Part shown: positions 1 through 33,489 of the stretch, in pieces
How the letters are laid out: every line of letters begins with the position of its first letter
Position numbering within the stretch: position 1 is the first letter of the stretch
Virus record (IMG/VR): IMGVR_UViG_3300037313_000454
Span: 1 to 33,489 of that record
Direction: 5' to 3' (one strand)
Source of the DNA: a virus
Taxonomy: Duplodnaviria; Heunggongvirae; Uroviricota; Caudoviricetes
DNA: 33,489 nt
Notes under the pieces: generated by a model
Told to the model about the DNA's origin: nothing
What the model saw: only the letters and a program-made list of their open reading frames with translations
The model's database searches: none
Program-made: the position numbers and the translations under genes

Positions 1-370
1 GGTAGACACTTATCCGATAGCTGTTTCTGTGCAGGTCAGGGACTCTTAGTTGCGTCCACGAAGGATAGTGGGTACTAAACACATTCCCCCCTTATGGTGG
101 CCGTTCCCGTTCGTGCGCCGTTTTAATCCACAGATGGGATACCGTAGGTAGTTGCTCCTTAGACAGACGGAGGGTTCCCTATGGCACAGTAGCTTAACCA
201 TTCATACACAGGTCAGCAGACTCATAGCGTAGCCATGAGAGTCTCGTAAGAGACTGGTCTATATGCACTTCCGCGACCATCCGGGAAGAGGACACTTGTC
301 GCGTGTGCCTATGTCCTAAGACATAGGTTGCATGAGCCGTAAGGCTCGGAATCAGTATGTGATAACTGAC
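1..370 (-). ncRNA. Putative large structured non-coding RNA (may continue beyond the window edge)
   Basis: No credible ORF. Hairpins at 221-239, 240-255, 308-327, 334-347 and 351-370. A G-U wobble closes the 221-239 stem only on the minus strand. A leftward promoter puts +1 at 370. Confidence 0.5.
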
Positions 371-376
371 GCGCTA

Positions 377-406
377 AAGGTAGCACGAAAGCGCGGGATT
401 TGTCAA
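377..406 (-). promoter_or_regulatory. sigma70-type promoter, weak -10
   Basis: TTGACA (406-401), 18 nt, TACCTT with an upstream TG. Same geometry as the promoter at 511-539. Confidence 0.45.
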
Positions 407-504
407 GGGGATTTTACAAGCATCGCGCACGGTCATCCCGTGCGACGCGCTTACCATCCCGCGCCGTGCCACCCGTAAGGGCAGCGTCAGTAACGCTCAC
501 TGAC
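391..504 (-). ncRNA. Putative short structured RNA or 5' part of the left-end RNA
   Basis: Starts with GUCAGU...ACUGAC hairpin, then GCUGCCC-UUAC-GGGUGGC (two G-U pairs on the minus strand), a 7-bp hairpin at 426-444, and a 9-bp inverted repeat 456-464/391-399. Confidence 0.4.
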
Positions 505-510
505 AATCCC

Positions 511-539
511 ATTATGCCGGAAAATCAGATTCTTGTCAA
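511..539 (-). promoter_or_regulatory. sigma70-type promoter
   Basis: TTGACA (539-534), 17 nt, CATAAT (516-511). Confidence 0.7.
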
Positions 540-569
540 GGGGTTTAAGAATCAATCACTTACAAGCCC

Positions 570-589
570 TCATCCACAGGTTTTCCACA
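570..589 (+). promoter_or_regulatory. Two tandem DnaA-box-like 9-mers
   Basis: TCATCCACA (570-578, one mismatch) and TTTTCCACA (581-589, matches TTWTNCACA). Confidence 0.4.
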
Positions 590-593
590 GGGC

Positions 594-684
594 TTACTAC
601 TTCGTCAATATACTAATTCGATATTGGCAAAGTAGTAAACTCCCCTGTGTATCATACAGACTACACAGGGGATAGGTGTTTACT
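594..684. repeat. Two large imperfect inverted repeats (cruciform or terminator-like)
   Basis: TTACTACTT 594-602 / AAGTAGTAA 630-638; TCCCCTGTGT 641-650 / ACACAGGGGA 663-672; AGTAAAC 634-640 / GTTTACT 678-684. Confidence 0.7.
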
Positions 685-1411
685 GACTTACCTTTTCGTA
701 AGCCTTACCGCGTTTGACCTCAGAGGCATAGGCCATAGGCTTTACTTGCTCGATAGTGGCGGGTCGATTCTTTGCCACTTCTCGCGCATTGAGTACTCGT
801 TTTGCGGCCCGTGTCACTCGCGCTTTGCCTGCCTTACTACCGTCATTGGCTAGCATGGCATTTTCTAGCAGCGTCTCTGCCGATGCTATCGCGCTAGGTG
901 CATGAGTCGATTGTGTACCGACTTGGAACATCGGGACGTTAGTTTCTAGACGTTCGCGGACTGTACCTCTGAGAGTGTGATCTGCATTGCGCACGTCTCT
1001 CATGCGGTAAGTATCCCGATACCGTCCCGTAATTGTCACACCCTTTGGAACTATTTTGTAACTGCCCTTGCGAGTCCGCACTTTCTTACCTCTTGAACCT
1101 GCATCGGATTCGACAAGGTTATGCATAACGCTAATCTTGCCGTGAGTTTCGCCGATGCTAACGAATCGCGCATCGTTCCAAGCTTCTTTACGCTTGAATG
1201 ACTTGCGCTCAGAGAACAGTCCAGCCGCGTCTAGCATCGGTTTGAGTTGTGTGTAGCTCATACCATCTTGCATCTGCTTGATTGCCGTGTAAGCAGTTTC
1301 ACGCGTTGCAATCAGGCGTTGACGTGCGATTAAGTCAGTCAGTTGTGCATTGCTCAGTTGCGCGTTGATTGTCTTTACTACTTGCCGAAGTTGCGTTTTC
1401 GTCATGTTCAT
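680..1411 (-). CDS. Basic hypothetical protein (243 aa), probable early gene
   Basis: Long ORF. Start placed at MNMTKTQ because AAAGGAG lies 5 nt upstream. Confidence 0.8.
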   Translation of the reverse strand: MNMTKTQLRQVVKTINAQLSNAQLTDLIARQRLIATRETAYTAIKQMQDGMSYTQLKPMLDAAGLFSERKSFKRKEAWNDARFVSIGETHGKISVMHNLVESDAGSRGKKVRTRKGSYKIVPKGVTITGRYRDTYRMRDVRNADHTLRGTVRERLETNVPMFQVGTQSTHAPSAIASAETLLENAMLANDGSKAGKARVTRAAKRVLNAREVAKNRPATIEQVKPMAYASEVKRGKAYEKVSQ

Positions 1412-1479
1412 ATTCGCTCCTTTGTGCGATTGGTTTGTGTTGAGGGTTTTTGTTGATCTGCTGTTCTGCATAGTGTGCA

Positions 1480-1923
1480 TTAGCTGCATACCGTCTCCAT
1501 CTGCGCGAAGTACATCTCCCGTTCCCTTGCCTCTGCTGGAGTCTCATACACGTCGATGCAAACGATGTGCTTATGGTCACAGTAAGCAAGTATTCCTGCC
1601 CGTTTGCCTGATGCCGTGTTGGTCATGCGGCAGTCACTAACTCTGACTTTCGTACCGTGGCACATAGGGCAATCATCCGCCCGGTACTGTTTCACTTCCC
1701 AACGTTCCCCCTTCTTCTGACAAGTCGGTTTGATACGCATAGCACGATTGACCATGGCCCGTTCTAGCGCGTCGATGCTCCTAGCAGTCCAGTCGGAATC
1801 GTCTGCCAGGTGATCTGCACTTTCGTCTACATCGGCGTCTAGGGTGTACATCGGGTCGACCGTCCGAAGTGTTGTGTTGTTGTCTCTGCTGTTGTCGAAC
1901 ATCATGCTTTCCAGTGTGTACAT
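1480..1923 (-). CDS. Hypothetical protein (147 aa) with acidic N-terminus and CPMCHG motif
   Basis: ORF with AAAGGA RBS and its own promoter at 1980-2007. Confidence 0.8.
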   Translation of the reverse strand: MYTLESMMFDNSRDNNTTLRTVDPMYTLDADVDESADHLADDSDWTARSIDALERAMVNRAMRIKPTCQKKGERWEVKQYRADDCPMCHGTKVRVSDCRMTNTASGKRAGILAYCDHKHIVCIDVYETPAEAREREMYFAQMETVCS

Positions 1924-1979
1924 ACTGTTGTCATCCTTTGTGTGTAGTCAGTCAGGCCATCGGCCCGACTGCTGTATCT

Positions 1980-2007
1980 ATTCTAGCTATCAGTATGTAT
2001 GTGTCAA
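1980..2007 (-). promoter_or_regulatory. sigma70-type promoter
   Basis: TTGACA, 16 nt, TAGAAT. The leader begins with a 10-bp hairpin. Confidence 0.65.
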
Positions 2008-2528
2008 ATATCACTAGACAATAACTCATACAATACAAATGACTTAACACTAATAAACTATCTGCTTTGTGTCGATCTGTAGTGTATCCATAGTCTATGG
2101 TCAGAGTGTGTCAGGGATGACACGGATTCAATGTGTTTAGGCTGTTGACCTTGTCGATAACGTACTAACTTCGTTATGTACATAGTGGTACACAGCTAAA
2201 TCGTTGAAAACACTGGGCTAACATGGTATGGCGCAGTGCGACTTGGACTGTCTACGTAGGTAGCCACGACCATTTTTTGTTATTTTCATCGTTGTCGAGG
2301 CATTTACTAAGCCTTTTATTATGTTTTGGATACAGTTTGCCTGCACATATGCAGTGCAGTGGAATTCCATGTGTGTGCACAAAGCTTCCGCAAAGTGGTA
2401 TTTTGATGCACAATAATGGTATTTTATTGTCAAGTGAATAGAGACACGTAGCCCTTATTTTCTATATTTTTCAGTGATTTACAGCGTTTGTAGAGGGATT
2501 TATAGCGTGTCGTACAGGGGTGGGCATG

Positions 2529-2584
2529 AAAAAAGGCTTCCAAGCCCTGTTTTCGACCTAAATCGTACACAGAGTTGGAAGCCT
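2529..2584 (-). terminator. Intrinsic terminator, possibly bidirectional
   Basis: AGGCTTCCAA/TTGGAAGCCT 10-bp stem with an inner stem, followed by a U6 tract on the minus strand. Confidence 0.75.
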
Positions 2585-2672
2585 GTTTTGGAGCGGTTCT
2601 CCGCTAAATTACATGAGGTTTCGTGGGACTTAGATGCACCCCTGCCCTAAGACCTTTCTACTCCCCCAGTGT
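2529..2672 (-). ncRNA. Putative ~145-nt small RNA
   Basis: Bounded by the promoter at 2679-2707 and the terminator above. The only ATG is immediately followed by TAA. Contains several stems. Confidence 0.5.
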
Positions 2673-2678
2673 GTAGAG

Positions 2679-2707
2679 AGGATAGCATGGGTGTGTCGCC
2701 ATGTCAA
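2679..2707 (-). promoter_or_regulatory. sigma70-type promoter
   Basis: TTGACA, 17 nt, TATCCT with an extended -10 TG. Confidence 0.7.
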
Positions 2708-2708
2708 G

Positions 2709-2819
2709 CTACTTTTGGAGGGGGATGGTATGGCCGCAGTGGACACAGAGAAGTCGGTTGCCGCTCTGTACCATCGGGATGACGAAACGGCATTTGGGGC
2801 AGTAGGTGGCTCGTTTCAT
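2709..2819 (-). CDS. Zinc-ribbon mini-protein (36 aa)
   Basis: MKRATYCPKC...CVHCG; ATGA overlap with the upstream gene; AGGAAGG RBS. Confidence 0.7.
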   Translation of the reverse strand: MKRATYCPKCRFVIPMVQSGNRLLCVHCGHTIPLQK

Positions 2820-3106
2820 GCGACCTTCCTGTGTTCGCGGAACTCTTGATGGAGGCGGGTTATGGCTTTGACGAGGACAGGTCGAGGGATTATATGACCG
2901 TTGCGTTCGTAGAAGGTGTTCACCGAGCGACGGGTCAGTTCCTCCCATGCACCCCGGTCAACGAGGTCGGCACAGGTCGGACAGGCTGCCCAATTTCCTG
3001 CGCTTATTTGCTCTACAATGACATTGGAGAAGGGTGCGGGGGCGGTGAAATCCGCCGTTGGATAGGACTTTACGACGTTGGAGTCGGAGCAGAAATCACA
3101 GAGCAT
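2816..3106 (-). CDS. Hypothetical metal-binding protein (96 aa)
   Basis: CDFC and CPTC pairs; protein-like composition. Confidence 0.8.
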   Translation of the reverse strand: MLCDFCSDSNVVKSYPTADFTAPAPFSNVIVEQISAGNWAACPTCADLVDRGAWEELTRRSVNTFYERNGHIIPRPVLVKAITRLHQEFREHRKVA

Positions 3107-3112
3107 AGCAGT

Positions 3113-3181
3113 TAAAAACCAAGGGATGGCTCAAGCTCCTAGGGGAACTACTCGAACCATCCCTCACACAAAGGACAACTG
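3113..3181 (-). ncRNA. Putative ~70-nt trans-acting sRNA with an anti-SD seed
   Basis: Promoter at 3188-3216, single-stranded UCCUUUGUGUG (3175-3165), long G-U-containing hairpin 3164-3122, U5 tract 3118-3114. Confidence 0.55.
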
Positions 3182-3187
3182 AAAACA

Positions 3188-3216
3188 ACTCTACTACAAC
3201 ACCACAATCTTGTCAA
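3188..3216 (-). promoter_or_regulatory. sigma70-type promoter
   Basis: TTGACA (overlaps the stop codon of 3213-3398), 17 nt, TAGAGT. Confidence 0.65.
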
Positions 3217-3398
3217 GCGGCGGCTGCAAAAATCATGGTGGTTGGTGAAGCTTTGCACAGTTTCACGTGTGCCATCTCCCATTGACGGCAGTGGGCGTCA
3301 TTGTCGCAGATGCAGGAAGCCCCACATACGTCGCAGATGTCGAGGATTTTTCCATCGGCCAGTAACTCACGGGTGAATCCAGTGTTCAGCTTAGTCAT
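3213..3398 (-). CDS. Cys/His-rich small protein (61 aa) ending in AAAA
   Basis: GGAG RBS before MTKLNTG; CDVC and CICDNDAHC motifs. Confidence 0.75.
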   Translation of the reverse strand: MTKLNTGFTRELLADGKILDICDVCGASCICDNDAHCRQWEMAHVKLCKASPTTMIFAAAA

Positions 3399-3428
3399 TT
3401 TGTAGCTCCGGTTGTGGCCCAATGAGCT

Positions 3429-3457
3429 ACTCTGACACAAATATCCTCAAATGTCAA
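3429..3457 (-). promoter_or_regulatory. sigma70-type promoter
   Basis: TTGACA, 17 nt, CAGAGT. Confidence 0.5.
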
Positions 3458-3480
3458 GGTGTTTTTAGTACATTAACTAG

Positions 3481-3636
3481 TTAGTTAATCTTGCAGCCGT
3501 TGTAAGGGTTTTTCTCGTCGTACTTACACTCGAACCCTTCGACCTTTAGAACTAGCTCGGCCAGTGGCATTTGGCGTCTACACCGCCAGCAGGTCGCCAG
3601 CGCTTCTTGTACTAGGTTATCGGACTGGCTTTGCAT
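3481..3636 (-). CDS. Small Cys-containing protein (51 aa), not in the ORF track
   Basis: Hand translation MQSQSDNLVQEALATCWRCRRQMPLAELVLKVEGFECKYDEKNPYNGCKIN; overlaps the upstream gene by 20 nt. Confidence 0.6.
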   Translation of the reverse strand: MQSQSDNLVQEALATCWRCRRQMPLAELVLKVEGFECKYDEKNPYNGCKIN

Positions 3637-3715
3637 TGGACGTGTTCAGCTTGGACTTCTTACCGCCAGCTTTCGGCCCTTTCTTCAAGGCAGGTTTCGT
3701 TACGTTCTTAGCCAT
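3617..3715 (-). CDS. Lys-rich basic peptide (32 aa), not in the ORF track
   Basis: MAKNVTKPALKKGPKAGGKKSKLNTSNAKPVR with a strong AGGAAAGGAG RBS 5 nt upstream. Confidence 0.7.
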   Translation of the reverse strand: MAKNVTKPALKKGPKAGGKKSKLNTSNAKPVR

Positions 3716-3728
3716 TGTTACTCCTTTC

Positions 3729-4091
3729 CTAATCTATTTTTTCTAGGTATACTTTTGCAATAGCGAATTTTCTATTCTTAGCAAATCCGAGCGCTTTGTA
3801 TAGTTCCATTGCTCTGTGGACGCCGGATACTGCATCGTGTGCCCCATCCACCAGTGTAGGATTACCATGTACATCTAACTCGGCTAGCCAATACTGATAT
3901 TCTACAATAATGGGTTGTAAAGCATAATCGGCGCGATTGTTGCAAAAAGTGCAAATCTCAAAGCTATTATACAAGTCACCCGCTACCTTCTTATGCAGCC
4001 ATCGCATCTTATCTAAACAAGAGGTACAAACTTGCTCGGGTGTTTGTATAGTAGTTTCGCCCGAAGGGGCAGCTTCGCCATTCTTAATCAT
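3729..4091 (-). CDS. Hypothetical protein (~120 aa) with two CxxC pairs
   Basis: CTSC and CTFC. Start ambiguous among ATGs at 4097/4094/4091. Confidence 0.75.
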   Translation of the reverse strand: MIKNGEAAPSGETTIQTPEQVCTSCLDKMRWLHKKVAGDLYNSFEICTFCNNRADYALQPIIVEYQYWLAELDVHGNPTLVDGAHDAVSGVHRAMELYKALGFAKNRKFAIAKVYLEKID

Positions 4092-4239
4092 CATCATGGG
4101 TACAGGTGACCAGATACCGCGCTTGTTCTAGTCCAGCAATGAAGCCTTTCTTGAACTCTTCGGTCACTAAGTTGTCGGTGTTCTTCTTACACCACATAAC
4201 TTCGCTATTGATTACTTGTAAAATCTTGTCTTTAATCAC
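4084..4239 (-). CDS. Small hypothetical protein (51 aa), not in the ORF track
   Basis: GTG start overlapping the upstream TGA; MIKDKILQVINSEVMWCKKN...FKKGFIAGLEQARYL; fills the gap exactly. Confidence 0.65.
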   Translation of the reverse strand: MIKDKILQVINSEVMWCKKNTDNLVTEEFKKGFIAGLEQARYLVTCTHDDD

Positions 4240-4499
4240 CAGCAGGTATCTCCGCTAGAAATTCGGCAGTTATCCCAGTCAAGGTCGAATGCGTGGTCTT
4301 TACCAAACTTCTTCTCGACGATTCCCTTGGCGAACTCAATCGCCCACACCTTGCGTTCTTCGTTAGTTTTGGCGTCACAGGCGTGGTCAAAGCTGAACCC
4401 TTCCCGACTGGATAAATATTCCCCATCAATCTCCACCCAATGACCGCAACACCCAGTGTCGCAGCCATAGCCACCGTGATATACAATTACTTTAGTCAT
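4236..4499 (-). CDS. Hypothetical protein (87 aa) with a GCDTGCCGH motif
   Basis: Start at MTKVIVYH overlaps the upstream stop (ATGACTAA). Confidence 0.75.
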   Translation of the reverse strand: MTKVIVYHGGYGCDTGCCGHWVEIDGEYLSSREGFSFDHACDAKTNEERKVWAIEFAKGIVEKKFGKDHAFDLDWDNCRISSGDTCW

Positions 4500-4635
4500 C
4501 ATCGTCCGTGGGCGGCAGGAATCCTGCACCGTGACAACGCAGACAATCAGCCTCATAAGGGGCGTCTACCGCCCATTTGATTTCATATCCGCGACCATGA
4601 CACTTAGGACAACGGCGTAGCTGCTCTTGCTGCAT
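4492..4635 (-). CDS. DnaJ-type zinc-finger mini-protein (47 aa), not in the ORF track
   Basis: CPKCHGRG and CLRCHGAG (two CxxCxGxG motifs); AGGAG RBS 7 nt upstream. Confidence 0.75.
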   Translation of the reverse strand: MQQEQLRRCPKCHGRGYEIKWAVDAPYEADCLRCHGAGFLPPTDDDD

Positions 4636-4864
4636 CGAAGAACTCCTGCGCTTTCTGCTGGTCAAAATTCGTTGGTTTTAGCTTGGCTCGGAACACGAAC
4701 TTACCGTTAATCTCGTCTACTTCCCCGACATACTTGTAGGCTTCCATAATCTCGGCGCGGGATAGTACTAGCGAAGGATTCTTCCTAGCCAAAGCAATGA
4801 GAGCAAGCTGGTATAGCTCACAGTCCTGCTTCTCCATCATCTGTTTAAAGTTTACGTCGCTCAT
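4604..4864 (-). CDS. Hypothetical protein (86 aa)
   Basis: ATGA-coupled to the methyltransferase gene. Confidence 0.75.
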   Translation of the reverse strand: MSDVNFKQMMEKQDCELYQLALIALARKNPSLVLSRAEIMEAYKYVGEVDEINGKFVFRAKLKPTNFDQQKAQEFFDAARAATPLS

Positions 4865-5493
4865 TTTTGGGCTGTAATCCAGAGGTAGCAGTTATCTACC
4901 TCGTCCTGTTCTATGACTTTAAGTCCGGTGTCCGTGAATTCTTGGGCGAAACTGTGAATGTCTGGGTAAAAATGGCCGTGGAAGTTAGCGAATCGACCCG
5001 GCGCGAACCCTTTGTGTGTCTGAATCCTACACATACCACCATCTCGTAATGTCCGCTTTATCTCTCGAATGTAATTCTGAATCATATCCCGGTAGGGAAT
5101 ATGCTGAAACACTATGACAGAATAGATGAACTCGAATGTATTGTCTCTATACGGGATGGTCTTACCATCGCAAACGGAGGTTAGACAGGCATCTTCCATA
5201 ACAGCTAGATATTCTTTGGACATGGCTACCATCTCAGCACTGATATCTACACCAAACACATAGTCAAAGTGCTTAGTCATAGCCTTCATCAAGCGTCCGA
5301 CGCCACAACCAATCTCAAGAGCGGTAGTAGCAGGAGCATATGTTTGAATACTCTTCACTTTGTCAGTGATTATGTCCGAGATAGTGCGCTGTGTGTAAGA
5401 ATCCCAGTCGTCAGCTTCTAGAATCTTGTCATGAGCCTCTTTAAAGCTCTTGGGTGACCAGAATTCCCGGTATTTTTGCTCGTCAGCGTTCAT
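4861..5493 (-). CDS. Class I SAM-dependent methyltransferase
   Basis: Motif I ALEIGCGVGRL, then GVDIS and VFQH; no DNA-MTase DPPY or PC motif seen. Confidence 0.9.
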   Translation of the reverse strand: MNADEQKYREFWSPKSFKEAHDKILEADDWDSYTQRTISDIITDKVKSIQTYAPATTALEIGCGVGRLMKAMTKHFDYVFGVDISAEMVAMSKEYLAVMEDACLTSVCDGKTIPYRDNTFEFIYSVIVFQHIPYRDMIQNYIREIKRTLRDGGMCRIQTHKGFAPGRFANFHGHFYPDIHSFAQEFTDTGLKVIEQDEVDNCYLWITAQK

Positions 5494-5903
5494 TTCTTCA
5501 GTTTTCGGTCGAGTGCTTCGTTTACAAGGCCGTCCGCGACCTTGTTTTGCTCTCGCGGGATGTGGATAATAGCAAATTCCTTGAAATTCAGCAGCAACTT
5601 GATGATTTTGTCGTACAAAACTCGGATTTTGGTGTCTTTAACCTCGTAAAGACCCTTCATCTGCTTTACCATTAGCTCAGAATCGGCGTAAACCAGCACT
5701 TTTTCCACGTCTTCTTCCTCAACCAACAGAGTCAAAGCGTGTAATAGAGCCGCATACTCAGCTTGGTTATTGGTAACCTTCGCGCCGATGTACTTCGAGC
5801 TATGGATTGTCTCTCCGTTGTCGAAACGGACGTATACACCAATGGCACCATGCCCCGGATTTCCCCGTGAGCCGCCATCAGTCCATACCTGTGCATTTTT
5901 CAT
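5490..5903 (-). CDS. rnhA: Ribonuclease HI
   Basis: WTDGGSRGNPG, TNNQAEY, DSELMVKQM, REQNKVAD catalytic motifs. Confidence 0.95.
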   Translation of the reverse strand: MKNAQVWTDGGSRGNPGHGAIGVYVRFDNGETIHSSKYIGAKVTNNQAEYAALLHALTLLVEEEDVEKVLVYADSELMVKQMKGLYEVKDTKIRVLYDKIIKLLLNFKEFAIIHIPREQNKVADGLVNEALDRKLKK

Positions 5904-5911
5904 TCTCTTGT

Positions 5912-5940
5912 ATTATACCATAACATATGGTAGTTGTCAA
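5912..5940 (-). promoter_or_regulatory. Consensus sigma70 promoter, near-leaderless mRNA
   Basis: TTGACA, 17 nt, TATAAT; ATG lies 8 nt after the -10 box. Confidence 0.85.
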
Positions 5941-5950
5941 GTACTTTCTA

Positions 5951-5987
5951 TAAAAATAAGGGCCAGCCCCCGATAGAACTGGCCCTT
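5951..5987 (-). terminator. Intrinsic terminator
   Basis: 12-bp stem AAGGGCCAGTTC/GGGCTGGCCCTT followed by ATTTTTAT. Confidence 0.8.
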
Positions 5988-6010
5988 TCAACGAAAGGAG
6001 ACAACAAGTG

Positions 6011-6541
6011 TTACGCCGCTAACTGCTTCCGGCGGTACTGGCGCTTCGGCTTTTCGCCGTGTACACCGTACAGTCCAAAAATACCCTCACCGAGAGCCAC
6101 CAAGCGTGGGCGTGTCCGCTTAGTATCAGACAACATCGTCGCACGGAGTGACTCCAACGACACGGATTCCAGTCCGGGTTGGAGCGTCATTTGGGCGTGG
6201 ACAGCTTTCACATGCATAGGCGAACCATTCGCTGTGATGATTTCCGCACCACGAGAAGCTAATCCTGCACCAAGGAACCCAAGATTACGGGTGTTAGTGT
6301 CAGGGTCAGCCTTGGCAGGCAGCAATCGAATGCGGCCATTCTCCAATGCTTGTGCTGCTTTGTCACGCGAGGCTACTAAAGCCTCACGGAGCTTATGACT
6401 AACCTTCATCTCGACTTCTTTAGCAGCCAATTGGCGGTCGAGGTCAGCGATAGCTTGGTCAATTGTATGTAACGGGGTGCGTGTTGCATCCACCGCAATA
6501 GGTTCTTGCTTCTTTTTACGTTTGTAAATCCCTGTCGGCAT
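6011..6541 (-). CDS. Putative DNA-binding protein: basic N-terminus, coiled coil, C-terminal winged-helix (HARE-HTH-like)
   Basis: MPTGIYKRKKK start, heptad segment, ...LVALGEGIFGL wing; ends in LAA. Confidence 0.6.
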   Translation of the reverse strand: MPTGIYKRKKKQEPIAVDATRTPLHTIDQAIADLDRQLAAKEVEMKVSHKLREALVASRDKAAQALENGRIRLLPAKADPDTNTRNLGFLGAGLASRGAEIITANGSPMHVKAVHAQMTLQPGLESVSLESLRATMLSDTKRTRPRLVALGEGIFGLYGVHGEKPKRQYRRKQLAA

Positions 6542-6542
6542 A

Positions 6543-6860
6543 CTAACTTGCCTTCCTTTTGAGAGAGTTGGACTTTTTCAGTAAGTCTGGAAGCTCGGTC
6601 ATATCTCCGAACTTCTTTGAAACCTTGTCAACTGCGACAAGTTTCGACATCTCTTCATAGTCAAGCTGTAGTACGTCGCAGAGGACTCGTAGAAAGTAAG
6701 GAGAAGGGTTAGAATCGCCGCGAACGATACCACGAACATGCTGGTACGTCGCACCCGTCCGGTCAGAAACATCAATACTGGACAGTTTCAATTCATCCAT
6801 CCGCTCCCCTACCTTCTGGGCAAATAGCGATTTTGGTTGTAATTTAGGTACTGGCATCAT
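6543..6860 (-). CDS. XRE-family HTH transcriptional regulator
   Basis: LSSIDVSDRTGATYQHVRGIVRGDSNPS HTH pattern; GGAG RBS. Confidence 0.85.
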   Translation of the reverse strand: MMPVPKLQPKSLFAQKVGERMDELKLSSIDVSDRTGATYQHVRGIVRGDSNPSPYFLRVLCDVLQLDYEEMSKLVAVDKVSKKFGDMTELPDLLKKSNSLKRKAS

Positions 6861-6874
6861 CTTCTCCGGCTTTT

Positions 6875-6904
6875 AACTTAGCCGAACAAGATATTTGATG
6901 TCAA
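6875..6904 (-). promoter_or_regulatory. sigma70-type promoter
   Basis: TTGACA, 18 nt, TAAGTT. Confidence 0.55.
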
Positions 6905-6938
6905 GTAAAAAATTTGGTTGCTTTAAACAAATTTTTTC

Positions 6939-7400
6939 TTATGCAAGTACTATTTTACCAGAATCCTTGGGTACAACAAGGTCAGATGACCCAAAACCGC
7001 CGACGCCACGGGTAGAATCCTCTAAATCTTCGACTTCTTGCACCTGTAGGCGCGTAAGTGTGGGAAGCGGGATGAATTGGGCGAATTTAGCGCCCTTTTC
7101 GATGACTTGTGTTTCAGTTCCTCGATTTTCCATGAAAACGATGATTTCTCCCCGGTATCCGGCGTCAATAACGCCGCCAGAAGTCACCAAACGCTTCTTG
7201 GCGAAGGAAGAACGGTCTTTAATGACGAATCCGACCGCCATATTCTTGAAATGCAGCCCGATTCCAGTACGAATCTCGACCATTTGGCCGGGAATGATAG
7301 TTTCGGTCTTAATTGTGTACAAATCGAAGCCCAAATCCTGACTCGGATGAGCCACGGTGGGCAGTATTGCATCTTCGTGAAACTTCTTAACTGCTAACAT
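6939..7400 (-). CDS. dut: Trimeric dUTPase
   Basis: GFDLY, RSS, GVIDAGYRGEI, AQFI, RGVGGFGSS motifs. Confidence 0.95.
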   Translation of the reverse strand: MLAVKKFHEDAILPTVAHPSQDLGFDLYTIKTETIIPGQMVEIRTGIGLHFKNMAVGFVIKDRSSFAKKRLVTSGGVIDAGYRGEIIVFMENRGTETQVIEKGAKFAQFIPLPTLTRLQVQEVEDLEDSTRGVGGFGSSDLVVPKDSGKIVLA

Positions 7401-7737
7401 TAAATTCCTCTATTTTTATGTGTTCCGGGCGCATGGCATCATCCACACGCTCCTCAATTTCTTTCAACTGCCCGAGCAGACGCATTGTCTCAACTTTATG
7501 CCATGCTTTGAACTCTGGCGTTTCTACTAATTTCTTGAAAGCGGCCACCTTATTTTTAGCTTGGTCGCGCCCATCGCGGTGTTCTGCCCGTGCACCAGAC
7601 GCAGGATGTATAATACGCACCCCATTCTGCTTGGCGTTACGGTGTCCACCACCGTTTCCGCCAGTGCAGAATGTCTGTACCACAAAATCCTTCTTAGTGA
7701 GTGAGAACAAAAGCTGTTTATTTTTGCCAGCGGTCAC
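7387..7737 (-). CDS. Class I release-factor domain-3-like (PrfH/ArfB-like) protein with GGG at the GGQ site
   Basis: FCTGGNGGGHRNAKQNGVRIIHPASG...RDQAKNK aligns by eye to F-RxxGPGGQHVNKTESAVRITHxPSG...RSQxxNK; GTG start with GGAG RBS. Confidence 0.8.
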   Translation of the reverse strand: MTAGKNKQLLFSLTKKDFVVQTFCTGGNGGGHRNAKQNGVRIIHPASGARAEHRDGRDQAKNKVAAFKKLVETPEFKAWHKVETMRLLGQLKEIEERVDDAMRPEHIKIEEFNVSS

Positions 7738-9991
7738 CTATACTCCCTTCATAGGTCATAGGAATTAGTTTAATAAGCACCTTGCCACTGCGTTCCATAC
7801 AAGCACCGACGAACTTGAAGCATTCCTCAGCGCGGTCAGGCTCAACCTCGATTACGAACTCGTCGTGAACGAAGTTTACAAGCTTTGCCCCGAACTCAGG
7901 TTCAAGGCGGTGCCACATGAAGCCGACACCAGTACTGTCGAATCCACAACCCATTGCAATCTTCGCAAGGTCGGCGTTACTACCTTGAATCGGCGTGTTC
8001 TTACCTTCACGCTCGATGGCCATGAACATTGCTTTGTACTTCTGAGCAATCTTCTTAGTGGACGGCGGGTCGAATGTATCCCGACCTTCCTTCTTAGCCC
8101 GTGCGCGGAGTTCGTCAACAGCCTTCTTAACCGCGTCCGCCCACTCCGGCTTGCGGAAGTAGCGGCGACGATTGGCCAAAGTGCGCGATTCTAGCTTAGT
8201 AACCGCAGACTTTGCAGACGCTTCAAGATACTTGATGAGTGTCGGGAAGGTTGCTCGATACTTCTTGAGCAGGACTTCCGCATACGCTTCATCGCGGTCA
8301 ATAGCCTCGGCCAGCTTCTTAGCTTCCATGCCGTAGGCGATACCAAAGTTCAACGCTTTAACAGCGTCTCTAAGCTCTTTGTGTCCCTTACATTTACACT
8401 TCTGGTGCTTGCTGTAATACGCGCAGCCTTCTTCAGCAGCGTTTTTCCACTCATCACCGAAGAGAATCTCGGCACCGACGGAGTGAACGTCCCAATCCTG
8501 CAAGAAAGCGTCTAAGAACGCCTTTTCCCGACTATATTCAGCCAAAATGCGAAGTTCGCAGCCGTTATAGTCAACGGTAATCATCTTCCAACCGTCGCGG
8601 GGGATAAAACACCCACGCCAGTCACTACCGCGAGGAATATTCTGAATATTCGGGTCTACGCTACTTGTACGCCCGGTTTCCGCTCCCATCTGCTTGATGC
8701 GGGAGTGAATCCTGCCAGTATTCTCGTTAATGTAGTCACGAATGAAGTTCTCGCCGTATGTGGTGAGAATCTTGTTTGTTTCTCGGTATAACCGAATGGC
8801 GTCGATGATTCCGACCTGAGAATAGTCGGGACTCTCTTTCTTGGCTTTTGCCAAGTCCCACTTCGGGTGTTCAGAAATCTTTTTCAGTGTCCGGTCATTC
8901 GTATCCGGTAATTCCTTCTTATCGTAGCCTTTCTTTCGTAATGCGGCGAGAAGTTGAGGATTGGAGCCATAATTGATGGCGGCGTCACCTTCATATGAGA
9001 AAAACTCCTTCTTGGACTTGTTCATCTGCTTACGAGCAGTCATGAACCGCTTACGAGCCTCAGCCCGTAGCTCTTTGTCCGTTGTCGTCTTCCAAATGTT
9101 CTCTAGTTCGACAAGGTCTTCGCTACACTCGCCCTTCTTACCAACTAGGGGAATGAAGTACTCGTCTAGCTTCTGTACATTTCGTTGGTGGTCAGCCTCG
9201 ACTTTAGCGAGGATTCCTCGCCATGCTTCAGTATCCAGCCGGATACCGTTCAAGTGCATGTCAGCAAAGGCTGGCATAGCATCGAACTCAAGTTGGCATG
9301 TCTGCCACAGGTTACCCTTGGTGATGTGCGCGTTCTGTCCTGATTTGACAGCCAAGGGTAGGCGGCAATCAAGAGCGCAATAAATCTTTTGGTTTTCAGT
9401 TAACTCGTCAGTCAGGTTGAAGCTGGTCTGGGCATCTTTGTCGATTTCCAGTCCTGCATACCGTGCAACGCAGTCTTTCAATCCCCAGAAGCCGCGTATA
9501 TTGAAATCAACCCGGCCAGCGTAGATGACCATTTCCGCCAGCATCGTGTCATACACGTTCCACATGCGGAGTCCGAAGCACCACTTCAGTACTTCGTAGT
9601 CAAATTGAAGATTGTGACCTACTTTGAGCCAGTCTTTTGACTCAAGCACCGGACGAAGAACAGAAACCACAGGCAGAAGGCAGCTATGAAAGGTGTAATT
9701 CCCCATAGCTTCCATAAGAGTAAACTGCTGAATTTCTGTATATGCGTAAGTATCGGTAAAAGACTTGAGGTCAATGACATACTGTTCTTCCCGGTCACCT
9801 ATCTGAATCGTGCGAATGCGGCGGAGGTAAAAATCTTCCACCATGTTTGTTTCGGTATCAATCGCAAATACCGATTTACGTTTGAAAAACGCTGCAACCT
9901 TTTCCAGCCCCGCCACGTCTGTAACTAGGGTATAGTTCAGGGGTGGGTTTAACTCTGACGGAATGCAGGGTTTCAGATTTGATTGTTCCAT
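7718..9991 (-). CDS. polA: Family A DNA polymerase with 3'-5' exonuclease domain
   Basis: Exo I IDTET, Exo II HNLQFD, Exo III YCALD; motif A DYNGCELRILA, motif B KALNFGIAYG, motif C VHDEF. Start placed at MEQSNL. Confidence 0.95.
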   Translation of the reverse strand: MEQSNLKPCIPSELNPPLNYTLVTDVAGLEKVAAFFKRKSVFAIDTETNMVEDFYLRRIRTIQIGDREEQYVIDLKSFTDTYAYTEIQQFTLMEAMGNYTFHSCLLPVVSVLRPVLESKDWLKVGHNLQFDYEVLKWCFGLRMWNVYDTMLAEMVIYAGRVDFNIRGFWGLKDCVARYAGLEIDKDAQTSFNLTDELTENQKIYCALDCRLPLAVKSGQNAHITKGNLWQTCQLEFDAMPAFADMHLNGIRLDTEAWRGILAKVEADHQRNVQKLDEYFIPLVGKKGECSEDLVELENIWKTTTDKELRAEARKRFMTARKQMNKSKKEFFSYEGDAAINYGSNPQLLAALRKKGYDKKELPDTNDRTLKKISEHPKWDLAKAKKESPDYSQVGIIDAIRLYRETNKILTTYGENFIRDYINENTGRIHSRIKQMGAETGRTSSVDPNIQNIPRGSDWRGCFIPRDGWKMITVDYNGCELRILAEYSREKAFLDAFLQDWDVHSVGAEILFGDEWKNAAEEGCAYYSKHQKCKCKGHKELRDAVKALNFGIAYGMEAKKLAEAIDRDEAYAEVLLKKYRATFPTLIKYLEASAKSAVTKLESRTLANRRRYFRKPEWADAVKKAVDELRARAKKEGRDTFDPPSTKKIAQKYKAMFMAIEREGKNTPIQGSNADLAKIAMGCGFDSTGVGFMWHRLEPEFGAKLVNFVHDEFVIEVEPDRAEECFKFVGACMERSGKVLIKLIPMTYEGSIGDRWQK

Positions 9992-10005
9992 TAAAAAGAG
10001 AAGTA

Positions 10006-10122
10006 GATACCAGACGTTCGTCTCTACAGGGAAGGGACTCGAACCCTTCATCTCGTCTCAGACGCTCTGTTTCACACCAGTACTCCCGCTCCCACCGAGT
10101 TTCCTATCCGGCGTCTGGTATC
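10006..10122 (-). ncRNA. tRNA-like RNA (T-arm present, anticodon loop collapsed) inside an 11-bp closing stem
   Basis: GAAGGG-TTCGAGT-CCCTTC at 10049-10031; GCGGGAG-TA start at 10089; GATACCAGACG/CGTCTGGTATC at 10122-10112/10016-10006; promoter directly upstream. Confidence 0.6.
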
Positions 10123-10136
10123 GTCCTTCAAAACCT

Positions 10137-10165
10137 ATTATAACATAAAAAGTATTTCTTGTCAA
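10137..10165 (-). promoter_or_regulatory. Consensus sigma70 promoter (leftward)
   Basis: TTGACA, 17 nt, TATAAT. Confidence 0.9.
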
Positions 10166-10180
10166 GCAAATTTATTTATC

Positions 10181-10209
10181 TTGACAAATTTTAAAAAGTA
10201 TGCTATAAT
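10181..10209 (+). promoter_or_regulatory. Consensus sigma70 promoter (rightward, back-to-back with the leftward one)
   Basis: TTGACA, 17 nt, TATAAT with an extended -10 TG. Confidence 0.9.
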
Positions 10210-10315
10210 AAATACCATTGTCACTGCCGTGGTAATAGGCATGTATATATTATTACTATACAACCATTGTTCCGGGCTTAGAATCCTACTTGTCAGGGGT
10301 ATTTATTGAATCCCC

Positions 10316-10344
10316 TTGACAAATGACGAAAGGTGTGGTATAAT
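10316..10344 (+). promoter_or_regulatory. Consensus sigma70 promoter for a leaderless HTH gene
   Basis: TTGACA, 17 nt, TATAAT; ATG at 10351 coincides with the expected +1. Confidence 0.9.
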
Positions 10345-10350
10345 AGATTT

Positions 10351-10602
10351 ATGAATGTGAACGACTATAGCAACCTCGGGACGTGGCTACCGCCGCTCAT
10401 CGAGAAGCTAGATATGAGTTACGAGCAGTTTGCCCGTGCAGTCGGGGTGACCCGCTCGATGATTTACTACTACATCAAAGACCGCTATCGCCCGGACGAA
10501 CAGACCATGATTCGCATGTGTCAGATTTTAGGAGTTCCGGCAGAAGAGGGCTTTGCTCAATATACACCCCGCAAGGTCGGGCGACCGAAAGGACTAGTTT
10601 GA
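10351..10602 (+). CDS. XRE/Cro-family HTH regulator (83 aa)
   Basis: MSYEQFARAVGVTRSMIYYYIKDRYRPD HTH pattern. Confidence 0.9.
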   Translation: MNVNDYSNLGTWLPPLIEKLDMSYEQFARAVGVTRSMIYYYIKDRYRPDEQTMIRMCQILGVPAEEGFAQYTPRKVGRPKGLV

Positions 10603-10818
10603 TTGGGTCGTTTATACTTTTTCGCTTGCCGAGATTGCAAGGTTATATGCGACGAACCAGCAGGTAAGAACTCTGCTGCCTATGGATTATGGAACGAAGG
10701 TAACCGGGTCGCGGATTTTGTCCATGAACATGAAGGTCATGCTCTCGAATTTATGGATGAGCATAGAAGTTCTAGTCTGCGGTTTGATTTCCCTGACGAC
10801 TCTTGGGCTTCCGTTTAG
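10603..10818 (+). CDS. Hypothetical protein (71 aa) with CxxC
   Basis: TTG start right after the upstream stop; CRDC ... HEGH. Confidence 0.7.
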   Translation: MGRLYFFACRDCKVICDEPAGKNSAAYGLWNEGNRVADFVHEHEGHALEFMDEHRSSSLRFDFPDDSWASV

Positions 10819-10948
10819 TACATTGACACTTAGGACGACACGGTTTAATCCCGCAGTACTTGCGACCGCAGTGTGTGCAGTTATTGAATTGGTCAGGATT
10901 ACGCATCTGGCGGCAGGATGAGCAGGTTCTTGGGAAACGATGTGGCAT
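10772..10948 (-). CDS. Eight-Cys zinc-finger-like small protein (58 aa)
   Basis: C-x2-C-x11-C-x2-C-x4-C-x4-C-x3-C-x-C; no clear RBS; overlaps the convergent gene. Confidence 0.5.
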   Translation of the reverse strand: MPHRFPRTCSSCRQMRNPDQFNNCTHCGRKYCGIKPCRPKCQCTKRKPKSRQGNQTAD

Positions 10949-11103
10949 ATAGGGACTAGGGTGAACTGACAGTACCTCTGTCAGCATCTACTTACAATAA
11001 GTATGAAACCTTAGTTTTAATGACTCTGCAAATCTACTACGGATTCATATTGACTAAGTGGTTAATAATCAATAATTTAACTAAATACCTATACATATAA
11101 CCC

Positions 11104-11132
11104 TTGACAAATCAACAAGTTAGTGTTATAAT
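11104..11132 (+). promoter_or_regulatory. Consensus sigma70 promoter
   Basis: TTGACA, 17 nt, TATAAT. Confidence 0.9.
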
Positions 11133-11178
11133 GGTATTGTAAAGTAGAGAAAGTACACTCTTCTGAGGGCCGAACCGC

Positions 11179-12057
11179 ATGGATAGTATTGAAAATAAAG
11201 CACAAAGTGCCGTTAACGCACTTTTAGCTATCACCCAACCAACGGTGGATGCCGTTGATGCTCTTAAAGTCGAAGCTCAAACGCAGATTGCCGACCTAAC
11301 GAACAAGTTGCTGGTAGCTACCAATGCTATCGCTGCCGATTCTGTGCAGATACAGAAGCTCAAAGACCAGATTGCTGCATTGTCCATCCCGGCTTATCCC
11401 GGCTTTTCGGACATGCAGATGCATGGAAACTGGGAAGTTCACCCCGGTTCTGAGGCTGGAATCGGGTCTTGGACACCCGGAACCACCTTTTCGCAGACTC
11501 AGTACCAGAAGCAAGGCGATGCACAGTATGCAATGAAACTGTCCATCAAACCAGTCACAGGTGGTTATTCTGATGTCTTGTGGGCCATTCATCGCCGTCC
11601 GGTTCCCAAACCTGCCGCAAAGATGACTTTGAAAGGTCGTCTTTGGATAGACGACAATACAGGCGTTCAGTGCTTGGAAATTGATTCCCTTGTAACCCTC
11701 GGTGGTTATAAGTACAACATGTCTTCCCAGATTAACTATAGCAAGGGCGGAATGTTGCAGGTAGCACACGGCTCTACTTCTTGGTTTGATACACCCATTG
11801 TGGTCGGTAAACTGACCACTGGTGTTTGGCATGAATTCCAATGGGAATATGCCTATGACACGGTCGCCAAGACCTTGTCTTTCCTAGCTTTCACGCTAGA
11901 TGGTGTGCGGTTTACACTACCCACACAGTTCCAGAATATCGCACCAATCGCTACGAATTGGTCAGACGGAGTGCATCTGCAACTCCAACTAGATGCGAAC
12001 AATAAGGGAGTTGGTTATTCCGTTTGGTATGACCGTCTCTCGTATACATTCGAGTAA
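11179..12057 (+). CDS. N-terminal coiled coil plus ConA-like/lectin beta-sandwich domain
   Basis: Heptad-rich first ~70 aa; Trp/Tyr-rich beta domain with LEID, GVWHEFQW, QLQLD, VWYDRL. Confidence 0.7.
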   Translation: MDSIENKAQSAVNALLAITQPTVDAVDALKVEAQTQIADLTNKLLVATNAIAADSVQIQKLKDQIAALSIPAYPGFSDMQMHGNWEVHPGSEAGIGSWTPGTTFSQTQYQKQGDAQYAMKLSIKPVTGGYSDVLWAIHRRPVPKPAAKMTLKGRLWIDDNTGVQCLEIDSLVTLGGYKYNMSSQINYSKGGMLQVAHGSTSWFDTPIVVGKLTTGVWHEFQWEYAYDTVAKTLSFLAFTLDGVRFTLPTQFQNIAPIATNWSDGVHLQLQLDANNKGVGYSVWYDRLSYTFE

Positions 12058-12187
12058 GGTATCTACGCAGTGGTTCGCCCACAGCGTTTGCGGCGTTGTC
12101 TCACCACACGCCAGCCGGAACCCAGAGTTCCCATGACCTACCACTAGTCATCGCCCACGATTAGTAGGTAGGTGCAATAATAATTAT

Positions 12188-12252
12188 GGAAGAAGTGTGG
12201 CCTTGAAAACTACAGAGGGCTGGTCACCGTAATACCTCTGATTCTTCCGCCT
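12188..12252 (+). ncRNA. D-armless tRNA-Ser(UGA)-like mini RNA
   Basis: 7-bp GGAAGAA/TTCTTCC stem, G discriminator, anticodon arm TGTGGC-CTTGAAA-ACTACA, no D arm, non-canonical third stem; terminator follows. Confidence 0.5.
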
Positions 12253-12259
12253 ATAACAC

Positions 12260-12309
12260 ACCCCGCCCTCGCGCCGAAAGGCAGAGCAAATCGGCGGGGT
12301 TTTTATTTT
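12260..12309 (+). terminator. Intrinsic terminator with a nested GAAA hairpin
   Basis: ACCCCGCC/GGCGGGGT then TTTTATTTT. Confidence 0.8.
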
Positions 12310-12618
12310 ATGTTCATTATTGATTGGGTAGTTAACGCTTGGAGCGCACTTATGGCAAAATTTACAGTACACGTCCCTAAAAGAGCCGTTTTTCTTGCTG
12401 ATGGCCAGACCACAGTAGACGAGGGCGGAAGCGTACAGATTCAACTATCCGCTAGCGGTGGTGTAGCCCCATATACATATTCGATGGTTGGCAATCCGCC
12501 TTGGGTAACACTCACCCCGGCTGGGTTGCTCACTGCTTCACCGACCGTTGGAAGTAATGGTCTTGACTATACCTTCGACATCTTTGCTACGGACTCGAAG
12601 GGAACAAAGTCGGCGTGA
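12310..12618 (+). CDS. Ig-like (He_PIG/cadherin-type) domain protein
   Basis: LSASGGVAPYTYS...GLLTASPT...YTFDIFATDSKG pattern. Confidence 0.8.
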   Translation: MFIIDWVVNAWSALMAKFTVHVPKRAVFLADGQTTVDEGGSVQIQLSASGGVAPYTYSMVGNPPWVTLTPAGLLTASPTVGSNGLDYTFDIFATDSKGTKSA

Positions 12619-12776
12619 ATTTAATTAGGTTCAAAATTGTAGCTTGTCCTTTTGACACGTCTGATATTACTGCTGAATACTTTGTAATGGCAGTAGATGA
12701 GCAAGACGCATTACAGGAGTTTAGACGCACCCGTAAAGATGTTCTCGGGGGCGTTAAGGAGATTACTCCGGTATGA
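12615..12776 (+). CDS. Small hypothetical protein (53 aa), not in the ORF track
   Basis: GTGA overlap at the start and ATGA overlap at the end; open frame fills the gap exactly. Confidence 0.65.
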   Translation: MNLIRFKIVACPFDTSDITAEYFVMAVDEQDALQEFRRTRKDVLGGVKEITPV

Positions 12777-13051
12777 GCTTTTTAAAAGAGATTTTCTCAG
12801 AGTGCGATGGTTGCGCGAGTTTTGGTCGTGTTGCTTGCGGCTTCACTGTCGTCTCTACGATGGCATTCATCGGTACATATCTTCATTGGAAACACGAGTT
12901 TCCTACATACGACATTATCTTGGCCTTATCCGTGCTGATGACAGCACCATACGGTGCTAATAAAGCAGCGGAAGCTGTTAGCAACGTTAAAGATGCTATT
13001 ACGCAGATTATAGTCGCCAAGAAAACACCTGCTGTAATACCGACTAAGTAA
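12773..13051 (+). CDS. Holin-like membrane protein
   Basis: 92 aa, two hydrophobic segments, basic C-terminus. Confidence 0.55.
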   Translation: MSFLKEIFSECDGCASFGRVACGFTVVSTMAFIGTYLHWKHEFPTYDIILALSVLMTAPYGANKAAEAVSNVKDAITQIIVAKKTPAVIPTK

Positions 13052-13117
13052 TCGGCGCGGGGACTGCATTATGTGCAGGCATTAACGTCCCCTGACAGTT
13101 TATCAACAAACACCATA

Positions 13118-13159
13118 CCTCGGTGGGGTCTACGCATCCCCACCGGGGTTTTTGTTTTT
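13118..13159 (+). terminator. Intrinsic terminator
   Basis: CCTCGGTGGGG/CCCCACCGGGG then TTTTTGTTTTT. Confidence 0.85.
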
Positions 13160-13230
13160 ATGCGGACATTTTACTGCGGTTGGGATACTGAGGCCCGACC
13201 AAGGCAGGACTCACTCAGGGTAGGACAGTA

Positions 13231-13839
13231 ATGATTCCAGTAACACAAAAGCTACTTGAGGAATCAAGCAAGCGAAAACTAACGACCAAAGAGCGCCGTC
13301 AGTGCGTTGTGTATCTGAAGACCACAATCCCAGATACGACGAATACTGAACTAGCGGAACGTTTCGGTGTAACCGAGCGTACTATCCGCCAAGACTTACA
13401 AGCTTTCCGTAAAGAGAAAGCGCAGTTCATCAAAGAAGATGATGTAGGTCTGATTATTGCCGACATCGCGCTCGATTATGAACGGCAAATTAGAGATATT
13501 GAGCGAAGTAAGCAGAAGGCACCGCTAGGCAGCCTTCGTTATTTGCAACATTGCACTAATGCAATGGATTTGCGCCTGAAATGTGTCAAAGCCCTACAGG
13601 ACTTGGGTTACTACCCGAAGAACCTTGGACAGATGACCGTTCAGAAGTTCGACTTTAAGGCCATCGTCAATAAAGACGGCTCCGTTGATGTGATGAAACG
13701 TGAGCAGTTGATTGCCGACCATCGCAAAGATGTAGATGAAGGAAACATCTTGGATGCGGATTATGACGTGCCGGAGCTAGAGAGTGCCGAGGACAAAGAA
13801 ATCCGAGAAATCGGAAACTCCGAAGCAAACTCGAACTAA
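13231..13839 (+). CDS. terS: Terminase small subunit
   Basis: N-terminal HTH (NTELAERFGVTERTIRQDL), helical middle, immediately upstream of TerL. Confidence 0.75.
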   Translation: MIPVTQKLLEESSKRKLTTKERRQCVVYLKTTIPDTTNTELAERFGVTERTIRQDLQAFRKEKAQFIKEDDVGLIIADIALDYERQIRDIERSKQKAPLGSLRYLQHCTNAMDLRLKCVKALQDLGYYPKNLGQMTVQKFDFKAIVNKDGSVDVMKREQLIADHRKDVDEGNILDADYDVPELESAEDKEIREIGNSEANSN

Positions 13840-15247
13840 GCGCAAAGATGTGGTTCAGCTTGAAAAGACATCACCTGCTATCCAAGAACGAGATGCAGCA
13901 GCTTTTCAGCGGGTTCAAGAAATTAAGCTTGAGCTACCAGAACCACACCCTAGACAGTACGAGCTTATATTCGCGTTTGAATTAAACCCCGGCGTTCGTT
14001 TCGTCGCGGGAGCTTGCGGTACTAAATTCGGTAAGACATACGGTTGCACGATTCGCCTTGTCAAAGAGGCGTGGGAGAACGCCAACTCCTTAAATTGGTG
14101 GGTTGCACCTACGTATGACCAGAGCATCATTGCGATGTCGCTGGTTAAGCGCCTTTTACCTCCGGGCATGTTCCTAGAGTATAAGGCCGACCGAAAGATT
14201 ATCCTACTCAACCCGGATGGGTCTGAGCGAAGCCAGATACATTTTAAGTCAGGTGAAAATCCCGACAACCTACGCGGTTATGCTGTAGATTTTTTCGTCA
14301 TTGACGAAGCTGCTCGTATCCCCTACGACTCTTTTGTTTCGGTTATGACTACCGTTACTAAGACAATGGGACGCGGCATTGTCATCTCGACCCCAAAAGG
14401 TCGTGGATGGTTCTACACCGTATACCAGCGGGGTGAGAAGTTCACCCGAGATGGTCGGCAGAAGTACAAACCACATACACCCGGTTGTGGAAAGATAGAA
14501 ACCGGAAGTTGTAAGTGTGTTGATGCTGACCCGTGGCTTGAGTGGAAGGCAATCAAAATGCCTACCCACACCAACCCACACGTTCCTGCTGCGTCTATCG
14601 AAGACGCACGGCGTAACTTACCGGAAGACGTATTCAAGCAGGAATATCTAGCTGAGTTTCTAGATGATTCTGCCGGAGTATTCCGAGGAATCAAGGACTG
14701 TATCCGAGGCACGATTGAACCGCCCAACCCATTACTTCAGTATGTCATTGGGGTTGACTTGGCGCGTATCAATGACTTCACCGTATTAACGGTCATGGAT
14801 AGACAACGAAAGCATGTCTGTCACATTGAACGTTTCAATCAAATTGCGTGGGAAATACAGTACATACGCATCAAAGAACTTTCATTACGTTACAACAGAG
14901 CAGTTTGTGTCGTTGACTCGACAGGTATCGGTGACCCTATATGCGCCGACCTTATCGCTGGCGGCGTTCCCGTAGAACCGTACAAGATTGGCGGGAATAT
15001 AGCCAAGCGGCAACTCATTGAAAAGTTGAGAGTCAATATTGAACAGGGCAAGATATCTTTTCCAGACATTCCGGCCCTTCTCCGCGAGTTAGAGGTATAC
15101 GAATACAGTATCACTGACGGTGGTGTGATTCGGTATCAAGCTCCTGACGGCGAACACGATGACTGTGTTGTATCACTCGCTCTTGCCAACTGGGTCGCTG
15201 ACTGTGACCCGTTCATATATAAGTTCTATCACAAACGGGGTGTTTAA
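13784..15247 (+). CDS. terL: Terminase large subunit
   Basis: Walker A GTKFGKT, Walker B VIDEAA, ISTPKG, nuclease GVDLA and HDDCVVSLALA. Confidence 0.95.
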   Translation: MPRTKKSEKSETPKQTRTKRKDVVQLEKTSPAIQERDAAAFQRVQEIKLELPEPHPRQYELIFAFELNPGVRFVAGACGTKFGKTYGCTIRLVKEAWENANSLNWWVAPTYDQSIIAMSLVKRLLPPGMFLEYKADRKIILLNPDGSERSQIHFKSGENPDNLRGYAVDFFVIDEAARIPYDSFVSVMTTVTKTMGRGIVISTPKGRGWFYTVYQRGEKFTRDGRQKYKPHTPGCGKIETGSCKCVDADPWLEWKAIKMPTHTNPHVPAASIEDARRNLPEDVFKQEYLAEFLDDSAGVFRGIKDCIRGTIEPPNPLLQYVIGVDLARINDFTVLTVMDRQRKHVCHIERFNQIAWEIQYIRIKELSLRYNRAVCVVDSTGIGDPICADLIAGGVPVEPYKIGGNIAKRQLIEKLRVNIEQGKISFPDIPALLRELEVYEYSITDGGVIRYQAPDGEHDDCVVSLALANWVADCDPFIYKFYHKRGV

Positions 15248-15660
15248 TGATAGTTCGGATACACAGAACGCGAATGGCTTATTTTCGCCGCAAAGCGCGG
15301 CAGTGTTATCCGAACGAGATACTTGCATACCTAATCGGTAGACAAGTAAATCGTGGACTTATAGAAGTCCATTATTTATATCACCCAAAGCTAGAACACT
15401 CCTCCTCCATCGCTCTAAAAGAAGCTGACGGTGAAGGATACAAGGCAGAGCAGTTTGCTAAAGATAAAAGTTTGGTCGTGGTTGGTGATGTGCATACGCA
15501 CCCTGATTGGCCCCCGGTCATGTCAGAGACAGACCACCACGACCACAAACTTTGTCTTAATAAGATTTCAGCAATTTTATCCGTTCCCCATAAAGGGAGA
15601 ACACACTTAGTAATCTGGCGCGATGGTACACCATTGCCGTGCAAGATTGAATATTTTTAA
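15247..15660 (+). CDS. Stand-alone JAB/MPN (JAMM) zinc metalloprotease
   Basis: N-terminal Glu (NEILAYL) and an exact HxH-x7-S-x2-D motif (HTHPDWPPVMSETD). Confidence 0.9.
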   Translation: MIVRIHRTRMAYFRRKARQCYPNEILAYLIGRQVNRGLIEVHYLYHPKLEHSSSIALKEADGEGYKAEQFAKDKSLVVVGDVHTHPDWPPVMSETDHHDHKLCLNKISAILSVPHKGRTHLVIWRDGTPLPCKIEYF

Positions 15661-15670
15661 GGAATCATAA

Positions 15671-16279
15671 ATGAAGAATTTACTTTCAATCCTAGATTCT
15701 ATCTTCGGTAAAAAGGGCATGAACCACAAGGTTCGCCCGGATGCCGCGTTCGGTGCTTCTGTTAAGGCACAGACTGCGTTTAATCCCGGTGACATCCAAG
15801 TTCGCAGCCATTACAAGGTAGAGTGCTTCGATAAAGACGGCAACCTGAAGTGGGTTGAGAATGTCTCTAATATCGTCACTACTGCTGGTAAGAACGATAT
15901 TCTTACTCAGTATTTTAAAGGCTCGTCTTACACGGCTACGTGGTTTGTCGGCCTTGTAGACAACGCCTCGTTCTCGGCTTATGCCGCTGGCGATACGATG
16001 TCGTCTCACTCCGGCTGGCTTGAGTCTACTGCTTATTCGAACGCTAACCGTCCGACGCTTACGCTCGGTACGCCTTCTGGCGGTTCGGTAGACAACTCGG
16101 CTTCGGTTGCAGCCTTTACGATTAACGCCACGGCGACGATTCGCGGTGCGTTCATTAATACCAACAACACCAAGGGTGGTACGACTGGTACGTTGTACGG
16201 TGAAGCAGATTTCTCAGCGTCACGCTCGGTTGTGAGCGGCGACACGCTGAACGTTACGGTTACTCTAACCGCAAGCTAA
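15671..16279 (+). CDS. Virion structural protein (tail-fibre/collar-associated type)
   Basis: YKVECFDKDG...NIVTTAG...WFVGL...FTINATATIRGAF...SGDTLNVT pattern typical of phage structural proteins. Confidence 0.7.
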   Translation: MKNLLSILDSIFGKKGMNHKVRPDAAFGASVKAQTAFNPGDIQVRSHYKVECFDKDGNLKWVENVSNIVTTAGKNDILTQYFKGSSYTATWFVGLVDNASFSAYAAGDTMSSHSGWLESTAYSNANRPTLTLGTPSGGSVDNSASVAAFTINATATIRGAFINTNNTKGGTTGTLYGEADFSASRSVVSGDTLNVTVTLTAS

Positions 16280-16295
16280 TTCTAAGGATTAACTA

Positions 16296-17201
16296 ATGGC
16301 TACTACCGGAATTAAACACCGGAAAACGAGTGGCAAAAGTGACGGGGCTGATTCCACATTGGTTCAGCCCTCTAACTGGGATGACACTCATATTACCGAT
16401 GCAGCGGCGTTACTACTAGATACTGACCCGTCTTATTCTGGTGCTAGAACATTTACGCCGCGCGATAACCTGCGTGGTACTGACGGCGGTGCTGGTAGTA
16501 CATACTCGCTCGATGTAATCCCTGACGCAAAAGTAATCGACATATCGGACGACTTCCTTCCAACACTTGCAAATAACAGCATTATTGGACAGTTGGGATG
16601 GGCAGTTCGGAACGACTTTAACGCTGGTTTCTCTGTAGCAAACCAAGCTGCTATTCAGAACCATCCCGGTATAATTCGTCTCACCGCATCCGGTGCAGCA
16701 GTTTCCGGCGACGGGTTTCAGCTTGACCTTGGTGGTCAGTCGTTCGGCGGTACACAATCTATATACGGTTTGGCAAATTTAGCTGGCTGGGAATGTGTAT
16801 GGATTGTTCGTCTAAATCAGACTACTAACTTCCGCATCAGATTTGGCTTCTACAGTGCCACTGGTGGTGGTAGTCCTCCTGAGTTTATTGGCATTCGCTA
16901 TGATACTTCCCTTTCGGATACTGGGTGGAAGGGCGAGGCCAGAACAAGTAGTGTTTCGACAGCAACCTCAGCTTTAGCTACTGTAGATACTAACTTTCAT
17001 ACGTTCAAGATTCGGTCTACTAGTGCTGGAACTATTTTGTTCTCAATTGACGGCGGAAGCGAGTTAAGCCTAAACAGTGGTTTGCCAAGCTCGTCCCAAG
17101 TATTTGTGCCGGGATTAGTTGCGGCTGCTACAGCTTCAAATCCATCATTCAACGCAGATGTTGATTACTGGTCTTTCTACCAGAGGAGCATTTCACGGTA
17201 A
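16296..17201 (+). CDS. Putative receptor-binding or fibre protein with a C-terminal lectin-like fold
   Basis: IKH-K-S...DG-D...VQPSNW...H N-terminal anchor motif; beta-rich C-terminus (FHTFKI, FSIDGG, DVDYWSF). Confidence 0.6.
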   Translation: MATTGIKHRKTSGKSDGADSTLVQPSNWDDTHITDAAALLLDTDPSYSGARTFTPRDNLRGTDGGAGSTYSLDVIPDAKVIDISDDFLPTLANNSIIGQLGWAVRNDFNAGFSVANQAAIQNHPGIIRLTASGAAVSGDGFQLDLGGQSFGGTQSIYGLANLAGWECVWIVRLNQTTNFRIRFGFYSATGGGSPPEFIGIRYDTSLSDTGWKGEARTSSVSTATSALATVDTNFHTFKIRSTSAGTILFSIDGGSELSLNSGLPSSSQVFVPGLVAAATASNPSFNADVDYWSFYQRSISR

Positions 17202-17449
17202 TGGCTAACTTTACGGTTCGTATTCAAAGTGTTTCCGTCAATGGCGTCGGAGATATCGTTGTCTCTTACTCTGCTGATGCGGGGCCGCTAGGCTCTGCGT
17301 CTTCTAGCTGTCACGTAGCCTTTGGTTCATCTGCCGCAGGTATCAACGCGGCGGTTGTAAGTGATGCCAAAACAAAAATGGCACAACTGAATCCGGGTTG
17401 GGTTAACAACGCGAACGACACAATTCAAGTATTCGGTGGAGCAAGCTAA
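17201..17449 (+). CDS. Small structural protein (82 aa)
   Basis: TAATG-coupled, beta-rich, within the structural operon. Confidence 0.7.
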   Translation: MANFTVRIQSVSVNGVGDIVVSYSADAGPLGSASSSCHVAFGSSAAGINAAVVSDAKTKMAQLNPGWVNNANDTIQVFGGAS

Positions 17450-17467
17450 AATTTCCTAGAGGGTTAG

Positions 17468-19381
17468 ATGGCAACAAAATTCTACTTACGCGATACGGTA
17501 TCTAGCGTTAATCCCGGCTCCGATGATGAGCGCGTACTAGATAGAGCAGCCGGGGCTGGTGTTGTTGCTTACGTAAAGAATACCCTCACTGGTGCGGTCA
17601 CTCCACCCACCACTGCAACACAGTTCACTAAAATTGCTGGTGGTACTAACATCATCTGGATTAGTGAGCCTGTAAATGCTGTAACTATTTCAGGTACGGT
17701 CACGTTCAACTTGTGGGCATTTGAATCCGCTGCACAAGCGAACGCGACCGTTACCGCTGAATTACTACGGTGTAGTTCGACAGGTGCGGTTCTTTCAGTT
17801 ATTGCGGCATGTGTATTAAACCGTACTGAAATTGGTACGTCTGCTGCTGTACAGAACTTCACACAGACTCCTACGTCTACCGCACTTTCGACAGGCGATA
17901 GACTCGGAGTGCGCGTCTATATTGACGACGGTAACGCTGTAACTATGGCTTCTGGCCGTACCGTTACCTTAGATATAGAAGGCGGCACTACTGGCTCTGA
18001 CGGAGATTCCTACGTACAGGTAACTGAAACTGTTACTAATGTGTACGCGTTATCAAACTCGCATACGGTTACTACAGGGTATTCTCTGACCCCGGCTAAG
18101 TTAACGTCTGCGTCTATTTCATTAGGCGCTACACTTGCGGCATTGTTTGCAGGCGTTATACCGTCTCCCGCTTTTAACTCGCTTGCCTTTGAACCTACAG
18201 CGTTCTTCGGTGTAGCAGATGGTGGGGGTGGTACAACCTACACCGGAGATGTAACCTTCTCGATTACAGGCGGCTTCTCTGATGTAGTGTCACTTACACG
18301 CCAAGGAGATTTCGCCGCCAGTGTAACTACAGGATTCAGTGATGCACAAAGCCTAATTACGACCGGGTCAATTACCCTGTCTGTCACGGCTGGATTCTCA
18401 CTACTAACACAATTGTTAGCTGTCGCTGCCTTTACCCAAGGCACTACGGTTACCTTTAGTTCCGTTGGTGGAAGTCTATACGCAGCCTCAGTAACTTTCT
18501 CTGAGACGAGCGGATTTTCAACTTCCCACACACTGGGCGTTAACGTGTCTATTCCGCTAACGATTACGGTAACTATATCTGAATCGGCCTTGATGACGGC
18601 TGTTGCTGCTGCGACTGCTGCGGTCACGGTCGGTTATCTGGTTACGGGTGTTAAGACCACAAGCGGGTCAATCACTCTTGCTGAAACTGGCGGCTTTAGC
18701 GCAGCGGTTACAAAAACCGTTGCCGAGCTTATCAGCCTTGCAGTGACGCCGTCTATCGCTGAGACTCCCACGCTTCAAGCAGTTGGTAGCATTACGTTGG
18801 CTGAGAGTACGGCGTTCCAAGTATTCCAAGGCAACTTGGTTACGGGAGCTATCTCGCTAGCGGCGACTATGGGTGTCAGTACATCCACACAGCTTCTAGC
18901 TTCCGCTCTACTTAGCATCGGACTAACGGCTGGGTACAGCTTAAGCACACGGCTTTCTGCCGCTGCTCAAGCAAACGTTACAGCCACGCTGGGATTGACT
19001 CCAACTTCGACTGGTATCCTTAAGGCGTCTACCACAATCGCGGTAACGCCGGATATACAGACAGTTGGAAAATTGGTTCAGAACGCCTTGATTTCTCTGG
19101 GTGTATCTACCAGTTTATCTGCCGCTGTAACCCTGATAATCACGCAGGCAATGTCCTTGGGCGCAACCCTTGGTATTGCTGATAGCAGCTTGGTATTTGC
19201 TTTTCAAGAAGCTGCATACTCTGCGGATTCCGCTGAGGCAGTTCGTACACTGGTCGCACAGACTGTGGAAGCCATCGAGAAATTGGTGGCAAACAGCACT
19301 GATAACGAACTTACACTTGGTGATTTGTCTACCGAAGTGATTGAGAAACTATTGGCAGCTTCAACCGAGGTAAATCCTTAA
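17468..19381 (+). CDS. Ser/Thr/Ala-rich fibre-like protein with 20-aa repeats
   Basis: 637 aa; globular N-terminal ~190 aa then 16 consecutive 20-aa repeats. Confidence 0.8.
   Translation: MATKFYLRDTVSSVNPGSDDERVLDRAAGAGVVAYVKNTLTGAVTPPTTATQFTKIAGGTNIIWISEPVNAVTISGTVTFNLWAFESAAQANATVTAELLRCSSTGAVLSVIAACVLNRTEIGTSAAVQNFTQTPTSTALSTGDRLGVRVYIDDGNAVTMASGRTVTLDIEGGTTGSDGDSYVQVTETVTNVYALSNSHTVTTGYSLTPAKLTSASISLGATLAALFAGVIPSPAFNSLAFEPTAFFGVADGGGGTTYTGDVTFSITGGFSDVVSLTRQGDFAASVTTGFSDAQSLITTGSITLSVTAGFSLLTQLLAVAAFTQGTTVTFSSVGGSLYAASVTFSETSGFSTSHTLGVNVSIPLTITVTISESALMTAVAAATAAVTVGYLVTGVKTTSGSITLAETGGFSAAVTKTVAELISLAVTPSIAETPTLQAVGSITLAESTAFQVFQGNLVTGAISLAATMGVSTSTQLLASALLSIGLTAGYSLSTRLSAAAQANVTATLGLTPTSTGILKASTTIAVTPDIQTVGKLVQNALISLGVSTSLSAAVTLIITQAMSLGATLGIADSSLVFAFQEAAYSADSAEAVRTLVAQTVEAIEKLVANSTDNELTLGDLSTEVIEKLLAASTEVNP
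18245..19204 (+). repeat. 16 x 60-nt degenerate coding repeat
   Basis: Exact 20-aa period, consensus roughly GSITLAxTxGFSxxxxLxxx (e.g. GSITLSVTAGFS, GSITLAETGGFS, GSITLAESTAFQ). Confidence 0.85.
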
Positions 19382-19722
19382 TGTCTAGCGTTAGAAAACG
19401 AATTGTTTATAAGAAGAATAGTCAGTATATAGAAATCGCTGGCCTTACGGATAAGAGTGTAACTCCAAACGTGTTGGTTAACGACGCGACTGGCACGGCT
19501 ACCCTGTACGATGGTACAGGCAACCCTGTGACTGGGGCTACTGGACTAGTTTCTGCTTTTGTTGGAAGCGGTACATACCGTTTCGACTTTAATCCCGCTA
19601 CCTTCGACCCTGCGGTCGCCACGGACTATAAGTTCAAGGCTACCCTTACTTCTGGCAGCAAGATGTTCTACATCGAACTGCCTGTATCAGTACAGGTTCG
19701 TAAAGAAGGTACTGAGGCTTAA
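19381..19722 (+). CDS. Small beta-rich structural protein (Ig-like)
   Basis: TAATG-coupled on both sides; alternating beta pattern. Confidence 0.65.
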   Translation: MSSVRKRIVYKKNSQYIEIAGLTDKSVTPNVLVNDATGTATLYDGTGNPVTGATGLVSAFVGSGTYRFDFNPATFDPAVATDYKFKATLTSGSKMFYIELPVSVQVRKEGTEA

Positions 19723-20711
19723 TGGATTTAAGCATCATCATCGCGCACAGGGACGTGAACGAATTTCCCTGTATAGATTGCAAGACGGGCAAGGCAGTCA
19801 ATGCTTCGGCTGCCGCCCCTCTTGGTCTATGGGTCACAATTCACTCGATTATGGAAGACCTTGAAAACTCAGGACTTTCATATGAATTCTGCATACTCAC
19901 GAATGGTTCTGAAAAGCCACACAGTGATACGCAGAACGTGCTTCATTGGTTAGACCTTACGAAGCACCTTACTTGGGTAGAACACTCTGTGGAGCCTGTA
20001 TCACCGCCCCACGCCCGTCAGCGTTGTACCGAACACGCGACAGGTAAGTATTTGTTCTTCTTTGATAACCATGTGATGGTGAAGCCCGGATACTTTAAAC
20101 GTGCCTTAGAAAGCATGGAGAAGTACCGGATGGATATGCTCCATTCCACTACACGGTTCTTCTTCGGGGAAAAGGATTGTTACCACTACAAACTCAAACT
20201 CAACCAGAACTTCTGGGCTGAGTCTGACTTCGACGCCAAGAGTGAGGAGCCTTATCGCTGCGCTATGGGCGGTCACGGCGGATTTATTGTACGCCGGGAT
20301 GTTTGGGAAGAAGTCGGTGGATACGGATGGGAGAACTTCAAGGGATACGGCGGTGAAGAGTCGTACTTCGACTTGAAGATGTGGCTTCTCGGAAAAGAGA
20401 ACTGGATTGACCCCAAGCTACTGCACTATCACTTTGCAGGTAGCCGAGGGTATAAGCGGCACTACACAGATGAGTTTTTCATCAACATGATGGGTGTCGC
20501 TAACATCATCGGTGGTCAGGACTGGATGTATAAAGTCCAAGACAGCTTTACCCAAAACTACATGAAGATGAAGACGGGTAAGTCGATATTCGACTTGATG
20601 ATTGAAGCAGAAGCTTTGAGCAGCGAACACGCGGCTTGGCTTGCCTCACGAAGAAAACTAACATTAGACGAACTGTTGGATAAGTTTAAAGCCGACGGTA
20701 TCGCTCATTAA
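19722..20711 (+). CDS. GT-A fold glycosyltransferase 1 (GT2/GT27-like)
   Basis: LSIIIAHRD, ATGKYLFFFDNH (DxH), VWEEVGGY, YGGEE. Confidence 0.9.
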   Translation: MDLSIIIAHRDVNEFPCIDCKTGKAVNASAAAPLGLWVTIHSIMEDLENSGLSYEFCILTNGSEKPHSDTQNVLHWLDLTKHLTWVEHSVEPVSPPHARQRCTEHATGKYLFFFDNHVMVKPGYFKRALESMEKYRMDMLHSTTRFFFGEKDCYHYKLKLNQNFWAESDFDAKSEEPYRCAMGGHGGFIVRRDVWEEVGGYGWENFKGYGGEESYFDLKMWLLGKENWIDPKLLHYHFAGSRGYKRHYTDEFFINMMGVANIIGGQDWMYKVQDSFTQNYMKMKTGKSIFDLMIEAEALSSEHAAWLASRRKLTLDELLDKFKADGIAH

Positions 20712-20721
20712 GGCACAAGGG

Positions 20722-22329
20722 ATGGCACTTAGTACACAACTTGAATTCCCTAATCCGTCATATGCGGACGCAGGTACACACACGCTGACGGAAGCTGAAA
20801 AAGCTGAGATTAGGCGGCTGAGAAGTACATGCTCCTTGTATGACCTTTACAGACCTGACTGGGAGTTTAACCTATCGGCATACGAAGGTGGTTCTCAGTT
20901 TATCAATCAGGACAATATATTTAAACATGCCCGTGAACATGACGAGGATTATAAAGACCGTCTGAAACGCGCTCACTATATGAATTACTGTGAGCCGTTG
21001 GTGGAGTTCTTCTCGGACTTCATCTTCGCGGAAACGATTGATAGACACGGCGGCAACAATGCCGATTTCTATACCGAGTTTATCAGCGACGTTAACCGTA
21101 AGGGTGAGTCGATTACCGAGTTCATGAAAGAAGTTTGCTCGGACGACCAGATTTACGGTTTGGTGTATGTGCTAGTGGATTCTCCGGCAGTACCAGAAGG
21201 CCAGAGACTCACTCGCGCACAAGAAAAAGCATTAAAGATTAGACCCTACTGGATTCTGGTCAAGCCGCAGGATGTGCTTGATTGGGTGGTGGACGAGTTC
21301 GACCACTTTACGTACTGGAAGCGATTCCAGCTTATTGAGGATATGTCTACAGGTTCAAGACGCACTCTAGAGAAGTATACAGAGTGGACGCCTCTGGCTA
21401 TTAAGATTAGCCTCATCGACGTAAGCAACCCACAGAAGCCTAGGCTGCTACCCGCGACCATCATCGGTAACAAAATTGGTGAAGTCCCGGTTGTACCGAT
21501 TCGGTATAAACGCAGCAAGCGTTACAAGGAGATGGGCGAGGCTTTCCTGAAAGACCTAGCCATGCAGAATCGTGAGGTTATGAACCTGACGAGTCTTCTG
21601 CAAGAGTTCTTGTACCGCCAGTGCTTCAATATCCTAGCCGTTCAGGTAGATACACAGCTACCGACACAGGAACAGTCCGAGGGTGAAATCGGTACTGCCA
21701 ACATGCTGCACTACCCCAAAGGGGCAGAAGCGCCTGCATATATCTCACCGTCTAGCGACCCCGCTGACAAGATACATGAGGAACGGCAGACCATCGTAAA
21801 CGAGATGTACAAACGCGCTGCACAGGACACAGTCAACGAACTGTTCAATGGTGTGAAGCGTAGCGGATTCTCTCAGGCCCAGTCGTTCAGTACCACGGTG
21901 CCGCGTATCGCGTCCCGCGCTGAGACACTGGAAAAGGCTGAGAACCGCCTGATGGACTTGACCATGAAGTACATGGGCAAGACTTGGGATGGCCGCGTCA
22001 AGTACAAAGACCGTTACGAGTTAACAAATATTACTGACGCTTTATCGCAGCTTACTCAACTGTTCACGCAGTTGCAGATGCCTTCCGAAACGTTCGTCAA
22101 GACCGAGCTTAAACGCATGGTCAAAGAGTTCGACGGTAAGATTCCGGCTGACATCCTCTTGAAGATTGAGGCCGAGATTGACGCGATGAAGTTCAGCGAG
22201 TGGCAAGAGACTATGAAGACCGCTTTGATTGGTGCACCTAAGACCAATGATGGCGCGAATGGTTCTGCCACCCGCAAACCCACTACAACCGCTGAGGCTA
22301 AGTCCGAGGCGACAAAAGGAAAGGGATAA
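20722..22329 (+). CDS. Portal protein
   Basis: 535 aa, helical, AYEGG...DYKDRLKRA...NY start typical of portals; precedes scaffold and capsid genes. Confidence 0.85.
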   Translation: MALSTQLEFPNPSYADAGTHTLTEAEKAEIRRLRSTCSLYDLYRPDWEFNLSAYEGGSQFINQDNIFKHAREHDEDYKDRLKRAHYMNYCEPLVEFFSDFIFAETIDRHGGNNADFYTEFISDVNRKGESITEFMKEVCSDDQIYGLVYVLVDSPAVPEGQRLTRAQEKALKIRPYWILVKPQDVLDWVVDEFDHFTYWKRFQLIEDMSTGSRRTLEKYTEWTPLAIKISLIDVSNPQKPRLLPATIIGNKIGEVPVVPIRYKRSKRYKEMGEAFLKDLAMQNREVMNLTSLLQEFLYRQCFNILAVQVDTQLPTQEQSEGEIGTANMLHYPKGAEAPAYISPSSDPADKIHEERQTIVNEMYKRAAQDTVNELFNGVKRSGFSQAQSFSTTVPRIASRAETLEKAENRLMDLTMKYMGKTWDGRVKYKDRYELTNITDALSQLTQLFTQLQMPSETFVKTELKRMVKEFDGKIPADILLKIEAEIDAMKFSEWQETMKTALIGAPKTNDGANGSATRKPTTTAEAKSEATKGKG

Positions 22330-22335
22330 AGGCAA

Positions 22336-22527
22336 ATGGCTCGTATTGACCAACCCGCAATGGGTGCCCGTGGTATCGTGGCGAAGGAAACTCCTTCGGC
22401 GCGTATGACTGACGCATCTTCGGTTGCACCGAATGCTCATTCCCCGAATGTGACTCCTCTTCCGTGCAAGGCTTCCTTGCCGGGAATTGATAACGGTACT
22501 CGGGAAAACCACAACAACATTCACTAA
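22336..22527 (+). CDS. Small hypothetical protein (63 aa)
   Basis: AAGG RBS; low-complexity Pro/Ala/Asn sequence. Confidence 0.6.
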   Translation: MARIDQPAMGARGIVAKETPSARMTDASSVAPNAHSPNVTPLPCKASLPGIDNGTRENHNNIH

Positions 22528-22561
22528 GTTTGCCTGTCTCCCATCCGACTAGAGACAAGGC

Positions 22562-22612
22562 GCGGAATGGCTTCTGGCTGAAAACCAGTATAAGCAAGTA
22601 AATCCATTCCGT
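22562..22612 (+). other. Stem-loop capped by a tRNA-Phe-like anticodon loop
   Basis: 9-bp GCGGAATGG/CCATTCCGT stem enclosing CTGG-CTGAAAA-CCAG. Confidence 0.4.
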
Positions 22613-22697
22613 TCTACTTTATACGACTTTAACAATTAACTGCCTGACAATCACTCAAGTTGTCTAAGGCTTACTTATATTGAGGAAAAGGAAAAGA

Positions 22698-23438
22698 ATG
22701 GCTACGGACACGGACATCCAAAAACCGGATACGCTTGAAAACGGTGACGGTAAAAAGGTTGAACTAACCCCTGAGCAACAGGAGCATGTCAACCGAGTAT
22801 TTGATACGCGCTTTGCAAAGATTCAGAAAAAGCACGAAGAGGCGATGCAGAAGATGCAGGCCGAACTCGAAGCTCTGAAAACGAATAAGACTGAAGAGAA
22901 GCCTGATGGCAAGCCTCACAAAGATGACGAGGAATCGCCTGAGAAGAAGGAGTACAAGAAGCTCCTAGAGGCTGAGAAGAACAGGGCCAAGCTTGCAGAG
23001 GCAGAGCGTCAGAAAGCTATTGACGAAGCCAAGTCTGCACGGGCTGAGTCCATGCGCGTGAAGAAAGAAAATGCTATCGCCAAATCCGCGAGTAAGCAGA
23101 ATTTTTATGAACTTGAGACTGTCTCCAAGCTGGTGTGGGACAACATCGAGTTCGACGAGGACTTGAACACCTTTGTAGTGAAGGATGGCGGACACATCCG
23201 CCAGAATAGCTCACTGGTGCCTATGACTCTGGAAGAGTACTTCTCGGAGTTTGCTGCACAGCGCCCGTACCTAGTTAACGGCGACGTTAAGTCTGGTGCT
23301 GGCTCTGATGACGCCAATAAGGGCGGCAGTATGGGACTCGTCAAATCGAAGGCTGACTTGAAGACTGCCAAGGATAAGTCGGACTTCATCACTAAGTTTG
23401 GTCTTCAGAAGTTTGAAGACCTGCCAGCGAAGCTGTAA
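22698..23438 (+). CDS. Capsid scaffolding protein
   Basis: Charged coiled coil, LTPEQQEHVNRVFDTRF motif, immediately upstream of the major capsid gene. Confidence 0.85.
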   Translation: MATDTDIQKPDTLENGDGKKVELTPEQQEHVNRVFDTRFAKIQKKHEEAMQKMQAELEALKTNKTEEKPDGKPHKDDEESPEKKEYKKLLEAEKNRAKLAEAERQKAIDEAKSARAESMRVKKENAIAKSASKQNFYELETVSKLVWDNIEFDEDLNTFVVKDGGHIRQNSSLVPMTLEEYFSEFAAQRPYLVNGDVKSGAGSDDANKGGSMGLVKSKADLKTAKDKSDFITKFGLQKFEDLPAKL

Positions 23439-23470
23439 GACGTTTCATAACCGCAATTAAATCTTTATAC

Positions 23471-23500
23471 GGGGGTGCTTACCACACCCCCAATTTTTTT
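23471..23500 (+). terminator. Terminator-like hairpin directly before the capsid RBS
   Basis: GGGGGTG/CACCCCC then AA and T7, then GGAG RBS. Confidence 0.6.
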
Positions 23501-23512
23501 GGAGAAATCTAA

Positions 23513-24496
23513 ATGGCTATTGGTAAAGCAAGTGATTTCGTAGTCTACCCCGAACAGTTCTGGGGTGGAGTTGTCGAAACGCTGCAACAGTACTCGGACG
23601 GCTTCAACGGCGCGTCCCAGAATGCGCTGCGTCTTGTGACCCGCGCAATCAAGGGCGATTACGAAAAAGAGTCGTTCCTAAAGAGCACTGCGTCCCTTAT
23701 CAGCCGCCGCGACACGACCTCCGTGTCCGCCGCGACTGACATCGCGCTGACGCAGGGCGAATTCATCGGGGTGAAGGTCAACCGCAAAATTGGCCCTGTC
23801 GCACAGACCCTCGATGCGTTCAAGAAAATCTCGGTTGACCCCGGTGAGATGAGCGTGATGCTCGGTCAGCAGGTTGGTAAGGCGATTGCTATTGACTATG
23901 TCAATATCGCGCTTTCCGCTGTGACTGGCGCTATTACGACCGTGTCGGCCCTGAACTATGACGAAACGGGTTCGTCCACCAAAACCCTACAGCACTCCAC
24001 GCTGGTCAACGGACTCTCGAAGTTCGGTGACGCTTCCAGCCGTGTTGTGTGCTGGGTGATGCACTCGAAGAACTACTTCGACCTTATGAAGCAAGCGATT
24101 GCTGACAAGGTGTTCGAGGTTGCGGGTGTCACCATCTATCAGGGAACGGTTGCTACCTTCAACCGCCCGACTCTGGTTATCGACTCGCCGTCGCTGCTGG
24201 ATTCGGTGGGCACCGCGACCCAGACCTATCGTGTACTCGGCCTTGTCGAGAACGCGGTGGAAGTCGCGGAGTCTGAGGAGCGCAACGTTGTGTCAGACAT
24301 CATCACTGGTCTGGAAAACCTTGTTATGCGTTATCAGGGTGAGTACGCCTTCAACCTTAAGGTTAAGGGCTGCCAGTGGGATACGACCAACGGCGGTGCA
24401 GCCCCGACCGATACTGCTATCGGTACGGGCACGAACTGGGACAAGATTGTTGCTGACAACAAGCTTATGCCCGGAATCGCCTGTAAGGTTCAGTAA
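23513..24496 (+). CDS. Major capsid protein
   Basis: 327 aa, strong codon bias, position after scaffold, VMHSKNYFDL and RPTLVIDSP HK97-fold-type segments. Confidence 0.9.
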   Translation: MAIGKASDFVVYPEQFWGGVVETLQQYSDGFNGASQNALRLVTRAIKGDYEKESFLKSTASLISRRDTTSVSAATDIALTQGEFIGVKVNRKIGPVAQTLDAFKKISVDPGEMSVMLGQQVGKAIAIDYVNIALSAVTGAITTVSALNYDETGSSTKTLQHSTLVNGLSKFGDASSRVVCWVMHSKNYFDLMKQAIADKVFEVAGVTIYQGTVATFNRPTLVIDSPSLLDSVGTATQTYRVLGLVENAVEVAESEERNVVSDIITGLENLVMRYQGEYAFNLKVKGCQWDTTNGGAAPTDTAIGTGTNWDKIVADNKLMPGIACKVQ

Positions 24497-24511
24497 TAAA
24501 CCTTTGTGTAC

Positions 24512-24533
24512 GGGGTGGGGTTCGCCTCACCCC
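24512..24533 (+). terminator. UUCG hairpin without a good U tract (stabiliser or leaky terminator)
   Basis: GGGGTGGGG-TTCG-CCTCACCCC. Confidence 0.6.
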
Positions 24534-24549
24534 TGCACACTATTCACTT

Positions 24550-25503
24550 ATGTTTGAAAACTTGATTGCCACAGTTGGACACGACCATACCAAAGATGAC
24601 CGCAAGGATGATTTCACTATCATCATTGCACATCGCGGCGACCCTATGGGATTGTGGGCAACGGTTCATGCATGTGAGGCTAGCACCTATTACGGTGATA
24701 AGTACTCGTATGTCATCGTCGCTAACGGAATGGACGAGATACCGGAGAATACATTCTTTCTCAAAGAAGGATTGGAACGCGAAGGTAAGCTCGGAGCATT
24801 CATACATGTAAGAAGTCCTCTAGCCCCGCCCGAAGCAAGACATCTTGGTGCAGAAGCGGCTACAGGCAAATATTTATTCTTTTTCGATAACCATTGTATT
24901 CCATACGATTGTTATTTCCATCGCCTAATGGCGAGGATGGAAGATTGTGGGATGGACATGATTCATTCCACCACCCAATATTGGCTAGGTAAACACAAGC
25001 ATTACCACTATCCACTCACACTAGAAGATAACTTCTGGGTCACCACGATTGCTGAGACTCCGTTAAAAGAGTCCCCTTACTACTGTGCTTGTGGCGGGGC
25101 AGGCGGTTTCGCGGTCAGCAAGAAAGTGTTTGACGAAGTAGGTGGATATGGCCCTATTGGGTTGTTCAAAGGATGGGGCGGGGAAGAAACTTACCTCGAC
25201 CTTAAGATGTGGATGTTTGGACATACGGTTGGTATAGACCCCAACACGCTTCACTGGCACTATGCCAGTAAGCGGGAGTATGACCGCCACCACACACCAG
25301 AGTTTTACCAGAATTTAATGACCGCAGCCTATGTGCTAGGCGGAGACAAGTGGCTGGATAAAGTCGCGGCTAGTTTTGATAAGCCTCAAATGAAGGACAT
25401 CATCACGACTCGCAAAGAACACCGCGACTGGATTGCAGCCAACGCCAAGTACACACTGGATGAGGTTTTAGAGAAGTTTAAACGAGAAGGTATAGCCCAC
25501 TAG
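24550..25503 (+). CDS. GT-A fold glycosyltransferase 2, paralogue of 19722-20711
   Basis: FTIIIAHRGD, ATGKYLFFFDNH, WGGEE; same C-terminal LDExLxKFKxxGIAH. Confidence 0.9.
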   Translation: MFENLIATVGHDHTKDDRKDDFTIIIAHRGDPMGLWATVHACEASTYYGDKYSYVIVANGMDEIPENTFFLKEGLEREGKLGAFIHVRSPLAPPEARHLGAEAATGKYLFFFDNHCIPYDCYFHRLMARMEDCGMDMIHSTTQYWLGKHKHYHYPLTLEDNFWVTTIAETPLKESPYYCACGGAGGFAVSKKVFDEVGGYGPIGLFKGWGGEETYLDLKMWMFGHTVGIDPNTLHWHYASKREYDRHHTPEFYQNLMTAAYVLGGDKWLDKVAASFDKPQMKDIITTRKEHRDWIAANAKYTLDEVLEKFKREGIAH

Positions 25504-25510
25504 GAGACAC

Positions 25511-26101
25511 ATGGCCATCACGATTGACTCAACTATAATGGGCGAGAACGCTAACTCGTATGTAGATTTGACTTACGCTGATTCTTATTTTGAGAATCAC
25601 TTTAACTCACTAAAGTCTACTAACTGGTCTAACCTTAGCGATGAACAGAAATCCCAGTTGCTAGTAATGGCTTGCTGGGATATCGAGCAGTTACGCTTTG
25701 TAGCCACCACGAACACCGACAAATCGGCAGTTCAAGGACAGCTACACTGGGACAGCCGACAGGGTAGGTTCACAGCCTATGTGACCCCGTCCAAATCGCC
25801 TGTACCGTACAACGCTTATCAGGCTCTACAGTTCCCCCGGAATTATGACTACAAGTCGGATGGTTCTGTCTTCATTCCCGAACGAGTGAAGATGGCCCAG
25901 TGTGAACAGGCTATTTACCTGTACTCACTCGACGAGACGGCGATGGCCAATCGCCTGCAAGGTATCTTCCTTGACCGCGTAAACCTAGGCGGTATTTCGG
26001 TGTCACAGGAATACGCCTATCAGGGTGTCAGCATCGCGCCGATGGTATATGAGTGGCTCAAGCCGTTCCTATTCCGTAGTGGCCGTATTGGACGCGCCTA
26101 A
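25511..26101 (+). CDS. Head-tail adaptor (DnaT-like neck protein)
   Basis: ANSYVDLTYADSYF...QALQFPR...IPERVKMAQCEQA motif pattern. Confidence 0.8.
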   Translation: MAITIDSTIMGENANSYVDLTYADSYFENHFNSLKSTNWSNLSDEQKSQLLVMACWDIEQLRFVATTNTDKSAVQGQLHWDSRQGRFTAYVTPSKSPVPYNAYQALQFPRNYDYKSDGSVFIPERVKMAQCEQAIYLYSLDETAMANRLQGIFLDRVNLGGISVSQEYAYQGVSIAPMVYEWLKPFLFRSGRIGRA

Positions 26102-26550
26102 TGAGCAGAGCGACCGGACTATTAGCCCGAGTGGACTCCGTGATGCGGAAGTTCGGGCCGCTAACGAGAACAGTCTACAAACGAACTATTACACGCACTG
26201 GTGGTAACGACTTAATCGGTCGTCCTAGTGCGGTCACTAAGACCGACACAGTGTGTGACCCCCAGCCTGTCTATGAACAGATGGGGCGCGTGGCGATGGC
26301 GGGTGGCCGTATGGGAGAAATTGCAGCCCTGATGGTATCCAGTGGACAGCGTACTGCTGACACTTGGAGATTTCAATTCTCGCCTAACGCTTTAAGTCTT
26401 TCCGAACTACAAGGTAAGAACCTACAGCTTGTCTTCAAGGACAGCGCAGGTAACGAGGAAGTCTTGGACATCCATGACTTCGAGCCTATAGGTATGGAAA
26501 GTACCTACGTTCTAATCACAGTTTATGCAAGGAGTGCTAAACGTGCGTAA
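26101..26550 (+). CDS. Head closure / head-tail joining protein
   Basis: Position, size and beta-rich composition. Confidence 0.65.
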   Translation: MSRATGLLARVDSVMRKFGPLTRTVYKRTITRTGGNDLIGRPSAVTKTDTVCDPQPVYEQMGRVAMAGGRMGEIAALMVSSGQRTADTWRFQFSPNALSLSELQGKNLQLVFKDSAGNEEVLDIHDFEPIGMESTYVLITVYARSAKRA

Positions 26551-26953
26551 TTGCCGCGACTCATTCCTTATGTTTTTGTCCGACAACTTGACAAGTATTC
26601 CAATTCATGCCATGCGGCGTGATACGAATGACCCCAATGCTGATTTGATGCAGACGGGGGCCGTCAATGTCAAGTTTCTCGACCCCGTGTTCGACAACCA
26701 AGTGGCAGACCAGCCCGTTGCAATTGACATTGTTCATGACGACGAGTTGACCGCTTTGGACTGGACACAACAGCTATGGAACCTTTTGAGTACTCGGTTC
26801 TATACGCCTTTGTACGACTACACGATTCCAGCAAGCCCCGTGGCAACGGGACAAGTAGTTTTCTGGAATCGAAGGTTGCGGTTCAGACAGATTGAAAGTC
26901 CGTATTATTCGCATTTTCATTTACGCATGTCTTTGAATCACCACCTAACTTAA
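26543..26953 (+). CDS. Tail terminator-like neck protein
   Basis: GTG start with AAGGAG RBS; directly upstream of the tail tube gene. Confidence 0.6.
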   Translation: MRNCRDSFLMFLSDNLTSIPIHAMRRDTNDPNADLMQTGAVNVKFLDPVFDNQVADQPVAIDIVHDDELTALDWTQQLWNLLSTRFYTPLYDYTIPASPVATGQVVFWNRRLRFRQIESPYYSHFHLRMSLNHHLT

Positions 26954-26989
26954 ACAACGTTGTTAATGCATTTATAACGGAGTATTTTA

Positions 26990-27613
26990 ATGCCTATTCT
27001 TGTAAACAAAAATACGACCCAGACTCCGCTTACTGCCGCTGGCCGCACAGGTTCTCAGGTAGTTAGGCTGATTCCGGCTCCTCGTATCTATGTTAAGGCT
27101 GTGGATTCCACTACGGCTGCCCCGGTGCAGACGTATTACACTGTGTCGAACGGTACGACCCCGACGGGTTGGACTGATTTGGGCATCGTGAGTGGTAATG
27201 CCAAAGTCATTTACGACAAGAAGACCGCGATGGTTAAAACGGGTATCGACGACTACATGCGCTCCGCGTATGTCCAGAGCAAGGAAGCTCGTATCGAGTT
27301 TGACCTTTCTCAGTTCGATGACTCGAACATTGAGTTGCTGACTGGCTTTACTGGCTCGGTCATCACCAGCGGTTCTATTGTCAACTATCAAGTGGGTCAG
27401 GAAGACCTTGTCCAGAAGGCAATTCTGGTTATCTTCCAGAACAAACTTGACCAGAAGGAATTCCAGTTCTATAACCCGAATGCCTACCTGAACTTTGTGT
27501 TCGCGGAAGGTAACGAGGGTATGGTGCTGCGTGTCACTGGTTTGCTACCGAGCTTCACGGCTTCGGGCCAGACCGCTGAGTCCTTCCTATCGACCACGAT
27601 TTTCAAGGTCTAA
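26990..27613 (+). CDS. Major tail (tube) protein
   Basis: 207 aa, WTDLGIVSG motif, followed by a terminator and the chaperone pair. Confidence 0.8.
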   Translation: MPILVNKNTTQTPLTAAGRTGSQVVRLIPAPRIYVKAVDSTTAAPVQTYYTVSNGTTPTGWTDLGIVSGNAKVIYDKKTAMVKTGIDDYMRSAYVQSKEARIEFDLSQFDDSNIELLTGFTGSVITSGSIVNYQVGQEDLVQKAILVIFQNKLDQKEFQFYNPNAYLNFVFAEGNEGMVLRVTGLLPSFTASGQTAESFLSTTIFKV

Positions 27614-27628
27614 ATCCTTGACAACTAG

Positions 27629-27659
27629 AGGGCTGTCCTAACGGATGGCCCTTTTTGTT
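27629..27659 (+). terminator. Intrinsic terminator
   Basis: AGGGCTGTCC-TAAC-GGATGGCCCT then TTTTGTT. Confidence 0.8.
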
Positions 27660-27687
27660 GTTTGTAGTAACTTTAATTGCGAGTAGA

Positions 27688-28179
27688 ATGAAACCAAATA
27701 AGAAATCAGAGAATGCAGCCGCGAGTCCGAAACTGACCAAGAAGGACGTTGTTCGCGCAGCCCTTAACGATTCAGCCCTTTCCCAAACACACTTCCAACT
27801 TGGTGACCGCACCTTCCCTCTCAAGGACTTGACTTACGACCAGTATAACAAGTTCCTTCTTCTTGTAGCCCCACTTGTAGACATCGTAATCGGACGCATG
27901 GGTGAACGAGCGCAAGCCCAACAGCTTGGCTTCAGTGACCTAGACATCAGTCTTTTCTCCGTCACCGATATCCTCAAGTATTGCGGGGAAGCTATCCCCG
28001 AACTGGCTACGATTTGTTGCCAAGCATCTGACCCGACGGTCACTGTGGAAACGGTCAAATCACTTACTAACAAACCTACTGTCCTCGCCGGAATCATCCT
28101 TAAGCAGATTGTGCATAACAATATGATTCAGGACTTCGCGGATTTTTTCGGACAGATTCTTCCTCTGACGAAGAAGTAA
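27688..28179 (+). CDS. Tail assembly chaperone (gpG-like)
   Basis: Between tube and tape measure genes; slippery heptamer near the 3' end; start placed at MKPNKK. Confidence 0.85.
   Translation: MKPNKKSENAAASPKLTKKDVVRAALNDSALSQTHFQLGDRTFPLKDLTYDQYNKFLLLVAPLVDIVIGRMGERAQAQQLGFSDLDISLFSVTDILKYCGEAIPELATICCQASDPTVTVETVKSLTNKPTVLAGIILKQIVHNNMIQDFADFFGQILPLTKK
28143..28149 (+). other. -1 programmed frameshift site T TTT TTC
   Basis: X XXY YYZ heptamer in frame (GAT TTT TTC); the -1 frame stays open from 28143 to 28460. Confidence 0.85.
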
Positions 28180-28460
28180 ATTATGAACCCGTTGATGGTA
28201 AGGGCAATCCGTTCCTTATCATCGACTCGTTCTGTCAAGCGTATCACTGGCCGTTAGCTGATGCCATGAAGTTGACCATGCCGCAAATCATCATGATGAA
28301 TCATGCTGCGTGGGTCAACCGTGAGAATTCTGACCGCAGGTATAACGCCAAGCGGCACAAAGACGACATCAACGACCCTGTGATTAAGCAAGAGGAAGAG
28401 AAGATAAACGGTATGACTCCAGCTGAGTTGTCCATGTACCTAGCCTCACCCTTCGAGTAA
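28149..28460 (+). CDS. Frameshift extension of the tail chaperone (gpT-like; fusion 27688-28460, ~257 aa)
   Basis: RTDSSSDEE...FCQAYHWPLADAMKLTMPQI, a gpT-like HW...L-L motif. Confidence 0.8.
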   Translation, partial: RTDSSSDEEVNYEPVDGKGNPFLIIDSFCQAYHWPLADAMKLTMPQIIMMNHAAWVNRENSDRRYNAKRHKDDINDPVIKQEEEKINGMTPAELSMYLASPFE

Positions 28461-28462
28461 CT

Positions 28463-29020
28463 ATGTTTACAGTACAGTCCACCAAATTTTTACCCAACCT
28501 CAGAGGTATGAGGGAACGATTTAAAGGCATCAACCAGTTCTCCTACAAGATTGTCGTACCGCCTGAGATGATTTGGTGGTACTGGCAGGAGTTTGGCACT
28601 GCATTGTATGCAGAGCGTGGTACAAAGCCCGGAAATGAAGTCGGATATGACGTGACCCCTATCAATAAAGGGGCACTGAAATTCTATGACCGTGGTGCGG
28701 GAGACTTCCGTATCGCCGCTAAGACGTTTGTGTACGGTATTCCACCGCACCACATGGTCACAGATAGCCTGCCCGAGATTGAGATTGAGATGAAACAATC
28801 GGTGATGCAGGCATTCCGCGAGGCTGAGTACGACGCCAATAAGATACACGAAATCTTGTTGACCAAGATGATGCCGCGCATAAAAGAGATTATCAGGCAA
28901 GCGTTCGAGATAAAACTGAACCTGCCTTCCCGCCCTAACGGTAAGCTAGACCAATCTGCCGCTGACGAATTTGAGCAGAAAGCTGAAGTTAAGGACAACA
29001 CATTTGACAGCACCCAATAA
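28463..29020 (+). CDS. HK97 gp10-like tail completion protein
   Basis: WYWQEFGT motif. Confidence 0.7.
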   Translation: MFTVQSTKFLPNLRGMRERFKGINQFSYKIVVPPEMIWWYWQEFGTALYAERGTKPGNEVGYDVTPINKGALKFYDRGAGDFRIAAKTFVYGIPPHHMVTDSLPEIEIEMKQSVMQAFREAEYDANKIHEILLTKMMPRIKEIIRQAFEIKLNLPSRPNGKLDQSAADEFEQKAEVKDNTFDSTQ

Positions 29021-29028
29021 GGACTACT

Positions 29029-32000
29029 ATGCCCGTAGAAGATAACGGTTCACAATTTAGAGAGATGCTAGAAGTTGGCGTCGATGTCTCCGTATTTAAC
29101 GAAGGCTTACGTCAACTTGAAACTGCATATACGGACTTCCTGAATCGTATCAAGGCTAAAGGTGGTTCCGGGTCAGACATAATCGCTGCTGGACAGGTAG
29201 GCGCTCTTAACGCCCAGCTTGGTCAGTTGGTACAGACCATTGGCGAGGTTCAGAAGAACCTTGGTGCCACACTCAAAGATATCACTGGTGGTGTGGTCAG
29301 CACCCTTGAGTCGTTTGAGCGTACCATCGAAGAGAAGTTCACTGTCTCTTCTAAGGCGAGGATTAAACAGGCTGAACTTGAAGCCGATGACCGCATTGCC
29401 CAAATCAAGAAAGTCAACCGCGCTCTAGCTGAAGCCAACGCCGAAGCCCGTGCTGAACAAGCCAGCTTCGATGGTCGTAAGACACCGAACGCTTTCCCCG
29501 GTGCAATCCCGTTCAACATGCCAGAGAATGGCAAGGTTGAGCCGGAAGCCGCTAAGATGGCGGCGATGATTGAGAAGCAGCTTAATGACCAAGACAAACT
29601 AGCTGCTGCATATACCAAGAGTGTCGAAAAGAAGATGGAAGCCGACGCTCGTTGGATTACGAACTACGAGAAAGCACACCAGCAGGCAATAGCCCAGAAT
29701 GAGAAGTTCGATGCTGGTGTTCGTGAGTCTGAACAGAAACAAGAAGAACTAATTGCTAAGTGGGTTAACTCTTATGAGACAGCCCATAACAGAGCGTTAA
29801 TAGAGAACCAGAAGTTTAACACCAAACGGGCCGAACAAGATGAGCAGTACTATGCCCGTCAGTTGGCTCTGGTTGAACGAGAGATATTCCTTGCTGACCA
29901 AGCGGCTGCGACTAAGACTGCTGCTGCGGAGGCCCGTGCCCGTCTTCAGGCTAAGATAGATGGAGATGCTACCACTAAACAGGTAGCTGCTGCCGAGCGT
30001 GTGGTACAGGTTGCCAATGAGTTAGAGCGTCTGCGTACCGCACAGTATGAGGCACAGGTAAATATACGCCTTGCTATCGCTGCCAAAGAGTCTAACGAAA
30101 AGATAGCGATGCTTCGCCGGGAAGAGGCGATGAATGGTCGCTTCGGTTCCCAGACTCAACGTAACCTTGTTCAAGCATTAACAGCAGAACAAAAAGCTGA
30201 CCTTGGCTTAATGGAACGAATCATGGGTCGTCTTACTAAGGACACTCCTGAGTTCGTTGCCAGTATGTTCCGTTTGGCTGCCACCCTGCAATTGGCTTAT
30301 ACAGTCATTCAGGCAATGACAGTAGCGGTTATGGCACTGCCCCGTGCATTCCAAGCTGGTTGGGAGTACCTGACCAAAGTCGAGGAACAGGCACAGGAAC
30401 TACAAGGCTCTATTGCTGGTACGGTCAAGCTGTCCGAGAATTTAGCCGAGAACTTTAATATGTCCGCTAAGGCGGCAGAAGCTATCGTTCTCAAGTTCCA
30501 AGACATTGCGGCTAAAGACAATTTAAAGCCTGAGAATCTACAGGCTGGTTTCAAAGCCTTCATGGAAGGCGGTGGTGGGGCCACCGTTAAGACACTTGAC
30601 GAAGCGACCCGCGCCACTGAGTTGTTTGCGCTGGCACTTAAGAACTCTGGTGTCAATGCTCAGACCACACGTAGTCTTATCTCTGAGATTCCTAAACTGT
30701 TGAACGACAGCATCACGCCTAGTTCTAAGTTGTTGGAAGTACTACACTTATCCAAGGATGAGTGGAGTAAGATTCGAGCAGAGGCACTAAAGCACCACAA
30801 CCTAGTGGAGTTGCTTGAGCCTCGGATGAAGGCATATACGGCGGTTACTGCTGAATCCAACATGACCCAAAAGGACATGACGGAGACAGCCGGAAATATG
30901 CTCTCGCGTGTCGAGGGCATTGTTGCCAAGCCGATGTGGGATGCGTTCAACGCAACCCTTAAAGATGCGCTGGGTTGGTTTAAACAACATAAGAATCAGG
31001 TTGAGGCCATTGCCGGAAGCATCGGTCAGTTCATAAAGGACTTCTTTGACTTTGTCAAAATGCTGGCCGAAGCTAGCGGAGCTACGTTCCTACTAGAGGA
31101 AGGCTTCAAAGCCATTGGTTTTGTTCTACTCCTAGCTATGGAGTCCGTCGGTCTAATCATCGACGGTATGAGGGTGTTGTTCAACGACATTAAGTCATTG
31201 ATTGCCTTCATAGCCAATCCCAAGAATTGGAACTCAGACGGGTTCAACCAGTTCATCGCTGATGCTCAGGCTAACTCTACTAAGTTCTTCGACAACTTTG
31301 AGAAACGTGCACTACGGATTAATCAAGCACTTACTGGTGAGAAGTTCGGTGGTCAGGATAATACCCTCAACCAACCAATCCTAGACGCACAAGGGCCGCC
31401 CGACAATACCAAGAACAAAGGCGAAAGACGCGACCTACGAGCCAAGTTAGAAAAAGAACTGGACGAACTTAAGCAACAGACACAGAGTGTGGTTCAGCAG
31501 CAGGAAAACCTGATTGCTACGCATAAAGTTACTGTCCGTCAAGGTGTGGATGAGATTGTACAAGCCCTCACCAAAGAGTGGTTGGGTGTGGACGCTTTGG
31601 TCAAGAAATATAAAGACCTTGCGAACACGATTAAAGACCCCAACCAACGTAAAGCTTTTGTTGAGCAGCTTGAAAACATTCAGCGCGACTTACACCGTCA
31701 GGAAAGTAAGCGTATCAACCAAGGCTTCACCGAGGCTGATACTGCCGACAAAGCTGTCGTTGACGAAGAGTCTAAGACACGTCTAGCTGTACTACAACAA
31801 GAAAGACAGCGTGAACGTGCTTTAATCAAGCAAGCTGTCAGCGAAGGACGCGCTCTACGCTCGGAAGGATTAAAAGCCGAGCTAGAAGACCTTAGCGACA
31901 ACATTGACGACCAGAACCGCGAGTTTAATCGTCAGTTGGAAGGTGTAGCTGCTGGTACTGAGAAGTACAAGCAGATAATGCGGCAGAAGGAACTGGCTAA

Positions 32001-33489
32001 CCAACAGTACCTTACCAAATACATCACCTATACTAAACAGATTCTTACTGAGCAGGACAAAGAGCTTCTTAACGCTAAGAAAATAGCAGAGCAGAAGAAA
32101 GTCCTAGACAGTCAAAATAAGATTACCGACTTGCAAAAGCAAGCCGATAATACTGGAATTTTGTCACGCCGTAAGGATTTGGAAGCTGAGATTGCTAGAC
32201 TTCGTGCCCAACAAGCTAAGTCACTGGTTACCATAGCACAGGCTGAGTACGACATTGCTGCTGCCCGTAAAGCTGACCAGCAGGTTCTAGATGATTTGTT
32301 TAACAAAATCATCGAAGCCAAGAATGCTGTAAAGGAAGCGGAGAACGCTGCCGATAATGCGGATAAGCGTACAAAGACTGGTGATGCTGGTGGTACAGAT
32401 GTACTACAGGGCATTCTCGGTGTAAGCCTTGATGATTTTGCTCATGCTTTTGATAGTGCAAGTGAAGGTATAACAGCTTTCGCTAAAGCTATCACTGGTG
32501 CTATCAATCTTATTCAAGGTGTGATGAACGCATGGTCACAAGGCAGTGCGTCTGGTGGCACACTGGGTGGTATCGGTGGTGTCGCAAGTATGATTGGTGG
32601 TATGCTTCCCGGCCCGGTTGGAGCAGTGGTAGGAGCAGTAGGCTCTGTATTTAGCTTCGTTGGTGGCCTCCTCACAGCCGCAGCCCGTAGGCTGGCTGAG
32701 AAGATGAAGAAGGAATTCGATGCCATCGTCAAGAGCTATAACAATGGCTCTATTACACTGATGGAAGCGATTAAGGAAACTGAGGCTAAACGCCAACAGG
32801 CCATTAATGAGCTATCAGGTAAGAAAGGTGGTAAGGATGAGCTTAAGAAACTCTTACCGCAATTCGACGATACTATTCAGTCACTTCAGGCTAAAGCCAA
32901 ACAGATAATCGAGCAGTTCGAGCAGTCGTTGCAGGTTCTTAGATTGAACTCTGAACCGATGGAGCAGCTACTTAATACGTGGCGGCAAATCAACGACCAA
33001 GTCAAAGAATACATTGGTGCTGGCGGTGACGCCAATCAAGCCAATGAGTTTCTGTCTTTGAGTCTTAAGAAGTATCGTGACTCGTTGCTAGCGTCACTGT
33101 CTTCCGACGAACAGGATGCCATCCAAGATGCTATCCAACTCAATGACCTTCTCGACCAGCGCAACAAGCTGATTGACGACTTCAAGAAGAAAGAGTTCGA
33201 CCTGTTAACGGCGGATTCTCTTGAGCAACGTCAGGCTGGCTCGGTGGTTCGTGGCAGAGAATTGACTGCGGCTCGGGAAGAGTTCCAGAAGCAGTTAGAT
33301 GACCTTAACAACCAAATCAACCTGACAACTATTAAGGTTGAGAAGGAACGTGAGGTCTACAATCTTGCCACTGACATCAATGAGCTACACCGTCGGGACG
33401 AGGAACTTCAACTTGAAGCACTCGACCTGCAACTAGCTAAGGTACGAGATATCAAAGCTATCATCGAAGGTATCACCGAGAACGGTGGT
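29029..33489 (+). CDS. Tape measure protein (partial, at least 1487 codons)
   Basis: AAGGA RBS and ATG at 29029; frame open to the window end in spot checks (absent from the ORF track because no stop is reached); helical Ala/Glu/Gln-rich with a Gly-rich hydrophobic stretch at ~32520-32690. Confidence 0.9.
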   Translation, partial: MPVEDNGSQFREMLEVGVDVSVFNEGLRQLETAYTDFLNRIKAKGGSGSDIIAAGQVGALNAQLGQLVQTIGEVQKNLGATLKDITGGVVSTLESFERTIEEKFTVSSKARIKQAELEADDRIAQIKKVNRALAEANAEARAEQASFDGRKTPNAFPGAIPFNMPENGKVEPEAAKMAAMIEKQLNDQDKLAAAYTKSVEKKMEADARWITNYEKAHQQAIAQNEKFDAGVRESEQKQEELIAKWVNSYETAHNRALIENQKFNTKRAEQDEQYYARQLALVEREIFLADQAAATKTAAAEARARLQAKIDGDATTKQVAAAERVVQVANELERLRTAQYEAQVNIRLAIAAKESNEKIAMLRREEAMNGRFGSQTQRNLVQALTAEQKADLGLMERIMGRLTKDTPEFVASMFRLAATLQLAYTVIQAMTVAVMALPRAFQAGWEYLTKVEEQAQELQGSIAGTVKLSENLAENFNMSAKAAEAIVLKFQDIAAKDNLKPENLQAGFKAFMEGGGGATVKTLDEATRATELFALALKNSGVNAQTTRSLISEIPKLLNDSITPSSKLLEVLHLSKDEWSKIRAEALKHHNLVELLEPRMKAYTAVTAESNMTQKDMTETAGNMLSRVEGIVAKPMWDAFNATLKDALGWFKQHKNQVEAIAGSIGQFIKDFFDFVKMLAEASGATFLLEEGFKAIGFVLLLAMESVGLIIDGMRVLFNDIKSLIAFIANPKNWNSDGFNQFIADAQANSTKFFDNFEKRALRINQALTGEKFGGQDNTLNQPILDAQGPPDNTKNKGERRDLRAKLEKELDELKQQTQSVVQQQENLIATHKVTVRQGVDEIVQALTKEWLGVDALVKKYKDLANTIKDPNQRKAFVEQLENIQRDLHRQESKRINQGFTEADTADKAVVDEESKTRLAVLQQERQRERALIKQAVSEGRALRSEGLKAELEDLSDNIDDQNREFNRQLEGVAAGTEKYKQIMRQKELANQQYLTKYITYTKQILTEQDKELLNAKKIAEQKKVLDSQNKITDLQKQADNTGILSRRKDLEAEIARLRAQQAKSLVTIAQAEYDIAAARKADQQVLDDLFNKIIEAKNAVKEAENAADNADKRTKTGDAGGTDVLQGILGVSLDDFAHAFDSASEGITAFAKAITGAINLIQGVMNAWSQGSASGGTLGGIGGVASMIGGMLPGPVGAVVGAVGSVFSFVGGLLTAAARRLAEKMKKEFDAIVKSYNNGSITLMEAIKETEAKRQQAINELSGKKGGKDELKKLLPQFDDTIQSLQAKAKQIIEQFEQSLQVLRLNSEPMEQLLNTWRQINDQVKEYIGAGGDANQANEFLSLSLKKYRDSLLASLSSDEQDAIQDAIQLNDLLDQRNKLIDDFKKKEFDLLTADSLEQRQAGSVVRGRELTAAREEFQKQLDDLNNQINLTTIKVEKEREVYNLATDINELHRRDEELQLEALDLQLAKVRDIKAIIEGITENGG

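Follow-up and report, generated by a model that had tools for sequence, protein, structure and literature searches.

A candidate leader-derived small RNA of a soil phage, predicted to pair over the ribosome binding sites of two probable early genes

Small RNAs (sRNAs) of bacteria such as GcvB and RybB carry unpaired G/U-rich 5' seeds that pair imperfectly over the C/A-rich leaders and Shine-Dalgarno (SD) sequences of several targets, and they end in a 3' terminator with a U tail. Sar RNA of phage P22 is transcribed opposite its target, to which it is fully complementary. According to a recent review, Sar is 68-69 nt long and blocks the ribosome binding site (RBS) of the phage gene ant (PMC12197685). 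Phages P1 and P7 encode the c4 antisense RNA, whose length is about 70-80 nt and whose target is a phage mRNA, bound in trans by short pairing partly over the RBS; c4 has three stem-loops with two pairing loops, is processed by RNase P and serves lysogeny (PMC5320573; PMC12197685). StxS of the Shiga-toxin phages is a short RNA whose transcription stops soon after a phage promoter that also drives downstream genes, and it represses a phage transcript by pairing; it comes from the lambdoid PR'-tR' late leader with Q antitermination, is RNase E-processed and Hfq-bound, and activates host rpoS (PMC7547250). According to the relevant sections of the review, the phage sRNAs that have been tested mostly have host mRNA targets, and otherwise act on genes of the phage, either for lysogeny control or in cis; these sections name no tested trans RNA of a lytic phage directed against its own early genes (PMC12197685). 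Our literature search likewise found no tested case in which an integrase-less phage directs an RNA in trans at early genes of its own.

The DNA studied here (the window, 33,489 nt) covers positions 1 to 33489 in the record of an uncultured phage from soil, which is complete at 97.5 kb and whose ends overlap by 127 bp. The closest isolated-phage matches of its DNA polymerase are those of Tunturi 4 (35%) and Tunturi 3 (30%), phages of Tunturiibacter (PMC11924767), and with Tunturi 4 it shares the gene order polymerase, dUTPase, RNase H, small genes and non-coding gap, which makes a host among the Acidobacteriota likely. Neither a tyrosine integrase nor a serine recombinase was found in the phage genome, and no Hfq is encoded in it. 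An AT-rich non-coding gap occupies positions 2010-2520 of the window. Since several long related contigs start or stop in the matching gap, the physical genome ends probably lie near this position. Within the corresponding gap of Tunturi 4 (L199:21800-22150) a CA-repeat tract and a GT-repeat tract face each other.

The first genes past the gap are two genes that occur clade-wide and lie behind a promoter of their own. In the following they are named by their start positions, 1923 and 1411:

1980-2007, minus strand: promoter of both genes, 11/12 match to the consensus.
1480-1923, minus strand: gene for a 147-aa protein with no assigned function; homologs in the same place in L030 and L032, weaker ones in L028 and L026.
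680-1411, minus strand: gene for a 243-aa basic protein with no assigned function and a conserved helical N-terminal part, present throughout the clade.

It is reasonable to regard both as early genes, as the initial annotation of this locus did, because they have their own strong promoter and are situated directly past the non-coding gap in which the contigs of relatives begin or end. The same annotation considered both products possibly toxic. We found no support for this description: Pfam, PHROGs, Atlas and low-confidence models (pLDDT ~60) gave no family or fold assignment for either of them; both are charged, and no match to a toxin family or fold or to an antirepressor family was obtained for either. 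The idea of an RNA-based timer fares no better, since the promoter of the two genes and that of the unit described below both look like ordinary host sigma-70 promoters; a delay could thus come about only via RNA accumulation or genome position. One phage is represented by two assemblies, L025 and L026. Between L025:7790-7990 and L026:1-1060 a difference of about 900 bp at a short microhomology takes out the first two genes together with the early promoter, and it reflects either a deletion variant or a chimeric join. In L029 (2890-3630) a GGAGCGGA-type motif is present in many copies across the early region, both early leaders included.

Also on the minus strand, the initial annotation had described a promoter-to-terminator unit of about 70 nt. 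All its coordinates hold, and the elements follow one another in the expected order, although the U tract is short:

3216-3211 and 3193-3188, minus strand: sigma-70-type promoter with TTGACA, a 17-nt spacer and TAGAGT, 10/12 match to the consensus.
3165-3180, minus strand: unpaired, G/U-rich 5' seed of 15-16 nt containing UCCUU as its anti-SD core; transcription is predicted to begin at about 3180.
3164-3122, minus strand: long terminator-like hairpin with G-U pairs, fold -29 kcal/mol, z = -4.7 against 200 shuffles.
3118-3114, minus strand: tail of five U, 1-3 nt past the stem and followed after 7 nt by the ATG at 3106.
2816-3106, minus strand: gene for a 96-aa Cys-rich protein directly behind the unit, without an SD sequence, start intact.

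The predicted RNA is 67-68 nt long. Its 5' tract has the anatomy of a seed, as had been proposed, being unpaired ahead of the hairpin and accessible (opening energy 1.8 kcal/mol). The hairpin is biased towards the minus strand (-29.2, compared with -16.5 on the plus strand), which is favoured by the G-U pairs, and a simple terminator scan made no call at the five-U tract. Contigs from other runs match the seed, the hairpin and both target leaders with 0 differing bases (X4, 2974-3185 and 1683-2299; X6, 1401-1551), which excludes an assembly error. Rfam gave no match in the window at E values up to 1, a tRNA scan returned nothing, an exact search of viral and genome contigs for the seed-hairpin junction had no match, and neither had a distant blastn comparison with sequenced phages. 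A plus-strand reading, with the hairpin and an RBS-like motif as a divergent gene or decoy, was rejected on account of the missing promoter, the lack of a start codon at usable spacing and the weaker fold.

The position of the unit as the 5' leader of gene 3106-2816 had been overlooked. The start of this gene is intact, since a 68% identical homolog starts at the identical place; for the same reason we rejected the idea of a gene with a decayed 5' end, to which an in-frame 9-codon ORF inside the hairpin might have pointed. Orthologs of the 96-aa gene in L031 and L029 occupy the same place; in each a promoter immediately precedes the gene, and the short leader between them lacks the hairpin. 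Because the promoter is kept at that spot, the promoter at 3216 is most simply read as the gene's own and the unit as its 5' leader. A stricter version of this reading, which we hold to be possible but somewhat unlikely, is that the unit would be a mere leader with a terminator or attenuator hairpin holding the 96-aa gene at a low level, its match to the early leaders being a chance product of a generic anti-SD core and the C/A-rich nature of these leaders. The orthologs and the short distance between U tract and start codon speak for it, as does the neighboring cassette, in which a 61-aa Cys-rich ORF (3398-3213; promoter and leader at 3457-3398, minus strand) likewise has a structured leader, with the SD hidden in a stem (z -3.8). 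However, an attenuator needs no unpaired G/U tract of 15 nt, and in the read-through fold the seed does not pair with the start of the 96-aa gene. The -35 box of the unit overlaps the stop codon of ORF 3398-3213, and further upstream lies a gene for a 32-aa Lys-rich peptide with a strong SD (3715-3617, minus strand); like peptides are found in the same place at L031:16763 and L032:5437.

Two segments of the early region are predicted to pair with the seed:

1930-1944, minus strand: main predicted target, in the leader of gene 1923 (-21 to -7, covering the SD), 15 contiguous pairs.
1418-1429, minus strand: second predicted target, in the leader of gene 1411 (-18 to -7, over the SD), 12 pairs including 1 G-U.

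For gene 1923, 11 of 11 paired positions had been reported, extendable across a 3-nt bulge. The complementarity holds and is in fact longer, with 15 contiguous pairs between 3179-3165 and 1930-1944 (13 Watson-Crick and 2 G-U), and the bulge is unneeded. The pairing to gene 1411 with one G-U was borne out, and so was the location of both sites over the SD. The leader of gene 1411 forms a 4-bp hairpin that exposes the SD in a loop of 8 nt; opening the target is calculated to take 4.5 kcal/mol here and 1.4 kcal/mol in the leader of gene 1923, and the joint folds gain about 17 and 21 kcal/mol, respectively. A third candidate, outside the window, had escaped notice although it pairs as well as the leader of gene 1411: the leader of a gene for a 555-aa protein with an amidoligase domain (genome position 80565), in which 80582-80568 (L197) pairs with the seed over 15 nt, with 4 G-U, across the SD. 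Among 213 predicted leaders of the phage, that of gene 1923 gives the best helix (-20.8), followed by 80565 (-18.3), the start at 20722 and 1411 (-17.2), with a mean of -4.8. The start at +20722, within a short gap between genes, is doubtful and probably spurious.

These values also bear on the reading that the unit encodes a true sRNA that would act as a general anti-SD regulator of host mRNAs or of many phage leaders with AAGGA, the two early genes being incidental or partial targets. That the distant third leader scores like that of gene 1411 fits with this, and known phage trans sRNAs such as PreS, VpdS and StxS target host mRNAs (PMC12197685, PMC7547250). Most AAGGA leaders of the phage, in contrast, pair poorly (mean -4.8 versus -20.8), so that the seed is selective among the phage genes, and we consider a general regulator quite improbable.

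The initial annotation had called an 11-mer match by itself common in 33 kb and had rested its case on the location at both RBSs and in the seed. Shuffling of the seed supports a non-random complementarity. In shuffles that retained the UCCUU anti-SD core, a best match as good as the observed one has P = 0.005-0.007, and an additional second strong match lowers this to between 0.0001 (helix model) and about 0.0025 (duplex model, 1/400). A 9-mer common to the seed and the two leaders has exactly 3 copies in the 97-kb genome; 0.3 copies are expected by chance in the window, and 0 of 100 shuffles reach 3. The best of 22 other promoter-proximal 17-mers testable in trans scores -16.8, compared with -20.8 for the seed. 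The match was chosen post hoc among many windows, a point in favor of a plain leader with a chance match; when corrected for the about 25 promoters per genome only, and not for the windows scanned, P rises to about 0.15 for the single match and to 0.003-0.06 for the joint pattern. After this correction a single match is unremarkable, while the joint pattern stays unlikely by chance. Against the plain-leader explanation stands the fact that the whole unpaired segment is taken up by the 15 pairs and that two further SD-centred matches accompany them, a combination rare in the core-keeping shuffles. Complementarity of the seed to the translation initiation regions of distant mRNAs is thus both accessible and above chance.

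Instead of an RNA-RNA contact, the 9-mer might be an element of the DNA, such as an operator, an end-processing or packaging motif or the relic of a small inverted duplication, set around the gap in opposite orientations. The heptamer CACAAAG occurs five times in 1300-3300 (about 0.5 expected), with the minus copies to the left and the plus copies to the right of about 2200, and in the unit the 9-mer lies at +6 to +14 of the promoter, the usual position of an operator. Two of the copies, on the other hand, are exactly on SD sequences, and the three differences between seed and leaders all preserve G-U pairs. Moreover, nine related loci show no enrichment of CACAAAG in the corresponding region, and no longer duplication was detected. 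We regard a DNA element as very improbable.

For comparison, related loci were collected via the polymerase and the 243-aa protein. The unit is not conserved: no equivalent was found at the compared loci of L025/L026, L029, L031, L032, L191 and L192, relatives with a polymerase 57-70% identical, nor did any of the relatives' loci compared show an exposed seed close to a promoter with a match to early leaders of the same phage. The contig of the 94% relative L193 stops short of the locus. Searches of viral and genome contigs with the 243-aa, 147-aa and 96-aa proteins found no close relatives, and a metagenome search with the polymerase yielded mainly distant enzymes. In L031 and L026 the leaders of the 243-aa orthologs contain a similar C/A-rich AAGGA motif that pairs with the seed at -17.8 and -16.8, respectively, and the motif can therefore occur without a visible seed, as would be expected of a chance match in a plain leader. 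Either the leader motif predates the seed, or these two phages may carry a seed elsewhere in the genome. A promoter-proximal tract in L031 (17692-17760, weak candidate at 17735) is, within 22 kb, the segment that best matches the early leader of this phage (-17.3), and it appears to be hairpin-bound.

Other non-coding elements were seen in this clade. A second, structured promoter-to-terminator unit of about 148 nt without an ORF (window 2707-2525, minus strand, z -4.15) lies at the edge of the probable genome-end gap, and near the gap of two relatives (L191:15457-15527, L199:19283-19352) a promoter is followed by 25-35 unpaired A/C-rich bases, a hairpin and a U tail, with no anti-SD in the unpaired part. 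On the minus strand of window 1-540, promoters at 539 and 406 precede non-coding DNA that is rich in hairpins and has no Rfam match. About 155 nt of it recur at 72% identity in L027 and L031, and L025 and L026 share a short match. A conserved, apparently structured non-coding stretch is found behind a promoter among small genes at L025:4774-5000 and L192:15657-15900.

A genome-wide scan for unpaired anti-SD cores ahead of terminators yielded only four units, at 39840, 32177 (weak), 6001 and 3175. The third of these is laid out like the unit at 3180 and had been overlooked:

5951-6010, minus strand: second anti-SD tract plus terminator in the 3' UTR of an HTH operon, kept in seven relatives.

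Its anti-SD core UCUCC lies 8-15 nt ahead of the terminator. The module occupies the end of the HTH operon at L193:2557, L031:13759, L032:4209, L191:13090, L192:13740 and L025:3018 and lies 2 kb behind the HTH gene at L115:14474, so that eight phages have it, the present one included. It is better conserved than the unit at 3180 and is probably a 3' UTR-derived regulator. Its seed has no significant best target (P = 0.76) and in the computation acts as a generic anti-SD, which lends some plausibility to a general regulator also at 3180. The L032 variant of the module has its top pairing, among 22 leaders, with the one that corresponds to the 1923 leader in L032 itself (-20.6), which is only suggestive because a leader of another phage pairs equally well (-21.2). 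The outer stem, the tail and the motifs GUUGUC and CUUU are common to the 6010 and 3180 units, and the stem shows three compensatory pairs. A covariance model trained without the 3180 unit ranks this unit first among the non-training matches in 41 kb, with a weak score of 12.8 bits (E 0.36), and a permutation test of sequence likeness is non-significant (P = 0.16); a common origin is possible.

Taken together, the computed features leave us evenly balanced on whether the unit is a lineage-specific, leader-derived trans-acting sRNA limiting the first two early proteins. The 10/12 promoter and the strong hairpin would give such an RNA its own promoter and terminator, but there are only five U and the promoter is possibly that of the downstream gene; against the sRNA stand the lack of an equivalent in the relatives compared, the early-leader motif in L031 and L026 where no seed is visible, a downstream gene that explains the promoter, and the short U tail. 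In its favor count the second anti-SD tract ahead of a terminator that eight phages of the clade keep and the first, if weak, rank of the 3180 unit under the covariance model of that tract. We infer transcription, termination, pairing in the cell and repression as follows. Host sigma-70 polymerase would start at about 3180 and mostly halt at the hairpin and U tract, and the halted transcript would be a free RNA of 67-68 nt. Its single-stranded 5' end would pair over the SD of gene 1923 (15 bp) and of gene 1411 (12 bp), with the amidoligase gene leader at 80565 as a possible further partner, and this computed pairing would block ribosome loading, by analogy with bacterial sRNAs and c4. Build-up of the RNA would then cap the output of both proteins encoded first in the early region, whereas the 96-aa gene would be expressed at a low level through transcripts that read past the hairpin. 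With the physical genome ends in the 2010-2520 gap, the RNA would be encoded at the opposite end from its targets, and a delay is conceivable, though speculative. A wider scenario, which we rate as unlikely, is that this clade of probable Acidobacteriota phages runs a small kit of anti-SD-plus-terminator RNAs on its own early translation; a copy of the 6010-5951 module would have landed downstream of a cassette promoter close to the far end of the genome and acquired the first two leaders as new targets, and in this phage without integrase the newborn trans sRNA would shut them after full entry of the DNA.

Should the trans-acting sRNA prove true, it would be a compact test case (68 nt, two leaders, an E. 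coli reporter) from a probable Acidobacteriota phage and may show the birth of a trans-acting sRNA, a value limited by the non-conservation of the unit. Like GcvB and RybB it has an unpaired seed, pairing to C/A-rich leaders and SD sequences, several candidate targets and a 3' hairpin with a U tail; unlike them it is phage-encoded and without a counterpart in the relatives compared. With Sar it has in common the size of 68-69 nt and the RBS of a phage gene as (here predicted) target, whereas it differs from cis antisense RNAs such as Sar and OOP in being encoded on the targets' own strand, 1.2-1.7 kb away, with pairing of 12-15 nt. Type I antitoxin RNAs act on small, usually hydrophobic toxins, while the present targets are charged proteins of 147 and 243 aa with no toxin match. 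The likeness to c4 lies in phage encoding, a similar size and a place in the 5' part of a longer transcript, and the predicted RNA would, like c4, have a phage target in trans with RBS occlusion. Yet the unit consists of one hairpin and one linear 5' seed and has no Rfam match, and in contrast to c4 the genome lacks a detectable integrase or recombinase and the targets have no antirepressor family match. The resemblance to StxS is one of anatomy, a predicted short terminated transcript at the promoter of a downstream gene, here with the ATG 7 nt past the U tract and with promoter and gene kept in the orthologs; there is no sequence match, and the Q, RNase E, Hfq and rpoS features are those of StxS. 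By analogy, the unit would work like c4 and arise like StxS, while belonging to neither family.

Follow-up and report, generated by a model that had tools for sequence, protein, structure and literature searches.

A short stretch of DNA between two genes of a tailed phage reads like a tRNA-Ser(UGA) from which the D arm has been removed, which raises the question of whether it is a tRNA, an RNA that imitates one, or what is left of a former tRNA gene. A sequence-only reading of the window (the whole stretch analysed here, 33,489 nt) had proposed a mini-gene with its own promoter-like box and terminator, acting either as an anticodon decoy or as a minimal tRNA that tRNA finders would miss. The phage record is complete, with 97,489 bp and direct terminal repeats, and the window represents its first 33.5 kb; in a comparison of the large terminase, the nearest cultured relative was Tunturiibacter phage Tunturi_4, with 48% identity.

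Setting and transcription of the element

The element (12188-12251, 64 nt) lies in a 252-nt spacer (12058-12309) that separates a 292-aa ORF from an Ig-like ORF, both on the plus strand and ahead of the terminase genes (Table 1). It occupies the 3' untranslated region of the 292-aa gene, on the coding strand and outside any tRNA cluster, and is placed 12 nt ahead of a strong intrinsic terminator. The G+C content of the spacer, at 0.50-0.54, is coding-like, and the promoter regions are AT-rich. We rejected the spacer as coding DNA, since it contains no ORF and just the short peptides MTYH and MEEVWP, each ended by a stop codon.

No family was matched by the 292-aa protein, a protein atlas likewise gave none, and its structure model was of low confidence (pLDDT 49). 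A search of 5.8 billion proteins returned only two homologues of this protein (75% and 71% identical) and only two of the Ig-like protein (91% and 75% identical), whose ORF has an alternative start at 12354 with a GGAG ribosome-binding site. The 75% identical Ig-like homologue is encoded together with a homologue of the 292-aa protein on a single 3,751-bp contig, where synteny is retained.

Table 1. Features of the element and its surroundings, in window coordinates.
Feature	Position	Strand	Observation
Consensus promoter of the 292-aa gene, TTGACA-17-TGnTATAAT	11104-11132	+	12/12 matches plus TG
292-aa ORF, function not assigned	11179-12057	+	Long N-terminal helix, all-beta C-terminal part
Strong interrupted hairpin, 16 bp	12134-12176	+	Spacer MFE z -2.4 without terminator
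TGcAATAAT, extended -10-like box without -35	12173-12181	+	Ends 6 nt before G1
Acceptor stem, 5' strand GGAAGAA (tRNA positions 1-7)	12188-12194	+	Pair probability 0.6-0.99
GUG (extra), then UGGC, matching tRNA-Ser U8-C11, the sole D-arm residue	12195-12201	+	Sequence match
Anticodon loop C32-A38 (CUUGAAA), then A39, C40, U and A of the 3' anticodon stem	12202-12212	+	Sequence match
Long variable arm, stem CAGAGG/CCUCUG, enlarged 16-nt loop	12213-12240	+	Pair probability 0.5-0.7
Acceptor stem, 3' strand UUCUUCC, then G73, C74 and C75; UA replaces A76	12242-12251	+	Sequence
Intrinsic terminator, 7-bp G+C stem around an inner GAAA hairpin, then U5AU4	12261-12309	+	-22 kcal/mol, z -2.99
Ig-like 102-aa ORF	12310-12618	+	Hoc-like and Big_9 matches, both weak

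The consensus promoter, located 46 nt ahead of the 292-aa gene, is one of 14 sites in the genome at which TTGACA is followed at 17 bp by a -10 hexamer preceded by TGn, the hexamer being a perfect TATAAT in 11 of the 14, and transcripts reading through the element probably start there. The promoter that the sequence-only reading had assigned to the element itself fared less well. The box TGcAATAAT is present just before G1, but its best -35 match is 3/6 at 19-bp spacing, compared with 6/6 at 17 bp in the phage promoters, and the 3' arm of the hairpin at 12134-12176 spans the position where a -35 hexamer would be needed. The box resembles the genome's other isolated extended -10 matches, and could equally serve as the AU-rich leader of a putative RNase P site with U at -1. 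Because a phage-type -35 is missing and a consensus promoter lies upstream, the simplest reading makes the element the tail of the 292-aa mRNA, which would end at the terminator. The strong terminator predicted behind it was borne out; its hairpin (12261-12299) belongs to one of two strong plus-strand terminators between 10 and 14 kb. No recurring late-promoter motif was seen in the structural module.

Anatomy, fold and performance of tRNA finders

The two acceptor strands, GGAAGAA (12188-12194) and UUCUUCC (12242-12248), form seven pairs that are all Watson-Crick and include G1-C72, G2-C71 and A3-U70, and G73 (12249) is followed by CCUA, so that the acceptor positions and the GCCTA end reported earlier are all in the sequence. 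The anticodon UGA (12204-12206) lies within a 7-nt loop (12202-12208) that has U33 and the purine A37. This loop had been described on a 5-bp stem, and here only the loop stood: because a C-A mismatch closes it, the stem amounts to three Watson-Crick pairs and one G-U. A full 5-bp anticodon stem, UGUGG/CUACA, can form as an alternative with a 9-nt loop, in competition with the third hairpin, C12213 and A12214 being common to both. In a pairing-probability computation, the anticodon stem reached about 0.2 and the whole cloverleaf 0.0016.

The third hairpin (strands 12213-12218 and 12235-12240), with its 16-nt loop, was found as reported, and by its sequence it is the long variable arm of tRNA-Ser. 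Since one spare base separates them, this hairpin could stack on the 3' acceptor strand. Between 12188 and 12253 the D arm is absent, with UGGC alone remaining, and neither a T stem-loop nor a GTTC motif occurs. Judged by these features, the element is not a functional tRNA: without D and T arms, it would be unable to read codons.

Shape alone is at chance level. The 66-nt core gave a fold z of -0.24 against dinucleotide shuffles, which represents no added stability. A loose descriptor (a perfect 7-bp helix, a short linker, a stem with at least 4 of 5 positions paired, and a YU-NNN-R loop) matched 4 and 2 times in the genome, compared with 3.3 +/- 2.1 times per strand in shuffles. The element was also missed by tRNA finders, as the sequence-only reading had anticipated. 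In bacterial mode, ARAGORN reported nothing in the window and Leu(TAG) only in the whole genome, and with the -mt, -mtx, -mtmam and -ps50 options it made no plus-strand call at the element, even at half thresholds; its mitochondrial mode made 24 calls elsewhere across the genome, all but one probably spurious. The Rfam tRNA model (RF00005, gathering score 29 bits) had no match at E <= 10 either in 11900-12500 or in the whole genome, and the YrlA model (RF02553) had none within 11900-12500. A covariance model built on the cloverleaf of the sequence-only reading recovered only the element itself from 30 sources.

These results bear directly on the earlier suggestion of a minimal working tRNA. 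Bacterial EF-Tu and ribosomes require the T arm, and armless mitochondrial tRNAs require dedicated factors. In the element, both the T arm and the D arm are absent and no D/T core is left, the anticodon stem is marginal, CCU stands at the 3' end where a tRNA has CCA, in a phage without a CCA enzyme, and ARAGORN's mitochondrial mode stayed silent here despite its many calls across the genome. It is thus extremely improbable that the element is aminoacylated and decodes as a minimal tRNA-Ser like those of animal and nematode mitochondria, despite the presence of the acceptor identity pairs, G73, U33, A37 and a long variable arm (PMC9976931). It does share with the D-armless animal mitochondrial tRNA-Ser(GCU/AGY) and the armless nematode tRNAs a short connector for the D arm and membership of the serine family. 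In the D-armless mitochondrial tRNA-Ser, however, the T arm is the main identity element, the T loop is needed for recognition, and there is no long variable arm (PMC9976931); the element, with its T arm absent and a long variable arm present, is the reverse.

Sequence kinship with tRNA-Ser(UGA)

For the block tests we used E. coli serT as reference, taken from the K-12 record without selection. The gene and the element share the colinear identical blocks GAAGTGTGGCC, CTTGAAAAC and CTTCCGCC, the first of which corresponds to serT positions 2-12, and by direct reading the element also contains both T-stem strands of serT, CAGAG and CTCTG. Block-chain tests ranked the element as the top region of the genome, with 0-2 of 100 shuffles equalling it. 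We also computed a functional-block score, which counts matches only at the 5' end, in the anticodon-containing block, and at the 3' end up to and including the discriminator. With serT, the element scored 28 and the next best place in the 97-kb genome 18; 53 other real tRNAs gave at most 21 anywhere in the genome, and the score was at most 24 across 3,296 shuffled genomes. The proposed kinship with tRNA-Ser(UGA) was therefore upheld, the D arm is indeed absent from the element, and the sequence likeness is well beyond chance.

Natural genes provided closer matches for individual blocks. A pattern scan of prokaryote genomes yielded at least 120 stretches, on which ARAGORN was run, and at least 48 distinct natural tRNA-Ser(UGA) genes (82-91 nt) had the identical 7-bp acceptor stem and G73. 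Genes of this GGAAGAA type occur in Flavobacteriales, Saprospiraceae, Bdellovibrionota and Pasteurellaceae. Among the references compared, CTTGAAAAC was exact in 37 and the 3'-end block TTCTTCCGCC in 21, while CTTGAAAACTA was found in L128, L130 and L202. An Owenweeksia tRNA-Ser (L182) had 44 of 66 nt colinear and identical to the element, 10 of them in the variable arm: the third hairpin reads GAGG...GUAAUACCUC, and GTAATACCTC (12229-12238) recurs unchanged in the variable arm of L182:2374-2461:-, a gene in which TGGC represents positions 8-11. The variable-arm loop motif GGUCAC also occurs in the Flavobacteriales genes L128, L173 and L177.

Set against bacterial class II tRNA-Ser(UGA) (RF00005), the element has in common 7/7 of the acceptor stem, G73, C74-C75, U8-C11, CUUGAAA with A39 and C40, and a variable-arm stem GAGG/CCUC with the loop bases GUAAUA and GGUCAC. 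In tRNA numbering, it retains positions 1-7, U8-C11, C32-C40, the variable arm and positions 66-75. It has lost about 20 nt, comprising the D arm and the 5' anticodon stem, along with the entire T arm, and has gained the GUG insert, UGA or A, a U in place of A76, and about 10 variable-loop bases, so that this loop measures 16 nt compared with 4-6 nt in the natural tRNA-Ser genes examined. The extra bases GUG, UACA and UGA all take part in new pairs, either in the UGUGG/CUACA stem or in the variable arm, which is extended to 6 bp. The bacterial tRNA-Ser identity set consists of G1-C72, G2-C71, (A3-U70), G73, a long variable arm and tertiary shape (PMC9976931); the acceptor pairs with G73 and the long variable arm are present in the element, and the D/T core is absent. 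Collectively, these comparisons suggest that the element very probably descends from tRNA-Ser.

A coincidental resemblance within an ordinary structured 3' untranslated region would fit the chance-level shape and the silence of the general tRNA model. A Ser-specific covariance model gave just 16.1 bits (E 0.024) while being biased towards the element's own acceptor stem, the GAA/UUC-rich strands are of low complexity, and with the great number of windows scanned, rare coincidences are expected somewhere. We nevertheless consider coincidence quite improbable, given the score obtained with the unselected serT and the independent agreement at U8-C11, A39-C40 and C74-C75, as well as over 10 correctly placed nt of a natural variable arm. 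The 8-10-mer tRNA-like words in the rest of the spacer, and the out-of-order 5-mers, were at noise level only. A repeat or target of the element elsewhere in the genome was rejected, with only chance 10-11-mers found, as was an attP core, since identity with the tRNA does not run unbroken to the 3' end and the element has both ends of a tRNA.

Gene remnant or selected RNA

We found no relatives of the element or its flanking genes among GenBank phages (DNA and protein), in IMG/VR (searched with proteins, by alignment and with three DNA patterns, whose matches were all unrelated), or in the JGI metagenome contigs and prokaryote genomes searched. In the TerL relatives (at most 60% identity), the 292-aa gene, the Ig-like gene and the spacer are absent. 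The interval between the HTH regulator and the small terminase measures 0.3 to 3 kb in more distant relatives, and there, too, both genes and the element are all absent. These relatives carry 1-7 tRNA genes each, and one has a tRNA-His between the terminase genes. The 76-nt tRNA(UGA) of relative G003 was considered as a counterpart of the element and rejected, as its sequence is unrelated. The phage genome itself has one intact tRNA, Leu(TAG), with no genes for aminoacyl-tRNA synthetases or a CCA enzyme, and at 87-89 kb it encodes a Ro60 gene and Y-RNA-like units (sub-threshold YrlA matches). A second degenerate tRNA-like piece lies at 10021-10108.

Our preferred explanation, to which we give about an even chance, is that the element is the remnant of a phage-borne tRNA-Ser gene and has no selected role. 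The lineage would once have carried a class II tRNA-Ser(UGA) gene, perhaps together with that gene's terminator, and would have lost the D arm with the 5' anticodon stem (about 20 nt) and the whole T arm, leaving the acceptor stem, anticodon loop and variable arm. In natural tRNA-Ser genes, CCTC ends the variable arm and CCCTC ends the T stem; a slip between the two would delete the T arm exactly, and we infer this route for its loss. The remnant may now be merely co-transcribed as the tail of the 292-aa mRNA, in a form that the ribosome could not use. Decay is favored by the gain and loss of tRNA genes in the group, the presence in this genome of one intact tRNA and a second degenerate piece, the hypervariable slot, the weak fold, the lack of a proper promoter and the lack of a second instance. 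Phage tRNA pseudogenes and fragments offer a parallel, being likewise derived from tRNAs, missing whole arms, and confined to one lineage of a phage group that gains and loses tRNAs.

Several observations stand against a remnant. The retained blocks are free of substitutions relative to natural tRNA-Ser genes, yet there are at least five indels, and neutral decay should have scarred the retained blocks too. The deletions track domain borders, and what survives, namely the acceptor stem and long variable arm that SerRS reads (PMC9976931) together with the anticodon loop, resembles an outcome of selection more than an accident. In addition, the synteny of the 292-aa and Ig-like genes on the contig with 75% protein identity implies that the neighborhood has existed long enough for a neutral relic to be lost.

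The alternatives in which the element has a role must account for the same features. As a selected tRNA-Ser mimic, it would be a decoy or sponge for host SerRS, for an anticodon-loop nuclease of a defense system or for a modification enzyme, which we regard as unlikely; the decoy would be a 62-nt non-decoding RNA that displays just the acceptor stem, the long variable arm and the UGA anticodon loop, kept as a stable 3' end and made in bulk from a strong promoter, and we hold this form of it to be equally doubtful. The tRNA blocks have stayed intact through many indels, deletions respect domain borders, linker bases are newly paired, a consensus promoter lies upstream, and the terminator hairpin shields the 3' end. 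Serine identity resides in the variable arm and acceptor stem and not in the anticodon (PMC9976931), and tRNA mimicry is found elsewhere in the same genome, in the Ro60 gene with its Y-RNA-like units. Set against this are the single instance, with no relatives in IMG/VR, JGI metagenome contigs or GenBank phages, the weak anticodon stem in competition with the variable arm, the absence of a fold-stability signal, and the lack of an evident partner gene in a phage without synthetases or a CCA enzyme. E. coli SerRS, moreover, is reported to read the tertiary shape (PMC9976931), which depends on the absent D/T core. Among the known phage countermeasures to anticodon nucleases are tRNAs, and the tRNA-Lys that T5 deploys against PARIS resembles the element in being a phage-borne anticodon loop and a possible target of a defense nuclease (PMC11455837). 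Such nuclease-escaping tRNAs are complete, decode, and substitute for the cleaved host tRNA (PMC11455837); the element could act against an anticodon nuclease only as a decoy, because it is unable to decode, and our literature search found no precedent for a non-decoding anticodon decoy. The YrlA modules of Y RNAs (RF02553; PMC4201824) are also non-coding RNAs that mimic tRNAs, but they keep the T and D arms in permuted order and have no anticodon loop (PMC4201824).

It is improbable that the element acts as a handle of the t-element type, in which host RNase P, 3' trimming or both would set or stabilize the end of the 292-aa mRNA or free a small RNA. Its site in a 3' untranslated region with a terminator directly after, the AU-rich single strand with U before G1, the GCC after the helix, and the variable-arm hairpin abutting the 3' acceptor strand, where stacking is possible, are consistent with such processing. 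The t-elements of plant mitochondria, which like the element are tRNA-like structures at mRNA ends and possible RNase P/RNase Z signals, act in this way (PMC1920247), but those known mimic the acceptor/T-arm part and retain a T arm, which the element lacks (PMC1920247), and a processing role leaves the preservation of the anticodon loop unexplained. Taken jointly, a selected mimic or a processing handle is possible at less than even chances. We consider it very improbable that the element is a late-operon leader or attenuator in the manner of put, nut or lambda tR', controlling read-through from the promoter at 11104 into the Ig-like, packaging and structural genes. That idea draws on 10181, 10316 and 11104 being the only rightward consensus promoters before the 27-kb structural module, on the two strong terminators (U-tracts from 12300 and 13149) that separate them from the terminase genes, and on GAGGGC (12215-12220), which can pair with GCCCUC (12265-12270) in the 5' strand of the terminator. 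This 6-nt alternative pairing is at chance level, however, a conserved antitermination motif was looked for and not found, and the tRNA-Ser identity would be left unexplained.

If the element is a relic, as we favor, it documents the decay of a phage tRNA gene by loss of whole arms, one of them perhaps through short-repeat slippage, and it indicates that such pieces escape tRNA finders and fold statistics, whereas a simple block comparison detects them. If it has been selected, it would become a candidate for a decoy in the tRNA-centred contest between phages and bacterial defenses. We know of no other tRNA look-alike that keeps the parts read by SerRS and the anticodon loop without the ribosome-facing elbow, and a phage with Ro60 and Y-RNA-like tRNA mimics would be a reasonable place for such a decoy.

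Variable gene content upstream of the small terminase gene

We compared positions 10602-13231 of the window with the loci of relatives (L002-L011). The interval between the HTH regulator gene and the small terminase gene ranged from 0.3 to 3 kb and differed in gene content in each relative, and by this comparison we consider it a hypervariable slot. In the window phage, the 292-aa gene and the Ig-like gene are located in this slot, along with the probable tRNA-Ser remnant and two small ORFs.

The reading frame of the Ig-like gene continues uninterrupted through a 14-codon extension (12310-12353) ahead of the ATG at 12354, which has the better ribosome-binding site. Since this extension is open and has M as its first residue in each of the Ig-like protein's three homologues (pattern M-x-IIDW-x-V-x-AW-xx-L), the ATG that abuts the U run of the terminator may be the real start of the gene.

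A separate observation concerned the large terminase, TerL. In many relatives, TerL is about 700-830 aa long and carries homing-endonuclease domains (PF14528, PF05204), a length and domain content that point to inteins; these long homologues include P0017, P0038, P0051, P0055, P0072, P0080 and others. The TerL of the window phage (487 aa) has no homing-endonuclease domain.

tRNA-like sequences elsewhere in the phage and in a relative

A second degenerate tRNA-like sequence was detected in the polA leader. An 11-bp stem closes this leader, with a U run after it. The tRNA-like sequence was the best match (16.5 bits, E 0.018) of the Ser-specific covariance model, which is biased towards the acceptor stem of the tRNA-Ser remnant. 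Its T arm is perfect (GAAGGGUUCGAGUCCCUUC), and UGAAA stands where the anticodon loop would be. The polA start as called, 10051, falls within the tRNA-like sequence, and the gene may in fact begin at the ATG at 9991.

Features located in the window and elsewhere in the phage genome (G000)
Feature	Position	Strand	Remark
cTTGACAAa-type sites	10181-10209, 10316-10344, 11104-11132	+	window
cTTGACAAa-type sites	10165-10137, 5940-5912	-	window
Strong terminators (n=2)	12261-12309, about 13100-13160	+	window
Second degenerate tRNA-like sequence	10021-10108	-	window; polA leader
YrlA (Y RNA-like, RF02553) matches, sub-threshold (n=2)	87,184-87,461, 89,014-89,235	-	outside window; loci L224:1184-1433
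Third unit with T arm then D arm	73,871-73,944		outside window

Both YrlA matches at 87-89 kb, sub-threshold at 41.1 bits (E 1.3e-6) and 19.4 bits, contain a perfect T arm and, after it, a D arm. Upstream of both stands an open frame of 456 aa that encodes a TROVE/Ro60 domain, and together they form a predicted phage Ro60 and Y RNA module; RtcB was sought alongside it and not found.

The relative G003, an 87.7-kb DTR phage, encodes a class I tRNA of 76 nt with anticodon UGA (L093:1501-1576). This tRNA lacks a long variable arm and has U73 as its discriminator; normal charging by SerRS is hardly conceivable for it.

Promoters, terminators and late transcription

Across the whole genome, we found 14 promoter-like sites with cTTGACAAa, a 17-bp spacer and TGn before the -10 hexamer, which is a perfect TATAAT in 11 of them. 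Relatives also have a cTTGACAAa-type site at the corresponding place. Both strong plus-strand terminators separate the only rightward consensus promoters from the terminase and structural genes. Because these terminators intervene and the 27-kb structural module showed no late-promoter motif, late transcription must rely on antitermination, on read-through or on a type of promoter that went unrecognised.

Follow-up and report, generated by a model that had tools for sequence, protein, structure and literature searches.

The DNA analysed here, a stretch of 33,489 nucleotides that we call the window, makes up the initial third of an IMG/VR record of a soil phage, which is complete, with 97,489 bp and terminal repeats. 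The nearest isolates infect Tunturiibacter, a genus of the Acidobacteriota (PMC11924767), and as judged from these related isolates the host of the phage probably belongs to the same phylum. In the region of interest, minus-strand genes for PolA and further replication functions are followed by a plus-strand unit, the first gene of which encodes an HTH protein (13231–13839; Pfam HTH_11) that occupies the small-terminase position and precedes the large terminase in all relatives. The large terminase subunit TerL (13784–15247, plus strand; Pfam Terminase_6N, phrog_2 at 1.3e-44) lies directly upstream of the gene studied here, which encodes a small JAB protein (15247–15660, plus strand). It is followed on the same strand by a variable cassette of five fibre-like genes (15671–19722). 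The first of these matches phrog_8123 and phrog_240 and has a weak match to the GP4 fibre protein Gp80, and no Pfam or PHROG matches were found for the others. A GT2 glycosyltransferase and the portal protein (19722–22329, plus strand; Glycos_transf_2, phrog_145), which are syntenic in all relatives, form the conserved right anchor of this variable slot, and scaffold, capsid, a second GT2, adaptor and tail tube come next. The head module thus includes a scaffolding protein, and from the portal gene to the capsid gene no gene for a classical prohead protease could be recognized. To judge from the packing of the genes, the JAB gene and the packaging genes appear to share one transcript; a promoter and terminator scan of 12–21 kb returned sites that were no more numerous than in shuffled sequence.

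The JAB gene encodes a stand-alone JAMM/MPN+ (Prok-JAB) metallo-isopeptidase of 137 residues, an assignment that draws on the open reading frame, the Pfam match, an AlphaFold (AF2) model and dN/dS. Pfam Prok-JAB (PF14464) matches the protein at E 4.7e-11, and the score of 43 bits exceeds the cut-off of 25. A Pfam scan at E<=0.1 revealed no other domain, which agrees with the preliminary description of a protein that is not fused to NlpC/P60. The complete catalytic motif that had been read from the sequence is indeed present. The active site H83-T-H85-PDWPPVM-S93-ET-D96 together with Glu24 constitutes the full JAMM motif E...HxHx7SxxD, with the codon of the general base Glu24 at 15316–15318, within YPNEIL, and the zinc-binding block H83-x-H85-x7-S93-x2-D96 at 15493–15534. 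PHROGs holds no family for the protein at E<=1e-3, and NCBIfam gave no match above its cut-off. The dN/dS of the gene is 0.20 in comparison with a 79%-identical relative (0.04 for the terminase), a sign of purifying selection, and because E24, H83, H85, S93 and D96 are in addition invariant in 49 family members, we regard the gene as real.

At the start of the gene, the ATG (15247–15249) and the TAA of the large terminase (15245–15247) have one A in common, and the resulting TAATG is preceded by a Shine-Dalgarno-like GGGG run with a 6-nt spacer (15237–15249). The same overlap with GGGG recurs in the relatives L004–L007, and in the remaining relatives TerL and JAB are separated by 1–33 nt with a G-rich run. 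The proposed translational coupling to the terminase may well follow from this arrangement; the stop/start overlap is seen directly, and the coupling itself is what we infer from it. A database gene call (P0001, 128 aa) begins at Met10 of our protein. The ATG at 15247, which had already been chosen in the preliminary description, is the better start, since residues 1–9 can be aligned throughout the family, and the model shows them confidently as the first strand.

An exhaustive profile search retrieved 225 cluster representatives with E<=1e-3, of which 50 reached E<=1e-10. The close family members nearly all have 133–148 residues and match end to end, and they share an N-terminal QLxYFRRKAR and a C-terminal SxLPCxxEY as hallmarks. 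In an alignment of 49 members, G31 and W124 are invariant in addition to the five active-site residues. The family is almost purely viral: the closest ESM-Atlas cluster is 100% viral, and a true family member occurs in only one of 201 sampled Acidobacteriota genomes. The nearest JAB proteins outside the family (P0060 and P0090) are also located on phage-like contigs, one of them near a Gad2-family gene, a setting from which no particular role can be read.

The AF2 model of the protein has a pLDDT of 97.8. In the comparison of this model with solved structures, the top match is JAMM1 of Pyrococcus furiosus (Z 19.7, rmsd 1.6 A over 126 residues), for which structures in the free form and bound to the ubiquitin-like protein (Ubl) SAMP2 are available (PDB 5LD9/5LDA). 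It is followed by the ubiquitin-bound Rpn11 homologue of Caldiarchaeum, CsRpn11 (Z 18.9), and by yeast Rpn11 (Z 18.6), and Z values of 15–20 across JAMM1, Rpn11, CSN5, BRCC36 and AMSH identify the predicted fold as MPN; Foldseek likewise returned a JAMM1/Rpn11-like fold. At the sequence level there are only weak matches to solved structures, namely to the small Prok-JAB proteins 2kcq and 2kks and to JAMM1. With its intact zinc site, its profile score and its MPN fold, the protein is a member of the JAMM/MPN+ metalloprotease family, so that the initial call of a JAMM protease holds, and it is predicted to be a catalytically competent minimal JAMM zinc isopeptidase.

JAMM1 and the Caldiarchaeum Rpn11 homologue (6FNN/6FNO; PMC6043591) resemble the phage protein as minimal single-domain MPN+ proteins of about 130–150 residues with the same motif, but their identity to it is just 16–21%, and they are encoded alongside the Ubl that they process and an E1, none of which was detected in the phage. 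The NCBIfam desampylase model NF041370 scores the phage protein at 16.6 bits, far below its cut-off of 130. The phage JAB is therefore not an equivalog of the archaeal desampylase JAMM1, with which it agrees in fold alone. Lambda gpK shares with it the phage-encoded JAB domain, the HxH...S..D pattern and late expression. However, gpK combines JAB with NlpC/P60 (C40) and lies beside the Ubl-like gpI in the tail-tip module, whereas the JAB gene of the window has neither feature and is placed downstream of the terminase, ahead of the portal region. CBASS Cap3 and BilC are stand-alone JAB isopeptidases of about 150–170 residues that reverse Ubl-type conjugation, but they are host genes inside E1/E2 operons, in contrast to a gene that adjoins terminase and fibre-like genes. 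The PADLOC models for the Cap3-type JAB and for BilC score the phage protein with 23 and 22 bits, which is the superfamily level, compared with 221 bits for a genuine acidobacterial BilC on the BilC model, and hhalign aligned the phage protein with acidobacterial BilC with a probability of 94%, in the catalytic core only.

The phylogeny that had been suggested as a check was calculated for the phage family, Cap3-like proteins, BilC, lambda K and bacterial JABs, with RadC and Rpn11 left out. It gave a divided answer. Acidobacterial Cap3-like proteins are set apart from the family by a branch with 96/98 support, and the small bacterial JABs of three genomes (G076, G200 and G042) are likewise split off by a supported branch, but BilC and lambda K are long branches of uncertain placement, and the deep nodes lack support. 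RadC did not match the protein in the Pfam scan at E<=0.1, and RadC proteins are weak fold matches in BFVD, with a TM of about 0.4. Taken together, the protein is no member of the gpK, Cap3, BilC or RadC groups. Solo JAB genes in phages are already known and annotated, among them several BFVD entries and gp141 of phage Tunturi_3. The latter, annotated as 'minor tail protein', belongs to the family proper, with 32% identity and an E-value of 7e-21, whereas the JABs of actinophage head modules (the 'protease' of Patience, BFVD G1JWD0) are fold-level relatives only, with a TM of 0.5–0.55. Like the JAB of the window, gp141 and the actinophage proteins are encoded by small solo genes in or near packaging or head modules.

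The preliminary description had seen no recognizable gene for a Ubl, an E1 or an E2 in the window. This is borne out, and it extends to the complete 97,489-bp genome, where ThiF, ThiS, Prok_Ub, ubiquitin, Lambda_tail_I (PF06805) and Prok-E2_B gave no match at E<=1, a result that applies at the level of Pfam, the detection of which a divergent beta-grasp protein could escape. A clustering with gpK, combined with a Ubl partner elsewhere in the genome, had been named as one outcome that would speak against the functional proposals; what we found is lambda K on a long branch, and a genome in which neither a gpI-like nor a Ubl match occurs. An 82-aa open reading frame at 17201–17449 was considered as a Ubl precursor, as it ends in ...VFGGAS, and was rejected. 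A homology search returned nothing for it, BLASTP likewise gave no match in the five relatives compared (L008, L011, L012, L013 and L004), and its weak single-sequence AF2 model (pLDDT 69.7) has the topology beta-beta-beta-alpha-alpha-beta, unlike the beta-grasp order. A genome-wide scan for further small reading frames with GG ends yielded nothing credible; one at 93460–93810 is overlapped by a longer frame on the opposite strand.

Relatives of the phage were gathered by exact look-up and through TerL. Their metagenomic contigs may be incomplete, but Tunturi_4 and G204 are complete genomes. Throughout these relatives, the frame from the HTH protein and TerL to GT2 and portal is constant, and the content of the slot between TerL and GT2 varies. 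JAB plus cassette is found in the window, L004–L007, L008, L011, L012, L013 and L016; JAB alone, in the order TerL-JAB-GT2-portal, in L015 and L018; a cassette without JAB in L017, L028 and L021; and neither of the two in Tunturi_4, L019, L020 and L022–L027. Prok-JAB is absent genome-wide from both complete relatives, Tunturi_4 (88 kb) and G204 (100 kb). Tunturi_4 nevertheless retains the whole head module with related terminase, GT2, portal, scaffold and capsid, and G204 retains a related terminase and a 202-aa cassette protein of the p8123 type. A TerL tree of 18 phages requires at least three gains or losses of JAB. Among the siphophage relatives roughly one in two carries the gene, as does every one of the five podophage relatives that were inspected.

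The family spans three backbones. Besides the Tunturi_4-like siphophages, it occurs in Tunturi_3-like podophages, which have a different terminase of 680 residues and carry JAB in a block of small genes 2–3 kb upstream of TerL, and in an integrase-bearing phage, where JAB is positioned after an exonuclease gene. In two of these unrelated backbones JAB and the large terminase are less than 2.5 kb apart and on the same strand. No neighbour gene, the small downstream genes included, is shared from one backbone to another. As related phages assemble without it, JAB is an accessory rather than a morphogenetic gene, dispensable and mobile among phages. The patchy slots and the three unrelated backbones further indicate that JAB is not needed for the p8123-type cassette protein and that it has no travelling partner. 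Two of the JAB loci (L040 and L041) have a gene for an Acb2_Tad1_hairpin protein (36 bits, cut-off 27) located 0.7 kb downstream; such an Acb2-like neighbour is restricted to one podophage sub-lineage.

Conjugation systems that could provide a substrate exist in bacteria. Bil systems attach a Ubl to the central tail fibre of phages late in infection (bioRxiv 10.1101/2023.09.04.556158), and Cap2 conjugates CD-NTases, which is undone by Cap3 (PMC10097602). Among 201 genomes of the Acidobacteriota, we found a complete BilABCD operon (182–572 bits) in G201, at locus L063, and Cap2/JAB operons in G114 and G105, so that Bil and Cap2 systems each occur in about 1% of the sampled genomes of the host phylum. 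Weak bacterial matches to the profile of the phage family, at about 40 bits, are present in 14 of the 201 genomes.

As our best guess, which we put forward tentatively, the JAB acts as a counter-defence protein that cleaves host-attached Ubl or CD-NTase conjugates. A host-made conjugate is favoured as the target because no modifier or activating enzyme was detected in the phage, because the gene is dispensable and mobile, and because the family is viral. In the proposed reaction, zinc would be held by H83, H85 and D96, E24 would serve as general base and S93 would steady the intermediate, so that a peptide or isopeptide bond is hydrolysed. In the structures that the model matches, JAMM enzymes cut the bond after the extended C-terminal tail of the Ubl (PMC300881, PMC6043591), and here, too, the cleaved bond would most likely be the one that follows the flexible C-terminal tail of a host-attached modifier. 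Candidate targets are a Bil- or Bub-type Ubl on virion proteins, or a CD-NTase conjugated by Cap2, and cleavage of such conjugates late in infection would strip the host tags and thereby counteract the defence. That the viral family as a whole has this role, freeing proteins of the phage or the host from conjugates of the Bil/Bub or Cap2 type, is possible but more doubtful. With each of these systems in about 1% of host genomes and JAB far more frequent in phages, a commoner target may exist.

Of the two functions proposed in the preliminary description, removal of host tags is thus uncontradicted and has circumstantial support, whereas a maturation protease is contradicted by the JAB-less genomes of Tunturi_4 and G204 and by the slot patterns. 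On the side of a deconjugase are the patchy distribution, the hopping between backbones, the lack of a conserved partner, the Acb2/Tad1-hairpin neighbour and the presence of BilABCD in the host phylum. On the other side, anti-defence genes are less commonly situated in late structural operons such as the one with JAB, the protein has no specific kinship to Cap3 or BilC, the Acb2 neighbour belongs to one sub-lineage, and a cassette type with a large fibre-like protein and a protein of about 110 residues, found only with JAB (six of six loci), keeps a link to the cassette possible.

This last association leads to the alternative that JAB serves as an accessory peptidase in the processing of a phage protein, either a component of the cassette with the large fibre and the ~110-aa protein or some other protein of the virion. 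For lambda gpK, the JAB domain has been proposed to have a processing role in tail-tip assembly, and the JAB of the window is likewise encoded in a late structural operon, directly ahead of the fibre-like cassette. The ~110-aa protein, which follows the large fibre-like gene, was found neither in JAB-less genomes nor in the loci with JAB alone, and the proximity to the large terminase in two unrelated backbones also fits a function in the virion. Several observations do not agree with this. L015 and L018 possess JAB without a cassette, G204 has the p8123-type protein without JAB, the Tunturi_3-like and temperate phages carry JAB among unrelated genes, and no Ubl-like or gpI-like partner was found. 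The co-occurrence in six of six loci can also be explained by linkage and joint transfer; in L008, for instance, JAB is relatively closer to that of the window than its TerL is to the TerL of the window. We therefore consider the processing of a phage protein rather unlikely.

Another conceivable substrate is a host protein unrelated to defence. The enzyme could cleave conjugates or precursors of host Ubl proteins of the sulfur-carrier kind (CysO, MoaD, ThiS or TtuB type), or some other host protein, and the outcome would be a redirected host metabolism or translation. The best sequence matches with solved structures, 2kcq, 2kks and JAMM1, are indeed small bacterial and archaeal Prok-JABs, and the matches at about 40 bits in the Acidobacteriota show that cellular JABs are no rarity in the phylum, which may hold for their Ubl substrates as well. 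However, sulfur-transfer or cofactor genes do not occur beside JAB, a supported branch divides the family from the small bacterial JABs, and the desampylase model falls far short of its cut-off, so that such a takeover of host functions appears improbable. That JAB is the head-maturation protease of a phage without a recognizable one, as its place in the packaging and head region and the lack of a classical prohead protease might suggest, is contradicted by the complete relatives Tunturi_4, which forms heads with its related head module, and G204, both without JAB, and with a scaffolding protein in the module, as in P22-, T7- and phi29-type heads, which do not require a protease, we think that this is very unlikely.

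Returning to the removal of host tags as the preferred function, conjugation of the ubiquitin-like type acts in bacterial defence, with the central tail fibre as the protein modified by Bil and CD-NTases as the enzymes primed by Cap2, and in the searchable literature we found no phage-encoded deconjugase or JAB that counters Ubl-based defence. The family described here provides a concrete and cheap test candidate for such an activity, as the protein is small and soluble-looking and has a clear catalytic mutant, and it includes a cultured phage-host pair with gp141 of Tunturi_3 on Tunturiibacter psychrotolerans. If the target should instead turn out to be a phage protein, this would give a first function to many of the solo JAB genes in the packaging and head modules of phages.

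Public gene calls place the start of the JAB protein at Met10, which gives a product of 128 aa (window 15247-15273), but both the predicted model and conservation across the family favour the upstream ATG that shares a base with the stop codon of the terminase gene. The slot between this gene and the glycosyltransferase gene GT2 (window 15671-19722) is a variable region in this phage lineage, and its content differs among relatives, from 0 to 8 genes. In the window it encodes five proteins: one of 202 aa (phrog_8123/phrog_240) with a weak match to the GP4 fibre Gp80, one of 301 aa, one of 82 aa (17201-17449), one of 637 aa with a periodicity of about 20 aa, 'TxGFS', as judged by eye, and one of 113 aa (19381-19722). 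No homologues of the 82-aa ORF were found, and its structure model is of low confidence and has a topology other than beta-grasp. The C-terminal end of this orphan reads ...VFGGAS.

The last slot protein belongs to a conserved type of about 110 aa without a family match, which is always encoded immediately 3' of a large fibre-like gene and was seen solely in loci carrying JAB. Besides the window copy, it occurs in the related phage loci L008 (14963-15232), L011 (9727-10089), L012 (12318-12641) and, with two copies, L013 (11084-11413 and 14727-15032). Possible roles for this type are in the assembly of fibres or as part of their tip.

On the separate backbone of the Tunturi_3-like podophages, a conserved gene block leads up to the terminase (L001 8440-10621; also L040, L043, L067 and L071). 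It starts with JAB, continues with proteins of 100-190 aa and 72 aa, a DSP-type phosphatase, a His-rich protein of about 110 aa and a protein of about 66 aa, and is followed by TerL; the His-rich protein was undetected in L043 and L071. Two loci of these podophages encode a 70-aa Acb2/Tad1-hairpin protein (L040 7150-7362 and L041 1415-1627; Pfam 36 bits), which in L040 lies in the small-gene block upstream of the terminase, between JAB and the dual-specificity phosphatase, and which is likely a cyclic-nucleotide sponge. The phage-like contig L051 carries a JAB outside the family, and the product of the third gene downstream of it (7171-7911) has a match to Pfam Gad2 (anti-Gabija) among its precomputed domain annotations.

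Among Acidobacteriota, genome G201 contains a complete BilA-BilB-BilC-BilD operon (L063 6661-9548; PADLOC 182, 206, 221 and 572 bits). In two other genomes a JAB gene comes after Cap2-like E1-E2 genes (L064 5954-11022 and L065 6097-11127), adjoining ORFs of a size similar to CD-NTase genes, and these operons are probably type II CBASS. In the phage, the proteins of the variable slot may form fibres on the head or tail, or determine host range.
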